IMG/VR virus record: IMGVR_UViG_3300021959_000053
Coordinates: 1 to 55,156 of that record
Source of the DNA: a virus
Lineage: Duplodnaviria > Caudoviricetes
Length of the DNA: 55,156 bases
Reading direction: 5' to 3' (one strand)
In this document: positions 1 to 55,156 of the stretch, in pieces
How the letters are laid out: each line of letters begins with the position of its first letter
Numbering within the stretch: the stretch's first letter is position 1
Notes under the pieces: generated by a model
The model's database searches: none
Seen by the model: the letters and a program-made list of their open reading frames with translations, nothing else
Told to the model about the DNA's origin: nothing
Position numbers and translations under genes: made by a program

Positions 1-244
1 TTACTTCTCCTGAGTAGAAAGCACACATAAGAATAGGTTCATCATCATCTGACGCTGTAAATGGAATCTTTTGAGAAGTCCATTTAGTGTACCCATCTAT
101 TCTTCTGTAGCCACCTGAAGTATCTGGTTCAAAGTTTTGTAACTCAAGGGCAGCACCAGGTGGTACCTCAAAGTTAGACTTATCTAAAATTAAGCCACCT
201 TGTAGTGGGAATATAAAAGGAGAAAGACCAGTTGTATCAGCCAT
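1..244 (-). CDS. Partial duplicate of the 5' end of the tail nozzle gene (53110-54822)
   Basis: Lies within the terminal overlap; ATG at 244 gives MADTTGLSPF. Confidence 0.85.
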   Translation of the reverse strand, partial: MADTTGLSPFIFPLQGGLILDKSNFEVPPGAALELQNFEPDTSGGYRRIDGYTKWTSQKIPFTASDDDEPILMCAFYSGEV

Positions 245-578
245 ATTGCTTGTTCTCTTTTAAGAAACTGAAGGAAATACAGATGTACTTACACCTGGAC
301 CAGAAAGTACAGTTGAACGTATGTACTTAAAACGATTAACAAGATTAGTTTGCATCTGTGTAATACCGCTATTAAACCTAGACCAGTTTGCTTGGTATTG
401 CTCTAGCTCACCTCTGTACTGGTAAGCATAAGATGTAGCACCATCTGCAATAACTGGACGGTATAACTCAGGTATGTCAGGTACATCTGATGCTTCTGAC
501 AGAGCTACTGTTGAAGCGTAATACTCAAACTTTAATGTATAAGCTTTATCTGGGTAAGGGTATAAAAGATAGTTATTA
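1..578. repeat. Terminal overlap, left copy (570/578 identical to 54579-55156)
   Basis: Direct comparison; differences at 128, 205, 252, 299, 377, 395, 416, 466. Confidence 0.97.
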
Positions 579-982
579 TCAGGAGTACGTACAATCATTC
601 TAGGTTCACCACCTTGAACAGTTGCATCATCTTCTTGATCTATAAATCTGTCTACATACTCTTTGTAGTCTAAAACAGAAAGACCCCCACCCTTTGATCC
701 AAGAGTAGAGTCTTTTGTTAGTCTAAATGTTTCGTAGTCTACCGTTTTAGAACCAGTAGGTATACTGTACCGACTTGTACCTGCTTCTAAAACTTGAGAA
801 CCTGTATTATGATTAAAAGGCCAGTTAAACTCTCTATGATTAACGTAGCTAATAGCGTCATTAACAGCATTTTTACATTGAACTTGAAAGCCACGGGCGT
901 TACTAAAAGTAGCAGTAGTTAGCCTAACCTCATTCATACGAGCCAGTACTTCGTTAGTAAGGTCTAGATAGGTATAAGCCAT
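260..982 (-). CDS. Tail tubular protein A / head-tail adaptor (T7 gp11-like)
   Basis: MAYTYLDLTNEVLARMNEV start, YPYPDKAYTLKFEYY; position between capsid genes and nozzle. Confidence 0.7.
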   Translation of the reverse strand: MAYTYLDLTNEVLARMNEVRLTTATFSNARGFQVQCKNAVNDAISYVNHREFNWPFNHNTGSQVLEAGTSRYSIPTGSKTVDYETFRLTKDSTLGSKGGGLSVLDYKEYVDRFIDQEDDATVQGGEPRMIVRTPDNNYLLYPYPDKAYTLKFEYYASTVALSEASDVPDIPELYRPVIADGATSYAYQYRGELEQYQANWSRFNSGITQMQTNLVNRFKYIRSTVLSGPGVSTSVFPSVS

Positions 983-1008
983 TAGTCACCCTTAAACATT
1001 TAATTAAT

Positions 1009-1038
1009 AAAAAGAAGCCCCCTTTACGAGGGCTCCTT
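1009..1038 (-). terminator. Rho-independent terminator after the capsid operon
   Basis: Minus strand GAGCCCTC-GTAAA-GGGGGCTTC followed by TTTTT. Confidence 0.8.
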
Positions 1039-1049
1039 AGTAAGTTGTA

Positions 1050-1541
1050 TTATGCGAGTAAGTCGCGGTCTACTTCAGCAGCACCTTTGTCTGAACCAAT
1101 GCTGTCTACGTCCATAAGGACTGCATAAACACGGATCTTACCAGAAGTGTCTGGAGTAGTACCCAATACTAACATATCGATAGTATCGGATGTAGTGACC
1201 AAGATTGGACACGCAGTGTTTGCCAAAGTGCCGTAAGCACCAGCAGATGCACCTGTTACGGTCATACCGTCTACAAATGCGTCAACGTCACCACCTGTGA
1301 TACCAAGATCGATAGTACAAGAGTTACCACCAGCAGGTGCCGAAGTAACTTCCATACCAGCTGCCATTACCATAGTGTTAGCACCTACAGTGATAGCTTG
1401 GATGATGTCGTTTGCTGCAAGGGCTGACCCTTTTGCAGTAGCAGCCGCAGCTAGGTCTATTTCTTTTTCGACCATATACGGTTTGTTATTTGGGTTGCCT
1501 CTGCCGCCAACGGCTTTAGCGAGAGTTGTTACAGTAGCCAT
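1050..1541 (-). CDS. Putative capsid decoration / minor structural protein
   Basis: 163 aa, Ala/Gly/Thr-rich, immediately downstream of the major capsid gene. Confidence 0.55.
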   Translation of the reverse strand: MATVTTLAKAVGGRGNPNNKPYMVEKEIDLAAAATAKGSALAANDIIQAITVGANTMVMAAGMEVTSAPAGGNSCTIDLGITGGDVDAFVDGMTVTGASAGAYGTLANTACPILVTTSDTIDMLVLGTTPDTSGKIRVYAVLMDVDSIGSDKGAAEVDRDLLA

Positions 1542-1567
1542 TTAAAAAATCCTTTCAAGACATGACC

Positions 1568-1602
1568 AAAAGTAGGTACCCCACTCAAAGTAGAGTACCT
1601 AC
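1568..1602 (-). terminator. Hairpin / leaky terminator after the major capsid gene
   Basis: GTAGGTACTCTACT-TTG-AGTGGGGTACCTAC followed by TTTT. Confidence 0.65.
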
Positions 1603-1608
1603 CATAGG

Positions 1609-2682
1609 TTAGGCTAAGTTGTACTTAGCAGTTACCAGTGCTTCTGGGCGAAGTATTTTCCTACCATATAGATGCATACCACGAACAATATCTGCGAATG
1701 AATCTGGATCACGGTAGGTTTCAGTCTTATTAACTTGCTCAGCAGTTGCTACAGCAGAGTCGTGACCACCAACAATAACACCATAATCTGTGTTTTGGTT
1801 AGCAGTACCAGTAGTAGCAGAGCCACCACCAACTGAAGGTAGATTATTGGATACATACACGCGGAAACCATTCCACTTGCTCATAACCAAACCGTTACGC
1901 AGAGCACCAGCATCTCCAAAGTCAGCATTCAAGAAACGGCTGTCTTCGTCCATTAGGACTTCTAGCATTACCGGGTCAATACACAGCCAACGACCATCCT
2001 TGTCAACATTCTGTTGGTCAAGTAGACGGCCCATGCGGTTAATCAACATTACAGGTGATGCATAAGCTGTTGGCAGGGCAGTAGCACCTGGCAAACGCGC
2101 AGCAACTGGAATAGAGTGATCAGCAGCAGAAGCTGTTGTAATGTTTCCAAAAGAAGATTTAATCAACTTCATAGAAGACAACAACTCGTCAGTACCAGCT
2201 GTAGAAACAGCAACAGTACCATTTACTTGATCGTTGACAGTATCAGCATCAGTATGCAAAGCAGACTGTTTGTAACCTGCCAGGTAGCCTAGAACTTCTT
2301 GGTCAAGCTGATCAGCCAAGCGGTAAGCCGCACGGTTGGTTGCGAGATCCATGAAATTGACATGACTATGGGCTTCCTCAATATCGTCGATTTTGAAAGC
2401 AAAATAGTTAGCTTTATCAATGGTTAAGGAGAAATCTTCATCATCAAGATCTTGAGCTGCGATTTGTGTACCACGCGCATAGCTTGATACAGAAATTTCA
2501 GGCTCCTTTATAATTTTCACCGTATCCCCTTGTGCGCTGATCTCACCAAAATAATCAGAGTTAGTGATGTCATTGCAGATAGCTTTCTTGCGGAATGCAA
2601 GCTGAACTTTCTTGGAATAAATGACGCTGGAAAAGTTTCCATTTGGCAGGTTTCCGTGACCTGCAGCTGCTGTAAAAGCCAT
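1609..2682 (-). CDS. Major capsid protein (357 aa)
   Basis: MAFTAAAGHGNLPNGNFSSVIYSKKVQLAFRK ... DSFADIVRGMHLYGRKILRPEAL, typical of marine podovirus coat proteins; start moved to ATG 2682 with AAGGA RBS. Confidence 0.9.
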   Translation of the reverse strand: MAFTAAAGHGNLPNGNFSSVIYSKKVQLAFRKKAICNDITNSDYFGEISAQGDTVKIIKEPEISVSSYARGTQIAAQDLDDEDFSLTIDKANYFAFKIDDIEEAHSHVNFMDLATNRAAYRLADQLDQEVLGYLAGYKQSALHTDADTVNDQVNGTVAVSTAGTDELLSSMKLIKSSFGNITTASAADHSIPVAARLPGATALPTAYASPVMLINRMGRLLDQQNVDKDGRWLCIDPVMLEVLMDEDSRFLNADFGDAGALRNGLVMSKWNGFRVYVSNNLPSVGGGSATTGTANQNTDYGVIVGGHDSAVATAEQVNKTETYRDPDSFADIVRGMHLYGRKILRPEALVTAKYNLA

Positions 2683-2971
2683 TTTAGTTATCCTTCTAGA
2701 TGTTTGGCTTGATAAATAAGAATCCAGTAAAGTCACACAAGGTGCTTATTTGAGTCGAGTTATGTGTGCGGATTCCAGTTAAGAGAACCTAAACAATCGG
2801 GATAAGAGGCTGACTTCTTTCGAGGGTGCTTTACAAATAACTTGCCAGCTAGTTTGCAAAGGGCCTGTACTTAATCAGGTAAGTCTTAGGGATTATTAGT
2901 GTTCAGTAGTTCACCCCAGAGGGGTTACTGTAGGGTTTTTAGGGTATCCTTAGAAAAGGGGCCGTTAAACT
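2683..2971 (-). ncRNA. Candidate structured 5' leader of the capsid mRNA
   Basis: ~290 nt between promoter and capsid start, with several stems. Confidence 0.45.
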
Positions 2972-2977
2972 CCTACA

Positions 2978-3006
2978 GTTATACCATACTCAATCCCTTG
3001 TGTCAA
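2978..3006 (-). promoter_or_regulatory. sigma70-type promoter for the capsid gene
   Basis: TTGACA-17 nt-TATAAC with TG extension. Confidence 0.8.
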
Positions 3007-3029
3007 GAGACTATTTGAGTAAGATGATA

Positions 3030-3947
3030 TTATCTAGCACGTCCTGAGATATCGTATACAAACTTACCTGAGGCCATTGCTTCTTGAATATCGGCGTAGC
3101 GATCTTCAAACTCTTTATCAGTCATTTTAGATACAACTGATTCTTTAAGATATGATTTTGTTTCATCTGCTTCTACAGTTGTTCTAGTCTTTTTAGATAC
3201 TGTTTTAGCTGCTTCTTTAGCTTTAGACTTTTTAGCAGAAATAGTTAAGTTATTATCTACTTTGTACAAGTCAATAACACGTATAACACTTCCTGCATCG
3301 TCTGAGTTTTCGTAGAGAGCATCACGTACCCACTTAGGTTGTTCCTCCACCCAATCGTGAAACTTATCAGAATCGCGTAGATCATCAAAGTCCTCGTGTG
3401 ACTTACGTATTTCAATTTCAGCTTTAGTTCTAGTAGCTTCATACTTAGCATCATCTAGTTCTTTAAAGCGACTATCAGCTGCAGCAAACTTTTCTGCTGC
3501 TTTCTTATCTGCAATAGTTTCAATAATAGAAGCTACATCTGGATTTTCAGAAGCCCAAGACTCAATGTCTTCGTCAGACATAGGTGGTCTTACAGAACTA
3601 CTTTGAGATTCTAAAGCCTCAAATCTTTCTTCCCATTCCTTTTCTTTAGAAGCCATATGCCGTCTAAGATCACCATATCTTTTCTTAAACGACTTTTCTT
3701 CAGGACTTAACTCAGTGTCTTCCTTGGGCTCTTTAGAAGAATCTTCAACTTTATCTTCAGTTTCCTGAGGCTCTTCAGTCTCTACCTCTTGTTGGTCTTC
3801 TTCTTCTTTAGAACTTTCTTGTCTCTTCATAAGGGCTTCTAGTTCTTCTTCATCTTTTTTAAGACGAGCCTGTTTAGCGGAGTAGTTGCTACCCCTAGCT
3901 ATCATTGTTTCTGTAGGGGTTGTCTCTTTTACCATTTCTGTAGGCAT
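3030..3947 (-). CDS. Capsid scaffolding protein
   Basis: Acidic coiled-coil, FKKRYGDLRRH motif, directly upstream of the capsid gene. Confidence 0.75.
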   Translation of the reverse strand: MPTEMVKETTPTETMIARGSNYSAKQARLKKDEEELEALMKRQESSKEEEDQQEVETEEPQETEDKVEDSSKEPKEDTELSPEEKSFKKRYGDLRRHMASKEKEWEERFEALESQSSSVRPPMSDEDIESWASENPDVASIIETIADKKAAEKFAAADSRFKELDDAKYEATRTKAEIEIRKSHEDFDDLRDSDKFHDWVEEQPKWVRDALYENSDDAGSVIRVIDLYKVDNNLTISAKKSKAKEAAKTVSKKTRTTVEADETKSYLKESVVSKMTDKEFEDRYADIQEAMASGKFVYDISGRAR

Positions 3948-3965
3948 TTTGTATTCCTTTATGTT

Positions 3966-3989
3966 GGGGTCAGCCGAAGCCGAGTAGCC
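3966..3989 (-). promoter_or_regulatory. Leader hairpin upstream of the scaffold RBS
   Basis: GGCTACT-CGGC-TTCG-GCTG-ACCCC with a UUCG tetraloop. Confidence 0.4.
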
Positions 3990-4021
3990 TTAGTTGTTAT
4001 GTAGGAGTAGTTGATAAGGGC

Positions 4022-5926
4022 CTACCTAAGGCCCAAACCTTTTTTGTAAGACTTTGCTTTAGCCTTATTACGAGGTTTTATAAATCCACCTTTATTTAAA
4101 GCACCCGTAGCTGCGTCGCCACCACCCCAGTCAGCACTTCCAAAACCAGCATTAGGAGTACCATCAGGAGTACCAGAAGGGTCTGAATCTACACTAATTC
4201 CGTCTGGTGGTGAAGATGAAGCACTTCCTGAAGGTGCAGTTCCTGAAGGTGCAGTGGGTGTATCACCAAACTCACCTTTAGGGTCAGTACCGTATCCAGC
4301 GTCTGAAGCGCTTTTTGATGATGTAGACGAGGATGGTGTAATACCAATAGCTGCAGCTAAACCAGGATCAACCTGTCCTGCTTGATAGCCTACATATCCT
4401 GCTGGACCTTGTAACCTAGAAGGACGGCTTGTAGGTCTTGTAGATGTTTTAGGTGCATTCTTAGTTGGTGTTGTATCTTTTGTACCTTTTTTATCTGTTT
4501 TACCTTTTGTACTCTTTATACCTTTTTTAGCTATGTCATCTAGAGCTTTTTTCTGTTCATCTGTTAACGTGTTATAATTTTGCACAACCTGATTAAACAT
4601 TTTAATATCTTGTCTAAAAAAGTTTTTATCTAGCTTAACATTGTTTTTTACTCCAAAAGCTATAGCTGCAGCCTCTAGCTCATCAGATAACTCTGTTAAA
4701 CCTATTGCTTCATAAAAGTCACTTAGAGCAACAGCTTTAGACATTTTGGCAGTATCTGAAATATGACCAATAAGACTTGTTAGACCTAAACCTACTATAC
4801 CTTTTACTCCACCTGTGAGAGCCCCCAAAATACCTTTAGCTGTCTTATTATTTTTACCAGTTAAATTATTTTCAATTTCTTGCATTCTGTCTGCAATTGT
4901 TTTTTGAATACCAGTTAACTTAGAAATACTCTCATCTTCTCTTAGACCAAGTTCAATTTCAATTTGTTCCACAACTTTGTTAGGATCATCCATTTCTAAA
5001 CTATCCATCCAAGCACCAGGCCTTGATGCATGTTCTGCTGCCTCCCTATCTTCTGGTCCCATTTGAGAATAGTCTGGAGTTTCTACTTCTTTTTTATCAA
5101 TATCTTTGTCTTGCAACCCAAATTTAGTTGGGGTAAGATCAAGCTGATTTCCTTCCATTGAAGAAAAACCAAGATAATAATCGAAAGGATTAAAACTACT
5201 TAGATAAGTAGCAGGATCGTATGGGTCTGTATCAGTACCATCAGGCTTTTTTGTAAAATCAATTGAGTTAGCAGTAGGAAAAAGATTTGAACCAGCAGTG
5301 GAAAAAGACTTTGAAGCTACAGTTGTTAGAGGATTATAACTACCTTGAGGACCGCCAGTTACTACTTTTTTAGGGGTAAAGCTACCCTGAGGGCCACCAG
5401 GAGATGTTATAACACCTCCAGGCGCGTACCCTTTAACTTTAGGAAGAGTTCCCTTGTCGTCTTTAGTTAAAGAAATACCCTTTGCTTTAAGGATGTTACT
5501 TACAGCTGGGCTTGCAGCAGCAGCTTGAGAAACTCTATTTACAATAGCATTATAAGAATTACCTTTAGCTAAGCCACCTTCATTGTAGCCCTCAAGCATT
5601 TTTATGTCTTCTTCAAGAGTTGGTGCTTTGTTTTCTTGAGGTTCTTCAACTACTTCTTCAGAAAGGACAGGTTCTCCACCTAGACGCCCATCGTCTTCCA
5701 TTTCTTGTAAGCCTTCTTTAGCTTTCTTACGTAGTTTTTCAAAGTAAGAAACACCAAAGAATTTAACAACATCAGCAGGTACAACGTATTCACCTTCCGA
5801 TAATCTAGCATCAATATCATCTCTAACGTCAACTGCATTGGACCCAGGTGGTATATCATTACCAGAAACAGGATCTACTTCTAAACCGTCAGTAGCTAGA
5901 CCACCTTCTTTAGCTATGTTTTCCAT
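4022..5926 (-). CDS. Large virion-associated protein with N-terminal DDIDARLSEGEYVVPADVV domain and disordered tail
   Basis: 634 aa ORF between portal and scaffold. Confidence 0.6.
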   Translation of the reverse strand: MENIAKEGGLATDGLEVDPVSGNDIPPGSNAVDVRDDIDARLSEGEYVVPADVVKFFGVSYFEKLRKKAKEGLQEMEDDGRLGGEPVLSEEVVEEPQENKAPTLEEDIKMLEGYNEGGLAKGNSYNAIVNRVSQAAAASPAVSNILKAKGISLTKDDKGTLPKVKGYAPGGVITSPGGPQGSFTPKKVVTGGPQGSYNPLTTVASKSFSTAGSNLFPTANSIDFTKKPDGTDTDPYDPATYLSSFNPFDYYLGFSSMEGNQLDLTPTKFGLQDKDIDKKEVETPDYSQMGPEDREAAEHASRPGAWMDSLEMDDPNKVVEQIEIELGLREDESISKLTGIQKTIADRMQEIENNLTGKNNKTAKGILGALTGGVKGIVGLGLTSLIGHISDTAKMSKAVALSDFYEAIGLTELSDELEAAAIAFGVKNNVKLDKNFFRQDIKMFNQVVQNYNTLTDEQKKALDDIAKKGIKSTKGKTDKKGTKDTTPTKNAPKTSTRPTSRPSRLQGPAGYVGYQAGQVDPGLAAAIGITPSSSTSSKSASDAGYGTDPKGEFGDTPTAPSGTAPSGSASSSPPDGISVDSDPSGTPDGTPNAGFGSADWGGGDAATGALNKGGFIKPRNKAKAKSYKKGLGLR

Positions 5927-5959
5927 TAGGGCTTTACCTTTACTCTGTTACGTAAATTA

Positions 5960-6166
5960 TTAAAAAGTTTCTGGATTTGAGTTATTAAACTTATCTCGCA
6001 GTTGTTTAAGACTTTGTAAAGCTTTTATCTCACCCTGCAGTCGGTATAACTCTAGTGCTTCATTTCTTTGCTCTAACTGTTTATAACAAAACTTAATACG
6101 ATTATCTATTTCTTCACAAAAAGAATCCCAAAGAGGTTTGTCATTTGTTAGTCGTTTAATCTGCAT
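5960..6166 (-). CDS. Small conserved protein downstream of the portal
   Basis: 68 aa, ELYRLQGEIKAL motif typical of portal-adjacent small genes. Confidence 0.65.
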   Translation of the reverse strand: MQIKRLTNDKPLWDSFCEEIDNRIKFCYKQLEQRNEALELYRLQGEIKALQSLKQLRDKFNNSNPETF

Positions 6167-6178
6167 TAATTACTTTCC

Positions 6179-8284
6179 TTATGAAGACCCAGTGTTTGCT
6201 GAGAAACCTTGTTCACCAGGGATAGGCGCTGAACCTGTACCCATTCCTCCAGCTGGCAAACCTCCTGTTGGAGCCTGAGGTGCTTCAGGACCTTGGGGTG
6301 CATTAGGGTCTACGGCTGGTGCTTCTGGAGGATTTTCTTCTTTAAACTTTTTAAGAATTTCGGCTTGGACAGCTGCTTCTCCAAGAGAGTTTACTAACTT
6401 GTCAGAGTCAAGATCCATTGAGTTAGCAATTTCACGTATAATATAATCCATTTTAGCGAAAGGAGCTAGAGTTGGATTTTGTACGACTTGTAAGAATTGC
6501 ATTAGGCGCTGAGACCTTACTTCATTTGCCATTAAGGAAGAAGTACCTTGAGCTTTTACATCAAGATCACCTTTAATCTCTGGGTCATGGTCAAACTGCA
6601 TATTAAAAGAAAAGAAAGCTTTACCGAGTGGACCTAGTAGGTAGTCATCAACATTCTTAATTACAGTACGTATAGATCCATTAGCTGCAGACATAAGCAT
6701 AGAGATACCACTTGCTGTTCTACCAACACCAGAAACTCCTGTTTGACCGTGGGAAAAGCTAGGAAGTCCTGTTGACTCGTCAGCTAGTATTCTTGCTTTA
6801 TCAAACATTTGCATATTTTCGTTTGATACGTTAGGAAACTTAGTTCCAAAAATGCCTTGGCCTGGTGCACCACCTTGTCTTCTAAAGACTTTTCCTGGGT
6901 ACACACTAAGGTCTTGTCCAGGGACTAGGTTAGTTTCATCTACTTCAATTAAAAGATTACCAGATAAAGCTGCGTTATCTACAGCCATACGCATAAAACC
7001 ATTCATTAAAGTTTGTGTATCATCCATATTTTCAGCAAGACCTACTCCAAAGAAAGAGTATGGATTTACTTCGTATGGTACTGCAAAGTAAGGAATAATT
7101 TGAGGGTTAAAGGGATTCATAACTAAACGCAAAACTTCGCCATTGCAAATCCAAGCATTTACATTCAACTGGTCAGCATCTCGTAGTTCTTTGGGTATTT
7201 CTATTTTGTATTCTTCTAGAACTTCTTTGTCTACGTAACCCCAAAACTCTAAGACTTCAAAACGTTCTGAGCGAGTTTCTTGGCTATCGTCTTCCATAGC
7301 TTGTTCCCACCACTCTTTAGAGTAGGACTCTCCGTAAGACATGGCAAGATCAATAGAATTATTTCTAAAGAAAGGTCTACGTTTTAGAGACCGCATTTGA
7401 GACCTAGACATTTTATGACGTTCTATAACGTACTCTGCTTCATCCATAGAGTTTGAATCAGGGTCTGGGTAAAAGTCCCAGATAGATACAGAGTCACACT
7501 GAGGCATTGTTTTAAAGCGAGGTTTATACGTTCCTTCCTCATCCCAGTTAGGATACTCTTTGTCAATAGCAAAAGGACCCTTCATAATACCAGTACCAAA
7601 AAGAGCACATTCAAAAGCAGCTGTTCTTAGTTTTTTAGAAGCTCCTGATTCCTCAAGCTGGTCATGTATCTTCTTTTCCATTTTCTTAGCTGCAATAGAA
7701 GCTGGATGAAAAGTAGCTTCAGTAGCAGTCTGACCTTCACCTTCTTCTATTTTGTCAGAAACAGGTTCTAGTTTAGACTTTAGAAAACCTAGTCTTTCTT
7801 GAAGATCAATAATAGTTTCACCTGGTTGTAGCTTAGTGTCTTCTGGCTTTAACTCAGGTTCTTTAACGTTTTGCATTTCTGGGTTTATATCAAAATGCAC
7901 AGCTTCAGCAATGTTTTCTGGAATAGGAGTTGGATCAATAGTAATTGGAAACTTGTTATTTCCAAAAAGAACTTCTACTAATTGACCGTAAGCAGCCAGT
8001 ACCTTAGTCTTTGTAACTTTTACAAAAATACGAGACTTCTCTGTACTTGTGAACATAGTATCAGGACCATAAATACCACGGTAGTTACGATAAGCTCTAA
8101 CCCATCTTTCCTCGTCAGACTGTCGGCTAGTTTCAGCCTTACGAAATCTTTCAGTTATGTAAGTTACAACACCACCAACTTTATCGTCAATCGTGTCTCC
8201 TTCTTCGATATCATCTATGTAAGAAGACTCTTCTTGCTCCATGTTGCTTTCGAAGTCTTGGTCATCAATATCAAAATTATCCAT
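6179..8284 (-). CDS. Portal protein
   Basis: 701 aa; FGTGIMKGP, YPDPD, PYEVNPYSFFGVG motifs; follows terminase. Confidence 0.88.
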   Translation of the reverse strand: MDNFDIDDQDFESNMEQEESSYIDDIEEGDTIDDKVGGVVTYITERFRKAETSRQSDEERWVRAYRNYRGIYGPDTMFTSTEKSRIFVKVTKTKVLAAYGQLVEVLFGNNKFPITIDPTPIPENIAEAVHFDINPEMQNVKEPELKPEDTKLQPGETIIDLQERLGFLKSKLEPVSDKIEEGEGQTATEATFHPASIAAKKMEKKIHDQLEESGASKKLRTAAFECALFGTGIMKGPFAIDKEYPNWDEEGTYKPRFKTMPQCDSVSIWDFYPDPDSNSMDEAEYVIERHKMSRSQMRSLKRRPFFRNNSIDLAMSYGESYSKEWWEQAMEDDSQETRSERFEVLEFWGYVDKEVLEEYKIEIPKELRDADQLNVNAWICNGEVLRLVMNPFNPQIIPYFAVPYEVNPYSFFGVGLAENMDDTQTLMNGFMRMAVDNAALSGNLLIEVDETNLVPGQDLSVYPGKVFRRQGGAPGQGIFGTKFPNVSNENMQMFDKARILADESTGLPSFSHGQTGVSGVGRTASGISMLMSAANGSIRTVIKNVDDYLLGPLGKAFFSFNMQFDHDPEIKGDLDVKAQGTSSLMANEVRSQRLMQFLQVVQNPTLAPFAKMDYIIREIANSMDLDSDKLVNSLGEAAVQAEILKKFKEENPPEAPAVDPNAPQGPEAPQAPTGGLPAGGMGTGSAPIPGEQGFSANTGSS

Positions 8285-8293
8285 AAGATTTCC

Positions 8294-9880
8294 TTAGTAT
8301 CCAAATACTTTATCTGACGCTTGGAAGCCAGACTGTTGATTGTTTGGGTCATAATCCCATAAAGAAGAACGTGGTCTTGTCATAAGTCCGTACCTTAGAG
8401 CGTCATAGCCGTGGTCTATTGGGCTTTTTGTGTCTACGTCTTCTGGGTTGCTTTTGTCTAAAGGTAAAGACGGAAGTTCTGTTACAATGTTTCTACAAGT
8501 ATTAAAGAACACTAATCTAGGTTCTTCTGTAAATTCGTCTATTTGCAACCTACGATGTAGTTCATTTTTACCAGCTACACGAGAACCTTTAGATCGGTCA
8601 GAAGGTCTCCACCTACAGCCTTTTTGAATCATCTGTTCAGCTAAAGAAGGTCCTGTGTCTCCTCGTTTGTGCCATAATGAACTGTCGAGTACACCATATC
8701 TTATCTTTTCTCCAGCCTCTATCTCATTAATAATATCAGCTAAGTCAGAAGCAGTCGTCTTGTTAATGTATAGTTCTCTATAGATAACTATTTGCTCTGA
8801 GGGAGTTACGGCGAACCACAGTACTGCTGTCATAGATCCGTAACCATAGTCACATGCTCTAAACTTAGCCCAACTGTGAGGTATGTCATAGGGCTCAACT
8901 ACATGCAGTTTAGTACTAAACTCTGAAAAAGCAGCACCCTCTGATACACTCCAGTCTCCATCAAGTAATTGTCTTCGTTGGTGTTCTGGCATTGACAAAA
9001 GGTTAGCTTCGTACATGCCGTCTTCTGATAAGTAAGGATTGTTAAACAAGTTAGCAGGTATAAACCTTCTTTTAAATAAAGGTGTTCCTTCCCACTTGTG
9101 TCCTTTAGGCCACTTAATTACTTGACCAGTTTCATCTGTTGCCCAAAAGGAACGATCAGCTGGGGAAGGATCAATAAACATTTTCTTGACCCAGTGATGT
9201 CCGTATCCCCCAGGGTTTGTTGTAGCTCTCATGTAGAGAGGTAAGCCTGAAGCACTCGTAGCTCTAAGTCTACTTCGCATATAGGTCCAGGCGAAGCTAC
9301 TAGGCCATTGTGTTAACTCGTCTAAACCAATCCAGTTAAAGGCTTGTCCTTGATAACGCATAACATCATCGTCGCGATCTAAGTAAGACATCCAGAGAGT
9401 AGCGCCACTTGGGGCAACCCATGTCTTATCTCTTTCCATAAACTTAATACCTGGAATAGCTCTAGGATAAAGCTGTTTAGATACTGATATAAGTTCACGA
9501 AGTTCCTCTGTACTACGTCTAACAAGTAAGGCACGAGACTGAGGATTATTAAAGTACCTAACAGGATCAGCAACCATTGCGTAGCTTTTACCACCACCAG
9601 CTGCCCCACCATACAACACTTCTTGCTCACTAGATGCTAGGAAATCTTCCTGAGGCCCTGGGTTAGGTTGGAAGATAATATCTTGTGCTTTCTTAATGTC
9701 TATCTGTTCTGGTTTAGCTCTCGCTGCAATCTTCGTTGTCTGCGTCGAGGACTCTTGTACCTGTTCCACCGATTCTATTTTCTTCAAGTTTTTTGGCTTT
9801 TTCCGAGGCTTCTTTCGAGCGCCTTTCATAGACCCTATAGGTTGTGGCTGTCCTGCGCCTAGTTTCTTCGATGTTGACAC
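8294..9880 (-). CDS. terL: Terminase large subunit (start uncertain)
   Basis: Walker A YGGAAGGGKS, Walker B IGLDE, TTNPGG, nuclease DYGY and DHGYDALRY. Confidence 0.95.
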   Translation of the reverse strand: MSTSKKLGAGQPQPIGSMKGARKKPRKKPKNLKKIESVEQVQESSTQTTKIAARAKPEQIDIKKAQDIIFQPNPGPQEDFLASSEQEVLYGGAAGGGKSYAMVADPVRYFNNPQSRALLVRRSTEELRELISVSKQLYPRAIPGIKFMERDKTWVAPSGATLWMSYLDRDDDVMRYQGQAFNWIGLDELTQWPSSFAWTYMRSRLRATSASGLPLYMRATTNPGGYGHHWVKKMFIDPSPADRSFWATDETGQVIKWPKGHKWEGTPLFKRRFIPANLFNNPYLSEDGMYEANLLSMPEHQRRQLLDGDWSVSEGAAFSEFSTKLHVVEPYDIPHSWAKFRACDYGYGSMTAVLWFAVTPSEQIVIYRELYINKTTASDLADIINEIEAGEKIRYGVLDSSLWHKRGDTGPSLAEQMIQKGCRWRPSDRSKGSRVAGKNELHRRLQIDEFTEEPRLVFFNTCRNIVTELPSLPLDKSNPEDVDTKSPIDHGYDALRYGLMTRPRSSLWDYDPNNQQSGFQASDKVFGY

Positions 9881-10172
9881 GTTTCTTTAATCCTACATGT
9901 GAGATGTATCTACCTGAGTTTTCTGACAGCCACCTAGCCACCATACGGAGACTGTATTCTGCTAAATACCTTTTAGCTTGCTCAAGCATCTCTAGCTCAC
10001 TAGGTATTGGTTGCAGGATATCAAGATCGTCTGGATCCTGTTCGTATCCAAAGGGTATATGCCTTCCGATACGAACCACTGGATACCATTCTCCTTTTAA
10101 TCCTCTTTTTGGGATTTTCCACGTTTGGTTTGTTTGTTCAGACCTAAACGTTGGAGCTTGTTTTCTTGCCAT
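9714..10172 (-). CDS. Putative DNA-binding protein (resembles serine-recombinase DNA-binding domain)
   Basis: PFGY...LQPIPSELE...YSLRMVARWL pattern; no catalytic resolvase domain. Confidence 0.5.
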   Translation of the reverse strand: MARKQAPTFRSEQTNQTWKIPKRGLKGEWYPVVRIGRHIPFGYEQDPDDLDILQPIPSELEMLEQAKRYLAEYSLRMVARWLSENSGRYISHVGLKKRVNIEETRRRTATTYRVYERRSKEASEKAKKLEENRIGGTGTRVLDADNEDCSES

Positions 10173-10173
10173 A

Positions 10174-10202
10174 CTTATATCACACACACATTAGTTTGTC
10201 AA
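10174..10202 (-). promoter_or_regulatory. sigma70-type promoter
   Basis: TTGACA-17 nt-TATAAG. Confidence 0.6.
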
Positions 10203-10216
10203 TAGTGTTATAACAC

Positions 10217-10846
10217 TTAACGTTTAGTTTGTTCTAAATCTTTTAGTCTTCTAGCTTTCTTCTTTTTATTAGCTTCCATTAACTTACGTGCTTTATCTGC
10301 ACGACTTTCTGTTTTAGCTTTACTTGTAATTTTAGGAGTTTTTTTAGGTTTAATAGTACTTTTTCTAATTTTATCTTTTTCTATCTGTTGTTTAGTTTTA
10401 AATTGAATAAGTCCTCCTGGCATTGTCATAGGAAGACCTTTCTTTTTTCGTTGATCTTTAGACATATTTAACCAGTCTTTATACTTAAGATTTAATATAC
10501 CGTTTTTAGGAGGAGCCTTTTTAACAGGTTTAGCTGAAGTAGAAGAAGAAGCAAACATCTTTGGTTTTTTAGCAGCCTTAGTAATAGCTTTATTGGTTCT
10601 GTTTTTTATAGTGTCTGTGCTAGTCGAACCAATAGCAGGTAATTCAGTTACTTTAATCTTTTCGTCCTTAGGCAAGCCTGGACGAGCTTTTGGTCTTAAA
10701 CTTTTAGCAGGAGCTGCTGTTTTCTTTTTAATGTTAGTCGAGTAAGACTTACCTCTCCAAGGAAACTTACCTCCATCTCCTCCATAATCTTTTCTTGCTG
10801 CAGCAAAAGCCTTACCAAAACTCATCTTATCGTACTTACCAGCCAT
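10217..10846 (-). CDS. Very basic protein with SFGKAFAAAR..G..F.W.GKSYST domain
   Basis: Lys-rich; ATG 10846 with AAGGA RBS. Confidence 0.65.
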   Translation of the reverse strand: MAGKYDKMSFGKAFAAARKDYGGDGGKFPWRGKSYSTNIKKKTAAPAKSLRPKARPGLPKDEKIKVTELPAIGSTSTDTIKNRTNKAITKAAKKPKMFASSSTSAKPVKKAPPKNGILNLKYKDWLNMSKDQRKKKGLPMTMPGGLIQFKTKQQIEKDKIRKSTIKPKKTPKITSKAKTESRADKARKLMEANKKKKARRLKDLEQTKR

Positions 10847-10891
10847 AGTCGTTATCCTTTTATACACATTATTTTAGAAGTTTTTAGATTA

Positions 10892-11200
10892 TTACTCAAA
10901 GTCTAAGTCAGCTTCTCTACAGTCCCAAGCTTGACAAGCTTTTTCTTGACTGCACACAAAGTTAAACTTAGTACAAGCACCTTGATCGGGACTAGCTTTG
11001 ATTGCTTTTAGAGTACGAGCCCGATTGTCAAAGTACTCACAGTTTGAACAAGTCTTAAGTTCTGCAATAGAAACAGGTTTATCCCAAGCTTTTGCTAGCT
11101 CTTTAGTTGAGGCACCATAAAGCCAAAACTCTTCAGCTCTTTTTCTATTTTTATCAGAAACTTCAGGTACTTTAGACCCTATCATCATTCCCATTAACAT
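10892..11200 (-). CDS. Cys-cluster protein (possible Fe-S or Zn binding)
   Basis: CSNC...GAC...C...CQAW. Confidence 0.6.
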   Translation of the reverse strand: MLMGMMIGSKVPEVSDKNRKRAEEFWLYGASTKELAKAWDKPVSIAELKTCSNCEYFDNRARTLKAIKASPDQGACTKFNFVCSQEKACQAWDCREADLDFE

Positions 11201-11222
11201 AATTTATTCCCTGTTGTAGTAA

Positions 11223-11501
11223 CTACCATTTAACTTTGTCAGCCCAATAAGCTGCAGAGAGTTTACCCTTTTTAATATTCTTACCGTGTCTAGCTTTAAA
11301 AGAAGCACGTTTCTTTTTCATTTTAGAAGACTCACCAGACTTAGGTTTACCAGCGGTTTTAGCGCCTTGTTCCCCAAATCTTATCATTTTAATTGTAGAA
11401 CCTTCTTTAGCGAGAACTACGTGAGACTTTTTAGGATGATCAGGAGTTCTTTTGGGTTTGTTGTAACCTGCAAACTTTTCACCTCTGTACTCAATAGCCA
11501 T
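11223..11501 (-). CDS. Conserved basic phage protein
   Basis: IRFGEQG...RASFKARH...SAAYWADKVKW. Confidence 0.75.
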   Translation of the reverse strand: MAIEYRGEKFAGYNKPKRTPDHPKKSHVVLAKEGSTIKMIRFGEQGAKTAGKPKSGESSKMKKKRASFKARHGKNIKKGKLSAAYWADKVKW

Positions 11502-11506
11502 ACTGA

Positions 11507-11878
11507 TTAATCCTCTACTTCTTTTTTAGCAGGTAAAATAAAGAGAGGCTCTGCTGTAGAAACTTCTACTTTTTCTGTCTTAACAAAACCAGCACGATCC
11601 ATAATATCTTTAGCAGCTGACATTCTTTCTTTAGCGCCTAGCATATCCGTGTCACCCATAACTTTGAACATTGTATAGGCTGCTTTAGTTGAGCTTTGAG
11701 CGATAAACTTACGAGTAAGAGCTGCAATCTCATCGACAAGAGAAGCAGTTACTGCAGAAGTAGCTACATTACTTGAGTATCCAGCTAGTTTTTTAGCTTG
11801 CAAAGGATCTCCCTCTGCTTCTTCAAAAAGAACAGATAAAAATAACTCTTGTTTTTCTGTTAATGTTTTCTTAGCCAT
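11507..11878 (-). CDS. Putative terminase small subunit
   Basis: LTEKQELFL...AKKLAGYS HTH, AAKDIMDRAG. Confidence 0.6.
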   Translation of the reverse strand: MAKKTLTEKQELFLSVLFEEAEGDPLQAKKLAGYSSNVATSAVTASLVDEIAALTRKFIAQSSTKAAYTMFKVMGDTDMLGAKERMSAAKDIMDRAGFVKTEKVEVSTAEPLFILPAKKEVED

Positions 11879-12240
11879 TAAATCGACCTCATTGGGTTAT
11901 AAAACTGTCTACCTGAAACAGATACATCAAAAGTTCCAGAGCCTTTGTAAGCTAAGACTTTGTCTCCTTCATGCAGATAAATTCTGTCTGACTCTAGTAC
12001 TTTATAAGAGTCATTACCTCCTACGGAATGGTTACGAAGTAAATGGTGATAAGACGTTCCGTTTGCATGGTAAATCTGTATTGAAATATTACTAGTTGAA
12101 GAACCATTAGTACAAATTAAAAAGTCAACTTCACTGTCGTAGTTAGCTGGAACAGTGTATATTACGTTAGCACTTGCGTCGGCTGATGTAGATGTTATAG
12201 ACACACTACTGAAAAAAGTACTATAAGCAGTATCTAACAT
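11878..12240 (-). CDS. Hypothetical structural protein
   Basis: IYTVP...L.EGD pattern resembling 51068-51376; translationally coupled. Confidence 0.55.
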   Translation of the reverse strand: MLDTAYSTFFSSVSITSTSADASANVIYTVPANYDSEVDFLICTNGSSTSNISIQIYHANGTSYHHLLRNHSVGGNDSYKVLESDRIYLHEGDKVLAYKGSGTFDVSVSGRQFYNPMRSI

Positions 12241-12241
12241 T

Positions 12242-12559
12242 TTACATTCCTCTATTTATATTTATATATTTTATATCATTTTCTAAAAGTGCTACACGTT
12301 GTTTAATAGAGTTAATTTCACCAATAAACATTACTACACCAGAAAGATCACTCCAAACGTCTTCAATTTCTTTTGCATTAGACTGAACGTCACGTTTTAA
12401 GTTAATGTTATCTTCAATAGCCATACGGGAGCCTAGTTCATTTACAGTTTTTTCAAGACTCGCAATAGTAGAAGCTTGCTGGCTTACCCACCAGACCCCA
12501 CCCGACAGCTGCATAGCCATCGCTACCACTAAAGCTATGGGTAGTTTAAGGTTTTCCAT
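12242..12559 (-). CDS. Membrane-anchored coiled-coil protein
   Basis: N-terminal hydrophobic helix followed by heptad repeats. Confidence 0.6.
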   Translation of the reverse strand: MENLKLPIALVVAMAMQLSGGVWWVSQQASTIASLEKTVNELGSRMAIEDNINLKRDVQSNAKEIEDVWSDLSGVVMFIGEINSIKQRVALLENDIKYININRGM

Positions 12560-12942
12560 TATTTTTTACCCATAAACTGTTTAGTACCACGAATACCAAC
12601 TGCTGCTAAACAAACAACGTAGACTAGGTAAGTATACCACTCAGGTAATTCAGATAACCGATCAAAACCATTCTTTACTGTTTCTTCTAAACCAGGTATA
12701 AAACAAAGAATTACTGGTATTAAAACAACAATTGTAACAATCTCGTCTTTAATAGAATTTTGTGTACCCTCTGCCATAATCCGTTCCCAGTCGGCAGTAG
12801 ATGTTTCTTTTGATAAAAGTATTTTAGCTTTGCTTTCGGCTTCTACTAGCTTTAGCTTTGCAGTAGCCGCTGTTTTATCTGCTTTACCCTGTAGCCATGA
12901 TCCTGCTAGGTTAGCTATTGGTCCTATTAGTGCTTGTATCAT
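12559..12942 (-). CDS. Putative holin
   Basis: Amphipathic N-terminus, SIKDE followed by two TM helices, LPEWY. Confidence 0.6.
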   Translation of the reverse strand: MIQALIGPIANLAGSWLQGKADKTAATAKLKLVEAESKAKILLSKETSTADWERIMAEGTQNSIKDEIVTIVVLIPVILCFIPGLEETVKNGFDRLSELPEWYTYLVYVVCLAAVGIRGTKQFMGKK

Positions 12943-13241
12943 TTCTTAGCCTCCATAGCATTGAAGCCAAAGTAAGCAGCAGCAATACCACTAGCACCTA
13001 TTACGTAAACAGCCGCTATGTCTGCTATAAGCTTTGCAGCGGTGTCAAAGCCCGTCACAGAGGCTAATAGTATAACTGCTGGGTACATTATCATACCAGA
13101 AAGAGCAAACCACGTCATACGCCGCTGTGCGTCCCTCTTAGCATCAGCGTCTTCCATTTGTAATCGACGATCTTCAAGCATAAGCTCTCGCTCATGTTCG
13201 TCTATTTTACCATTAGCATTTAAATCGTACTTTTCATTCAT
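12939..13241 (-). CDS. Two-TM membrane protein with EF-hand-like loop
   Basis: DLNANGKIDEHE followed by two hydrophobic helices; start moved to ATG 13241. Confidence 0.6.
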   Translation of the reverse strand: MNEKYDLNANGKIDEHERELMLEDRRLQMEDADAKRDAQRRMTWFALSGMIMYPAVILLASVTGFDTAAKLIADIAAVYVIGASGIAAAYFGFNAMEAKK

Positions 13242-13257
13242 ACTAAAAACCACTCTG

Positions 13258-13728
13258 TTAGTAGTTGCTTTGTCTTTCGCTGTAAAGGTATAGCATAAAA
13301 ATAAATGTTGCTGCTCCACCTAGTAAAAGCAATCCAATTATAAGAGTATTTACACAGTTATCAATAAACTCTTGCTTTCGATAAACTAGTTCTTTTTGTC
13401 TCTTACGTTGCTCACCTTCCATCTTCACAATCTCTTCCCAAGCAGAAGGTCCGTAAGTCCAAGAGATGTGGTCTTTTAACTCTTGACGCATTTCTTTAGC
13501 TTTTTGTTTGTGAGCCCACAACTCCAAAGCATCGCTTTGAGTATCAGAAAACATTTTGTATGCTGGAGGTTTTAACGCACGTTGCTCCATATAGTCAAGA
13601 TCGGACATAGCCTTAGACCACTGACCCACAGTGCCAGCCATGCCATTGATATCCCGACCCACATCGATAGCTTTTTTGATCCCCTGATAGCTGGCACCCA
13701 AGGCTGCCATTATTGTTACAGGGTCCAT
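13258..13728 (-). CDS. Hypothetical membrane protein
   Basis: MDPVT start, C-terminal TM helix. Confidence 0.65.
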   Translation of the reverse strand: MDPVTIMAALGASYQGIKKAIDVGRDINGMAGTVGQWSKAMSDLDYMEQRALKPPAYKMFSDTQSDALELWAHKQKAKEMRQELKDHISWTYGPSAWEEIVKMEGEQRKRQKELVYRKQEFIDNCVNTLIIGLLLLGGAATFIFMLYLYSERQSNY

Positions 13729-13739
13729 TTTGCTGCTTC

Positions 13740-14000
13740 CTATTTAGTCAATTTGTTGTATATTTTACTTTTTAGGCTAGTTTTCTTTTTAGTTTTGGGC
13801 TTTACTAAAGTAGTAGTCTTACTGTCAGGTTTATTAATTATTTTAACTATTTCACCTTCAACTAAATTATCATTATACTGAAAAGTTCCATAGGGGTCCA
13901 TTTGACCTACAACATCACCCCGACTGTTTACAACCATATCAGTAGAAATGAAATAACCAGATTTATTTAACTCTTTTTCAAACTTTTTAAAAGAATCCAT
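13740..14000 (-). CDS. Hypothetical protein
   Basis: 86 aa ORF, translationally coupled to the upstream gene. Confidence 0.55.
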   Translation of the reverse strand: MDSFKKFEKELNKSGYFISTDMVVNSRGDVVGQMDPYGTFQYNDNLVEGEIVKIINKPDSKTTTLVKPKTKKKTSLKSKIYNKLTK

Positions 14001-14314
14001 TACTTATACTTTCTTTGATTAGCAGGGTTAGAAGCACCGCACCTAGCTAAACCACCTTTACTAGCTCTAAATGGTTTTACTTTTTTAGAGATTTTATTAG
14101 GTTGAGCTACAAATTGTTTACCAGCAGATTTTCCTTTTCTTTTAGCTTTTGTTGTAGCTGCATACTCAGAAGAACTTAAAGATTCAATAGCTTTCTTAGG
14201 AAGGTACCTTTCTCCAGTAGCCTTCGGGCCTTGAGTAGACGGTTTACCACTCTTGGTAGTCCACTCTTGCTTACCCCAGTCCTTTAAACTCTTCTGAGAT
14301 TTCTTTAAGGTCAT
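14000..14314 (-). CDS. Basic protein, C-terminal half of a DUF5872-like protein
   Basis: QKSLKDWGKQEWTTK...TGERYLPKKA...GKQFVAQP. Confidence 0.65.
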   Translation of the reverse strand: MTLKKSQKSLKDWGKQEWTTKSGKPSTQGPKATGERYLPKKAIESLSSSEYAATTKAKRKGKSAGKQFVAQPNKISKKVKPFRASKGGLARCGASNPANQRKYK

Positions 14315-14574
14315 CAGGCTTTTCTAACACCTGTGTTGAGGGTACCAGTACTTTTTACCATACCACCAACATTGTAAGTCATAACCTTACCACCCTTAGC
14401 ATAACCTTTTTTCTTCATCATGCCGCCTTTATTCATCTTGCCTTTACCATCCATAGCGTAGGCAGGAATCATTTCACCTGTCATAGGATTTTTCTTCATA
14501 GGCATACCGCCTTTAGCATAGCCCTTTTTCTTCATCATGCCACCTTTAGCATAACCTTTTTTCTTCATTCTCAT
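14314..14574 (-). CDS. Lys/Met/Gly-rich repeat peptide (MKKKGYAKGG x3)
   Basis: Tandem 30-nt coding repeats; coupled start/stop codons on both sides. Confidence 0.7.
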   Translation of the reverse strand: MRMKKKGYAKGGMMKKKGYAKGGMPMKKNPMTGEMIPAYAMDGKGKMNKGGMMKKKGYAKGGKVMTYNVGGMVKSTGTLNTGVRKA

Positions 14575-15251
14575 TAGTCTGTCTCCTGATAAAGATTATT
14601 AAAAACTCTTTGAGTATCCCAAACATAGTCTACATCTTCTTTAGAATTAAACGTATGTTGGTTTGGTTTAAAGTCAGGAGCACCTTCACCTGTTTCAAAC
14701 CAAGCGGGGTGAGTAACTCGTACTCGGTTATTAGGCAATGCAACCATATTGCCTGTGTATTCACCTGCGTCTAACAACTCCAGTACATGAGACTGTTTGT
14801 GTTGTGCAGGATCGTCAGCTACTTCACTGTCTGTGTAGTCTACAGTAAAGTAATACTTAGCGGGGTAAAACTGCCCATCTACTTTAGCTATCCAAGGCGC
14901 TGGGCTTGCTCGTTCTATTTTGTACACTGAGTGCCAGTGCGACATACAATCCCAAGGCTGGGCTAGGTAGGGCGGCAACTCTTTAGGCCACTCTTCGTAC
15001 AGGGTGTCAGCTACTAAGGCTGTCAAAGGCATTCTAGCCCACATTGCTCCACCATGAACATTAGAGTCACCCTCATGGTCAGACTCACATCCAGTAAATA
15101 TTACTTGGAAGCTAAGCGTTCTATTGGGCATTGTAGTTACAGCTACAACTAAGCAGTGTAAAAACTCACCGTGGTACTCTTCCATATTCTTAGTGTATTC
15201 ACGTCTTACCCATGCTTTAAAGTGGGGTATGTTACTTTGTAGGTAGGGCAT
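14574..15251 (-). CDS. Conserved hypothetical protein
   Basis: GGAMWARMP, QPWDCMS, FTVDY, QHKQSHV, ALPNNR motifs. Confidence 0.75.
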   Translation of the reverse strand: MPYLQSNIPHFKAWVRREYTKNMEEYHGEFLHCLVVAVTTMPNRTLSFQVIFTGCESDHEGDSNVHGGAMWARMPLTALVADTLYEEWPKELPPYLAQPWDCMSHWHSVYKIERASPAPWIAKVDGQFYPAKYYFTVDYTDSEVADDPAQHKQSHVLELLDAGEYTGNMVALPNNRVRVTHPAWFETGEGAPDFKPNQHTFNSKEDVDYVWDTQRVFNNLYQETD

Positions 15252-15743
15252 CTACGTGTAGCCCCCACCTTTTGCTTTATAGCGTTTAGCAAGCATCTGT
15301 GCTTTACGCGCTGACCACTGCCCAGGGCTACCACCTTTTCCACCAGCTTTAATAGAGTTAAACAAGTTTTTACGCATAGTTGGGTTTGTGTAGTTGTTTG
15401 CTTTATTAACTGTACTGGTTGAACCACCTTTACTAAATTTAACTTGAGTTGGTGGGTTAGATGCTCCTAAGTTCTTAGCGTACTTCTTAGGATCTTCTTT
15501 ACGAGAAAAACTACGGTTAGTGCTCTTAGGTTTAGCCATTAGGTTAGCAGTAGAGTTATCGGTTGGATTACGGTTCTTGTGATCAACATCTTTACCATCT
15601 CCTTTTGAAACTACACCTTTATCTTCAAGTTTGCGTCTTGCAGCCTTACGAGAAGCATTAGCTGTTTTATTGGACTTGACAGACTTTAACTGTAGGTCAC
15701 GCTCACGTTTATAGTTTCTTTTATAGTTAGGAGAAGAAGCCAT
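15252..15743 (-). CDS. HNH-like domain fused to the N-terminal half of a DUF5872-like protein
   Basis: GDGKDVDHKNRNPTDNSTANL...NRS, then KGGSPGQWSARKAQMLAKRYKAKGGGY. Confidence 0.65.
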   Translation of the reverse strand: MASSPNYKRNYKRERDLQLKSVKSNKTANASRKAARRKLEDKGVVSKGDGKDVDHKNRNPTDNSTANLMAKPKSTNRSFSRKEDPKKYAKNLGASNPPTQVKFSKGGSTSTVNKANNYTNPTMRKNLFNSIKAGGKGGSPGQWSARKAQMLAKRYKAKGGGYT

Positions 15744-15744
15744 A

Positions 15745-16434
15745 CTATTTCTTCTTTTTGTAGTCTTTTGGAGACTTCGTCATTTCAGCTCTTGGGCTTT
15801 TGTCTACAGTCTTAGAAGAAGTTGATTTTTTAAGTTTTGTCTTAGGTTGTTCCCAACTTTTAAAGAATTTTTTATGACGTTCTTCTGCTCTTTGTTCATC
15901 TCTTTCCATTTCCTTTAGAAGTTTCTGGAGACTTTTCTTTCTTATTCTTTCTTTTTCATTAACCATCCTAAGAGTATTGCTAATAATTTTAGGCCGTGGA
16001 GATGTTAAAGGTGCATTTTTAGAAGGTCTTGCCTTAGGTCTTGAAGATGTTTTAGGTGCATTCTTAGTGGCTTTGTTTTTAGAGGGTCTTGGTTTAGGCC
16101 GTGGAGATTCTTTAGGAGCAGATACTGTAGGCTTTGATCTTTCTTCTTTTAGTTTTGTATTCAACTTAGAACCAGCAACTGTTCCTACCCCACCTGCTGC
16201 AACTGTACCTGCTCCAACACCTTTTCTAAGGGTAGAACGAGAGTTACGATTTTTTGCTTGAACAGGTTTTATTTTCTTCTGCCCTGCATTAGGCTTTGTA
16301 ACCATATCCTTCGCATGTTTTTTGCCTTCAGCAATAGCTTTTTTTGTATACTTTTTTGCTGCAGCCTTTAGACCATTTTTTGCAATAAACCGAGCTACTG
16401 TAGCTCCTGCAGCGTAGATTAGGGGTAAAGCCAT
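15745..16434 (-). CDS. Very basic, largely disordered protein with three APxxSxRP repeats
   Basis: ATG 16434 with GAGGA RBS. Confidence 0.65.
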   Translation of the reverse strand: MALPLIYAAGATVARFIAKNGLKAAAKKYTKKAIAEGKKHAKDMVTKPNAGQKKIKPVQAKNRNSRSTLRKGVGAGTVAAGGVGTVAGSKLNTKLKEERSKPTVSAPKESPRPKPRPSKNKATKNAPKTSSRPKARPSKNAPLTSPRPKIISNTLRMVNEKERIRKKSLQKLLKEMERDEQRAEERHKKFFKSWEQPKTKLKKSTSSKTVDKSPRAEMTKSPKDYKKKK

Positions 16435-16438
16435 TTGT

Positions 16439-16576
16439 TTAGTCCTCAAAAATACAATAAGATGTGATAAGTGTTCCAGTTAGTAGTTTAAGGTTTAAAG
16501 GTATAGAAGCAGGATTTGAAAACCAACATCCAAAGCATTTATTGCATGGATTACTTTTGTCAAACCAGCATCCCAT
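16439..16576 (-). CDS. 45-aa Cys-rich peptide (not in ORF track)
   Basis: MGCWFDKSNPCNKCFGCWFSNP...; TAATG coupling to the upstream gene; fills the gap exactly. Confidence 0.5.
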   Translation of the reverse strand: MGCWFDKSNPCNKCFGCWFSNPASIPLNLKLLTGTLITSYCIFED

Positions 16577-16833
16577 TAAACAAGACCACCTTTAATAATA
16601 AACCCTACAATACCAGCAACAAAGCTACCCCCAATAATAAAGAGTAGCCTAGTCATATTAGCATTCATGCTGTCTTGCCCAGCGCGTAGGTACGACAAAT
16701 GGGCCTTTAACTCAATCAATTCTTTTTCTAAACGATGCTGGTCAGTTACACCAACCATCTGCCTGTCAGATATCTTAGTTACATCTGTTCTTAACAGATC
16801 GATATCTTCTTTAACTGATTCAAAATCTGACAT
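16576..16833 (-). CDS. Coiled-coil protein with C-terminal TM helix (holin/lysis accessory-like)
   Basis: Adjacent to endolysin; ATG 16833 with AAGGA RBS. Confidence 0.55.
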   Translation of the reverse strand: MSDFESVKEDIDLLRTDVTKISDRQMVGVTDQHRLEKELIELKAHLSYLRAGQDSMNANMTRLLFIIGGSFVAGIVGFIIKGGLV

Positions 16834-16863
16834 ACGAATTTCCTTGAGTATATCTACCATAAC

Positions 16864-17490
16864 TTAACTAGTCTTTTTAAGCCATCTGTATATTTTATTA
16901 GTTTGATTTCTTCGATCATCTAGACCGTGGTAGCCGCCGTTTACTCTCTTCGTAATCAACTTGATTGTATCATCACTAACACCTTTGTCAGCAATACTAA
17001 ATAAGTTATTTTTATTAAAAAACCACTGAGCTGTTTCAAAAGCGTACTGTTCCTCTACAAGACTAGGATCAGTTAGTACTTGATGTAGCCCCATGTCAGA
17101 AGCAAAAGCTTTATAGTTGTTATGCCCAGTAAGCTGCAAGAACCCACGCCCAATGTACAGGCTGGCTTGCTCTTCAGTCTCATTGCCCATACGTCCAGCA
17201 TAGACCTTACCAGCGAGACCTGATGGGTTCTTAGCGTAGGGTACAGCACTCTCAACAGTTGGGAAACGAGAGGGCCATACAGCCTGGATCCTTTCAGGCG
17301 TAGAGTAGTACAAGCTTTCTTTTGTTCTCTTAAAGCCAGCACTTTCGTGGGACGCTTGGCCCATTAAATGAGCACCACGTTCCGGAGATAGATTGTAATG
17401 TTTAGCAATAGCTCTAGCTGTATTCGGTCCAAATGAACCATCAGCGCCAACTCCAACTTTCTCTTGGAGATTTTTCATTGCTTGGCTCAT
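16864..17490 (-). CDS. Endolysin, glycoside hydrolase family 19 with N-terminal peptidoglycan-binding motif
   Basis: ADGSFGPNT, GQASHES, YIGRGFLQLTGHNNY, ITKRVNGGYHGLDDR. Confidence 0.9.
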   Translation of the reverse strand: MSQAMKNLQEKVGVGADGSFGPNTARAIAKHYNLSPERGAHLMGQASHESAGFKRTKESLYYSTPERIQAVWPSRFPTVESAVPYAKNPSGLAGKVYAGRMGNETEEQASLYIGRGFLQLTGHNNYKAFASDMGLHQVLTDPSLVEEQYAFETAQWFFNKNNLFSIADKGVSDDTIKLITKRVNGGYHGLDDRRNQTNKIYRWLKKTS

Positions 17491-17493
17491 TTG

Positions 17494-17775
17494 TTATTCC
17501 CAATCTCTTACTCTATTTGGATCTTTAACATCAGAAGATGATAACATACCTTCTAGGTACATACATCGTTCCATCTTGTCGAGAGACACCCAGTTACCCG
17601 TATCATTATAGTACTTTTCTCTAACGTAAAACACGTCGCTTCGTGGGATGTGTATTGTTCGTATTTCTTGAATGTCGTCATTGGCTAATGCTTTAAAGAA
17701 ATCTCTTAGAATATCGTCTGAATCAAAGAGATTATCACGGCTTAGCCTAGTGTTGACTTCGTATGGTTGTTCCAT
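17494..17775 (-). CDS. Conserved hypothetical protein
   Basis: HIPRSDVFYVR motif; start moved to ATG 17775 because GTG 17799 abuts the -10 box. Confidence 0.65.
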   Translation of the reverse strand: MEQPYEVNTRLSRDNLFDSDDILRDFFKALANDDIQEIRTIHIPRSDVFYVREKYYNDTGNWVSLDKMERCMYLEGMLSSSDVKDPNRVRDWE

Positions 17776-17800
17776 AAGGTTCTTCTTGTTAATGTCCACA

Positions 17801-17829
17801 GTTATACCACAGGGTAACTGTCAAGTCAA
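17801..17829 (-). promoter_or_regulatory. sigma70-type promoter
   Basis: TTGACT-17 nt-TATAAC with TG extension. Confidence 0.7.
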
Positions 17830-17913
17830 GGGATAAAGTGGAGAGGTTCTAAAAAAGTTACTTTTTCAAGAGTACGGCAAAAAGAAGATCTAAAGAATCT
17901 GAAGGTAACTATA

Positions 17914-17997
17914 AGTATATACTTAAAGTATTACTTTATTAACTATTATTTATTATTATTAATAATAATTACTCTTGATATACTTTAAGTATATACT
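17914..17997. repeat. 18-bp perfect inverted repeat around an AT-rich spacer
   Basis: AGTATATACTTAAAGTAT (17914-17931) / ATACTTTAAGTATATACT (17980-17997). Confidence 0.85.
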
Positions 17998-18006
17998 CTA
18001 AGTATA

Positions 18007-18035
18007 GTTATAGCACCTTTGAGCCGCGATGTCAA
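18007..18035 (-). promoter_or_regulatory. sigma70-type promoter
   Basis: TTGACA-17 nt-TATAAC with TG extension. Confidence 0.8.
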
Positions 18036-18111
18036 TCCTAAATATCTATCTTTTGTGTTATTTAGTGTCTTGACTAAAGAGTTGAAGGTGTTTTAGTTGA
18101 ACTCTAAGTCT

Positions 18112-18140
18112 ATTATACACCATGTTACTTAACGTGTCAA
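18112..18140 (-). promoter_or_regulatory. sigma70 consensus promoter
   Basis: TTGACA-17 nt-TATAAT. Confidence 0.85.
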
Positions 18141-18279
18141 GGCTTTTCTTAGGTTTTAAGTAAGTTTTAGTAGGTTTACATATAAAATAAAGTGGTTTAC
18201 AGTTTGAAAATACTCCCCGCTGTCATTGTGGGTACATATAACGCCCCGAGGTGGGCTGGCCCCTCTAGCGCTGCCTGTA

Positions 18280-18519
18280 ATACGTCAGGTATACTTACCT
18301 ATTTTCTGTGACATTTTTATCACACTACTATGCTATGAGAATACACTCAGTTTTTAGGTCAGTGTTGTTGACATATTAATTTTGTGTACAATTTTAGTTC
18401 AACGTTGAACCATATTTAATTCAAAATGAAACTATAATTTAGTTTAACGTTAAACCTTTTTACAATAGGTCACCACCCCTTACCTATCGGTCTACAATAG
18501 GTAAACACTATTGACCTAA
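18280..18519. promoter_or_regulatory. Four copies of the palindromic operator ATAGGTMA-N7-TKACCTAT
   Basis: 18280-18302, 18354-18376, 18465-18487, 18497-18519. Confidence 0.75.
18397..18455. promoter_or_regulatory. Palindrome array GTTYAACGTTRAAC
   Basis: Perfect at 18397-18410 and 18442-18455, degenerate at 18419-18432. Confidence 0.7.
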
Positions 18520-18530
18520 TTCTATTCTAC

Positions 18531-18567
18531 AAACAAAACAGGAACGAATAGAGAACAAAACGAGAAC
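18531..18567 (+). promoter_or_regulatory. Alphaproteobacterial LexA box array GAAC-N7-GAAC-N7-GAAC
   Basis: GAAC at 18542, 18553, 18564 and AAAC at 18531; 11-bp period. Confidence 0.8.
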
Positions 18568-18642
18568 CACGCCTCAGACCTTCTATTTGCCCCTTAGAAT
18601 GCATCTTTAACCTTTTAGGTACCTTACCACCCTAGAAAACAG

Positions 18643-18679
18643 TTTCACCAAACGTACACCTTTTGTTCTACTTTTGTTC
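18643..18679 (-). promoter_or_regulatory. Second LexA box array in inverted orientation
   Basis: TTTC 18643, GTAC 18654, GTTC 18665, GTTC 18676; 11-bp period. Confidence 0.8.
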
Positions 18680-18826
18680 TCATTTCTTGGGATACTGAAA
18701 TATACTTTCGTATTTCCCGAAACTAAACTATTTTCTATTTATTCTTTTATTCTTTTGTACTACGCGCACCCGCGCCTTTTCATTATATAAATATTGCTAC
18801 TATGCCAAAAGCCTAAAAGTTTACTG

Positions 18827-18931
18827 TAAACTGTTGATTTTAAAGCATAATCAAAATTAATTACATTTATTTACATTATTTTATTCAACGTTTTCAAACA
18901 CTTAGAAAACTAATTATATAACCTATTGATT
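18827..18931. promoter_or_regulatory. IHF consensus sites
   Basis: Minus strand AATCAACAGTTTA (18827-18839) and AATCAATAGGTTA (18919-18931) match WATCAANNNNTTR; one-mismatch site on + at 18892-18904. Confidence 0.65.
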
Positions 18932-18984
18932 TTAAACGATTACTTTTTATTGTGGTTTGTTTTTCCCTATGCCATAACTAATTC

Positions 18985-19400
18985 ATCGAAAGACGGAAAC
19001 GAAAGGAAAACAAAGTGGAGTTGGATGCTCCTAGGATCTAAATTAAATATCCTTGACTAGTACCTACGTGATTTAGTGCGACGGATTTTACGGCATAGCC
19101 TCAATCTGACACTTTATCAAGGCGATACAGCTTGTAGGTGGTTTCTAGCAATGTGATTTTAAGGTGGCTTCACTGGTATCATGCCCAAACCATGTGTTAA
19201 GGGTTGGTGTTCGTTCATTATTAAAATCAAAAGTGGTTGATTGCCAGTAGTCTCTTTTAAAATGGGGATTGGTATCGGACTTCACTGATGGATAGACTGT
19301 TGCAGCATTCGGGTGAAGGTAGAGAAAGCGAAAGACCACAATCATTTTCATATATAAGCATATCATTATGGTGTGTTTTTATTAGAAAATGAAAAGGATA
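18985..19400 (+). ncRNA. Candidate structured RNA / long early leader
   Basis: No credible sense ORF; multiple nested stems. Confidence 0.45.
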
Positions 19401-19405
19401 ATAAC

Positions 19406-19915
19406 ATGACAAACAATATCAAAACAATTGAAGATAAGTTCGTAAATGCTATGGGTTCAGGTGTTGCCGCAAGTGGGCACCTCTTAACTCTTATGGTGAA
19501 TACCGCACAGTCTGAAGATGGCCGTAATCTTGCAAGTGCTATTGCTCGTTTAAATAAAAAGCAGGACAAGCAAGGATCAAACGCGGTTCGTCAAGTGATT
19601 GCATCTGTTTTTGTGGGTGCTAAAATTAAGAAAGCTAAGGATAACAAAACAATTTTGCTATCATTAAAGGATGCTAATCTTAATCAAGAGGCCATGCAAC
19701 GCCTTTCGGATGGTGTTAAAAAGGGTCTGTCTCTCCGTTCAACTCTAGCTAAAACTGTAAAAGGTGAGACCGCCAAACCAAAGGAAGTAACTGCTAGCTC
19801 AATTGCTGTACCAGCTGCGAAAAAAGCTGTAAAAGCCAATATAAAGAAAGCTCAATATATGGCAACAATGGAAGCTGCATTCGATGCTGAAATGAAAGAA
19901 AGACTTGCGAAATAA
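19406..19915 (+). CDS. First early protein, basic, with Ala/Lys-rich C-terminus
   Basis: ATG 19406 with AAGGA RBS; codon usage suggests high expression. Confidence 0.75.
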   Translation: MTNNIKTIEDKFVNAMGSGVAASGHLLTLMVNTAQSEDGRNLASAIARLNKKQDKQGSNAVRQVIASVFVGAKIKKAKDNKTILLSLKDANLNQEAMQRLSDGVKKGLSLRSTLAKTVKGETAKPKEVTASSIAVPAAKKAVKANIKKAQYMATMEAAFDAEMKERLAK

Positions 19916-19974
19916 CAGTTGGTTTATTTGGGCGCACTTTGTACGCTATAGGTGCGTCCTGATGAATTAAACTG
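19916..19974 (+). promoter_or_regulatory. Long intergenic hairpin, RNase III-site-like
   Basis: Over 20 bp of stem with G-U pairs, no U-tract. Confidence 0.5.
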
Positions 19975-19987
19975 GAAGGATATTAAA

Positions 19988-20248
19988 ATGTTTATAAGTG
20001 AAATAAGAATAAGCCATATGTATGAGGCTCTCGAAATAGCTTCTGAAAATGGTGTGGTTGATATCATAGGTCTTCACACTGTGAAAAGAGAGGATAACGT
20101 TACAAACAACGATGGTGATATGTATCAAGAAAACTATATTGACCGTGTTGACGTTTATCATGTCTCTGGAAGGATGTATGACGAACAAGACTTTGCCGTG
20201 TTTTATGTGGACACAATAAGTGGTACTTTCTTTAAAATGCCAGATTAA
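19988..20248 (+). CDS. Early hypothetical protein
   Basis: ATG 19988 with GGAAGGA RBS. Confidence 0.6.
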   Translation: MFISEIRISHMYEALEIASENGVVDIIGLHTVKREDNVTNNDGDMYQENYIDRVDVYHVSGRMYDEQDFAVFYVDTISGTFFKMPD

Positions 20249-20270
20249 ACCTTTGAAAGGGTAAAACAAA

Positions 20271-20441
20271 ATGTATGAAATATTGCGTGTAAAAAATGAA
20301 AACAATACCACTGTTTACCATATAGTAGAAGATGGCTGCATTCAAGAGTTTTGGACATATAAAGAGGCAAAAGAATACCTAGATGCTGTTAATAAACACT
20401 TTGACGCGCATGTACAGCACTTGCTGGCAAAGTTTGAATGA
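20271..20441 (+). CDS. Early hypothetical protein, 56 aa (not in ORF track)
   Basis: MYEILRVKNE...LLAKFE, AAAGGG RBS. Confidence 0.6.
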   Translation: MYEILRVKNENNTTVYHIVEDGCIQEFWTYKEAKEYLDAVNKHFDAHVQHLLAKFE

Positions 20442-20442
20442 T

Positions 20443-20491
20443 GGTTGACTTATTGGGTACATCTGAAAAGGTGTACCTAGATAAATTAACT
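20443..20491 (+). promoter_or_regulatory. Long intergenic hairpin, RNase III-site-like
   Basis: GTTGACTTAT-TGGGTACATCT-GAAA-AGGTGTACCTA-G-ATAAATTAAC. Confidence 0.5.
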
Positions 20492-20513
20492 GACCTTGAA
20501 AGGGCATGATAAA

Positions 20514-20744
20514 ATGTATGTGATAAATGTAGCTAAAAGGTATCGGCGTAGCTGGGACAACAAAGAAGATTTATATTCTTTTTATTTTAGGGTTGAGACT
20601 GGTATGATTGATGTATCGGGTACAACTCCACATGGTTCCACTTTACTTGACTTGGTTGAGGAAATGAGAGACAACTATCCTTCACCGCGTTACAATGTAA
20701 GTGTTTCAAAAGTGATTTCATACAAGGAAGATGTAAATATTTAA
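20514..20744 (+). CDS. Early hypothetical protein
   Basis: ORF with plausible RBS. Confidence 0.6.
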   Translation: MYVINVAKRYRRSWDNKEDLYSFYFRVETGMIDVSGTTPHGSTLLDLVEEMRDNYPSPRYNVSVSKVISYKEDVNI

Positions 20745-20759
20745 AGGAAGGATAAGACA

Positions 20760-20939
20760 ATGAAAACAGAATTGTACGTAGTGGTAGTTTTACCGCCTGA
20801 TGATGAACCTTATGTATGGTCCGACAACACTTGCTCAGGTGAAGCTTATTGCTCTGCTTCAGAAGCATTCCATGAGACAGGGTGTAGAGCCGTAGTCAAA
20901 ACAGTCCTATTGCATAGCCATGATAAGGAGTCGGTATAA
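20760..20939 (+). CDS. Early hypothetical protein, 59 aa (not in ORF track)
   Basis: MKTELYVVVV...DKESV, AAGGA RBS. Confidence 0.6.
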   Translation: MKTELYVVVVLPPDDEPYVWSDNTCSGEAYCSASEAFHETGCRAVVKTVLLHSHDKESV

Positions 20940-21018
20940 ATTGACAAGGCACACGCTGCCATACTATCAACATTAAACGGCACCAGTTGTGTCGAACCAC
21001 AATGAGAGGATATTTCAA

Positions 21019-21687
21019 ATGTATAAAAGAGACTGTATCGCAATTGCAGAACACGCTGCAGCAAGTCCAGAAGGCTTAATAGATGTTATTGAGTTTACCT
21101 TGTGTACAATACAAGCAGGGTTAAGCACTGTCAAAAATCAACGTCTAGACATCAGAGACAACGGCCTAAGAAGTAAGTATCTGTGGGGTAAGAAGTCTGA
21201 CGGTATGGCCTATGTGCAGACTAACATAGGTTTCTTGTGGCCTAAGCTTATGCAGCTCAAAGAGAGAGCGTGTTGTGGCTTTGAGGAGTTTGAGTATCTT
21301 GAAAAGTACTTAGACAATGGGACAAGCTTAGGTGATGCTGACGTAATAACAGAGGGTATCATGTTACTTATGAAAGTGCCTAACCTTGGAATGGTTAAAG
21401 CTGCTTTTGTGATGCAGATGTTAGGCTTTGATGTAGCGTGTATTGATAGCCACAACCTAACTAGGCTTGGTATGTCAGCTAATGCTGTGAAGATAGGTGC
21501 CAAACTCAAAACAGAGACTAAGTACAAGAAGATACGTGACTACGTTCTAATGACACAAGAGAGAGGAACAGAGTTTTGGTGGAATACATGGTGCGAATAC
21601 GTAGCAGGTAACAGAGCTAACAAGCTATTAGACACAGGTGATGTTGTGTCACGCTTTCATGTAGAATGTGTAATGGAGTTGAAATAA
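21019..21687 (+). CDS. HhH-GPD superfamily DNA glycosylase-like protein
   Basis: LMKVPNLGMVKAAFVMQMLG-FDVACIDSHNL resembles the helix-hairpin-helix plus Asp-x-His motif; GAGGA RBS. Confidence 0.55.
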   Translation: MYKRDCIAIAEHAAASPEGLIDVIEFTLCTIQAGLSTVKNQRLDIRDNGLRSKYLWGKKSDGMAYVQTNIGFLWPKLMQLKERACCGFEEFEYLEKYLDNGTSLGDADVITEGIMLLMKVPNLGMVKAAFVMQMLGFDVACIDSHNLTRLGMSANAVKIGAKLKTETKYKKIRDYVLMTQERGTEFWWNTWCEYVAGNRANKLLDTGDVVSRFHVECVMELK

Positions 21688-21703
21688 TGGAAAAGTCTGG
21701 GTA

Positions 21704-21946
21704 ATGGAAAGATATGATAGTAAGGAGCGTCTATTAGTCTTAGCTGAACAGTATGAGCTCACACCTGACGAACTCTTAGATACTTTAGGGTTTGCAGATA
21801 TAGGTGTTCCAGGAATTTGTATTAATAATACTTGCCCTGATTGGAGTGATGACAAGGTGTCATGGCATGGGTACAGTTATTGTAATTGGTGCGGCACTAA
21901 TACTGTTGTGTCATGTGTAACTTTAGCAAACGAAACAAAAGGATAA
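21704..21946 (+). CDS. Small Zn-finger protein
   Basis: PGICINNTC...CNWC...C. Confidence 0.6.
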   Translation: MERYDSKERLLVLAEQYELTPDELLDTLGFADIGVPGICINNTCPDWSDDKVSWHGYSYCNWCGTNTVVSCVTLANETKG

Positions 21947-21950
21947 TACT

Positions 21951-22313
21951 ATGTTTACAGATAAACAATTAACTATGTTAGAAGAAGTCCTAGAATTTTA
22001 TGGACCTAGAACACGCTCTAAGCACGGTTACAACGACTGGGGTAACTTGCTTGCAAAGGTAAGGAAAAGTAAAGGTGTTAAGGTAGTAACACTAGGTCAA
22101 GCATCTAAGATGACTGGTGTATCTAAGCCTACAATATCTAAAGCTGTTATGGATCGGCGTGTGTTTGGTAAGAAGGTAGATGGTGTGTTTCAGATTGAGG
22201 TACCAGCCCTCTTGAGTGTATACCCTGCAAAACCAGCAACAGAAACAAAGGGAAAAGCAAAGGTTATACACCAAGATGACTCTATACTAGTAACGATAAG
22301 GATTGAAAAATGA
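21951..22313 (+). CDS. HTH (excisionase/MerR-like) DNA-binding protein
   Basis: TLGQASKMTGVSKPTISKAV...G.FQIE. Confidence 0.7.
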   Translation: MFTDKQLTMLEEVLEFYGPRTRSKHGYNDWGNLLAKVRKSKGVKVVTLGQASKMTGVSKPTISKAVMDRRVFGKKVDGVFQIEVPALLSVYPAKPATETKGKAKVIHQDDSILVTIRIEK

Positions 22314-22537
22314 GAGAGACTAATTTATTAGTATCAGCCGATGTAGAAATGATGGCGTGTGATGGAGAGGTAACAGGCTTCTACGTAGAAAATATCCCAT
22401 GCATTTGGGTGTGGGACTTATCGTCACGAGAATCTGCGGAGTATTGGGCGGTGTGTGACTACGTAAACAGCAAGTACAAGTACGACTGGTTCTCAGTAAA
22501 GAGCTGGTCTGGAAGCCCTATAAAAAAGGAGAAATGA
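22310..22537 (+). CDS. Hypothetical protein
   Basis: ATGA coupling to the upstream gene. Confidence 0.55.
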   Translation: MRETNLLVSADVEMMACDGEVTGFYVENIPCIWVWDLSSRESAEYWAVCDYVNSKYKYDWFSVKSWSGSPIKKEK

Positions 22538-22540
22538 GCT

Positions 22541-22705
22541 ATGTATTCTGCCCTAACAACAACCTGTTATTTACTATGCGGATTAAGCCTAGTTGTACTA
22601 GCTTCAATCGCGCACTCAATTGAGATTGACAACTATGCACACTGGGTGTTACTACTTGTTGCACTAGTGTGCTTCACTAAAGCTACTATAACATACAACA
22701 ACTAA
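22541..22705 (+). CDS. Small two-TM membrane protein, 54 aa (not in ORF track)
   Basis: MYSALTTTCYLLCGLSLVV..., AGGAG RBS. Confidence 0.55.
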   Translation: MYSALTTTCYLLCGLSLVVLASIAHSIEIDNYAHWVLLLVALVCFTKATITYNN

Positions 22706-22718
22706 TTGGAGAAATAAT

Positions 22719-22916
22719 ATGTCTTTTATCTATGTAACTAAAGTTATGTCCGACGACAGCATGATGGCATCCACTACTACTAAGGATTTACGTCGAGCCG
22801 TAGTTTGGGCCTCAAAGAATACGATGGAAGGTGATACGGTTATTATCAAAGAGGGCTATGTGTGTGCAGATCAAGGTATTGATGAGGCCAACACAATACT
22901 CAACTATGTGGTATAA
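22719..22916 (+). CDS. Hypothetical protein
   Basis: GGAG RBS. Confidence 0.6.
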   Translation: MSFIYVTKVMSDDSMMASTTTKDLRRAVVWASKNTMEGDTVIIKEGYVCADQGIDEANTILNYVV

Positions 22917-22971
22917 GTGTCACACATAAATAAAGTATATGTACAATATCTCCTACTTTACTACTTTAGAC

Positions 22972-23000
22972 TTGACGAACTAAATGTATACCCTTAAAAT
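22972..23000 (+). promoter_or_regulatory. sigma70-type promoter
   Basis: TTGACG-17 nt-TAAAAT. Confidence 0.7.
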
Positions 23001-23088
23001 AACCTTAGGTTTACTTAAAGTTTTATTAATGTTTATGAGTAAAGTAGGAATAGAGTATATACTTAAAGTATAAGAAAGGATAATACAA

Positions 23089-23574
23089 ATGCCTAATCAC
23101 TGTGATCAACAAGTTAATATTAGTGGGCCTTGGGCTATGGTGCAGGAGCTATATTTTAATTTAAGCAGAGGACATGATGCCAGGTTTTGTGATGCCGTAA
23201 CACCAATGCCACTGACTAAGGTAGCTGATGCGTACAACTGGCGTTGGGATAACTGGGGTACAAAGTGGGACGTTTGTGATGTATACCTTGCGTCTGATTT
23301 AACTTGGTATGAAGACGAATCAACAGGAGACTTTGACTTCACTTGTTGGACAGCATGGGGTCCACCTGTACCTATCTGGGATAAGCTATTTGGTCTAGGT
23401 GTAAAAGTCCACGCTTATTACCAAGACGAAGGTTGTATGTTTGAAGGTAAGTACATAGATGGAAGGAACACATCTTGGGATCCATCAGAAATAGACATAG
23501 ATACTTTAGACAGACTAAGAGATGAGGATGATTTCGTTAGTTGTTTGTGTAGAAGTTATTCACACCAAATTTAA
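23089..23574 (+). CDS. YubB/DUF1281-like ferredoxin-fold protein
   Basis: MPNHC start, YNWRWDNWGTKWDV, TAWGPP, DEGCMFEG. Confidence 0.75.
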   Translation: MPNHCDQQVNISGPWAMVQELYFNLSRGHDARFCDAVTPMPLTKVADAYNWRWDNWGTKWDVCDVYLASDLTWYEDESTGDFDFTCWTAWGPPVPIWDKLFGLGVKVHAYYQDEGCMFEGKYIDGRNTSWDPSEIDIDTLDRLRDEDDFVSCLCRSYSHQI

Positions 23575-23589
23575 GCAGGAGTTCAGATA

Positions 23590-23682
23590 ATGAGTAAAAA
23601 GGAATCAGTACTAGTTGGCGTTCTTATGGGCGCTTCAATCTCAGCCGCAATATTTGGCCCAATCATGTTAGGAATTATATAA
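23590..23682 (+). CDS. 30-aa single-TM peptide (not in ORF track)
   Basis: MSKKESVLVGVLMGASISAAIFGPIMLGII, AGGAG RBS, TAATG coupling. Confidence 0.55.
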   Translation: MSKKESVLVGVLMGASISAAIFGPIMLGII

Positions 23683-23975
23683 TGAAACTTAAAAACAAAA
23701 CACAAATTACTGAGAAAGAGCTTGTCACAATCCTACAGTTTCACAACGCAGTAAAAGAAATACTAGAAAGTCTTTCGGAATCATTTACGTGCACTCTGGA
23801 TGAAGCATCAAAGCTTCAATCACTAAAATACGAAGTACAAGGCATTTTTGAATTTGCCCCTAAGAGGGGTGATCAAGGCCCTGAGTTCTGGAGAGACTAC
23901 GTACTTAAAACAGATAAGGATGCGTACTTCACTGAGTACAGACTAGAACAAATGAAAGAAAATGATATTAGTTGA
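23682..23975 (+). CDS. Hypothetical protein
   Basis: ORF with AGGA RBS. Confidence 0.6.
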   Translation: MKLKNKTQITEKELVTILQFHNAVKEILESLSESFTCTLDEASKLQSLKYEVQGIFEFAPKRGDQGPEFWRDYVLKTDKDAYFTEYRLEQMKENDIS

Positions 23976-24154
23976 AACTAATATACAGAGGTGGTACAAT
24001 GGGTTTCAAAGAACGTGAAGACTTTACAGAAGATGAGTATGTTGAAATGCTGTACTACTACCAAGAGTTTCTAAAGAGCGAGGGTTATACCTTCGAAGAC
24101 TTTGAGAAGTTTTTGGTAGACGGTGGCTACGGCAAACCAATTACACGTCACTAA
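23972..24154 (+). CDS. Hypothetical protein
   Basis: Short ORF, start uncertain. Confidence 0.45.
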   Translation: MKLIYRGGTMGFKEREDFTEDEYVEMLYYYQEFLKSEGYTFEDFEKFLVDGGYGKPITRH

Positions 24155-24218
24155 ACCACTACTATGACAAAGCAAATCTTTTTCAGTTTGTCATAGATAA
24201 CATTGATAGACTATAACA

Positions 24219-24295
24219 GTCTCCTTAGCTCAACTGGATAGAGCAACTGCCTTCTAAGCAGTAGGTTACAGGTTCGAGTCCTGTAGGGGACACCA
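24219..24295 (+). tRNA. tRNA-Arg(TCT)
   Basis: Acceptor GTCTCCT/AGGGGAC, D-arm, anticodon stem ACTGC/GCAGT with loop CTTCTAA, GGTTCGAGTCC T-arm, encoded CCA. Confidence 0.95.
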
Positions 24296-24313
24296 AAAAC
24301 AGAAAGAAAGACA

Positions 24314-24484
24314 ATGATAACAATCTTTGCTTTAGCAGCCGTGATTACCTTTAGTTTATACTTATGGGTGACTTTACTTCAAACGCAGACATTAGTTGAG
24401 GAGTTAGACGACGTTCTAGTTGAACTATCTGAGTCCCATAATTCACTTGTTCTAAAAATAACAGAGGCACTTAGTAATGACTAA
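24314..24484 (+). CDS. Membrane-anchored small protein, 56 aa (not in ORF track)
   Basis: MITIFALAAVITFSLYLWV followed by coiled coil. Confidence 0.5.
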   Translation: MITIFALAAVITFSLYLWVTLLQTQTLVEELDDVLVELSESHNSLVLKITEALSND

Positions 24485-24671
24485 CACAACATCAAATGCA
24501 CCCAAAATGAGCCGTAGACACTACCAGTTTATAGCTGACAATATCAGCCCTCTCTTGGACTGGCCTTCTGGCCTACAGGACATGGCTGACATATTATCCA
24601 GTACTAACGACAATTTTGACAGAGATATCTTTCTCAAACGTGCAACAGCGGCATGGGAGGCCAATCAGTAA
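24477..24671 (+). CDS. Hypothetical protein
   Basis: MSRRHYQFIA...NDNFDRDIF pattern common in phage early genes. Confidence 0.65.
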   Translation: MTNTTSNAPKMSRRHYQFIADNISPLLDWPSGLQDMADILSSTNDNFDRDIFLKRATAAWEANQ

Positions 24672-24850
24672 TGTTCTTTTTATTAATATGGTTCCAAGTC
24701 TTACCCGATCAAGGTGTTAGGTACCATCACTTAGGTACCTTTGAGAATAATACTATTTGCATGGCAGAACTAAAACATGCATCCGTTATGGTTAATGACT
24801 CAACAGAAACAATAGAGTGTATTGGAGTTAAAACATATGGCAAAGATTGA
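24671..24850 (+). CDS. Hypothetical protein
   Basis: TAATG coupling; LGTF..C...C pattern. Confidence 0.55.
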   Translation: MFFLLIWFQVLPDQGVRYHHLGTFENNTICMAELKHASVMVNDSTETIECIGVKTYGKD

Positions 24851-25508
24851 AGTAACATACATTGACCACATGGGGTCAGACCTTACTGTAGCCAACGCTG
24901 CCCGTGTTTCATTTGGTAAAAAAAGTGAACTAGACACGTCTGATGTTTGGGGTCCACCAACTCTAAAAGAAAAGGATGCCAAGTTAATTAATTATTTAGC
25001 AGACCATGATCACATCAGTCCGTTTGGTCATTGCTTCGCCAGTTTTCATGTGAAGGCCCCTATCTTTGTGGCACGACAGCTAGTGAAGCATAAGTTTCTA
25101 CGTTGGAATGAGATCAGTCGTCGTTACGTAGATGATGAGCCTGAGTTCTATGTACCTGAGGTATGGCGTGGACGTGCTGAGAATGTTAAGCAAGGCAGTG
25201 CAGGTGAAGTTAAGCTACCCTACCTAGTACCTCACGAGTTCAATAGGTCTGCCCTGTATGAGTACGAAACTTTGCTTGAAGCTGGAGTAGCGCCTGAGCA
25301 AGCTCGTATGGTTCTACCACAGTCAACCATGACTGAGTGGTACTGGTCAGGTAGTCTTGATGCCTTTGCTGATATGTGTGACCTTAGATGTACCACTAAC
25401 ACACAAACTGAGACACGAGAAGTAGCACAGCGTATTAACTCAGAGATGGAGCTCTTGTTCCCTGTATCTTGGGTATCTTTGATGGGTTCTTTGGAATGGA
25501 TCGGGTAG
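24837..25508 (+). CDS. thyX: Flavin-dependent thymidylate synthase
   Basis: VANAARVS, HISPF, ARQLVKH...NEISRRY, EQARMVLP. Confidence 0.93.
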   Translation: MAKIEVTYIDHMGSDLTVANAARVSFGKKSELDTSDVWGPPTLKEKDAKLINYLADHDHISPFGHCFASFHVKAPIFVARQLVKHKFLRWNEISRRYVDDEPEFYVPEVWRGRAENVKQGSAGEVKLPYLVPHEFNRSALYEYETLLEAGVAPEQARMVLPQSTMTEWYWSGSLDAFADMCDLRCTTNTQTETREVAQRINSEMELLFPVSWVSLMGSLEWIG

Positions 25509-25529
25509 TGCATCAACACAGGACAAATA

Positions 25530-25769
25530 ATGTTTACAATAGAAACTGAACATGACTACACATCAATTATAACTCTTGATGAAAAGGGTCACTTCGAGGA
25601 CGTTGAAATAATACTAGATGAAAGAGCTGTGTATCTGAGCCAACTTTTGCCTGATTCAAACAGAGCACAAGTTCTTGAAATAAGTTATCAACAGTTGAAA
25701 GATATTTTAGTTGCTATGGACCTACCAGATGGAGTATACTACCAAAAAGAAAAAAGGAGAGATGTATGA
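25530..25769 (+). CDS. Hypothetical protein
   Basis: AGGA RBS, coupled to primase. Confidence 0.65.
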   Translation: MFTIETEHDYTSIITLDEKGHFEDVEIILDERAVYLSQLLPDSNRAQVLEISYQQLKDILVAMDLPDGVYYQKEKRRDV

Positions 25770-27370
25770 GTAATAACAAAAGTAACATACCTTGCCCCTA
25801 TGAAGCGTGTGGATCCTCTGACGCTTTTAGCTGGGAAATAGATCGTCAGGTTGGCTTATGTCACAGCTGCGGTCTATCTTATCCAGGCGAGGGCATGAGC
25901 CGTATGCAGGTATTCGATTGGGCTAAGCAGGACTATCCACTGAAAGACTATACACCAGAAGAAAGAGAGAAACCAGTGATACAACGTGAAATAAAGTCAG
26001 GAACCTACGAAGGGATACGAGGTATTGATCCTGACGTTTGTGAGATGTACGGCATTCAGCTGCAACTAGATGCTGACAACAAACCAGTTCGCTATGCCTT
26101 CAAATGGAAAAACAATGTAAAGTATCGCGGCTACGATGAAAAGAAGTTTTGGTTGAAGGATCGCGGTGGTCTAGACGATCTGTTTGGGCCAGAGTTTAAC
26201 TCAGGTAGCTCCAACAGACTCTACATAACTGAAGGTGAGTTTGACAGTGCCAGCCTATTTCAAATACTAGGCAAGTCTTTCCCTGTTAAGTCTCTACCTA
26301 GTGCTACTGTATCAGAGAGGTTTATCAAGAAGAACTACGAGTACTTGAACTCATTCAAAGAAATTGTGTATGCTGGTGAGCAAGACACTGCAGGTAAAGC
26401 AGCAGCAGAAAAACTATATGAGATATTTCCTGACAAGTTTTACTACGTCGCTATGTCCAAACATAAAGATGCCAATGAGTTCTTAATGGCAGGTGATAGT
26501 GATGCTCTTATGTGGGCAGCGCGTAAGCCGCAGAGGTTTAGCCCAGATAACTTTTACATGGGTGATGACGACATTCAAGAAACCATCCTTAGAGAAAACC
26601 CATACTCATATGTACCTACAGGTCACAGCGGTCTCGACAATAAGATAAGGGGTCTAGTCAAAGGTGGTCTTACCTTTGTAAAAGCTCCTAGAGGCGGTGG
26701 TAAAACAGAGATGGTTCGTTTCTTTGAGTGTGGTCTTCTGCAAGACCCTGACGTTAAGATTGGGCTAATGCACATGGAAGAGATGCGCTCGACTACTTAT
26801 CGGGCTATGGCTACCTACGGTCTTAAAAAGAATGTACGTACAAAAGAGGATGCAGCAGCATCTAACGTTTCAGAGGATGCCGTCATTGCTGCCGCACAGA
26901 AAATGGCAGATGACCGTACAGTTGTCTTTGAACTAAGATCACATGATGATCCTATGAAACTACTAGACTATGTTCGCATGGCTGCTACAGTGTACGGTGT
27001 TGACTATGTATTCATCGATCACGTACAACGACTTGCTTACTTATCTCAAGGTGGCGCTGATGGTGCTACTTCTCTTCTGACAGCTATTGGGTCACGTATG
27101 GCTCAGTTGGCTAAGGAACTAGACATAGGTGTAATCTTTATCTCACAAGTCAATGATGATGGGCGCACAAAGTATGCAGGTTCTCTTGAGGAAGAAGCTA
27201 TCATATGTCTTAAACTAGAACGTGACGTAGAGAGTGATAGTGAAGACGATAGAAATACTACAACCTTTATCGTAGATAAAAACAGACCTTTCAGTAAGTT
27301 GGGCAACGCTGGTTCTATCTACTACGATCCACAAACAACTGTACTAGAGGAGGTTGCCTTCGATGTGTAA
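25766..27370 (+). CDS. Primase-helicase (T7 gp4-like)
   Basis: Zn finger CPYEAC..CHSC, TOPRIM ITEGEFD and KDANE, Walker A APRGGGKT, FIDH, ISQ, KNR. Confidence 0.92.
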   Translation: MSNNKSNIPCPYEACGSSDAFSWEIDRQVGLCHSCGLSYPGEGMSRMQVFDWAKQDYPLKDYTPEEREKPVIQREIKSGTYEGIRGIDPDVCEMYGIQLQLDADNKPVRYAFKWKNNVKYRGYDEKKFWLKDRGGLDDLFGPEFNSGSSNRLYITEGEFDSASLFQILGKSFPVKSLPSATVSERFIKKNYEYLNSFKEIVYAGEQDTAGKAAAEKLYEIFPDKFYYVAMSKHKDANEFLMAGDSDALMWAARKPQRFSPDNFYMGDDDIQETILRENPYSYVPTGHSGLDNKIRGLVKGGLTFVKAPRGGGKTEMVRFFECGLLQDPDVKIGLMHMEEMRSTTYRAMATYGLKKNVRTKEDAAASNVSEDAVIAAAQKMADDRTVVFELRSHDDPMKLLDYVRMAATVYGVDYVFIDHVQRLAYLSQGGADGATSLLTAIGSRMAQLAKELDIGVIFISQVNDDGRTKYAGSLEEEAIICLKLERDVESDSEDDRNTTTFIVDKNRPFSKLGNAGSIYYDPQTTVLEEVAFDV

Positions 27371-27629
27371 TGACTACGATGATGATGACTTCGAACTTAA
27401 TACTCCTACAATAGAGAGTGATTGGATTGAGCTAGGGTCTTCTGAGATGGACATATATGACTTTGACGATAAGTTAGAAATTTACTTGTCTGAAATTGAT
27501 ACTCAGATTAAGAAAACTCAAGATGAACTTGTCCAAGCCTTGACTAATAAAGAGGATCCTGATAGAATAGAAAGGTTAGAGGATGAGTTATCACTGCTTA
27601 TCATTGACTATCAACGCTTTGAAGTATAG
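27363..27629 (+). CDS. Highly acidic small protein
   Basis: About 28 D/E versus 7 K/R in 88 aa. Confidence 0.55.
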   Translation: MCNDYDDDDFELNTPTIESDWIELGSSEMDIYDFDDKLEIYLSEIDTQIKKTQDELVQALTNKEDPDRIERLEDELSLLIIDYQRFEV

Positions 27630-27637
27630 GGAACATA

Positions 27638-29596
27638 ATGCGATTAGCTTTCTGCGATATAGAAACAAATGCTCTTGAGCACCCCGACAAGTGTTGGTTA
27701 GTGGGTGGAAAGATGCTAGACACAGGAGAGGTGTTTAAGTTTGAGAATATACATGAAGATCCTGTAGCGCGAAAAGAAGCTACGGAATGGCACCTATCCC
27801 TGGACAAGATGGTAGGTCACAACTTCATACAATACGATTTACCTCTTCTAAATAAGTTCTTAGACGCTAGACTAGACCCACACAAGGTACTGGATACTCT
27901 AATAATATCTAGAACAGTTGACTATGATATACCACCACCTGTAGGTGGTAAGGGTCCACACAGTCTCAAGAGTTGGGGATTACGTCTAGGAGTACACAAG
28001 GGAGACTACACTGACTTTGAAAACTTTAACAATGAAATGGTTGAGTACTGGTACGGAGACCTAGACACTACTGAGGCTTTGTTCAAGCACTTCTCAGACG
28101 TGATCTACGATCCTCAATGGGCTAAAGCTCTAAGAGCTGAACACGATCTACAAATTGAATTAGTTCGCACTAAGTTTCATGGCTTTAGCTTTAATTACCA
28201 GATGGCTCAAGGTCTTCTTGACAGTATTATAAAGGAGAAGAGTGCACTAGAAGACCAATTCCAAAAAGACTTTCCACCTAAACTACAGAAAGTTCACACA
28301 CTCAAGTATAAGGAGAAAAATGATGGTGAGCCTTACTCAAAGGTACTTGAAGCAAAAGAAAAGTATGTTGCAACAAGTAGACTGGGTGATGACTTACTTT
28401 GTTATGACTTCGTTTCGTTTAACCCAGGTGCTTCCAAGGATAGAGTTGATGCTCTTTGGGATGCAGGTTGGGCTCCTTTTGATCGCACAAAAACTCACCT
28501 AAAGTTTCTTAGACTAAAAGTTGGAGATCCATACGGCAAGAAAACAGTAAAGATGGATCAAGAGTTCTACGACACTAAGTTGAAGAACCTAGAGAGATAT
28601 GGTTATACTGTGTCGGAGGACAACCTAAACACTTTACCTGCAGATGCACCGTCAGGTGCAACTGGACTAGCTCAATGGCTAACACTAGAGGGTAGAAGAA
28701 GTTCTCTTGTGGAGTGGATAAACCAAGTCTGTAGCGATGGGCGTATCCACGGTACCATCAACAACATAGGAGCATGGACAGGTAGATGTGCACACAATGC
28801 GCCTAACACAGCTAACATACCATCAGCATTTCACGGTACTCCAAATACAGCAGTTCAAAAAGTAAAGTCTAAGTATGATCACCATCTACGTACTTGTTGG
28901 GATGTTCCTGATGGCAGCTACCTTGTTGGCTGTGATGCAGATGGTATTCAACTTAGGGTTCTTGCTGACTATCTTTGGCGTCACTTTGATGCTGAGATGT
29001 ATGCTAAGGCTATCATGGAAGGTAAGAAAGAGGATGAAACCGATATACACAACATGAACAAGAAAGCTTTAGCTGTACCTAACGGCACTAGAGACATGGC
29101 TAAAACCTTTATATATGCTTGGCTGCTAGGTGCTGGCGTTGCAAAGACTGCAAGTATCCTTGGTGTAAATCAAAAGGAAGCAGCTGATGCTCGTACTAGA
29201 TTTGAGCAAAGTATTGATGGACTAGCCGCACTCAAACGAAGAATGATACCGTACATAGCAGAGAAAGGATTCTTCAAGGGTTACGATGGTAGACTAGTCA
29301 AAGTACCTAATGAACACAAGACACTAGCGGGTATCTTACAGTCTGGCGAGTCTGTTCTTATGAAACATACTCTAATCAATTTTCACAAGAAGGCAAGAGA
29401 TCAGAGTATTGACTTCAAGATGGTAGGGTTCATTCACGATGAGTACCAGATTGAAGTGAAGGGTAGTTATGAGGATGCTAAACTTATGGGCGAACTTGTA
29501 GCTACAACTATGGCTGAAACAGGTGTTGACTTGGGGTTTAAGATTCCCACACCAGGTTCTTATGATATAGGTAAAAACTGGCTTGACACACACTAG
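27638..29596 (+). CDS. DNA polymerase family A with 3'-5' exonuclease
   Basis: ExoI DIET, ExoII GHNFIQYD; motif A DADGIQLR, motif B AKTFIYA, motif C IHDE. Confidence 0.96.
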   Translation: MRLAFCDIETNALEHPDKCWLVGGKMLDTGEVFKFENIHEDPVARKEATEWHLSLDKMVGHNFIQYDLPLLNKFLDARLDPHKVLDTLIISRTVDYDIPPPVGGKGPHSLKSWGLRLGVHKGDYTDFENFNNEMVEYWYGDLDTTEALFKHFSDVIYDPQWAKALRAEHDLQIELVRTKFHGFSFNYQMAQGLLDSIIKEKSALEDQFQKDFPPKLQKVHTLKYKEKNDGEPYSKVLEAKEKYVATSRLGDDLLCYDFVSFNPGASKDRVDALWDAGWAPFDRTKTHLKFLRLKVGDPYGKKTVKMDQEFYDTKLKNLERYGYTVSEDNLNTLPADAPSGATGLAQWLTLEGRRSSLVEWINQVCSDGRIHGTINNIGAWTGRCAHNAPNTANIPSAFHGTPNTAVQKVKSKYDHHLRTCWDVPDGSYLVGCDADGIQLRVLADYLWRHFDAEMYAKAIMEGKKEDETDIHNMNKKALAVPNGTRDMAKTFIYAWLLGAGVAKTASILGVNQKEAADARTRFEQSIDGLAALKRRMIPYIAEKGFFKGYDGRLVKVPNEHKTLAGILQSGESVLMKHTLINFHKKARDQSIDFKMVGFIHDEYQIEVKGSYEDAKLMGELVATTMAETGVDLGFKIPTPGSYDIGKNWLDTH

Positions 29597-29611
29597 TTTG
29601 TGTGTTAAACT
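29583..29611 (+). promoter_or_regulatory. sigma70-type promoter for SSB
   Basis: TTGACA-17 nt-TAAACT with TG extension. Confidence 0.7.
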
Positions 29612-29647
29612 TATAGACATAATTCAAATAGCTATAAGGAGAAAAGT

Positions 29648-30178
29648 ATGGCTACTAAAACTATTGAACTTCACGGCATCCTTGAATGGGCAAAGCTCTT
29701 TGAGGGTAACAGAGATAATGGAGAATACGATGTAGAGACAGACGGTGCAACAACAGTTGATATCATCATGGATGCTGACGCACTCAAAGTTATGAAGGAA
29801 GCTGGTGTACGTAAACAAGAAAAACCAGACCTTGAGGGCAGAGGTGCACGAGTTAAGTTCAAGAGACCTTGGAAGGATAAGTTTGACAGGACATGGGCAG
29901 CAGGACCACCTAAAGTCTATGCACCTGACGGATCTCCTTGGACTCCAGAGGATGGTCTAATTGGTAATGGTTCTATTGGAGTTGTTTACGTAGACGTGTA
30001 CGACACAAAGATGGGAAAGGGATCACGTTTAGCAGGAGTACAGGTTATTGATCATGTATCTTTTGAGGGTGATTCAGATCGTGGATCTGGGTTATCTCCT
30101 AAAGACTACACTCAAACTCAGGTAGCTCCAGAACCTGCAGCCCCTACGAAAGAGTCACCAGGTGACATACCTTTCTAG
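29648..30178 (+). CDS. Single-stranded DNA-binding protein (T7 gp2.5-like)
   Basis: IGNGS...RLAGVQVIDHV; C-terminal DIPF tail. Confidence 0.75.
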   Translation: MATKTIELHGILEWAKLFEGNRDNGEYDVETDGATTVDIIMDADALKVMKEAGVRKQEKPDLEGRGARVKFKRPWKDKFDRTWAAGPPKVYAPDGSPWTPEDGLIGNGSIGVVYVDVYDTKMGKGSRLAGVQVIDHVSFEGDSDRGSGLSPKDYTQTQVAPEPAAPTKESPGDIPF

Positions 30179-30216
30179 CACCAAGCAGTACGGGTAGGAG
30201 CGTTAAATATCCTCGC

Positions 30217-30245
30217 GGAGGGCCAACGGTTAGCCCTCCTTTTTT
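30217..30245 (+). terminator. Rho-independent terminator
   Basis: GGAGGGC-N9-GCCCTCC followed by a T-run. Confidence 0.85.
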
Positions 30246-30265
30246 ATATGATATAGGAGAATAGT

Positions 30266-31126
30266 ATGACAAAGACTATTGATACTCTAGTAGAGGACAT
30301 GGAGCAAGTTCTGTATGGCCTCAAAGGGTGGGACAAAGCTCTCAGTCAAGTTATCGGTGATAACATTGCAAGTATGGCTATGTCTCGATTTAAAGAACCA
30401 CAAAAAGTACGTAATTACCTTTCAATGTCGTCCATTGGATCTCCATGTAAGCGTAAGCTATGGTATAAGGTTAATCAAAGTAAATTAGCAGAACCACTAC
30501 AATCAAACGCCCTGCTCAAGTTTTTCTACGGTGATATGATAGAAGAGCTTGCTTTAGGTATTGCACAGCAAGCAGGTCATAAAGTTGAAGGTCAGCAAGA
30601 CCGAATGTCTGCCCACGGTATCAAGGGTAGCCGCGACTGCGTTATTGATGGTATAACTGTTGACGTTAAGTCTGCTTCTCCTTATTCCTTTAAGAAGTTT
30701 AAAGAGGGTAACTTACGCGAACAAGATCCGTTTGGTTACATATCTCAGTTGTCTTCCTATGTGTACGCAGCTAAAGATGACCCACTTGTGACAAATAAGA
30801 CACACGGTGCCTTCTTGGTTATTGACAAAGTTAATGGTCATATCTGCTTAGATACCTATGACTTCACTGATGAGCTAAAGACTAAGCCTCAAGAGATTGA
30901 AGACATAAAGAAGATGTCAGCCAACAAAGTTCCACCAGAGCGTCAGTTCAAAGATGAACCAATGAGCAAGACATCTCCTAATAAAAAACTAAGGATGGAG
31001 TGTTCATACTGCGAGTTTAAGAAACCATGTTGGCCTGGTCTGAAGAAGTTTATATATTCTCATGGACCAGTCTACTTGACTGACGTTAAGAAACCTTTAA
31101 AGGTTGAAGAAGTGGAGAACTTCTGA
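30266..31126 (+). CDS. PD-(D/E)xK exonuclease, Cas4/RecB-like
   Basis: SSIGSPCKRKLWY, GSRD..IDG..VDVKS, QLSSY, CSYCEFKKPC. Confidence 0.8.
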   Translation: MTKTIDTLVEDMEQVLYGLKGWDKALSQVIGDNIASMAMSRFKEPQKVRNYLSMSSIGSPCKRKLWYKVNQSKLAEPLQSNALLKFFYGDMIEELALGIAQQAGHKVEGQQDRMSAHGIKGSRDCVIDGITVDVKSASPYSFKKFKEGNLREQDPFGYISQLSSYVYAAKDDPLVTNKTHGAFLVIDKVNGHICLDTYDFTDELKTKPQEIEDIKKMSANKVPPERQFKDEPMSKTSPNKKLRMECSYCEFKKPCWPGLKKFIYSHGPVYLTDVKKPLKVEEVENF

Positions 31127-31530
31127 TGGCAATCAAAACGAGGTTTAGGGGGATACAAGCAGGTTATCGATCAGGTCTTGAAGAAAAAACAGCAGATTAT
31201 CTTAAAAACTTAGGTGTTTCTTTTACGTATGAGGAAGAAAAGATAAAGTGGCTAGATAGTAAAATCAGGACTTATACCCCAGACTTTGTACTAAGCAACG
31301 GTATCATAATAGAGACAAAGGGAAGATTTGTATCAACAGACAGAAGAAAACATAAGGAGATAAAGTCACAGTATCCTCTCAAGGATATACGCTTTGTGTT
31401 TAATAATTCAAGGGCTAAACTTTACAAAGGAGCTACTAGCTCTTATGCAGACTGGTGTACTAAGAATGGATTTCTATACGCTGATAAAGTTATACCCGAG
31501 GATTGGATCAAGGAACCTAACAAATGTTAA
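31126..31530 (+). CDS. Endonuclease I / Holliday junction resolvase (T7 gp3-like)
   Basis: YRSGLE, YTPDF, IETKGRF, DIRFVF. Confidence 0.92.
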   Translation: MAIKTRFRGIQAGYRSGLEEKTADYLKNLGVSFTYEEEKIKWLDSKIRTYTPDFVLSNGIIIETKGRFVSTDRRKHKEIKSQYPLKDIRFVFNNSRAKLYKGATSSYADWCTKNGFLYADKVIPEDWIKEPNKC

Positions 31531-32321
31531 TAAGTAATCACAGTAAAGAGCGCACTGCTATCGTATTATCGTGTGCACACGCAAACTCAACAGCTAGTAA
31601 CGAAAGGTTTGATTGGCTAGGTGGTCTAATCTATGACTTAAAGCCAGACTATGTTGTTGACCTCGGGGATGGGGCTGACATGAAATCACTCAACTCCTAC
31701 GATACTCGCAAGCCTGAGTCTATTGTCTCTCAAAACTATGAAGTAGACATTGACTCCTACAATGAGTCTCAAGACCTTCTACGTTATCGGTTTAAGAAAC
31801 AAAGACGAAAGCGTCCAACTTGGTATGGCTTTGAAGGTAATCACGAGAATAGAATAAAGACAGCTATCTCACATGACCCTAGACTAGAAGGAGACAAGTA
31901 TGGGATCTCATTCTCTCACCTCAATACTAAAAGATGGTTTGATGAATATCACGAGTACATTGATGGAGCACCAGCCATCTACAACTACGACGGTGTGGAC
32001 TATGCTCACTATGTGGGCGCTGGTAACTTTGGCAGGGCCATTAGTGGTGTTCACCATGCTTACGCTCTCATACAAAAGCGGTATCGCTCTTGCAGTGTTG
32101 GTCACAGTCATAAACGTGATATGTACTTTAAAGATGACGTTGGTTCTGGTGGGGCTATTGGGGCAGTTGTCGGATGCTTCAAAGGAGATTCAGAGGCTTG
32201 GGCAGGACAGGCTAACAAAGAGTGGTGGAAAGGGGTTCTCATTAAGAGAAACATATGCGACGGTAGGTACGAACCTCAATGGGTATCGCTTGATACACTT
32301 AGACGGGAGTACGGATCCTGA
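31524..32321 (+). CDS. Calcineurin-like metallophosphoesterase
   Basis: DLGD, GNHE, GHSH motifs. Confidence 0.8.
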   Translation: MLISNHSKERTAIVLSCAHANSTASNERFDWLGGLIYDLKPDYVVDLGDGADMKSLNSYDTRKPESIVSQNYEVDIDSYNESQDLLRYRFKKQRRKRPTWYGFEGNHENRIKTAISHDPRLEGDKYGISFSHLNTKRWFDEYHEYIDGAPAIYNYDGVDYAHYVGAGNFGRAISGVHHAYALIQKRYRSCSVGHSHKRDMYFKDDVGSGGAIGAVVGCFKGDSEAWAGQANKEWWKGVLIKRNICDGRYEPQWVSLDTLRREYGS

Positions 32322-32339
32322 GATCGAATCAAAACTTAG

Positions 32340-32363
32340 AGGTGACACCTAGTCACCTTTTTT
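32340..32363 (+). terminator. Rho-independent terminator
   Basis: AGGTGAC-ACCTA-GTCACCT followed by TTTTT. Confidence 0.75.
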
Positions 32364-32367
32364 CATC

Positions 32368-32396
32368 TTGACTTAAAGCACATAATGTGGTAAAAC
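32368..32396 (+). promoter_or_regulatory. sigma70-type promoter
   Basis: TTGACT-17 nt-TAAAAC with TG extension, directly after the terminator. Confidence 0.6.
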
Positions 32397-32410
32397 TGGA
32401 GTTTCCGATA

Positions 32411-32575
32411 ATGGAGTATGAAGTATCAATTAGAGTAAAAGTAGACCCTGACTACTTCTACATGGAAGTCGATGCAGCTGATCGTCAGGCTACTATTGCC
32501 GATCAAGTTAAGAACATACTGTACGACATAGAAGACATTAAGATTAAAAACATAACAGCAGAGGAATTAGAATAA
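32411..32575 (+). CDS. Hypothetical protein
   Basis: GGAG RBS, ATG 32411. Confidence 0.6.
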   Translation: MEYEVSIRVKVDPDYFYMEVDAADRQATIADQVKNILYDIEDIKIKNITAEELE

Positions 32576-32943
32576 TGATTAGCCAAGATGATATAGATGC
32601 CTTTGCGGATCAACAGCAAGACAAGACTGTAGAGAACCTAAACGAGTACCAAAGAAAAGCAGTAGGTTTTGCCGTGTACCCCTCTACTCACAAGATTTTG
32701 TACCCAACACTAGGCTTGTGTGGGGAAGCAGGAGAGGTAGCTGAGAAGGTTAAGAAGCAGATTAGGGACGGTGTTTTTAACAGACACGATGTAGCAAAAG
32801 AACTAGGGGATGTTTTGTGGTACTTAGCAAACACAGCTAATGACCTTGGTTATACCCTTGAGGACATTGCTCAACTAAATATAGACAAGCTGACGGGACG
32901 TAGAGACCGCAACGTAATCAAAGGATCAGGAGATAACAGATGA
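32575..32943 (+). CDS. mazG: MazG-like nucleotide pyrophosphohydrolase
   Basis: LGLCGEAGEVAEKVKK, KELGDVLWY, GSGDNR. Confidence 0.88.
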   Translation: MISQDDIDAFADQQQDKTVENLNEYQRKAVGFAVYPSTHKILYPTLGLCGEAGEVAEKVKKQIRDGVFNRHDVAKELGDVLWYLANTANDLGYTLEDIAQLNIDKLTGRRDRNVIKGSGDNR

Positions 32944-33137
32944 AGACTAGGTGGGTCAACAATATATTTGTACGATTTATGCGATACTGTATTATGTGGT
33001 CAGAGCATAGGGCTGCAATCAAGACACTTAATAAACTAACAGATGCAGAGTTAAAAGATATTGGACTAACACGAGGCGACATTGATCGCATGGTTTGGCT
33101 AGAAGAAGATAAGAAAGAACGAGGTAATAACCTATGA
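32940..33137 (+). CDS. DUF1127 (YjiS-like) small protein
   Basis: R..IKTLNKLTDAELKDIGLTRGDI. Confidence 0.85.
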   Translation: MKTRWVNNIFVRFMRYCIMWSEHRAAIKTLNKLTDAELKDIGLTRGDIDRMVWLEEDKKERGNNL

Positions 33138-35053
33138 GTAACTCACTACCAACAGACTACCAATCTTTTATTCATAAGTCACGGTATGCTAAGTACTACG
33201 AAGGTACTGGGCGCGAATCGTGGGATGACACTGTTGCACGTTTTTCAGCTAATATCATACGAGACATGGTTGATTCCGACACTAAGTACAAACTAGAACA
33301 GGCTATTATAGGTCTTGAGGTAATGCCTTCTATGCGCTCTCTTATGACTGCTGGCGCAGCTGCTGACCGAGACAATACATGCATGTACAACTGTAGCTAC
33401 TTAGCCGTAGATGACCTTAAATCCTTCGATGAGGCTATGTTTATCTTGCTCTGTGGGACTGGGGTTGGCTTCTCCGTTGAGAGGCAATTCGTCAGTAAGC
33501 TCCCTGAGGTTCCCAAGTTGTTGTTCGACAGTGAGACTAATATCGTTGTTAAAGATAGTAAGGAGGGTTGGGCTAAGGCTCTTCGTCAATTGATTGCACT
33601 CCTGTATAGTGGTGAAATCCCTACTTGGGATGTATCTAAGGTTCGTCCAGCTGGCGCTCCACTCAAGACCTTTGGAGGACGTGCCTCAGGTCCAGCGCCT
33701 TTAGTCGATCTGTTTAACTTTACTATCCGTACCTTTAAGGAAGCACAAGGACGTAAACTAGAGTCTATTGAGTGTCACGACATTATGTGTAAGATAGGTG
33801 AGGTTGTTGTTGTAGGTGGTGTACGTCGATCAGCTATGATCTCTCTGTCTAATCTAAGTGATGACCGTATGCGTCATGCTAAGTCTGGTAAATGGTGGGA
33901 TGATCCAGATTTAGGTATTGTACGTGAAGGTCAACGATCACTAGCAAACAATTCAGTGGCTTATGCTAATAAACCTGATGCAGTGTCTTTCATGCGTGAG
34001 TGGTTGGCACTGGTTGAGAGTGGTAGTGGTGAGAGAGGTATCTTTAACCGTGAGGCATCTAAGGCACAGGCAGCTAAAAATGGGCGACGTAATCCTGACT
34101 ACGAGTTTGGAACCAACCCATGTTCTGAGATAATTTTACGCCCAAGTCAGTTTTGCAACTTAACGGAGTGTGTAGTACGCTCAACAGATACTCTTGAAAC
34201 ATTAGAGGAGAAAGTACGTCTAGCTACTATCTTAGGTACGATCCAGTCAACATACACTAAGTTTCCATACTTGCGTAAACAGTGGACAGATAATACAGCG
34301 GAAGAACGGTTACTTGGCGTTTCATTGACAGGTATTATGGACAATCCTCTGATGACTATGAGTAACAAAGGGTTAAGTAAGACACTTGCACATCTCAAGC
34401 AAGTTGCTGTTAATACTAATGCTGAGTGGTCAGAACGTTTAGAAATACCTGTGTCTACTGCTATAACTTGTGTTAAGCCAAGTGGGACGGTTTCTCAGCT
34501 TGTTGATTCCAGTAGTGGGATTCATGCACGACACTCTCGTTATTATATACGTACTGTACGTGGAGATAACAAAGATCCTCTGACACAGTTTATGCAAGAT
34601 CAGGGTATACCTAACGAGCCTTGCGCTACAAAGCCTGACCAAACAACTGTGTTTAGTTTTCCACAGAAGGCTCCTGAAGGGGCTGTAGTTACAGCTGATA
34701 TGACAGCCATAGAACAACTGGAGATGTGGCTTGCTTACCAACGTAATTGGTGCGAACATAAACCATCTGTGACAGTCAATGTCAAGAAAGATGAGTGGTT
34801 TGAAGTAGGTGCTTTCGTGTACAAGAACTTCGATGAGATGTCAGGCGTATCCTTTTTGCCGTATGATGACCACATCTATAAACAAGCTCCTTACCAAGAG
34901 TGCGGTAAGTCAGACTATGACATGCTACAATCGGTCATGCCTGAAAGAATTGACTGGTCTAAGGTATCTGAGTACGAGAATGAGGATAATACATCAGGTA
35001 GTCAAACACTGGCTTGCTCTGGTGATAGTTGTGAAATTGTAGATCTAGTATAA
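33134..35053 (+). CDS. nrdJ: Class II (B12-dependent) ribonucleotide reductase
   Basis: YNCS, GTGVGFSVE, VVVGGVRRSA, TNPCSEI, TCVKPSGT, C-terminal CSGDSC; no beta subunit gene nearby. Confidence 0.9.
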   Translation: MSNSLPTDYQSFIHKSRYAKYYEGTGRESWDDTVARFSANIIRDMVDSDTKYKLEQAIIGLEVMPSMRSLMTAGAAADRDNTCMYNCSYLAVDDLKSFDEAMFILLCGTGVGFSVERQFVSKLPEVPKLLFDSETNIVVKDSKEGWAKALRQLIALLYSGEIPTWDVSKVRPAGAPLKTFGGRASGPAPLVDLFNFTIRTFKEAQGRKLESIECHDIMCKIGEVVVVGGVRRSAMISLSNLSDDRMRHAKSGKWWDDPDLGIVREGQRSLANNSVAYANKPDAVSFMREWLALVESGSGERGIFNREASKAQAAKNGRRNPDYEFGTNPCSEIILRPSQFCNLTECVVRSTDTLETLEEKVRLATILGTIQSTYTKFPYLRKQWTDNTAEERLLGVSLTGIMDNPLMTMSNKGLSKTLAHLKQVAVNTNAEWSERLEIPVSTAITCVKPSGTVSQLVDSSSGIHARHSRYYIRTVRGDNKDPLTQFMQDQGIPNEPCATKPDQTTVFSFPQKAPEGAVVTADMTAIEQLEMWLAYQRNWCEHKPSVTVNVKKDEWFEVGAFVYKNFDEMSGVSFLPYDDHIYKQAPYQECGKSDYDMLQSVMPERIDWSKVSEYENEDNTSGSQTLACSGDSCEIVDLV

Positions 35054-35067
35054 CAAAGGAGACTAAA

Positions 35068-35256
35068 ATGTTTACAGCGCTTGCAATTGTTTGTGCTCTT
35101 GGGGGTAACGGACCTTGTTTTTCAGTAACTAACCAGACTGTGTTTGCGTCTAGAGAGGAGTGTGAGAAAGATGCGTATGTTGCTTTGCTGTACGCTGAAT
35201 CTAGGAACTTTACACTAAAACGTTTTGCTTGTTTTGAATGGGGAGTAGAGACTTGA
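35068..35256 (+). CDS. Small hypothetical protein
   Basis: AGGAG RBS; hydrophobic N-terminus, 4 Cys. Confidence 0.6.
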   Translation: MFTALAIVCALGGNGPCFSVTNQTVFASREECEKDAYVALLYAESRNFTLKRFACFEWGVET

Positions 35257-35498
35257 CCTACACTGTTATATCTAGAAATCAATGTAATTTCTGTGATACT
35301 GCCAAAGCTTTACTTAAAGGAAGTAACCAGACTTATGTAGAGTACAATATAGATTCGCCTAGTTCCAAGTGGGTTCTAAGCCTTATGAAGCAAGCCAGTC
35401 ATAAGACTGTTCCTCAGATCTTTTCCTCTGATGGGAGCTACATAGGCGGTTGTGCAGAACTAAAGCAACTACTAGGTAGTATAGAAGGCCAAGTATAA
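35253..35498 (+). CDS. Glutaredoxin
   Basis: CNFC, TVPQIF, YIGG; likely TTG start. Confidence 0.88.
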   Translation: MTYTVISRNQCNFCDTAKALLKGSNQTYVEYNIDSPSSKWVLSLMKQASHKTVPQIFSSDGSYIGGCAELKQLLGSIEGQV

Positions 35499-36202
35499 TG
35501 GACGACTTTCCTGATAAGCCAAGGAAGTCTAGACGAAAGACCAACTACAAGGGAGCAGCCTCGAATAAAACTTCGGGTCTGCTTCCCAGAACTAAGAAGC
35601 AGAAGGAATTAATAAATGCTCTTAAAGAAAGTAATCAAGTTTTTATCCTGGGTCCAGCGGGTACTGGTAAGACGTATGTTACGGCGACTTACGCTTCCGA
35701 CCTCTACACGACGAAAAAGATCGATAAAATCGTCATCACAAGACCTCACGTTGCCGTAGGTAGAGAACTAGGTTTCTTGAAAGGAGACCTCAATGAAAAA
35801 ACTATGCCTTGGGCTTTACCTGTCTTGGATGTTTTGGAAAAACACTTGGGCAAAGGAACAGTTGATACAGGTATTAAAAACGGTAACATTGAAATGGCTC
35901 CCCTTGCTCTTATGCGTGGGCGTAGTTTTAGCGATGCTTTCATAATCGTAGACGAAACTCAGAATATAACTACACACGAGTTAAAAATGCTCTTGACAAG
36001 AGTAGGAGAAAATAGTACTATTATTCTTAATGGAGATGTACAGCAATCTGACTTGAAAGAAGCTGATGGTTTAACTAAAGTTATACACTTAGCTAAGAAA
36101 CATATGTTGCCTGTACCCATCATTGAGTTTGGAGTAGATGACATAATACGTAGTGACATAACAGCTATGTGGGTCAAAACATTTATAAAGGAAGGTATAT
36201 AA
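35498..36202 (+). CDS. phoH: PhoH-family ATPase
   Basis: GPAGTGKT, ITRP, LGFLKG, MRGRSF, DETQN, LLTRVG, GDVQQSD. Confidence 0.95.
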   Translation: MDDFPDKPRKSRRKTNYKGAASNKTSGLLPRTKKQKELINALKESNQVFILGPAGTGKTYVTATYASDLYTTKKIDKIVITRPHVAVGRELGFLKGDLNEKTMPWALPVLDVLEKHLGKGTVDTGIKNGNIEMAPLALMRGRSFSDAFIIVDETQNITTHELKMLLTRVGENSTIILNGDVQQSDLKEADGLTKVIHLAKKHMLPVPIIEFGVDDIIRSDITAMWVKTFIKEGI

Positions 36203-36486
36203 TGGCTAAATGGGGTGAAGTAAAAAAGGACGACTACTTTGGTGGACCTAAAGTTGTAGAAGATGATGTAGTAAATAAACCTGCACACTATGGCGATGGT
36301 AAAATAGAATGTATTGACTACATGAAAGACAACATGGATCACATTATGTTTATGGGATACCTAGAGGGTAACGCCAAGAAGTACTTACATAGATACAGAT
36401 ACAAAGGTAAACCTGTAGAAGACCTCAAGAAAGCACGATGGTACCTCGACAGGTTAATAACCGAAACGGAAGGACAAGATAACTAG
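36202..36486 (+). CDS. DUF3310 / T7 gp1.7-like nucleotide kinase
   Basis: VNKPAHY..G.IECID...GNAKKYLHR..YKG..EDLKKARWY. Confidence 0.85.
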   Translation: MAKWGEVKKDDYFGGPKVVEDDVVNKPAHYGDGKIECIDYMKDNMDHIMFMGYLEGNAKKYLHRYRYKGKPVEDLKKARWYLDRLITETEGQDN

Positions 36487-36507
36487 TCTACTACTATGAC
36501 AAAGCTC

Positions 36508-36536
36508 TTGACAAAGCTACCTAATTATGCTAGACT
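36508..36536 (+). promoter_or_regulatory. sigma70-type promoter
   Basis: TTGACA-17 nt-TAGACT with TG extension. Confidence 0.7.
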
Positions 36537-36565
36537 GATCTTAACTTTATCAGAGGGTAGAGAAG

Positions 36566-36811
36566 ATGGCACCAAAGAAAACTAAAAAGCCTCCTGGTCC
36601 TACGTTGGAACAAGAGGCTAAAGAGTTCTTAACAAAGAAGGTAGTAAATAAACCACCTGCGGCAGTTCCTGATACTGACGCTTCCTGCAACAGGGAACTA
36701 CTAGCAGCCTCTGCATTGTCTGGGCTGTTAGTACAAGGTGGATCAACACGGGCAGAAGAACTCGTGGAAGAGGCTTTTAGGTATGCAGACTTAATCCTCA
36801 AATATAAGTAA
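36566..36811 (+). CDS. Hypothetical protein
   Basis: Has its own promoter and terminator; AASALSGLL..AFRYADLIL. Confidence 0.65.
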   Translation: MAPKKTKKPPGPTLEQEAKEFLTKKVVNKPPAAVPDTDASCNRELLAASALSGLLVQGGSTRAEELVEEAFRYADLILKYK

Positions 36812-36819
36812 CCCAACTA

Positions 36820-36850
36820 GCCCCTTTGTTTAATTACAGAGGGGTTTTTT
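36820..36850 (+). terminator. Terminator at the convergence of the two transcription arms
   Basis: GCCCCTTTGT-TTAATT-ACAGAGGGGT followed by TTTTT. Confidence 0.85.
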
Positions 36851-36854
36851 ATCT

Positions 36855-39800
36855 TTAATCAACAGATGCAGGATTGATATTAACTCGTTTATAATATTCA
36901 GTAAGATCTATCTGTCTTTCGACAAGACTAATTTCACCAGAGTTAAGGTCTCCTAATTCTTTATTTTCTATACCTAGATCTTCGATAGCTAGTCTAATTG
37001 TTTCAATTGAGTTCTTTGAAACCAAGTCGTACTGAGCACCTAAAGTATTCTGAGGCCCATTGTACCTCAAAAATAACAAAGTTTTTGCATCATCTTTAAT
37101 CCTATCCACTCTTTCTTTCCAACGAATCATTTGATCATCACGGCTAAGCTGTCTAAATGCTTTATTTTTCATCTTTTTAGCTGCCCAGTCCTCTAGAGAA
37201 AGATACATAACCATATTGTACGCGTTTACAGCCCCTGGTATATACTCTCTTTTTTCTTTAGAAAGTTTTGAGTTTACAGCCCATTGATTAATTCCTAGTA
37301 AATTCATAAGTCGCTGTGTATCTGTTAGTCTAGGTGCTCTTGGTCCACCAAAACTTGTTGCACTCTGTTGGTCTATAGGACCACCAGCCCCACTTACCTT
37401 AGGTGGGGCAGACTCCCCCTTCAAAAAAGAAGCAGTAGTATCTATGTATCTAAATGAATCTCCTATAAACTTATTACCTTGAGCCACATCTTTTGGTCTT
37501 TGATCGACATTTAGTGCAACTCCAAGTGCAGTGTCAACAGGCTGTAGAGGCCTTAAAAAACCACTGATACCTTGAGCTACAATATCAGAAGCAATGTCTA
37601 CACCTTGTATACCTGCTTCTTTTAGCTCACCAGCTAGTATAGCAGCCCCAAACTCAGCAAAGCCTTCACCTGTCTTAGTTAAATTTCTTGTTAAACCACC
37701 GCCTCCAAAGTCCTTACCTACTTGTTTTATTATGTCTGGTGGTACTTCCTCTCCCGCCATATTGTATGAGATAATACGTGAAGCAGCCTTAAACAAAGAA
37801 AGAGGGTAGTCGTACTGCTGTGATACAACTTCTCCATTTATTACTTCTTCATACAGACCTAATCCTTGTCTGCGGTTCTCGTCTTCATCTTGCGCCATGC
37901 CGTATACTAAACCAGCCACCACAGCGCCACGAGCATTTAATTCAAGATAAGACTTGTTACTAGCTTCTTTTGAGTATTTACCAGAAGCTTTAGCAGCTAT
38001 GTTAAGAAGTGGAGTATTCTTAACTCCAAAGTCAATAGTGTTATTAAAGAACTTACCAAAAGGAACCATAAAGCCTAAGCCAGGTATACCCCTCATATCT
38101 TCAATAAAACCAGCTATTTGACCTAATGTATCACTGTTGTTTTTGTATGACTTAGAGAATATGTTTTCGTTGGTACGCATTACAGCCATTAGTTCTAATT
38201 CTTTATAGTCTTTTGTAGCCATATACTTTTTAACATCAGGATCTGTATAAAATTCATTCCATCCCTTTTTAAATTTAAGACGTAGCATTTTATTCATTTG
38301 ACTTACGTATTCTTGAGACTTAGTTAGACTGTCTTGAAAATGAACACCAGATGCATGTTGCATACCGTTTATAATTGTATCTAACTTATTCTGAACTACT
38401 CCACCTTTACCGCCTACAGATACCATCTGGTCTACAGTTGTAGCTACATCGATACCACCAGCTAGTGTCCTGTCGAGTGTTTTTAGGCCCCCTGTGCTCC
38501 TTAGGATAGCACTCTTGTAGGCAGCGTAGGTCATGTCAGGGTCTAAAGCAAACTTAATTCTGTCTTTAGTACCCAACATTAAGTGTTTAGCTGCCTCAAG
38601 CTCTGCACCGCCTTTATCCCCTACCCTTAGAACTGATTTTAAAGTCCCAGCTGAAGCTTTGTACAGAGCCATAGTTAGGTCTGTTGACGCGTCTAAACCA
38701 GCAGCACTGGTATACCCTACTAGATTGAGAAGCGTAGTTGAAGGATGTGACACTAAGCTACGTATAAATTTATTTTGTATCTCAGACATATTAGAAATAA
38801 AAGGACCACTAAACTTCTTTTTATCGCCAAATGGCACTAAGTTATGACCCAGAGCTTCTGACATTACATCACTCAAAGTTAGATCTTTAATATCTATTTC
38901 TAGATTTTTAGATGCTTGAGCTACACTATTCATTTCACGAGCTGATTTGTTTATAGTTTTAGCAAAAGCTTCACTGAACTGTTCAGGGCTTAACAACTGC
39001 GTTTTGGGAGATTTACTTTTAGAAGCTTTAGGGTTAAGAGCCTTAACAATAGAGTTTATATCTTCTTGATCAAATTTATCTTTTATAAAATCAGCAATAA
39101 AGTTTGAGATAGTGTCTTCATCATTTTCTTTTGTGAAGAAGTATCCACCCTCTTGCATGATTTGTGCTAGACCTTTAAGGGCTGGTGTTGCCTTAACACC
39201 CTCCTTAGCCTCTTGAGCTGATCTTCCTAATATTAAATCAATAAAGAAATCACCGTCTTCTGGGCCAAGTATCTTACCTTTTTTAACCTTTTCGAGCCAC
39301 GGTATACCTTTTTCTGGGGTAGAAGAAGCCCACTCACTTAATGACTTCTTTAACTCACTAGATATTTCTTTTGGTGTAGACTGCTTAACTACCTCAGTGA
39401 TTAGGGCTGTGTCAGTAAATCCACGTTTAGCTACAATACCTGCCTGAATACCACCCATAGCCATAGATGTTAAGGCAGCAAGCCCCACAGCACTCTTGTT
39501 AATCTCACTTTGAACATTAGTTTCAAGCAAACTTCTTTGGTAGAGGAACTCAGTACCAGAACTTGCAGCGGCGTCTATAACAGTTGCCGTGCTAATCTCT
39601 TTGATACCTTGCTTACTAAGTACACGAGTAAGTGCTTTCTCACTAGCCATCTTTGCAGCAAACTCAGAGATTTCAGCAGCACCCTCAACAGCAAGAGTCT
39701 TAGATGCTTTTTTCATAATTTTATTAGATGTTTTCTTAGCTGTCTCTTTAGTAGCACCAGCTAGTAGCTGTCTAGAAGCTTCACGTTTTGCTACATCAGC

Positions 39801-40586
39801 CGCTGTCTTTGTAGCAGCGCGAATAGCTGTACCACCAACAGCCTTGCCTATAATACCACCAGCAAGGTTTATTGGGTCCACAATAACACTGAAGGCATAG
39901 TCACCCATAGCTCTACCAAACTCAGACCAAGTTACACCTTCTCCAGTTATATTTTCCATACCCTCAAAGATTGCATAGGCTTTACCTGCTTTAAGAAGAC
40001 GATCAGGATCTTCTTTGGCATCCATGAGGTAGTCTACTTCTCCTATAGCTTTAATGGAATTTCCTGAGGCGTTACCTCTCCGATTATCCAAAAATAACTC
40101 AACTACTTCAGCATTAGTCTTGTTTTCAACAGCTTGAAGGCCGTATCTATCTTCTATATAGTCACGTACAGGCTCAAATAGCTCTGGTCTAGCAACTATA
40201 TCATCCTCAGAGTAAGTACCTTTTTCAACTCCAGTGGGTAGACCAACCAAAGCACCACTGTTAGTACTTTCCTCTAACCTGTAGCCATCTTCTGGTAAGC
40301 TGGATTGAAGCACATCTTCTGGTTCTTCTAACCTGTAACCATCTTCTGGTAGACTGCTATCGACTGACTCTTCTTCTGGTTCTTCTAATCTGTAGCCATC
40401 TTCTGGTAGACTATATTCAGCCAATTCTTCAGTTACCTCAGGCTCAGGTAGTGCTTCAGGTTGTGCCTGATTAGAGGAAAAAGACAAAGTACTTACAGTG
40501 TCCTTTATAATGTCTTTTTCTTCGCCTCTTGATCCTCTTTCCCTATTTACATTAACAGGTTTAAAAGTCTCTGAAAAACTAACCAT
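36855..40586 (-). CDS. Large internal virion (ejection) protein
   Basis: 1243 aa, helical, last gene of the late arm. Confidence 0.65.
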   Translation of the reverse strand: MVSFSETFKPVNVNRERGSRGEEKDIIKDTVSTLSFSSNQAQPEALPEPEVTEELAEYSLPEDGYRLEEPEEESVDSSLPEDGYRLEEPEDVLQSSLPEDGYRLEESTNSGALVGLPTGVEKGTYSEDDIVARPELFEPVRDYIEDRYGLQAVENKTNAEVVELFLDNRRGNASGNSIKAIGEVDYLMDAKEDPDRLLKAGKAYAIFEGMENITGEGVTWSEFGRAMGDYAFSVIVDPINLAGGIIGKAVGGTAIRAATKTAADVAKREASRQLLAGATKETAKKTSNKIMKKASKTLAVEGAAEISEFAAKMASEKALTRVLSKQGIKEISTATVIDAAASSGTEFLYQRSLLETNVQSEINKSAVGLAALTSMAMGGIQAGIVAKRGFTDTALITEVVKQSTPKEISSELKKSLSEWASSTPEKGIPWLEKVKKGKILGPEDGDFFIDLILGRSAQEAKEGVKATPALKGLAQIMQEGGYFFTKENDEDTISNFIADFIKDKFDQEDINSIVKALNPKASKSKSPKTQLLSPEQFSEAFAKTINKSAREMNSVAQASKNLEIDIKDLTLSDVMSEALGHNLVPFGDKKKFSGPFISNMSEIQNKFIRSLVSHPSTTLLNLVGYTSAAGLDASTDLTMALYKASAGTLKSVLRVGDKGGAELEAAKHLMLGTKDRIKFALDPDMTYAAYKSAILRSTGGLKTLDRTLAGGIDVATTVDQMVSVGGKGGVVQNKLDTIINGMQHASGVHFQDSLTKSQEYVSQMNKMLRLKFKKGWNEFYTDPDVKKYMATKDYKELELMAVMRTNENIFSKSYKNNSDTLGQIAGFIEDMRGIPGLGFMVPFGKFFNNTIDFGVKNTPLLNIAAKASGKYSKEASNKSYLELNARGAVVAGLVYGMAQDEDENRRQGLGLYEEVINGEVVSQQYDYPLSLFKAASRIISYNMAGEEVPPDIIKQVGKDFGGGGLTRNLTKTGEGFAEFGAAILAGELKEAGIQGVDIASDIVAQGISGFLRPLQPVDTALGVALNVDQRPKDVAQGNKFIGDSFRYIDTTASFLKGESAPPKVSGAGGPIDQQSATSFGGPRAPRLTDTQRLMNLLGINQWAVNSKLSKEKREYIPGAVNAYNMVMYLSLEDWAAKKMKNKAFRQLSRDDQMIRWKERVDRIKDDAKTLLFLRYNGPQNTLGAQYDLVSKNSIETIRLAIEDLGIENKELGDLNSGEISLVERQIDLTEYYKRVNINPASVD
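40270..40413 (-). repeat. Three coding repeats SLPEDGYRLEE
   Basis: Visible in both DNA and protein. Confidence 0.9.
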
Positions 40587-41985
40587 TTCTGATTGCCTCT
40601 ACATTTTGTATAGCTCTATCTGTAAGCTCTTTCAGTACAGAAGTATCCATATTAGGATTAATCAGCTCTTTTACAGTGACTAGAGTTTGCTTGTAAGCTT
40701 CTAGTTCTTTATCGTTAGTAGGCATTTTTAGCCCAAACTCTGAAAACTGTTCCTGTGCTTGGTCTACTGGTCTCATTTCAGTATTCTCTTCCATTGGTTC
40801 TGTATCCATATCATCAGCAAGACCACCTTTACTAAATTTTACTGATCTCGTTTCAGTAGTATTTTCCCTGGGTGGTACAACAAACGGCTTGAAAACACCA
40901 TTTTCAGATCGGTAATATACTTTAAGACCAGAATCTAAATTTGGTAGAGCATCCTCAAGTTCTTTTTTACTGTTATACACAAGACCATTTGTAACATTTG
41001 CATCATGTATTTTTTTTTGATTAACATCCAACACTTTAATTGTATTTTCTTCTGTAGAAGGTAAGAGAGCCTTAAGGTCTTTAACCAAAGGATTTACGTC
41101 TGCATTTTCGTCTATTATTTCAGAGGATTCTTTAGGAAAAGTTTTAATTATTTTTGCCATACCTTGAGACTGTACGGCACCTTCTGGGTTTTCCAGCATA
41201 AGAAGTGCATCTGCAGCATCCTTGGAGCCTTGTCCTGACTTCAAAGTAGCTAAATTTGTTAGTCGAGTTATAGTATTTTGAAACTGTGTTTTTTGCCTTG
41301 TATCAGATATTGGAGCACCAGTTTGAAGTAAAAGTACTTGGTCTGGTACATAACTGTAAGCCATAATAGTTGCCTTAGTTAAAGCAGTAATATCGTTAAT
41401 AATGGTATCTCCTGAACCAACACTACTCATAAGTTCTTTAATATCGTTTATGTCAGAACCCTTAGTCTCACCTACTATTTTCATGTATTTAGGTACGTCT
41501 TCGAGAGCAACCACATTTCCTTTTTTTGCTTGTTCCTCTAAAAAAGAAATAATAGTCACCTGTGCTTGAGGGTCAGTCCTAGCAGACTTGTAGAAAAGAT
41601 CTTCTTTAGATCCATCTTCTACGTTTAAACCCTTAATAATACCATTAAACTTAGCTTGAGTTGCTGTAATTACTGGTACGGTCATACTTTTTTTAAGATT
41701 ATTGATTTTTTTAGGATTAGACTCAGGGCTAACGTCATTAGAAGAAATATTACCCGCTAATTCTCTAGCTAGCTGTGGTGGCAACGCTGCATAAAATGAT
41801 GCTGTTGCTTGAAGTACTCGAAGATCATTTGTTTCTTTGTCTCTATTTTTGTTATACTCAAAAACCATGTCTCGGTAGGCATCTGCCTCTTCGTCCCTAG
41901 ATCTTCTGTAAGCAGTTTCTTCTTCTGCTATTCTCTCCTTTTGCTTTGCCTCTACTCCTGCTGCAACACCCGCCCAAAAAGCCAT
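40579..41985 (-). CDS. Putative internal virion protein
   Basis: 468 aa, MAFWAGVAAG start, position in the ejection cluster. Confidence 0.55.
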   Translation of the reverse strand: MAFWAGVAAGVEAKQKERIAEEETAYRRSRDEEADAYRDMVFEYNKNRDKETNDLRVLQATASFYAALPPQLARELAGNISSNDVSPESNPKKINNLKKSMTVPVITATQAKFNGIIKGLNVEDGSKEDLFYKSARTDPQAQVTIISFLEEQAKKGNVVALEDVPKYMKIVGETKGSDINDIKELMSSVGSGDTIINDITALTKATIMAYSYVPDQVLLLQTGAPISDTRQKTQFQNTITRLTNLATLKSGQGSKDAADALLMLENPEGAVQSQGMAKIIKTFPKESSEIIDENADVNPLVKDLKALLPSTEENTIKVLDVNQKKIHDANVTNGLVYNSKKELEDALPNLDSGLKVYYRSENGVFKPFVVPPRENTTETRSVKFSKGGLADDMDTEPMEENTEMRPVDQAQEQFSEFGLKMPTNDKELEAYKQTLVTVKELINPNMDTSVLKELTDRAIQNVEAIRNG

Positions 41986-42518
41986 CAGACCATACTCCCT
42001 TTACGTGACATTAGACCCTTTGGTTCTCTGTCTTCTTCTTCAGAAGGCATACTATCTTCAACCTCGTCTACATCATCCTCATCGTCAGATTCAATGTAGT
42101 CTTCACCAGTCCTAGCCTCTGCCTCTTCAATTAGTTTAGTAGCTTTCTTTACATTAATTTGGTATCGTATTTCTACACGGTTTTCTTCATCCTTCTCGTC
42201 TTCAATACCTTCGTCGTACTCAACTCCATTTCTGTCAGCAGTTGACTTGATAAACTCGTGTATGATTGGAGCTATGATAAGTGAGATATCAATGCTATGC
42301 CTACCCTCTAGTACAGCTGCTCTTAGAACGCCTTCAGTTACAGACACAATGTCAAGACCTAACTCTAAAGTATCTAACAAAGCTTCTTTGCGCTTAGCCT
42401 CAGATAAACGGCCCAAGTGAAATTCAGTAGCATCCTCAGGAGTATTCATCTGAGGTGGGTTTTCGTAAGGAGCATTCTTTGGCTCAGCCGTAAGGGATTG
42501 GCCTGGGATAATAGACAT
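41985..42518 (-). CDS. Conserved virion-associated protein
   Basis: IPGQSLT.EPKNAPYENPP; C-terminal KGLMSR. Confidence 0.6.
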   Translation of the reverse strand: MSIIPGQSLTAEPKNAPYENPPQMNTPEDATEFHLGRLSEAKRKEALLDTLELGLDIVSVTEGVLRAAVLEGRHSIDISLIIAPIIHEFIKSTADRNGVEYDEGIEDEKDEENRVEIRYQINVKKATKLIEEAEARTGEDYIESDDEDDVDEVEDSMPSEEEDREPKGLMSRKGSMV

Positions 42519-42531
42519 CTCTTAATCCTTC

Positions 42532-43302
42532 TTATTCTGTATTTCTTTTATATCTTGCTTCTCTTGCTGGTCTATGCTTTTGTTTAGGTCTTAAAAAATG
42601 ATTAAGAATAGCAATACCAGCTCCACCCGATGTAGATGTTTTTTCTATTTTAGACATAGCCTCTTTTTCTGTAGTTTTTAATTCTAACTCAAGAAAGTCT
42701 AACTGAGTGTCTATATCACCAAGGCTAGCGTTTCTATCTTTAGCAAAAGATTCGTACTGTTTACGCCGAGTACCCGTAAGTTGATACAATCCAAAACCAC
42801 CTCTAGATCCTTTTACTTCAGGGTTAGCTTCATTGATGTTAGGATCAAAACCTGACTCATCCTTAAAATTCATAACAAAGCCTTCAGCTACATGAGGTTC
42901 AAATCCACGCTCAATTAACTTTCCGTACAGTTGTTTTCCTTTGTCGGTGTAGCCACCCTTACGGTAAGAGTCAGATCTAGCTTTAGGACGAGGAGACTCC
43001 TCAGGGGCATATGGTCCCTCTTGATCTTGGATAGCTCTGAGGTACTCTTGCCCTTGGTAAAGTGAACTAGTGTCTGGTCTTATCTTTGGGCGCATAATAC
43101 CACCAGTAGTGTCAGACCTTCTTTGTTCAGCCTTTGGTTGTGCAAACTGACTAGGTTGATCCTGAGGAGTAGGCGCTACTTCTTTTCTAGTCATAGGTCT
43201 TGGAGAAGTTTCAGGAGCATACTCTGAAGCCAGTATTTCACGTTGTTTTAGTAAGTTCTCTACGTAAGCACCTTTACCTGTTGCATTTGAAAACAATGTC
43301 AT
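42532..43302 (-). CDS. Virion-associated lysozyme (phage tail lysozyme-like)
   Basis: GFVMNFKDESGFDP, GFGLYQLTGTRR, QLDFLELEL. Confidence 0.8.
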   Translation of the reverse strand: MTLFSNATGKGAYVENLLKQREILASEYAPETSPRPMTRKEVAPTPQDQPSQFAQPKAEQRRSDTTGGIMRPKIRPDTSSLYQGQEYLRAIQDQEGPYAPEESPRPKARSDSYRKGGYTDKGKQLYGKLIERGFEPHVAEGFVMNFKDESGFDPNINEANPEVKGSRGGFGLYQLTGTRRKQYESFAKDRNASLGDIDTQLDFLELELKTTEKEAMSKIEKTSTSGGAGIAILNHFLRPKQKHRPAREARYKRNTE

Positions 43303-43316
43303 TGTGTATACCCTTA

Positions 43317-45197
43317 CTATCCTATTATTTTTCCAATAAGGTATCCAATACCTTCTCTATTCTTTCTTCTTGTTTCTTGTGCTGACTCCCACTTAGCGAG
43401 TTCTACCTGTTTGTCTGCAAGAAAAACACTTAATGCTCTATCTGTTGCATTCTCTGATTGCCTAAATGCATAATCCATAATGTCACGTTCACGCTGCCAT
43501 ATCTGATCTAAACCACTTTGCGTAAAGGTGTTAGCAGTCATAGCTGCTTGCATATTTGACTGGTTTTGTGCGGCAGCATTAAGTGTAGACGTATTCTGTC
43601 GCCACTGTGCATTAGCTTGAGCAACAACTAAAGCATTTGTTGCGTTAAACTGATCACGCTGTATTTCCATTCCTGCATTAAACTTTTGTATATCATTATT
43701 TAAGTTAGCAAAGAACTGATTAGTTTGATTTTCACTAGCTGCATTAAACTGAGAAGCAGCATTTACAGCAGCTTGGTCTGTCAATAAAGCCTGTATGTTT
43801 TGTTGAGTTTTAAACATATCTGTTTGTTGCTGCAGGTCCATGTTCTTCATGTCCATTGAAAGAAAAGACTGAGCATTTGTAACAGCAGCTTGTTGGCGAT
43901 TATTAAGGTTAGCCATGTCTACTTGAGACATAGCAGCAGCGTCTGCTAGTACCTTAGCATTAACTGCATTCATGTTATTAATGTCAACTGTCTGAGCCAA
44001 ATTAGCATTCTCTAAAGCTATTTGTTGCTCAGCTGTGAAATTTATATTAGCTACATCAGATATCTTAGCAGCATTAGCTACTCTAGTCTGAAATTCCTGA
44101 GTAAACTGCATACCCAAGAAGTTGGCTCTCTGTTCTGCAGCAAACATAGCCGTCTGTTGACGGTTGGATAAGTTTTGAGATTCAAACTTAGAAAAGGTTT
44201 CTGCGTCCGTCATTGCAATAGGAAGAGCAGACTCCATAGCAGCTTGTACAACAGCTTGACCAGCCATACTAGAAGCACCTAGACCTCTAGCCGATAAAGC
44301 TTCAGTTGCTTTCCTAAGGGCTCCTGCGGCCCAAGCTGGGGGCTCTTCATCTTCAAAGTCTTCCATAAGACCTTCGAGTTGACCCTTAACTGTAGCTTGC
44401 TTAGAGGGATCAGCTTGTGCAGCTTGAATATCTAGAGCTTCATCTACAGCCGCCATATCAACAGCTGACCCTGATATAAGTTCTCCAGATTCTATCTTAC
44501 GTTTTGCAGCAGGTTTAACTACTTGAGCTTCTTCAATTTGATCAACATCTAGATCAAGCCTAGCAAGTTTAGTTGGGTCAGTACCTGCAGCCTTTACTTT
44601 AGCGTCATCCGAGACTGTACCTGTAGCCGCTGTTAACTTATCAGTTTCTTTAGCTACATCAGCTGAAACTGTACTAGCTGTTGCTTTAGCTGCGTCTTTT
44701 GAGTCTGCAGCAGACACTACAGGTGCATCACCCGTAAGGGTTCCCGTGCCTTCTTTTATAAGGCCAGTGTTAGCATCTATTTTAGCTACTTCAGACTTGT
44801 AGACAAGTGACGATGGATCTTCTATTGCTTTCTTCTGGGCTATGTAGGAAGCATCCCGAATTACCTTAGCTCTCGCAGCGTTTTCTTTATCTCGTTCTTT
44901 CTGGGCCTTCCTAGCTTCTTCTTCCTCTTTCTCTATTCTTTTCTTTTCTGCTTCTTCTTTAGCTTTTTTCTCTTCTTCTTTTCTTTTCTTCTCTGCTTCT
45001 TCTTTAGCAACCTGAGCTGCACCCTTTCTAGCTACAGCTCTTGCTCTTGCTGCAGCTGCCTCACGAGCTTTGTACTCAGGAGAGTTTTTATCAGTAGCCC
45101 ATGCAGGTGCTTCTCCACCCTCACCCTCAAAGGTAATTAACCCAGAAGCCCTTGGGTGTAAGTAGCGCTGCAAAGAAAAAGGGTTATAAATCATCAT
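43317..45197 (-). CDS. Internal virion (ejection) protein, Gln/Asn/Ala-rich
   Basis: PAWAAGA, GLGASSMAG, NLSNRQQ, QFNA repeats. Confidence 0.65.
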   Translation of the reverse strand: MMIYNPFSLQRYLHPRASGLITFEGEGGEAPAWATDKNSPEYKAREAAAARARAVARKGAAQVAKEEAEKKRKEEEKKAKEEAEKKRIEKEEEEARKAQKERDKENAARAKVIRDASYIAQKKAIEDPSSLVYKSEVAKIDANTGLIKEGTGTLTGDAPVVSAADSKDAAKATASTVSADVAKETDKLTAATGTVSDDAKVKAAGTDPTKLARLDLDVDQIEEAQVVKPAAKRKIESGELISGSAVDMAAVDEALDIQAAQADPSKQATVKGQLEGLMEDFEDEEPPAWAAGALRKATEALSARGLGASSMAGQAVVQAAMESALPIAMTDAETFSKFESQNLSNRQQTAMFAAEQRANFLGMQFTQEFQTRVANAAKISDVANINFTAEQQIALENANLAQTVDINNMNAVNAKVLADAAAMSQVDMANLNNRQQAAVTNAQSFLSMDMKNMDLQQQTDMFKTQQNIQALLTDQAAVNAASQFNAASENQTNQFFANLNNDIQKFNAGMEIQRDQFNATNALVVAQANAQWRQNTSTLNAAAQNQSNMQAAMTANTFTQSGLDQIWQRERDIMDYAFRQSENATDRALSVFLADKQVELAKWESAQETRRKNREGIGYLIGKIIG

Positions 45198-45341
45198 AAA
45201 GTCCTTCTATGTACTCTATTTTATTGTAAACTTCTTTGAAAGTGGACCTCAGTGGTTTCAAAGAGTTCCTTTTAGTTTTATACTCTATTTGATTAGAGTA
45301 AATATAAAAGCAATAGTATGTATTAGTATAACTATAAGTTA

Positions 45342-45370
45342 ATTATACAGGTATATACTATACTTGTCAA
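45342..45370 (-). promoter_or_regulatory. sigma70 consensus promoter for the ejection-protein operon
   Basis: TTGACA-17 nt-TATAAT. Confidence 0.85.
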
Positions 45371-45413
45371 TAGTTAATTTGGAGTTAAGGTACAAATACC
45401 TTAGGTGTGTGTC

Positions 45414-45524
45414 TTACTTTGCGTCTGCGATAGAAAAGTTTCCGTTCTGAATAAGATTGCGATTACCCAAAGCGGAGTCATCGTATACATTAGCTAACTC
45501 TGCTAAACCTCTTGCTTTAGTCAT
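45414..45524 (-). pseudogene. Truncated tail-fibre gene remnant (36 aa)
   Basis: MTKARGLAELANVYDDSALGNRNLIQNGNFSIADAK-stop, AAGGA RBS. Confidence 0.6.
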
Positions 45525-45535
45525 TAGCTATTTCC

Positions 45536-45817
45536 TTACTCTGGTGTTTCTTGTGCAGCGTCACGTTCTGCACGAGTTTGATAATCCTCACGGGCTGTTA
45601 CAAGCGCCACAAAGTCAGCCTGATTGCTGGGAATAGGGTCTGTAAAACTGCCGTCATTCATCAGTTTGGTAGTCCATTCTTGCTGCATACGTTTCCAGCA
45701 ATTGTTCTTTTTGCCGTCCATTGCAGCCTGTAGCCAATCATCAATGTTTAGCAGATCGTTATGCAAGATAGCTTGTTCAGTGTCAGTAAGCTCAACCGTT
45801 AGTGTTATTGTTGCCAT
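45536..45817 (-). CDS. Tail fibre accessory protein
   Basis: 93 aa, GKKNNCWKRM, follows the C1q fibre gene. Confidence 0.6.
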   Translation of the reverse strand: MATITLTVELTDTEQAILHNDLLNIDDWLQAAMDGKKNNCWKRMQQEWTTKLMNDGSFTDPIPSNQADFVALVTAREDYQTRAERDAAQETPE

Positions 45818-45855
45818 TGTTTGTCTCCTTTAAGACAGGGTTATTTCGCCCATTG

Positions 45856-46632
45856 TTATGCCACTAGGTAGCCGCTGAAAGTGCTGGTGGATTGTTGTAA
45901 GTCTGTTTGTGCAGACCCACCCGCTTGGTAAATTTGGACATAGGCGGTATCTGCAGCATCCATATCAACCAAAAATGAACCAGTAAATGTAATATAATCT
46001 GGGTCCGTGGTAAAATTTGGAGAGTTAAGCCCTACTTCGTAAGAGCCATTTGAAGTCGTTATAAGTACCTGATAATAACTAGCAGCGGTATCTACTTGGT
46101 ATAGTCTAATCTGTACATTAAACTGATATTTGCCTGTCACTGGAGTCGAGAATGTGTTAGACGCAAAATCAGAACCTTGGTCAAAGAACTCTCCTCCAAA
46201 AACTACAGTATGGTATGCATTAATAGCAAGATTGGTCTGAGCCCCTGTATTGTTAATTGCGCCAAAGGCTGGCTGGGACGGCTTTGTGACACGGCCTGAC
46301 GAGTCGATGCGCATACGCTCCGCAGCAGCGGTTCTTACAAGTAAATGGTCATCGTTATGATCGTAAGAAAAACCACCCCTATATGCATCAGACCCAGTCG
46401 TCCCATCAGAGAAATATAAGTTGGTTCTTTGGTTTGACCCTGTGCTTGCGATTGTGATGCCAGTGTGACCCGAAGATGCGACAACTAGATTGTCTGCTTC
46501 TCCGTCATAGTCAGTAGGCGAAGTCGTCCCAATCCCAACATTTTCTGAACTATCTATTGTTATAGCGGTGGCATCTGCAGCACTGGAGTCTATTATATTT
46601 ATCTGGTCTGCGGTATCTCTTGATCTACTCAT
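45856..46632 (-). CDS. Tail fibre / receptor-binding protein with C1q-like domain
   Basis: ENVGIGTTSP and ERMRIDSSG repeats; PAF...FSTPVTGKYQF...FSGYLV. Confidence 0.75.
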   Translation of the reverse strand: MSRSRDTADQINIIDSSAADATAITIDSSENVGIGTTSPTDYDGEADNLVVASSGHTGITIASTGSNQRTNLYFSDGTTGSDAYRGGFSYDHNDDHLLVRTAAAERMRIDSSGRVTKPSQPAFGAINNTGAQTNLAINAYHTVVFGGEFFDQGSDFASNTFSTPVTGKYQFNVQIRLYQVDTAASYYQVLITTSNGSYEVGLNSPNFTTDPDYITFTGSFLVDMDAADTAYVQIYQAGGSAQTDLQQSTSTFSGYLVA

Positions 46633-48488
46633 TATTCAGCCTCCAATGCTGTTAGCCGTGTTTCGATAGAAGCTAGGCGTTGCTCCGTAGCTGCGCCAAC
46701 AAAAGCTAACAACTCAGGATACCGAATACCCTTACGGTTACGCTCTGTTGCGCCATCTGGGGCTTCCTCGTCTGTGTCATACGTGTCTGTACGAGTGTAT
46801 GCGTCCTTGGCTTCTACGGCCTCGCTAACAAGGCGTTGCTCTGTACGCTCTGCTTCAACTTCGTTACCGTCATCGTCAAGGATCGCTGGAATAACCACAT
46901 CCTCGTACACTGCTTCAACTGCCTCAACCGCTGGAACCTCAGTCTGTGTTTCCCACCAAGTTGCACTAATGAAGAATGCATAGTCTCCAGCGTCTAGCCC
47001 TGCATCAGTCATCGCTTGCTCTACTTCTTGAGCAATGACACCAGTGTGTGTACGGGCTGCGTCACCTTTATCGGCTACACTGTCGTTCCACTTGAATGTT
47101 TTGTAGAGTGCGCTGATAGCTTTAGCGGCTGTCATCTCTGTATCTGTTAGTGATGCAATCTGCTGCTTTTCGTTTTGGTCAGATGTCTGGATTGTGCTGT
47201 TGGTGGCGTAGATGTCATCGAAGCGGTTTCCTGAATTACCTAAATCAATGGCATTGTCTCTTGTTGCACCCTGATTTGTAGGAATAACTGCATCAATATT
47301 AGCAGCGAATAATAATCCAGTATCTCCAGTAGAAAAGTAAGAGTTTGACCCTGCGTTCCCAATACTCCCCACAGTGGTGCTGTCTTTGCGGAGGTTAACT
47401 ATTTCACCGTCTGTGCTATTTCGTCGGAATGTAGCAACATTAGCGCTTCTAGTTACAAGAATTTCTCCTGTGCCTCTTAGTATAACACCATTGGTAGAAA
47501 AGTCGTTACTCGTCTTACCCACCAGCAAGTTACCGCTGCTGTCGATGCGCACGCGTTCTGAGCTACCAGCATAAAGTGCTAGGGGGTTGGCTTTAGCATC
47601 AACGGCTGAAACGGCAGCATCTCCATAAAGAGATAATCTTGCAGTGCCGCTTGTGCTTAGTAGCGCTTGTACATAGCCAGCTTGGTCTATGTTTAATTTA
47701 TGGTTAGCCGCTGGCGAAGTCGTCCCAATCCCAACATTGCCTGACGAGTCGATGCGCATACGTTCTGCGTTGTTTACTTGAAACCTCATGTAGTTGCTTG
47801 AATGGTCATATCCAATCTGACCAATGTTCGCATCATCGGTATCACCGAAGTTTAGGTAGCCAAACCCTGTCGTGGATTGCGTGTCTTGAAACCCAACCGC
47901 ATCAACTGCACCTGAAGCCGTCACTGTACCAGTTACGTCAATACCTGTGGAGGTGGTGGCGAGTTTGATTGAATTGTCGTACCTTAAATCAACAGCGCCA
48001 TTGTCATTAAACGACGCATAATATTCTGTCTGGGCTGGGTTCATTAAGTGAATTGCGCCTGATCCACATATAAAAAGATTTCCAGTTCCATTATCTATGA
48101 TATTAGACGCACTTCCGTCATGGAACACTTCAAGGTCAGACCCAGCACCGAAGATGGCTTTATTGTTATCGCCGAATGTGACGTTGCCGCCAACTGTTAG
48201 GTCATCTACTGTAGTAGTGCCACTGAATGTCTGACTTGCTATCTCAAATGCAGTAAAGGAAATAGTCTCAAGAATATCACCGACTGCTGCACCACTAGCC
48301 AACACAACATCACTGCCGTTTGTAGCTGTGAAGTCTGCTGCTGCCAGTTTGACACCGTTAAGGTACACATCGATAAATCCAGGCGTATACCCACCAGTAG
48401 CAAAACTAGTTTGCCCAGCGGTAGCTGTAAAGGATTTTCTGTGTTGTGTAGCCTGTGGTACTGGCGTAGCACCAATATATCCTGCCAT
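46632..48488 (-). CDS. Tail fibre with peptidase S74 intramolecular chaperone
   Basis: ATAGQTSF, ERMRIDSSG repeats, TSDQNEK..HTGVIAQEV..GIRYPEL. Confidence 0.8.
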   Translation of the reverse strand: MAGYIGATPVPQATQHRKSFTATAGQTSFATGGYTPGFIDVYLNGVKLAAADFTATNGSDVVLASGAAVGDILETISFTAFEIASQTFSGTTTVDDLTVGGNVTFGDNNKAIFGAGSDLEVFHDGSASNIIDNGTGNLFICGSGAIHLMNPAQTEYYASFNDNGAVDLRYDNSIKLATTSTGIDVTGTVTASGAVDAVGFQDTQSTTGFGYLNFGDTDDANIGQIGYDHSSNYMRFQVNNAERMRIDSSGNVGIGTTSPAANHKLNIDQAGYVQALLSTSGTARLSLYGDAAVSAVDAKANPLALYAGSSERVRIDSSGNLLVGKTSNDFSTNGVILRGTGEILVTRSANVATFRRNSTDGEIVNLRKDSTTVGSIGNAGSNSYFSTGDTGLLFAANIDAVIPTNQGATRDNAIDLGNSGNRFDDIYATNSTIQTSDQNEKQQIASLTDTEMTAAKAISALYKTFKWNDSVADKGDAARTHTGVIAQEVEQAMTDAGLDAGDYAFFISATWWETQTEVPAVEAVEAVYEDVVIPAILDDDGNEVEAERTEQRLVSEAVEAKDAYTRTDTYDTDEEAPDGATERNRKGIRYPELLAFVGAATEQRLASIETRLTALEAE

Positions 48489-48492
48489 TGTT

Positions 48493-48720
48493 TTATCCTT
48501 CTAGGTTTGCAACTTCTTCTAAGTTTTCTAGAGAATTTACTAGCCGTGCAATAAAAGCATCACGCCCTACTGCAAGTTGATCTACATTAAACCTAGCATT
48601 GTCTAGTTTACGTCCGAGGTCATTTACATGATTAAGCATAATCTTTTGCTCATCAGTGAAGTCTTCAATGTTGTATTCTGTGTCATTAACTGTAATGAGG
48701 TTCTTTTCATTTTTACCCAT
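48493..48720 (-). CDS. Small tail-module accessory protein
   Basis: 75 aa, ITVNDTEY.IED.TDEQK. Confidence 0.6.
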   Translation of the reverse strand: MGKNEKNLITVNDTEYNIEDFTDEQKIMLNHVNDLGRKLDNARFNVDQLAVGRDAFIARLVNSLENLEEVANLEG

Positions 48721-48742
48721 AACAAGTTTCCTTCTGGTTAAG

Positions 48743-48958
48743 TTAAGTGTTTGCTGCGATTGCAGCGTTAGCGGCGGTCATGTCCTCTGTTGTCCAGTAG
48801 TCCTTTGCCACCATGAGTTGCAGATGCTCAACGTTACGAGCAACTGTGTCTGTCCAGTCAGCATCTTCCATGTCTTCTGGTTTGCCAGCGTTTAACAGTT
48901 CAACGGAGTGACCCATTGCGGTATAGTGCTGTGCGATTTCTTCTGCTGTTAGTTCCAT
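48743..48958 (-). CDS. Small tail-module accessory protein
   Basis: 71 aa, RNVEHLQLMVAKDYWTTED. Confidence 0.6.
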   Translation of the reverse strand: MELTAEEIAQHYTAMGHSVELLNAGKPEDMEDADWTDTVARNVEHLQLMVAKDYWTTEDMTAANAAIAANT

Positions 48959-48962
48959 AGTC

Positions 48963-51068
48963 TTATCCTTCTAGGGTTGCGATACGCGCTTCAAGAGCCG
49001 TAATAGTTGCCTGTTGTTCTTGGATTAACTTGAGCATTGGCGTAATCATCTTTGAATATGAAACACCTGCAAGTTCTTGCTCCCCGTCCACTTCATTGTA
49101 AAAGCAAAGATCAGGATTTACTGACTCAACCTCGTCTGCAATTAATCCATAATACAATTCACCCTCTGCCTGATCGGTGTAATTGTTATCAGCATCCTTT
49201 GTGCGATAGTTAAACGCTTTAGGTGAAAGACTAAGCAGCCAAGAAGCGTCAGTAAAATCAACAATGTTTGTCTTTGATTCACGGACGGATGAAAGGTATC
49301 CAACAGTGCCGTTACTATCGACATAAACATCACGACCAGCGACAGGGAAGCTGTAAAGAGTCGGGCAAGCTAGATATGAACCTGTGTGCCAAACCCTAGG
49401 ATTACCAGCCCCATCCGACAGCACGATGTTGCCGCTTGAGGTGCGAATGTCCAAGCCGCCTTGGTTGCCGTTGTAGCGACCAATGATGGTGTTTTGTGTA
49501 CCCGATGATACATAACGCCCGCAGTCATGGCCAAGGAACGTGTTTTGAGCGCCTGTAGTAGATTCTCCTGATTGGTTTCCTACAAAAGTGCCGCTGCCGC
49601 CTGTTGTATGAGAATACCCAGCAAACCTACCCATAAATACAGATTGCGTTCCTGTATTATTAGAAAACCCAGCTTGATACCCAACAGCGGTGTTGCTGCT
49701 TGCGGTGCTATTATATGTAAGAGCAGATTCTCCTAAAGCTACGTTAGCGCTTCCTGTTGAGTTTGATGATAGTGCATTCGCCCCAAACGCCGCATTGCTT
49801 GCTCCCGTCGTATTAGTTACAGCCGTGCGTCTACCAAAAAATGCGTTGCTTGCTCCTGTTGTAGTAGCAGTCCCCGCCTGATACCCCACAGCCGTGTTGT
49901 TGCTTGCGGTGGTGTTGGAGGCAAGTGCGCCTGTCCCAACAGCTATGTTATCACTCCCAGAAGTGTTGTTGAACAGAGCAGGTAAAATGGACCCATTAAA
50001 CGAACCCACAGCCGTGTTGTTAGACCCTGTGTTAAGGTATAGTGCCGAATCCCCCACAGCTACGTTGCCTGTGCCAGTAGTATTAGAGAACAAAGCATTG
50101 TAACCCGCAGCAATATTATAGGATGCGGTGGTATTATTACCTAAAGCATTATACCCCACGGCAACAAGGCGAGTTCCTGTCGTGTTGTCATAAAGTGCCT
50201 GATACCCAACCGCTGTGTTGTTGCTTGCGGTGGTGTTAGACCACAGTGACTTCTTGCCTATAGCCGTATTAGATGCCCCTGTCGTATTAACTTTTAAACT
50301 TTCGGAGCCAATCGCTGTGTTATTATCTGCAGTAGTGTTTGCCGACAGTGCAGCATCACCTATAGCCGTAAGGGCAGCACCAGTTGTATTGGCGTCCAAA
50401 GAATACGCACCCATAGCCACGTTTTCAGTTCCTGTAGTATTGGCAAGCATAGCCTGAAACCCGACAGCCGTGTTTCGGGATGCGGTGGTGTTTTGCAGGG
50501 TAGACTGCCCTATAGCAACATTATAACTGCTTGTTGTGTTACTGTATAAAGCATTAAGTCCCAGTGCTGTATTGCTAGCACCAGTAGTGTTTAGCTGCAT
50601 TGCTGCATGGCCTACAGCTACGTTTGATGCTCCTGTGGTATTTGTGTACAAGGCTTGATACCCAACCGCTACATTGTTATTTGCGGTGGTGTTGGATAAA
50701 AGTGCGTCATTACCCAAAGCTGTATTTTTTGATCCTGTAGTGTTTGCGCTAAATGCCGCCTGACCTATTGCTGTATTATTGCTGCCTGTCGTGTTTGCAT
50801 CCGCAGTATACGACCCAAAGAATGCGTTCTTTGTGCCGGAAGTAAGAGCCGTGCCAGCGACCTGTCCAACTGCCGTGTTGTAGTTACCTGTAATAGATGT
50901 ATTTAATGCAGCGTCACCCAACGCCACGTTGCCTGTACCATTGGGGTAATTACCGTCCAGCTTAATTGTGCCTCCGTCTACAACAAGACTATCACTAGTT
51001 ATTGTACCGTCAACATCCGCTGCTGTAGTAGACAACACAACTGCTTTATTTCCGATGTAACCAGCCAT
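48963..51068 (-). CDS. Tail fibre with 14-aa NTAVG repeats and S74 chaperone
   Basis: Many NTA(V/I)G..AL..NTTG repeats (YadA-head-like); SSVRESKTNI..YGLIADEV. Confidence 0.8.
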   Translation of the reverse strand: MAGYIGNKAVVLSTTAADVDGTITSDSLVVDGGTIKLDGNYPNGTGNVALGDAALNTSITGNYNTAVGQVAGTALTSGTKNAFFGSYTADANTTGSNNTAIGQAAFSANTTGSKNTALGNDALLSNTTANNNVAVGYQALYTNTTGASNVAVGHAAMQLNTTGASNTALGLNALYSNTTSSYNVAIGQSTLQNTTASRNTAVGFQAMLANTTGTENVAMGAYSLDANTTGAALTAIGDAALSANTTADNNTAIGSESLKVNTTGASNTAIGKKSLWSNTTASNNTAVGYQALYDNTTGTRLVAVGYNALGNNTTASYNIAAGYNALFSNTTGTGNVAVGDSALYLNTGSNNTAVGSFNGSILPALFNNTSGSDNIAVGTGALASNTTASNNTAVGYQAGTATTTGASNAFFGRRTAVTNTTGASNAAFGANALSSNSTGSANVALGESALTYNSTASSNTAVGYQAGFSNNTGTQSVFMGRFAGYSHTTGGSGTFVGNQSGESTTGAQNTFLGHDCGRYVSSGTQNTIIGRYNGNQGGLDIRTSSGNIVLSDGAGNPRVWHTGSYLACPTLYSFPVAGRDVYVDSNGTVGYLSSVRESKTNIVDFTDASWLLSLSPKAFNYRTKDADNNYTDQAEGELYYGLIADEVESVNPDLCFYNEVDGEQELAGVSYSKMITPMLKLIQEQQATITALEARIATLEG

Positions 51069-51376
51069 TATGTTTGCTCCAGAACCGATGCGATAGCATC
51101 ACAACTACTTGCTGTGTCTGATGTAACTACAATAGTATCTGTAGTTTCTAAGATAATCTTACCGTCTAAGACAGACAAACCACTACCTGAGGGTATTGGC
51201 GCTGACTTAACAATGTAAACACCAGCTACTTGAACGTCTACTAAGATTTGAGAGGCTGTTCTATTGGCTAAATTACACCCAATCATAACAGCTGTTGTTG
51301 AAGAAGGCACGGTATATACAGTTGTAGCAGACGTACCTACCGATGCGCTTGTATAGTTCTTAAAAGTATTAGCCAT
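51068..51376 (-). CDS. Small tail structural protein
   Basis: MANTFK..VYTVP..GKIILETTD. Confidence 0.65.
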   Translation of the reverse strand: MANTFKNYTSASVGTSATTVYTVPSSTTAVMIGCNLANRTASQILVDVQVAGVYIVKSAPIPSGSGLSVLDGKIILETTDTIVVTSDTASSCDAIASVLEQT

Positions 51377-51389
51377 TTGTTAGTTCTCC

Positions 51390-53099
51390 TTACCCAAGGG
51401 CTATCGCCAGAGCAAGGGCGGTACCTGCTTGGTCTACGTCTAGATTAGTTCTTGCATTAGCCGCTGTTGACGCGCCAGTACCACCTAAGGCTACAGGCAA
51501 GTCACTTGTTGAAGTAATATCATCTAACTCTAGTGTCGTTGATGTACTCACATTTAAGGTTGTTACAGAAGCAGCTGCAGCTGTAGCACCGCCTATAACT
51601 ACGTTGTCAGCTGTACCTCCATTAATATCTGCTGTTGTCAATACTGCAGAAGGTATTGTAACAACACCTGTTGAGTTAGCTATTGTAGCAGCCACTGTAC
51701 CATCGTTTGCAGATATCGATGCAGTTTCAATATCAGTAGCATTAACTACATCATCTTTTAAAAGAACACTATCAATAGTTACACCAGACCCTGAGGTAGT
51801 CTCGTCAATAGTGTTTGTAGTAATCTTTTGACCACTAGCTACTGCAATGTCGTTAGATCCTGTAGTATTTCCATTAGCTAGTACTTCTGATAGTTCATTG
51901 TTAGAATCAATCTGACTATCTACATAAGCCTTAATAGACTGTTGTGTAGCTAGGCTAGTGTTACTATCTGAAGCCATGTTGTCTTCATCTAGAATACCTG
52001 TAACTGTCGTTGTACCAGCTATAGTCAAATTAGTATTAGCTGTTAAAGTAGTAGTTGTAGCTGCAGCTGCAGTAGATCCACCTACTACAACATTGTCAAG
52101 GGTACCACCGTCTATATCAGCTGTAGTAAAGGAAGCGGCTGCAGGAGTAGAAGCGCCGATAGTAACACCGTCAAGAGTACCACCATTAATATCTGCAGTA
52201 GTAAGAACAGCAGAAGCTACAGTCATAATACCTGTTGAGTCTGCAATAGTAGCCGAGGCAGTACCATCTTTAGCTTTTACATTTGTAACCTCAAGGTTAG
52301 TTGAGTCAACAGTAGTAGCATTCACAGTTGTAGCTGTTGCTGTTGTAAAAGTACCAGCAGCTGCAGATGAACCACCAATAACTATACCATCAACTGCACC
52401 GCCATTAAGATCTACAGTAGAAGCTGTTACTGTAGTAAAAGTACCAGCAGCTGGGGTAGAACCACCAATAACAGTGCCGTCTACCGTACCACCGTTAAGG
52501 TCTACTGTAGTGACTGTACCTAAGTCACTCCAAGTACCTGTGAGTGCTCCACCACCATTTGCATTAAGTGATGTAAAGGTACCAGCTGCAGCTGTAGAGC
52601 CACCAATAATAGTACCGTCTACAGTACCTCCATTAATGTCTACTGTAGTGACTGTACCTAGATTAGAGACAGTAGCTCCAGAAAAGTTAGCAGAGCTAGT
52701 AACAGTTAAAGCACCTACACTAGCTGCGTCTGTAGTAACTGTTCCATCAAAGTAAGCATCTTTAAACTCTAAAGAAGAAGTACCTAAGTCTATATCGTTA
52801 GTTGTTACAGGTACAATAGAACCATCTTGTATTCTAACCTGTTCTACAGCGCTAGAAGAAACATCGACAAAGAACTTAATTAAGTCATTAGTGGTATCAA
52901 TTGTTATTTTATTAAGAGGTGTAACTAAACCAGCATCACCAATAAGACCAATAACAGGTCCTTCAGCAATTGTCCCATTGTGGGCATGTCCTGTCTCACG
53001 GTGAAAAGCATTTACTAGTTGGTCAAACTCATTAGAAGAGTCTGATGCTTGTATAACGTCACCATCTGTGTAGGTACTCTGGCGTGTGTAACTTGCCAT
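51390..53099 (-). CDS. Proximal tail fibre with DINGGT.DG..IGG repeats
   Basis: MASYTRQS start, GHAHNG, Thr-rich repeats, ALAIALG end. Confidence 0.75.
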   Translation of the reverse strand: MASYTRQSTYTDGDVIQASDSSNEFDQLVNAFHRETGHAHNGTIAEGPVIGLIGDAGLVTPLNKITIDTTNDLIKFFVDVSSSAVEQVRIQDGSIVPVTTNDIDLGTSSLEFKDAYFDGTVTTDAASVGALTVTSSANFSGATVSNLGTVTTVDINGGTVDGTIIGGSTAAAGTFTSLNANGGGALTGTWSDLGTVTTVDLNGGTVDGTVIGGSTPAAGTFTTVTASTVDLNGGAVDGIVIGGSSAAAGTFTTATATTVNATTVDSTNLEVTNVKAKDGTASATIADSTGIMTVASAVLTTADINGGTLDGVTIGASTPAAASFTTADIDGGTLDNVVVGGSTAAAATTTTLTANTNLTIAGTTTVTGILDEDNMASDSNTSLATQQSIKAYVDSQIDSNNELSEVLANGNTTGSNDIAVASGQKITTNTIDETTSGSGVTIDSVLLKDDVVNATDIETASISANDGTVAATIANSTGVVTIPSAVLTTADINGGTADNVVIGGATAAAASVTTLNVSTSTTLELDDITSTSDLPVALGGTGASTAANARTNLDVDQAGTALALAIALG

Positions 53100-53109
53100 G
53101 TTTCTCTCC

Positions 53110-54822
53110 CTAGCGTCTTGCCGCTGCTGTAAATTCTAATTGAAAGCCTTTTAGTGAGTAAGGAAAAGACACCCCATTGTCTACTACCCTTAAAGCTACT
53201 GAAAAACCTGATCCCTCAACAGGTTGTCTAATCAATGGATCCGATTGACCACCATAAGTAGATTGACCGTACAAACCACTTCCGTATAAAGCTACAACTT
53301 GACTTGAATCAAAAGGATAAGCGTCGGGTCTAGCTGAGTCAGGGCTTTCATAGTCATACCTTAGAAATAACTGTGAATTAAGAACCCCCTCGGGTGCATA
53401 GTTAATAATAACACGTTGAAAAGCTTTACGGATACCAGCATCTCCTGCTGTAATGTCTGTACTACGATAACGTCCAATAATTGTAGTTCCATCAAAGGTG
53501 TTGCCTTGTTGATCTTGGTACACGTACCCGTCGTAACCACCCATTATATTAAAGTAACTACCTTGAAATTCACCAGTATCACTAGAGTACATTTTCAAAC
53601 CTTTAGTTGTAGCAAACTCATAGCCACTCGGTTTAAGACTGCAGATTACACCGTCAGTATATATATCTCTTTCAGCAGTACTACCAAATATAAGTCTATA
53701 CTGAGTTTTATTAGGAATAACGTATGACTCAAACTCGTCAACATCTCCTCTATTTTTAAATAATTCTTGGATAGGGCTTGAAATAGAACTTAAATTAACG
53801 TCACCAATCTTTTCTGTACCAGCAATAGTACGAAGACCATCAGGCCCTAAGAATATAACATCACCAGCAAATTCTTTAATAGTCCATCCATTCCTACAGC
53901 CAATTTCTCTTGTAATTGGGGTAAGTTGAAAGTCTGATTGAGAACTACCTGTCAAACGATAAATTCTATTAGCTGAGAAAATGTAAAGGTTATCCCTAAA
54001 AACTATCATCCCAGTTACAGGCGCATCAATTGCAAAACTACCTGCTCCATTTGCTAAACTAAAATTGTTTATAGTTAAAGGTGCTGTAAAAACAATTTCT
54101 TCTGGATTACTTGACATTCCTGCATAAAACCCAGTGTTTTTAAATACAGCAATAAATTTAGGATCAGCTGGAGCATTTGTACCATTAATATCTGTTATCG
54201 AAGATCCATTCCAGTACGAAGCATGGTTAGTTCCATCCGCAAAAGCAAGTAAGTCTTCACCTGTGTAGTCAAACCTAGTGTGCGTGTACTTTTTTGCATT
54301 TGTTCTACCAGAATCAATAGAAGTCCATGTTTGTTGAATTGAAAGATTATCAACATGCGAAGCAGCTGAAGTACTGTTAGCACCCCTAGTGCAACCTGTA
54401 AATGTAGTTGTCGTTAAACCTGTATATGTTATTTGCTCAGTACCTACAAGAAGTGTACCAGTCGTTGAAAAACCAGTAGTACTATCAACCGTTAATGTAG
54501 TAACACTTGCATTAATAGCTCCATCTAAACTATTAGTCTGAGCTGAAGATCTATAGATAGCTGAACCACGAGCACCTATTACTTCTCCTGAGTAGAAAGC
54601 ACACATAAGAATAGGTTCATCATCATCTGACGCTGTAAATGGAATCTTTTGAGAAGTCCATTTAGTGTACCCATCTATTCTTCTGTAGCCACCTGAAGTA
54701 TCTGGCTCAAAGTTTTGTAACTCAAGGGCAGCACCAGGTGGTACCTCAAAGTTAGACTTATCTAAAATTAAGCCACCTTGTAATGGGAATATAAAAGGAG
54801 AAAGACCAGTTGTATCAGCCAT
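53110..54822 (-). CDS. Tail nozzle / tail tubular protein B-like
   Basis: 570 aa; GGL..., NFEP..GGYRRIDG, IFLGPDGLR; follows the adaptor gene on the circular map. Confidence 0.7.
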   Translation of the reverse strand: MADTTGLSPFIFPLQGGLILDKSNFEVPPGAALELQNFEPDTSGGYRRIDGYTKWTSQKIPFTASDDDEPILMCAFYSGEVIGARGSAIYRSSAQTNSLDGAINASVTTLTVDSTTGFSTTGTLLVGTEQITYTGLTTTTFTGCTRGANSTSAASHVDNLSIQQTWTSIDSGRTNAKKYTHTRFDYTGEDLLAFADGTNHASYWNGSSITDINGTNAPADPKFIAVFKNTGFYAGMSSNPEEIVFTAPLTINNFSLANGAGSFAIDAPVTGMIVFRDNLYIFSANRIYRLTGSSQSDFQLTPITREIGCRNGWTIKEFAGDVIFLGPDGLRTIAGTEKIGDVNLSSISSPIQELFKNRGDVDEFESYVIPNKTQYRLIFGSTAERDIYTDGVICSLKPSGYEFATTKGLKMYSSDTGEFQGSYFNIMGGYDGYVYQDQQGNTFDGTTIIGRYRSTDITAGDAGIRKAFQRVIINYAPEGVLNSQLFLRYDYESPDSARPDAYPFDSSQVVALYGSGLYGQSTYGGQSDPLIRQPVEGSGFSVALRVVDNGVSFPYSLKGFQLEFTAAARR

Positions 54823-55156
54823 ATTGCTTTTTCTCTTTTAAGAAACTGAAGGAAATACAGATGTACTTACACCTGGGCCAGAAAGTACAGTTGAACGTAT
54901 GTACTTAAAACGATTAACAAGATTAGTTTGCATCTGTGTAATACCGCTATTAAATCTAGACCAGTTTGCTTGATATTGCTCTAGCTCACCTCTATACTGG
55001 TAAGCATAAGATGTAGCACCATCTGCAATAACTGGACGGTATAGCTCAGGTATGTCAGGTACATCTGATGCTTCTGACAGAGCTACTGTTGAAGCGTAAT
55101 ACTCAAACTTTAATGTATAAGCTTTATCTGGGTAAGGGTATAAAAGATAGTTATTA
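54579..55156. repeat. Terminal overlap, right copy
   Basis: Matches 1-578. Confidence 0.97.
54838..55156 (-). CDS. Partial duplicate of the 3' end of the adaptor gene (260-982)
   Basis: Lies within the terminal overlap. Confidence 0.85.
   Translation of the reverse strand, partial: NNYLLYPYPDKAYTLKFEYYASTVALSEASDVPDIPELYRPVIADGATSYAYQYRGELEQYQANWSRFNSGITQMQTNLVNRFKYIRSTVLSGPGVSTSVFPSVS

Follow-up and report, generated by a model that had tools for sequence, protein, structure and literature searches.

The stretch of DNA analysed here, called the window below, is 55,156 bp long and spans the entire IMG/VR whole virus record. PHROG and Pfam scans describe a podovirus with two gene arms. The minus-strand arm comprises the lysis and terminase genes together with those for portal, capsid and tail (PHROG/Pfam), and on the plus-strand arm small early genes are accompanied by genes for thymidylate synthase, a T7-like primase-helicase, a family A polymerase, ribonucleotide reductase, PhoH and MazG. 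Identity to Roseobacter phages CRP-9/CRP-13 is 72% for TerL and 62% for the DNA polymerase; farther relatives by the same two proteins are other CRP phages, Puniceispirillum phage HMO-2011 and pelagiphages. Because of these relatives (CRP-13, CRP-9, HMO-2011), the phage is assigned by protein similarity to the HMO-2011-type phages, which are described as dominant and broadly distributed marine viruses (PMC9038755). The HMO-2011-type genome papers that were searched are silent on the intergenic region, on promoters and termini, and on LexA.

No integrase was found in the window, and none of the 64 ORFs scanned against PHROGs matched a phage RNA polymerase gene. A virion protein of 1243 aa was considered as a hidden virion RNA polymerase and rejected; it has no Pfam or PHROG hit and lacks the DxDGD motif. 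Most early ORFs belong to no known family (PHROG/Pfam), no replication initiator family was recognised among the window ORFs by the same scans, and Pfam showed no DNA-binding domain in any of the window's 38 small ORFs.

The two arms are separated by a gap from position 17800 to about 19405. There is no ORF of at least 70 aa between 17799 and 19145, and the stretch 18170-18980 is non-coding. A gene-free gap lies in the same place in CRP-9 (1255 nt), CRP-13 (964 nt), CRP-2 (1209 nt) and CRP-1 (927 nt). Blastn of the gap against deposited phages gave no match, the gap being too diverged for blastn. Rfam 15 gave no family match either; the only hits (E = 0.44 and 4.5) were to eukaryotic RNA families and lay over palindromes. 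An earlier note on this DNA had listed a set of motif families in these about 800 nt. Every family is present where the note put it, to within a few bases, and the set is concentrated in 18170-18980, that is, confined to 1.5% of the 55-kb window.

Predicted divergent promoters, AT-rich flanks and leader RNA

The following features border the motif-rich stretch:

17914..18006, unstranded: AT-rich inverted repeat with TACTTTAAGTATA palindromes; 40-nt arms, 80% complementary
18007..18035, minus strand: PL1, leftward sigma-70 promoter inferred by eye, TTGACA-17-TATAAC
18112..18140, minus strand: PL2, predicted leftward promoter, perfect TTGACA-17-TATAAT (12 of 12 consensus positions)
about 18926..18978, plus strand: predicted weak early promoter zone, TTGATT-16-TATTGT or TTGTGG-17-CATAAC, inferred from alignment with relatives
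18979..19405, plus strand: structured leader RNA of the early operon, 427 nt, with covariation support

The leftward sigma-70 promoters are predicted to drive the lysis and structural arm. A TTGACA-16/17-TATAAY layout, the counterpart of PL1, is present in CRP-13, HMO-2011 and a further relative (L009), and the last of these also keeps PL2. The AT-rich repeat lies downstream of the leftward promoters, and PL1/PL2 are directed into the 80-nt window with the highest AT content of the genome (17916-17995, 88.8% AT). Four of the six genome matches to the TACTTTAAGTATA palindrome fall inside this repeat; the other two are at 23058-23072. The second most AT-rich 80-nt window is 18857-18936, and these two AT-richest windows of the 55 kb flank the motif battery, one on each side.

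On the right, the weak early promoter overlaps the second IHF-type site described below. At this position, relatives that share the first gene carry TTGACA-17-TAGATT or CATATT. The leader RNA has 83 predicted pairs, with 91.3% of cells paired against 37-46% in slid-partner controls (7 lineages). Furthermore, 40 pairs changed on both sides, and none of 500 shuffles scored as high. Its 3' end forms a hairpin with a U-run directly before the ribosome-binding site, and the first early gene probably starts at ATG 19406. The leader matches no Rfam family, and it appears to be a new structured RNA.

The about 800 nt of the earlier note are the DNA between the divergent predicted promoters and are probably not transcribed. 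Its statement that a multi-family set of protein-binding-type sites lies outside strong promoters agrees with this layout, since PL1/PL2 and the early promoter flank the battery. The GC-skew minimum of the genome is at 18-19 kb, a feature confounded by divergent transcription.

Motif families of the gap

The motif families are as follows:

18173..18201, plus strand: two copies of GGTTTACA, 21 bp apart, at 18173 and 18194 (2 of 2 genome matches)
18281..18518, unstranded: TAGGTMA-N7-TKACCTA palindromes at 18281, 18355, 18466 and 18498 (4 of 4 genome matches with at most 2 mismatches)
18307..18324, unstranded: TGTGA-N8-TCACA palindrome (1 of 1 genome match; 0.08 expected)
18396..18456, unstranded: three phased 16-bp palindromes of the GTTYAACGTTRAAC family, AGTTCAACGTTGAACC, AATTCAAAATGAAACT (degenerate) and AGTTTAACGTTAAACC
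18531..18567, plus strand: four AAAC/GAAC-N7 units with an 11-bp period, LexA-box type; full extent by eye
18654..18679, plus strand: three GTAC/GTTC-N7 units, inverted relative to the left array at a distance of about 90 nt; by eye
18827-18839 and 18919-18931, minus strand: two sites with the IHF consensus WATCAANNNNTTR, within an 18-nt direct repeat

Two families are less regular than the earlier note had it. There are indeed four ATAGGT-type sites, but only those at 18466 and 18498 are exact, and those at 18281 and 18355 carry 1 mismatch each. Likewise, the GTTYAACGTTRAAC family has three phased members, but only two are exact (18397 and 18442), with a 2-mismatch copy midway at 18418-18433; the phase is 22-23 nt.

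Relatives carry several of these families in the same or another form. The two GGTTTACA copies are replaced by TTAACCAC...GTGGTTAAC, and by eye TTAACCAC resembles a DnaA box at 7-8 of 9 positions. TGTGATCACA stands in place of TGTGA-N8-TCACA. Sites similar to the TAGGTMA type occur in three relatives (L018, L014, L051), and both GAAC/GTTC-N7 arrays are also present in relatives.

Whole-window motif counts are only modestly above those of dinucleotide shuffles, and the count of GAAC-N7-GAAC (3 of 4 genome matches in the region, at 18542 and 18553 on the plus strand and 18665 on the minus strand) was reached in 4 of 100 shuffles. Therefore, the signal beyond chance is the clustering of the motifs and their conservation in relatives. 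The same holds for the IHF consensus, which has 2 of its 5 genome matches in the region, the 5 found in the whole window not exceeding the 3.7 expected by chance. At 18827 and 18919 the consensus is accompanied by an AT-rich flank, and the support for these IHF-type sites comes from their conservation in three relatives (L023, L040, L045).

TAGGTMA-N7-TKACCTA also occurs in bacteria, with 27 sites in 25 of 401 Alphaproteobacteria against about 16 reversed-control sites. The sites lie outside any ORF of at least 100 aa in 16 of the 20 loci examined and adjoin unrelated genes, such as a gltD-like gene, dinB, bacA and ilvC. These findings are no more than suggestive.

A conserved 88-nt element

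One element stands apart from the repeated motifs:

18190..18276, plus strand: 88-nt element conserved across the phage group, GTGGTTWACAG-N4/5-AAAATACYCCYCKCTGTCA...TATATA..ACG..C-rich..TGGCCC

The second GGTTTACA copy opens this element. The GC-rich patch that the earlier note placed at 18243-18275 is real, but it belongs to the element and is no separate item. The element could be aligned in 25 relatives, among them CRP-1, CRP-13 and the SAR116 phage HMO-2011, and a pattern search found it in 39 IMG/VR contigs. The genome has one copy (nhmmer E = 4e-15 here against 5.4 for the next best hit), and no copy, prophage copies included, was found in 185,579 bacterial and archaeal species genomes. 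Conservation is at the level of sequence and not of pairing.

Several identities were tried and rejected. A repeated promoter class is ruled out by the single copy, and a structured RNA by the conservation at sequence level. Sigma-54, sigma-32, ECF and CtrA-box (TTAA-N7-TTAA) sites do not fit the spacing by eye; the period is 12 nt and not 11, and the distance between the -35-like and -10-like parts ranges from 16 to 19 nt. Local complementary stretches are seen by eye in some lineages. Conservation of this kind suits a DNA site that occurs once, for example an origin or packaging signal, and the element is likely a replication origin or other unique cis-acting site.

Genome termini

The earlier note had placed the physical end of the genome near 18.2-18.3 kb, so that this DNA would enter the cell first. 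A related explanation is that the element and its neighbours form a packaging site or physical terminus (cos, pac or a terminal-repeat boundary), with sites for the terminase small subunit and IHF. A single copy, strong conservation, a partly GC-rich sequence and neighbouring IHF-type sites are what such a site could show. Moreover, 22 of the 39 IMG/VR contigs break off within 2 kb on the right side of the element, and 1 of 39 does so on its left. However, the cuts have no fixed position relative to the element; they lie at varying distances from it, where conservation stops. In run X7 the break is a 30-nt overlap of two contigs that differ in depth, and the loose ends at 18238 carry sequence of relatives. 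In runs X1 and X5 (2 of 4 runs) contigs cross the site in one piece.

The apparent terminal repeats are also as expected of circular assembly. The 'DTR' of one relative (G001) is an exact 127-nt k-mer overlap, and the two outermost 578-nt stretches of the record agree at 570 of 578 positions; the window contig closes into a circle across a strain variant, and neither of its ends is a physical one. The HMO-2011 record is likewise annotated circular. The contig breaks, the X7 overlap and the 127-nt repeat point to graph branching at the boundary between conserved and variable sequence, together with circular assembly. This evidence comes from contigs (20 matching runs, 4 of them aligned to the genome), which cannot show pile-ups of read starts or ends; they gave no joints and no such pile-ups, and neither fixed contig ends nor a true terminal repeat was found. 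A genome end at 18.2-18.3 kb is thus unsupported rather than disproved, and we give the packaging or terminus explanation only a very slim chance. Predicting from TerL relatives how the phage packages its DNA was given up; the closest phages that have been characterised are too remote and of mixed type, and Pfam names only Terminase_6N.

LexA-type arrays and MarR-type palindromes

GTTCN7GTTC is the SOS box of Caulobacter (PMC9578287, Table 1), and GTTCttgttatGTTC is given as an example of an SOS box (bioRxiv 2025.01.26.634973). Three exact GAAC/GTTC-N7 pairs with this direct-repeat layout are present at 18542, 18553 and 18665. The arrays fit the alphaproteobacterial LexA box and are candidate sites for host LexA. 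They overlap no predicted promoter: the early promoter is about 250-450 nt away, and PL2 at least about 390 nt. The domain LexA_DNA_bind did not turn up in any of the 5 phage records searched, of which four are near-complete. Arrays with 3-4 phased units of GAAC could also be iterons or sites of a response regulator.

For the GTTYAACGTTRAAC family, species genomes were scanned for two GTTTAA-N2-TTAAAC palindromes 8-30 nt apart, which gave 55 bacterial loci. In Enterobacteriaceae and enterococci the pairs lie beside LacI-family and sugar-transport genes, and in marine Alpha- and Gammaproteobacteria beside TonB-receptor loci or upstream of a twin-arginine ORF. In 8 of the 15 inspected loci the pair is just upstream of an ORF of 374-391 aa that opens with a twin-arginine motif; Pfam named the nitroreductase family in 3 of 7 such ORFs scanned and no family for the other 4. 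This nitroreductase-like gene is present in 52 of 401 sampled Alphaproteobacteria, and 27 of 30 upstream regions have, by eye, the order -35, palindrome, TATA-like -10, palindrome and then ribosome-binding site. The operator classes differ by taxon: AGTTYAA-N2-TTRAACT in 12 regions, AGTTCGATATCGAACT-like in about 7 and ATATTCC-N3-GGAATAT-like in about 6. The first class includes both half-site variants of the window. The gene after the nitroreductase-like ORF is of the MarR family in 11 of 11 co-directional ORFs, and this gene order suggests that a MarR protein binds the operator in bacteria.

Judged by sequence, the phage palindromes are the same 16-18-bp operator as that of the alphaproteobacterial nitroreductase-like/MarR operon. 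AGTTCAACGTTGAACC and AGTTTAACGTTAAACC are palindromes of the same 16-20-bp type as the host operators AGTTCAACATTGAACT, AGTTTAACGTTAAACT and similar ones. The TAG...CTA flanks and variable centre of MarR-type sites recur in the phage sites, whose spacing is 22-23 nt against 21-23 nt in hosts. The bacterial arrangement of paired sites around a -10 with the regulator in cis is absent from the phage palindromes. A promoter scan and inspection by eye found no consensus promoter over them, and none of 5 near-complete phage genomes has MarR_2 (control 14 of 14). The 14-bp palindrome also occurs beside LacI-family genes and TonB-receptor loci, and therefore the host binder is ambiguous. A literature search on decoy sites or MarR operators in phages found nothing relevant.

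The proposal that the battery consists of host-protein sites thus holds in part. The LexA-type and MarR-type sites, at least, match host operators, with the cognate domains in none of the five phage records searched for each. Comparison with host promoters and with relatives, as the earlier note had suggested, places the LexA- and MarR-type motifs in host operators and finds them conserved in relatives, rather than absent from both, which speaks for the note's proposal.

A lineage-variable cassette

The content to the right of the 88-nt element varies by lineage while its order is kept. Arrays of TAGTTTAA-N2-TTAAACTA with at least 2 copies occur in 13 of 24 related genomes (the window, which has a variant, is not counted), TGTGATCACA in 12 of 24, GAAC/GTTC-N7 pairs in 16 of 24 and TAGGTCA-N7-TGACCTA in 4 of 24. 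Other lineages have GAGAAC-N2-TTCGCAA, ATTCA-N7-TGAAT or CCCCTAAAGGGG families. Among four phages isolated on one strain (FZCC0023), GAAC arrays are present in 1, GTTTAA arrays in 2 and TGTGATCACA in 3, and since these phages differ in content, no motif family is obligatory. HMO-2011 itself has no GAAC arrays, GTTTAA arrays or TGTGATCACA. The cassette is dispensable.

An alternative binder is a protein of the phage. The repeats may be iterons or operators for a phage-encoded initiator or early regulator, with their likeness to host sites due to convergence on common AT-rich palindromes; the stretch would then be an origin or regulatory region that takes no input from host repressors. They are phased, with periods of 11 bp and 22-33 bp, both flanks are AT-rich, and the element is single copy and conserved, all in favour of this explanation; the modules change together with the mosaic early region, and a binder could hide among the early ORFs that have no known family. 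Lineages with the same first early gene carry different modules, however, and the identity to host MarR-operon operators extends over 16-18 bp and includes flanks and spacing. Co-occurrence of motifs and phage genes in the 24 genomes, which is confounded by relatedness and speaks neither for nor against a phage-encoded binder, ranked lysis-cassette or unknown small ORFs as the top trackers. The best tracker of GTTTAA arrays is a lipoprotein-like lysis-cassette ORF (11 of 13 array-bearing genomes), and no protein cluster tracking these arrays in the 24 genomes is DNA-binding-like, a result subject to the same confounding. We consider a phage-encoded binder rather unlikely, with a chance that is modest and still worth weighing.

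The earlier note had also proposed that the entering DNA acts as a sponge for host repressors. One genome brings about 7 LexA half-site units and 3 MarR-type sites, and about ten sites per entering genome would be too few to titrate a cellular repressor pool, which makes an effect at entry implausible. A late sponge is a different matter: hundreds of replicated genomes could titrate LexA and the MarR-type repressor and derepress host SOS or stress genes to the benefit of the phage. The sites are multi-copy, lie outside promoters and match host operators, and a cognate phage gene was not found. Such a sponge would not act at entry with a single genome copy, however; the cassette is missing from many relatives on the same host strain, no benefit is known, and the literature search gave no precedent. 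We regard a late sponge as improbable.

A possible hub for sensing host state

Our preferred interpretation, which we hold tentatively and at slightly less than even confidence, is that the region is a non-transcribed origin and promoter hub on which host repressors and IHF serve as sensors of host state. It comes near the earlier note's idea of a sensor that gates early transcription. It builds on what the analysis shows, namely the anatomy of the region and its conservation, sites identical in sequence to host operators, and no cognate genes among the phages searched. Binding, origin function and the direction of the regulatory effect are what we infer. Stretch 18170-18980 would be a non-transcribed core between the leftward promoters and a rightward early promoter with its long structured leader. 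The single-copy 88-bp element with AT-rich flanks would be the likely origin or other cis-acting site. Beside it, the lineage-variable cassette would hold operators borrowed from the host, GTTC-N7 for LexA and AGTTYAA-N2-TTRAACY for a MarR-family repressor, along with IHF-type sites and further palindromes. Host repressors and IHF may assemble on the region, and origin firing, the divergent promoters or both may then depend on host state. The inputs may be DNA damage, through LexA cleavage, and a MarR ligand or stress signal. Since the sites lie off the predicted promoters, simple operator-type repression is not the mechanism. The hub interpretation is weakened by the dispensable cassette, the ambiguous host binder and the lack of a recognised initiator.

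A broader version can be proposed for the group, for which we see a small chance. HMO-2011-type phages may carry, in non-transcribed DNA beside the origin, an exchangeable cassette of operators for repressors of their own host lineage, which would serve as a multi-input reader of host physiology and, after amplification, as a sponge derepressing the corresponding host regulons. Its inputs would be LexA and the MarR-type repressor, and perhaps the binders of TAGGTCA-N7-TGACCTA, TGTGATCACA and TGCGAA-N3-TTCGCA. Swapping of the cassette would track host shifts, as the MarR operator varies between bacterial taxa.

If the cassette recruits host LexA and a MarR-type repressor, a phage with no recognised repressor, integrase or DNA-binding genes would read several host signals. 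In that case, matching operator classes between phage and host would offer a sequence-based way to assign hosts to uncultured relatives. The 88-bp candidate origin or cis site, the candidate promoters and the new leader RNA may serve as reagents in work on isolates such as CRP-9.

Comparison with known systems

Iteron-type origins (P1 oriR, pSC101, lambda ori) combine repeats, AT-rich DNA and IHF sites. The window resembles them in its phased repeats, AT-rich segments and IHF-type sites, placed between divergent promoters, and it has the combination of phased repeats and an AT-rich unwinding element. In contrast to these origins, it has no recognised adjacent initiator gene, and its repeats match host repressor operators. 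The primary origin of T7 consists of promoters followed by an AT-rich segment. The window shares with T7 a T7-like primase-helicase, a family A polymerase and strong predicted promoters that read into its AT-richest DNA. It differs in that no phage RNA polymerase gene was found and the arms are divergent.

Autoregulated MarR operons share with the phage the AGTTYAA-N2-TTRAACT palindrome, the TAG/CTA flanks (in relatives) and the 21-23-nt spacing. However, the phages have 3-5 copies that lie off any recognisable promoter, and they lack marR.

Host LexA boxes on phage DNA are already known, for example in phage GIL01 (PMC4551915). In that account of promoter P1, GIL01 has a set of LexA SOS boxes, and, as a phage with no LexA of its own, uses host LexA boxes to tie its programme to the SOS response, which is the likeness to the window. 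GIL01 is described there as temperate, with the boxes in the promoter and with the phage co-factor gp7, whereas in the window no integrase was found and the putative LexA sites form direct-repeat arrays outside the predicted promoters. Against this background, four features appear to be new: an array of a candidate host MarR-type operator in a phage lacking marR, the location of host-operator-like sites outside promoters, the lineage-wise exchange of whole site families, and the group-wide 88-bp element.

Leader RNA of the first early gene

The early arm, the plus-strand genes to the right of the gene-free control region, opens with a long structured leader.

18979-19405, plus strand: structured leader RNA, roughly 427 nt long, 5' of the first early gene

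This leader shows strong covariation and is kept across 7 lineages; no Rfam family matched it. Its 3' end is formed by a hairpin followed by a U-run, directly ahead of the ribosome-binding site. The leader may act as an attenuator or an antiterminator-type element. At 19373-19408, the start listed for the first early ORF, GTG 19373, falls within the leader hairpin. ATG 19406 is favoured over this codon because alignment with the relatives points to it as the probable real start.

Leaders and hairpins were also seen in related phages. In HMO-2011 (L052, L053), three genes are each preceded by a repeated hairpin, AGTCCGACAGCGGACT. A different conserved leader segment is common to HMO-2011 and CRP-1 (L056), with compensatory changes (GTAATCGTAGATTAC versus GGTATCGAAGATACC).

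Other features of the early arm and of the genome

The TATACTTTAAGTATA palindrome, present in the AT-rich inverted repeat of the leftward leader, has an extra copy at 23051-23072, in the gap 22916-23089 separating early genes. This copy may be a shared operator or processing site. The early arms of CRP-2 and CRP-1 (L094 and L095, respectively) carry an annotated integrase; a PHROG scan of the window's ORFs found no integrase family. Two further features were located:

24219-24295: tRNA-Arg (TCT) gene, in the early arm
45270-45349: 80-nt window ranking third in the genome for AT content, in the tail-gene gap 45197-45536

The record is typed 'linear' by IMG/VR. Its ends (1-578 and 54579-55156) are identical at 570 of 578 positions, an imperfect overlap that comes from circular assembly across strain variants. 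The actual genome is about 54.6 kb long.

The nitroreductase/MarR operon of Alphaproteobacteria

The loci used for comparison of MarR-type operators (L159-L188) contain a two-gene operon, in which a gene for a Tat-signal nitroreductase-family protein is followed by one for a MarR-family regulator. The operon is present in 52 of the 401 alphaproteobacterial genomes sampled. Its paired operators vary by taxon within the Alphaproteobacteria, and the operon is therefore a neat example of co-diversification of a regulator and its operator.

Follow-up and report, generated by a model that had tools for sequence, protein, structure and literature searches.

Putative LexA operators between the divergent arms of a podovirus genome without recognizable lysogeny genes

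The window analysed here, that is, the whole stretch of 55,156 bp, is a complete podovirus genome; its first 578 bases are repeated at its end with 8 mismatches, a duplication that is an assembly wrap-around. The minus strand carries the late, lysis and structural genes and the plus strand the early and replication genes, among which are ThyX, a primase-helicase, PolA, endonuclease I, MazG, RNR and PhoH. The genome also encodes a tRNA-Arg(TCT), and the same tRNA is described in the accessible text of the paper covering phage CRP-9 and phage CRP-13 (PMC8528129). These two phages, both of which infect Rhodobacteraceae strain FZCC0023, are the closest cultured relatives (PolA 62% identical), and the next-closest relatives are roseophages too. 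An earlier note, made from the letters alone, had presupposed an alphaproteobacterial host; the hosts of CRP-9 and CRP-13 agree with this and point to a member of the Rhodobacteraceae. The same note had seen neither an integrase nor a CI repressor, and our Pfam and PHROG scans (50 + 28 + 16 ORFs, with many small early ORFs being orphans) bear this out: no integrase, CI-like repressor, partition or antirepressor family was found in the window, nor any LexA homologue of the phage's own. The gene set of the LexA-controlled switches of temperate or carrier phages was likewise not found in these ORF scans. The CRP-9/CRP-13 group as a whole appears to be integrase-free, as the available portion of its description identifies an integrase in one named other group only (PMC8528129).

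The two arms diverge from a gene-free gap that is AT-rich (33% GC), lies at the minimum of the cumulative GC skew and is hypervariable in metagenomes. The gap and its borders hold the following features (positions are those of the window):

17494 to 17799, minus strand: first late gene, coding for a small protein and bordering the gap
17800 to 19372, no strand: gene-free gap of 1.57 kb separating the leftward late/lysis arm from the rightward early arm
18112 to 18140, minus strand: consensus sigma-70 promoter, a perfect TTGACA-17-TATAAT, pointing to the late arm and overlapped by no box
18393 to 18461, no strand: three 14-bp palindromes GTTyAACGTTrAAC, 22-23 bp apart, adjoining the arrays
18531 to 18567, minus strand: left array, AAAC(18531)-N7-GAAC(18542)-N7-GAAC(18553)-N7-GAAC(18564-18567), from sequence and matrix
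18568 to 18642, no strand: core between the arrays, 75 bp, partly conserved (CCTC.GA..CC.TTCTA..GCC)
18643 to 18679, plus strand: right array, TTTC(18643)-N7-GTAC(18654)-N7-GTTC(18665)-N7-GTTC(18676-18679), from sequence
18665 to 18679, plus strand: best match to a LexA operator in the genome, GTTCTACTTTTGTTC with T-rich flanks (31.1 bits)
18677 to 18706, plus strand: candidate weak sigma-70-like promoter, TTCTCA-18-TATACT (9/12), with a -35 that overlaps the right array's last unit
19008 to 19289, strand not assigned: RNA-covered segment, from contigs of four metatranscriptome runs
19406 to 19915, plus strand: first early gene, of a family (gp1) of 160-180 aa with no Pfam or PHROG family and no known fold

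The two inverted four-tetramer arrays are exactly as the earlier note had described them, tetramer for tetramer and with units 11 bp apart. They lie 732-880 bp from the first late gene and 694-842 bp upstream of the start codon of the first early gene (19406). Read outward from 18567 on the minus strand, the left array gives GTTC, GTTC, GTTC and GTTT at 11-bp spacing and comprises two overlapping perfect LexA-type boxes, at 18553-18567 (17.0 bits) and 18542-18556 (22.6 bits). The direct repeat GTTC-N7-GTTC is thereby perfect at 18542 and 18553 on the minus strand and at 18665 on the plus strand. Over the whole window this repeat was counted 4 times against 1.55 expected, a number that alone is not significant because 8 of 100 shuffles reach it. 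Three of the four sites fall within the 149-bp element, and triples of the form X-N7-X-N7-X, with any tetramer, number 2 in the whole window. The fourth site, at 35362 upstream of phoH, was treated as a chance occurrence, as it lies below the top 25 of the matrix scan described below.

Alphaproteobacterial LexA has GTTC-N7-GTTC as its motif, according to the accessible text of two reports (PMC3323433, PMC9578287). We chose 30 roseobacter genomes, by their titles, among 120 loci found with a 16S probe; lexA exceeded the family cut-off in 28 of them and recA in 27. A perfect GTTC-N7-GTTC was present in all 28 lexA upstream regions and in all 26 full recA upstream regions. In 22 of these 26 recA regions we also found a second, oppositely oriented box, GTTCTCnTTTTG(G/A)TC, between -35 and -10 (recA box 1), the longer form of which is gaaaTGTTCTCnTTTTG(G/A)TCTCATA. 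The earlier note's assumption that GTAC is tolerated finds its counterpart in a real operator, the recA box of host genome L386, which reads GTTC-N7-GTAC.

A matrix built from 56 distinct host sites, all of them orthologous operators of two genes only (lexA and recA), prefers T at -1, +4, +10 and +15 and scores the host sites at 25.1 bits in the median and 33.4 bits at most. It ranks the window's sites at 18665 (plus), 18542 (minus) and 18553 (minus) first to third genome-wide (31.1, 22.6 and 17.0 bits); the best score across 200 simulated genomes was 21.9 bits. The box at 18665-18679 is near-identical to roseobacter lexA operators (e.g., that of L355) and to recA operators (recA box 1). The likeness extends beyond the core: outside it, the columns of 69 distinct phage sites show the preferences of the host operators, with T at the same four positions (r = 0.69), and when columns were permuted, 24 of 10,000 permutations reached the observed non-core score. 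The phage consensus, GTTCTCnTTTTGTTCT, amounts to a recA box 1 in which the second half is perfect. Core, spacing and flanks of the arrays hence match roseobacter lexA and recA operators, in keeping with the alphaproteobacterial SOS-box type to which the arrays had been assigned. Judging from these matches, we consider it likely that the arrays are LexA operators and that LexA binds the predicted sites.

The arrays share with host SOS boxes of the Rhodobacter/Caulobacter type the tetramer, the 7-bp spacer, a T before and after GTTC and the T-rich spacer. Multiple units also have host counterparts, since recA has its two oppositely oriented boxes and 3 of the 28 lexA promoters contain three-unit runs. 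Unlike host SOS boxes, the window's boxes lie in a phage and flank a 75-bp core as two sets of four phased units, at a fixed 112-bp offset. Furthermore, host boxes sit inside or next to a promoter (recA box 1 between -35 and -10), whereas those of the window have no demonstrated promoter.

The geometry recurs in close relatives. Through the small protein at 17494-17799 we identified 7 related loci, four of which hold fewer than 850 bases upstream. The loci that reach far enough (L002, L004 and L006) all have two outward-pointing four-unit arrays with a start-to-start offset of 112 bp; they represent two lineages besides the window, because L002 and L004 are identical in the element region and L003 is about 97% alike. 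In a gap-free alignment, the tetramer columns are identical between lineages at 27-30 of 32 positions (84-94%), and the remaining element columns of the window and these lineages agree in 50-73 of 117 (43-62%). The tetramers are kept while the rest drifts; what selection has preserved is therefore the geometry and GTTC at intervals of 11 bp, and not other sequence. One array of L004 (ATTC, GTTC, GTTT, GTTC) is without a perfect dimer site. A strict search for paired four-unit GTTC arrays found them in 0 of 46 further relatives, and paired four-unit arrays of any tetramer were found in L140 only, which is the same contig as L006. The paired four-unit criterion is too strict; boxes often stand singly or in twos.

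A profile of the flanking protein retrieved 564 relatives in viral contigs, and 80 of them (346 kb) were analysed. These loci contain 91 perfect cores and 47 matrix matches of at least 15 bits, compared with 5 matches for the reversed matrix; 46 of the 47 matches are located 400-1199 bp upstream of the late gene. Among the 46 loci with enough sequence, 28 have at least one match. The gap regions were clustered at 85% identity over 700 bp, giving 34 clusters, of which 19 have a match; the representatives hold 28 matches, compared with a mean of 0.05 in simulations (maximum 1 in 300) and 1 match with the reversed matrix. The number and orientation of boxes per gap vary, from 0 to 6 and in either orientation, with many relatives having one box. 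CRP-9 has two boxes at the homologous spot. The survey of relatives that the earlier note had suggested shows boxes in the same gap in 19 of 34 clusters, but the matrix scan found none in the other 15 clusters or in the gap of CRP-13, even though CRP-13 shares its host strain with CRP-9. The roseophage (cobavirus) ICBM2 likewise had 0 matrix matches. A three-unit match with one mismatch in CRP-901 was set aside, as it lies inside a tail-fibre gene. Scanning all viral contigs for four GTTC units gave at least 120 stretches and does not discriminate, because tandem 11-bp repeats with no relation to the arrays make up most of the matches listed.

The gap has a single strong promoter, the perfect consensus at 18112-18140 on the minus strand, about 390 bp to the left of the arrays. 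At the arrays themselves no consensus sigma-70 promoter was found in the window or in L004, and no promoter was seen in L004 at the place of the weak candidate at 18677-18706. Upstream of arrays, -10-like hexamers occur in 28 of 65 cases, compared with 51% of random 22-mers, which represents no overall enrichment; in a subset of 15 of the 65, such a hexamer stands at a fixed 13-15 nt upstream. Within the core of relatives, -10-like hexamers face outward, namely TAGAAT in L004 and L006, and TAGAAA or TAAAAT 4-5 nt before the right array. We propose that the 75-bp core may seat two back-to-back promoters. The palindromes that adjoin the arrays are of a type also present in CRP-9, CRP-13 and many contigs, and are probably operators of a phage-encoded dimeric regulator.

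On the early side, the segment at 19008-19289 has the deepest metatranscriptome coverage within the 4 kb examined. Three of its RNA contigs start at 19040 and end at 19261-19289, and one spans 19008-19201, so that they begin about 330 bp from the arrays. This RNA, which lies upstream of the first early gene, is either a leader or a small RNA. None of the metatranscriptome contigs covers 17804-19008, which says nothing either way. An Rfam scan of the gap gave no match except a chance miRNA at E 0.47, and Rfam had no matches in L004 or CRP-9. The folding energy of 19008-19345 does not stand out from that of shuffles (z -0.10 and +1.11), and a BLAST search with the transcribed segment showed conservation confined to the 3' end near the gene start.

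In each array a strong box and a weaker one stand in helical register, which would leave room for as many as two LexA dimers to either side of the core. Bound LexA would block transcription leaving the 75-bp core in both directions, leftward into the late/lysis arm and rightward into the leader RNA and the early genes. The block would be lifted by LexA self-cleavage, triggered by UV or other DNA damage or by an SOS signal raised by phage replication itself, and phage development would as a result be coupled to the SOS state of the host. Such transcriptional gating by SOS could well be the main role of the arrays, a reading to which we commit only tentatively; LexA binding, promoters in the core and the direction of the effect are all presumed here from the features described above. 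The SOS genes do respond to phages in related hosts: according to the available parts of two sources, recA and lexA are expressed more strongly upon infection in Sulfitobacter (PMC7305329) and in SAR11 (PMC12753301).

Several observations count against reading the arrays as operators. No consistent promoter stands beside them, and both the late promoter (about 390 bp) and the RNA contigs (about 330 bp) are distant. Boxes are missing from CRP-13, from 15 of 34 clusters and from ICBM2, and one L004 array does without a perfect dimer site. Four phased units per side at a fixed 112-bp offset are unlike ordinary SOS operators and recall iterons or centromere sites. The derivation of the matrix from the orthologous operators of two genes also weighs against this reading, as does an orphan protein, gp1, whose occurrence goes with that of the boxes.

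The association with gp1 emerged from a comparison of gene content over 9 kb in 20 genomes, where 11 of the 14 genomes that have boxes, and 0 of the 6 that have none, contained the family (Fisher 0.002, with no correction for 45 tests or for phylogeny). An HMM search confirmed the 11 members, and its best sub-threshold matches were the positionally equivalent ORFs of three other genomes. By gene content, HMM and tblastn, a detectable gp1 is absent from L155, L159, L190 and CRP-9, all of which have boxes, and tblastn against the 'phages' collection returned no homologue. Structure models of gp1 were confident (pLDDT 79.6 and 86.7), and the matches that fold searches returned for them were all weak and of a generic helical kind (Foldseek E of 0.18 or more; VIA Z no higher than 6.9). 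No Pfam DNA-binding domain was found in the 28 early and small ORFs. An HTH_17-like ORF at 21951-22313 (score 0.84) was rejected as a common binder because it has no homologue in relatives, neither in the 'phages' collection nor in the 25 relatives searched.

These observations invite the suggestion that the arrays serve a phage-encoded DNA-binding protein, possibly gp1, as origin iterons or as operators of a phage regulator, and that the resemblance to LexA sites is coincidence or mimicry. The setting would suit such a role, in an AT-rich gap at the GC-skew minimum between divergent arms, and a core with four phased 11-bp units to either side is reminiscent of origin or centromere architecture. 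GTTC-bearing 11-bp iterons do exist: GTTCAnTTGTT is repeated five times within an O/DnaD-like initiator gene, adjoining a DnaC-like loader, in unrelated viral contigs. CRP-13, moreover, has other repeats (TGTGATCACA three times) in the same gap, as modular regulators would give, and gp1 tracks the boxes in the 11 of 14 and 0 of 6 genomes just mentioned. However, what is conserved in the arrays is the tetramer and a few flanking bases, where origin iterons would be expected to keep the whole repeat (84-94% identity in tetramers, 43-62% in other columns), and the arrays agree with the host operator in core, spacing and flanks. Scans of the window revealed no initiator, Rep, ParR or other DNA-binding family; the O, DnaD and Rep initiator families specifically gave no match, the replication genes found being primase-helicase and PolA, and neither a ParR/ParM nor any other partition pair, the trait of a plasmid centromere, appeared in the PHROG and Pfam scans. 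The four box-bearing genomes L155, L159, L190 and CRP-9, in which gp1 was not detected, speak against gp1 as the binder, and its confident models match no DNA-binding fold, a result that is inconclusive. On this evidence we regard a phage-encoded binder as unlikely. LexA might, alternatively, bind an element that is itself a replication origin or architectural site, where it would gate or shape initiation and not expression. The element is placed halfway between the two arms, where the skew has its minimum, and is far from the consensus promoter and the RNA contigs, its inverted arrays flank a short core, and the window encodes a T7-type primase-helicase and PolA with no initiator; origins of T7-type systems are primed by transcription. 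Transcription direction, though, confounds GC skew, no mapped origin exists in this phage family and we know of no precedent for LexA-gated phage origins, and we find this reading improbable.

The arrays could also act as decoys that soak up LexA, without any need for control of a phage promoter. The earlier note had conjectured such titration, alongside DNA looping by LexA and a carrier state. Replicating genome copies, each with three or more strong boxes, would come to outnumber the host operators, and the host SOS regulon (recA, repair and nucleotide supply) would be switched on to the benefit of the phage. All evidence for LexA-type sites applies equally here; the varying number (0-6 per gap), orientation and position of the boxes fits decoys better than precise operators, and no consistent promoter adjoins them. 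A mere sink would nonetheless not require the exactly fixed geometry of the window, L004 and L006 lineages, the single box of many relatives would make a weak sink, and in related hosts infection already induces SOS without decoys, as the available text of two studies indicates (PMC7305329, PMC12753301). Titration as the sole function thus appears rather unlikely to us, although somewhat less so than LexA at an origin. Least probable of all is a role in packaging, in which the arrays would flank a pac site or the end of the genome, as short repeats adjoin terminal repeats of the T7 type. It is suggested by ICBM2, which shares the two-arm layout and whose corresponding gap contains annotated terminal repeats of 159 bp with short inverted repeats on either side, and by the contig ends of relatives, which cluster in the gap (27 of 42 truncated loci stop 500-1000 bp from the late gene). 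But the ICBM2 repeats are unrelated to GTTC and that phage has no matrix match, the contig ends share no common sequence, and the sole direct terminal repeat seen among relatives measures 127 bp, which we take to be a typical assembler word length. The 578-bp duplication lies away from the arrays, and the ends of relatives' contigs scatter over the gap, a pattern that we read as a hypervariable region breaking assemblies. Packaging would also leave the match to host operators unexplained.

Phages that listen to host LexA are known among temperate phages and mobile elements, where it is used to trigger induction; the accessible text of two sources names GIL01, with its gp7 protein, CTXphi and coliphage 186 (PMC9437464, PMC6182141). 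The window resembles these in that a phage genome appears to carry operators of the host SOS repressor, through which DNA damage would alter phage expression. In GIL01, CTXphi and 186, all temperate or in a carrier state, LexA controls the choice between lysis and lysogeny, whereas the window is without integrase, repressor, partition or antirepressor genes; its motif also differs in being the alphaproteobacterial direct repeat. A second set of precedents consists of CtrA boxes in lytic alphaproteobacterial phages ('lytic deferment') and Spo0A sites in phi29, as described in the available portion of one of these sources (PMC9437464). There, as may be the case here, a non-temperate phage wires a global regulator of the host into its own programme, and CtrA boxes (TTAA-N7-TTAA) share the 11-bp period; the signal would differ, being the SOS response and not the cell cycle or sporulation. 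CtrA boxes themselves are not enriched in the window (4 TTAA-N7-TTAA found vs 3.29 expected). Architecturally, the closest parallels are the iterons of the lambda origin, which lie in gene O, and R1 parC, where 11-bp repeats flank a promoter. Like these, the element consists of short direct repeats in helical phase, arranged as two blocks around a core in an AT-rich region; it differs from them in that the scans found no initiator or ParR-type gene in the same genome and in conserving only four bases plus flanks per unit.

Our searches of the literature on roseophages, HMO-2011 and LexA or SOS boxes in lytic phages brought up no account of LexA boxes for this phage group, and the accessible text of the CRP-9/CRP-13 paper mentions neither LexA nor promoters nor intergenic regions (PMC8528129). 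What would be new here is the recurrence of predicted LexA-type operators in a family that has no lysogeny genes. The phage in the window probably reads or manipulates the DNA-damage alarm of its host. A more specific proposal, which we offer as speculation, is that integrase-free marine roseophages of the globally common CRP-9/CRP-13 type have plugged host LexA into the hub between their two arms, as an SOS-dependent switch for deferment or takeover that needs no lysogeny module. If for deferment, the timing of the lytic programme would be set by the SOS state of the host, which daytime UV at the surface, for instance, or replication of the phage itself would drive; if for takeover, the phage DNA, as it replicates, would draw LexA off the host chromosome. 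The gp1 protein, as the orphan first early product that co-occurs with the boxes, could be a partner of LexA.

The family infects abundant ocean bacteria of the RCA Roseobacter lineage. Should LexA bind these boxes, the timing of infection or the takeover of the host would depend on DNA damage, which would bear on the ways in which viral lysis in the sea responds to sunlight and stress, and LexA would become the second host master regulator, after CtrA, that lytic alphaproteobacterial phages heed. With CRP-9 (two boxes) and CRP-13 (none) growing on one cultured strain, the idea is directly testable.

The gene-free gap between the leftward late/lysis arm and the rightward early arm carries several kinds of repeated and conserved sequence besides its LexA-type boxes (predicted GTTC-N7-GTTC sites), part of which recur in the cultured roseophages CRP-13 (L129) and CRP-9 (L391) and in L004, an uncultured relative with both box arrays. 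The features are listed below.

Features of the window and of equivalent gaps in relatives
14314-14574, minus strand: 86-aa ORF of the late arm, mostly KKKGYAKGGM-type repeats
17908-18015: run of TATACTTTAAGTATA-type palindromic repeats near the first late gene, conserved
18112-18140, minus strand: perfect consensus sigma-70 promoter, TTGACA-17-TATAAT (12/12 match)
18185-18240 (L004 ~3480-3540; L129 ~3720-3790; L391 ~1205-1275): conserved block GTGGTTAACAG..AAAATACCCC.CTGTCA..GTATATA
18393-18461 (L129 3870-3945; L391 1330-1440): palindromes of type (TA)GTTTAACGTTAAAC(TA), 14-18 bp, 2-4 copies
19406-19915: first early gene, member of an orphan family of 160-180 aa
24219-24295: tRNA-Arg(TCT)
L129 3970-4070: TGTGATCACA palindrome, three copies ~37 bp apart, in the equivalent gap of CRP-13

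Copies of the (TA)-flanked palindrome are spaced ~22 bp from one another and adjoin the LexA-type boxes. The window, CRP-9 and CRP-13 all have them, as do the ends of many contigs, and a phage regulator likely uses them as its operators. CRP-13 has no GTTC boxes. The palindrome present three times in its gap is also found in several uncultured relatives (L145, L155, L159, L162), where it follows LexA-type boxes. Closer to the late genes, the 18185-18240 block is widely kept, occupying the same gap in the window, L004 and CRP-9 as well as CRP-13, the consensus promoter is directed toward the late/lysis arm, and the repeat run at 17908-18015 is found in many relatives, taking the form of TTAA-N7-TTAA runs in some.

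On the early side, contigs from four metatranscriptome runs gave the highest coverage within this nominally non-coding gap at 19008-19289, with a contig start at 19040 in three of the four. No Rfam family matched this segment and its fold energy was not unusual. Its conservation among relatives is limited to the 3' flank, and L004 and CRP-9 carry a longer, GC-richer insert at this position. The orphan family of the first early gene evolves fast and co-occurs with the LexA-type boxes among relatives; the predicted model of its product is confident (pLDDT 86.7 over residues 1-125) and matched no known fold. Farther into the early arm, the same tRNA-Arg(TCT) is reported in CRP-9 and CRP-13 (PMC8528129).

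Among unrelated viral contigs matched by a scan for four GTTC at 11-bp spacing, we noticed a recurrent array, GTTCAnTTGTT x5, at L028 (1501-1537) and at ~18 further loci among the matches listed (including L021, L024, L027, L029, L037, L041, L060, L083, L084, L097, L099, L106-L108, L111, L114 and L115), on contigs of ~35-48 kb. The L028 array lies within an O/DnaD-like replication initiator gene, with a DnaC-like loader following it, and is a lambda-type origin inside its own initiator gene.

The two window ends are copies of a 578-bp duplication with eight mismatches (1-578 versus 54579-55156), which probably reflects circular assembly of a mixed population and not a true terminal repeat. Among the 80 loci fetched through the protein flanking the gap on its late side (L133-L212), the metagenome contigs ending in the gap share no common end sequence, and 27 of the 42 truncated loci stop inside it, between 500 and 1000 bp upstream of the late gene. 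This region is a variation hot spot in the phage family.
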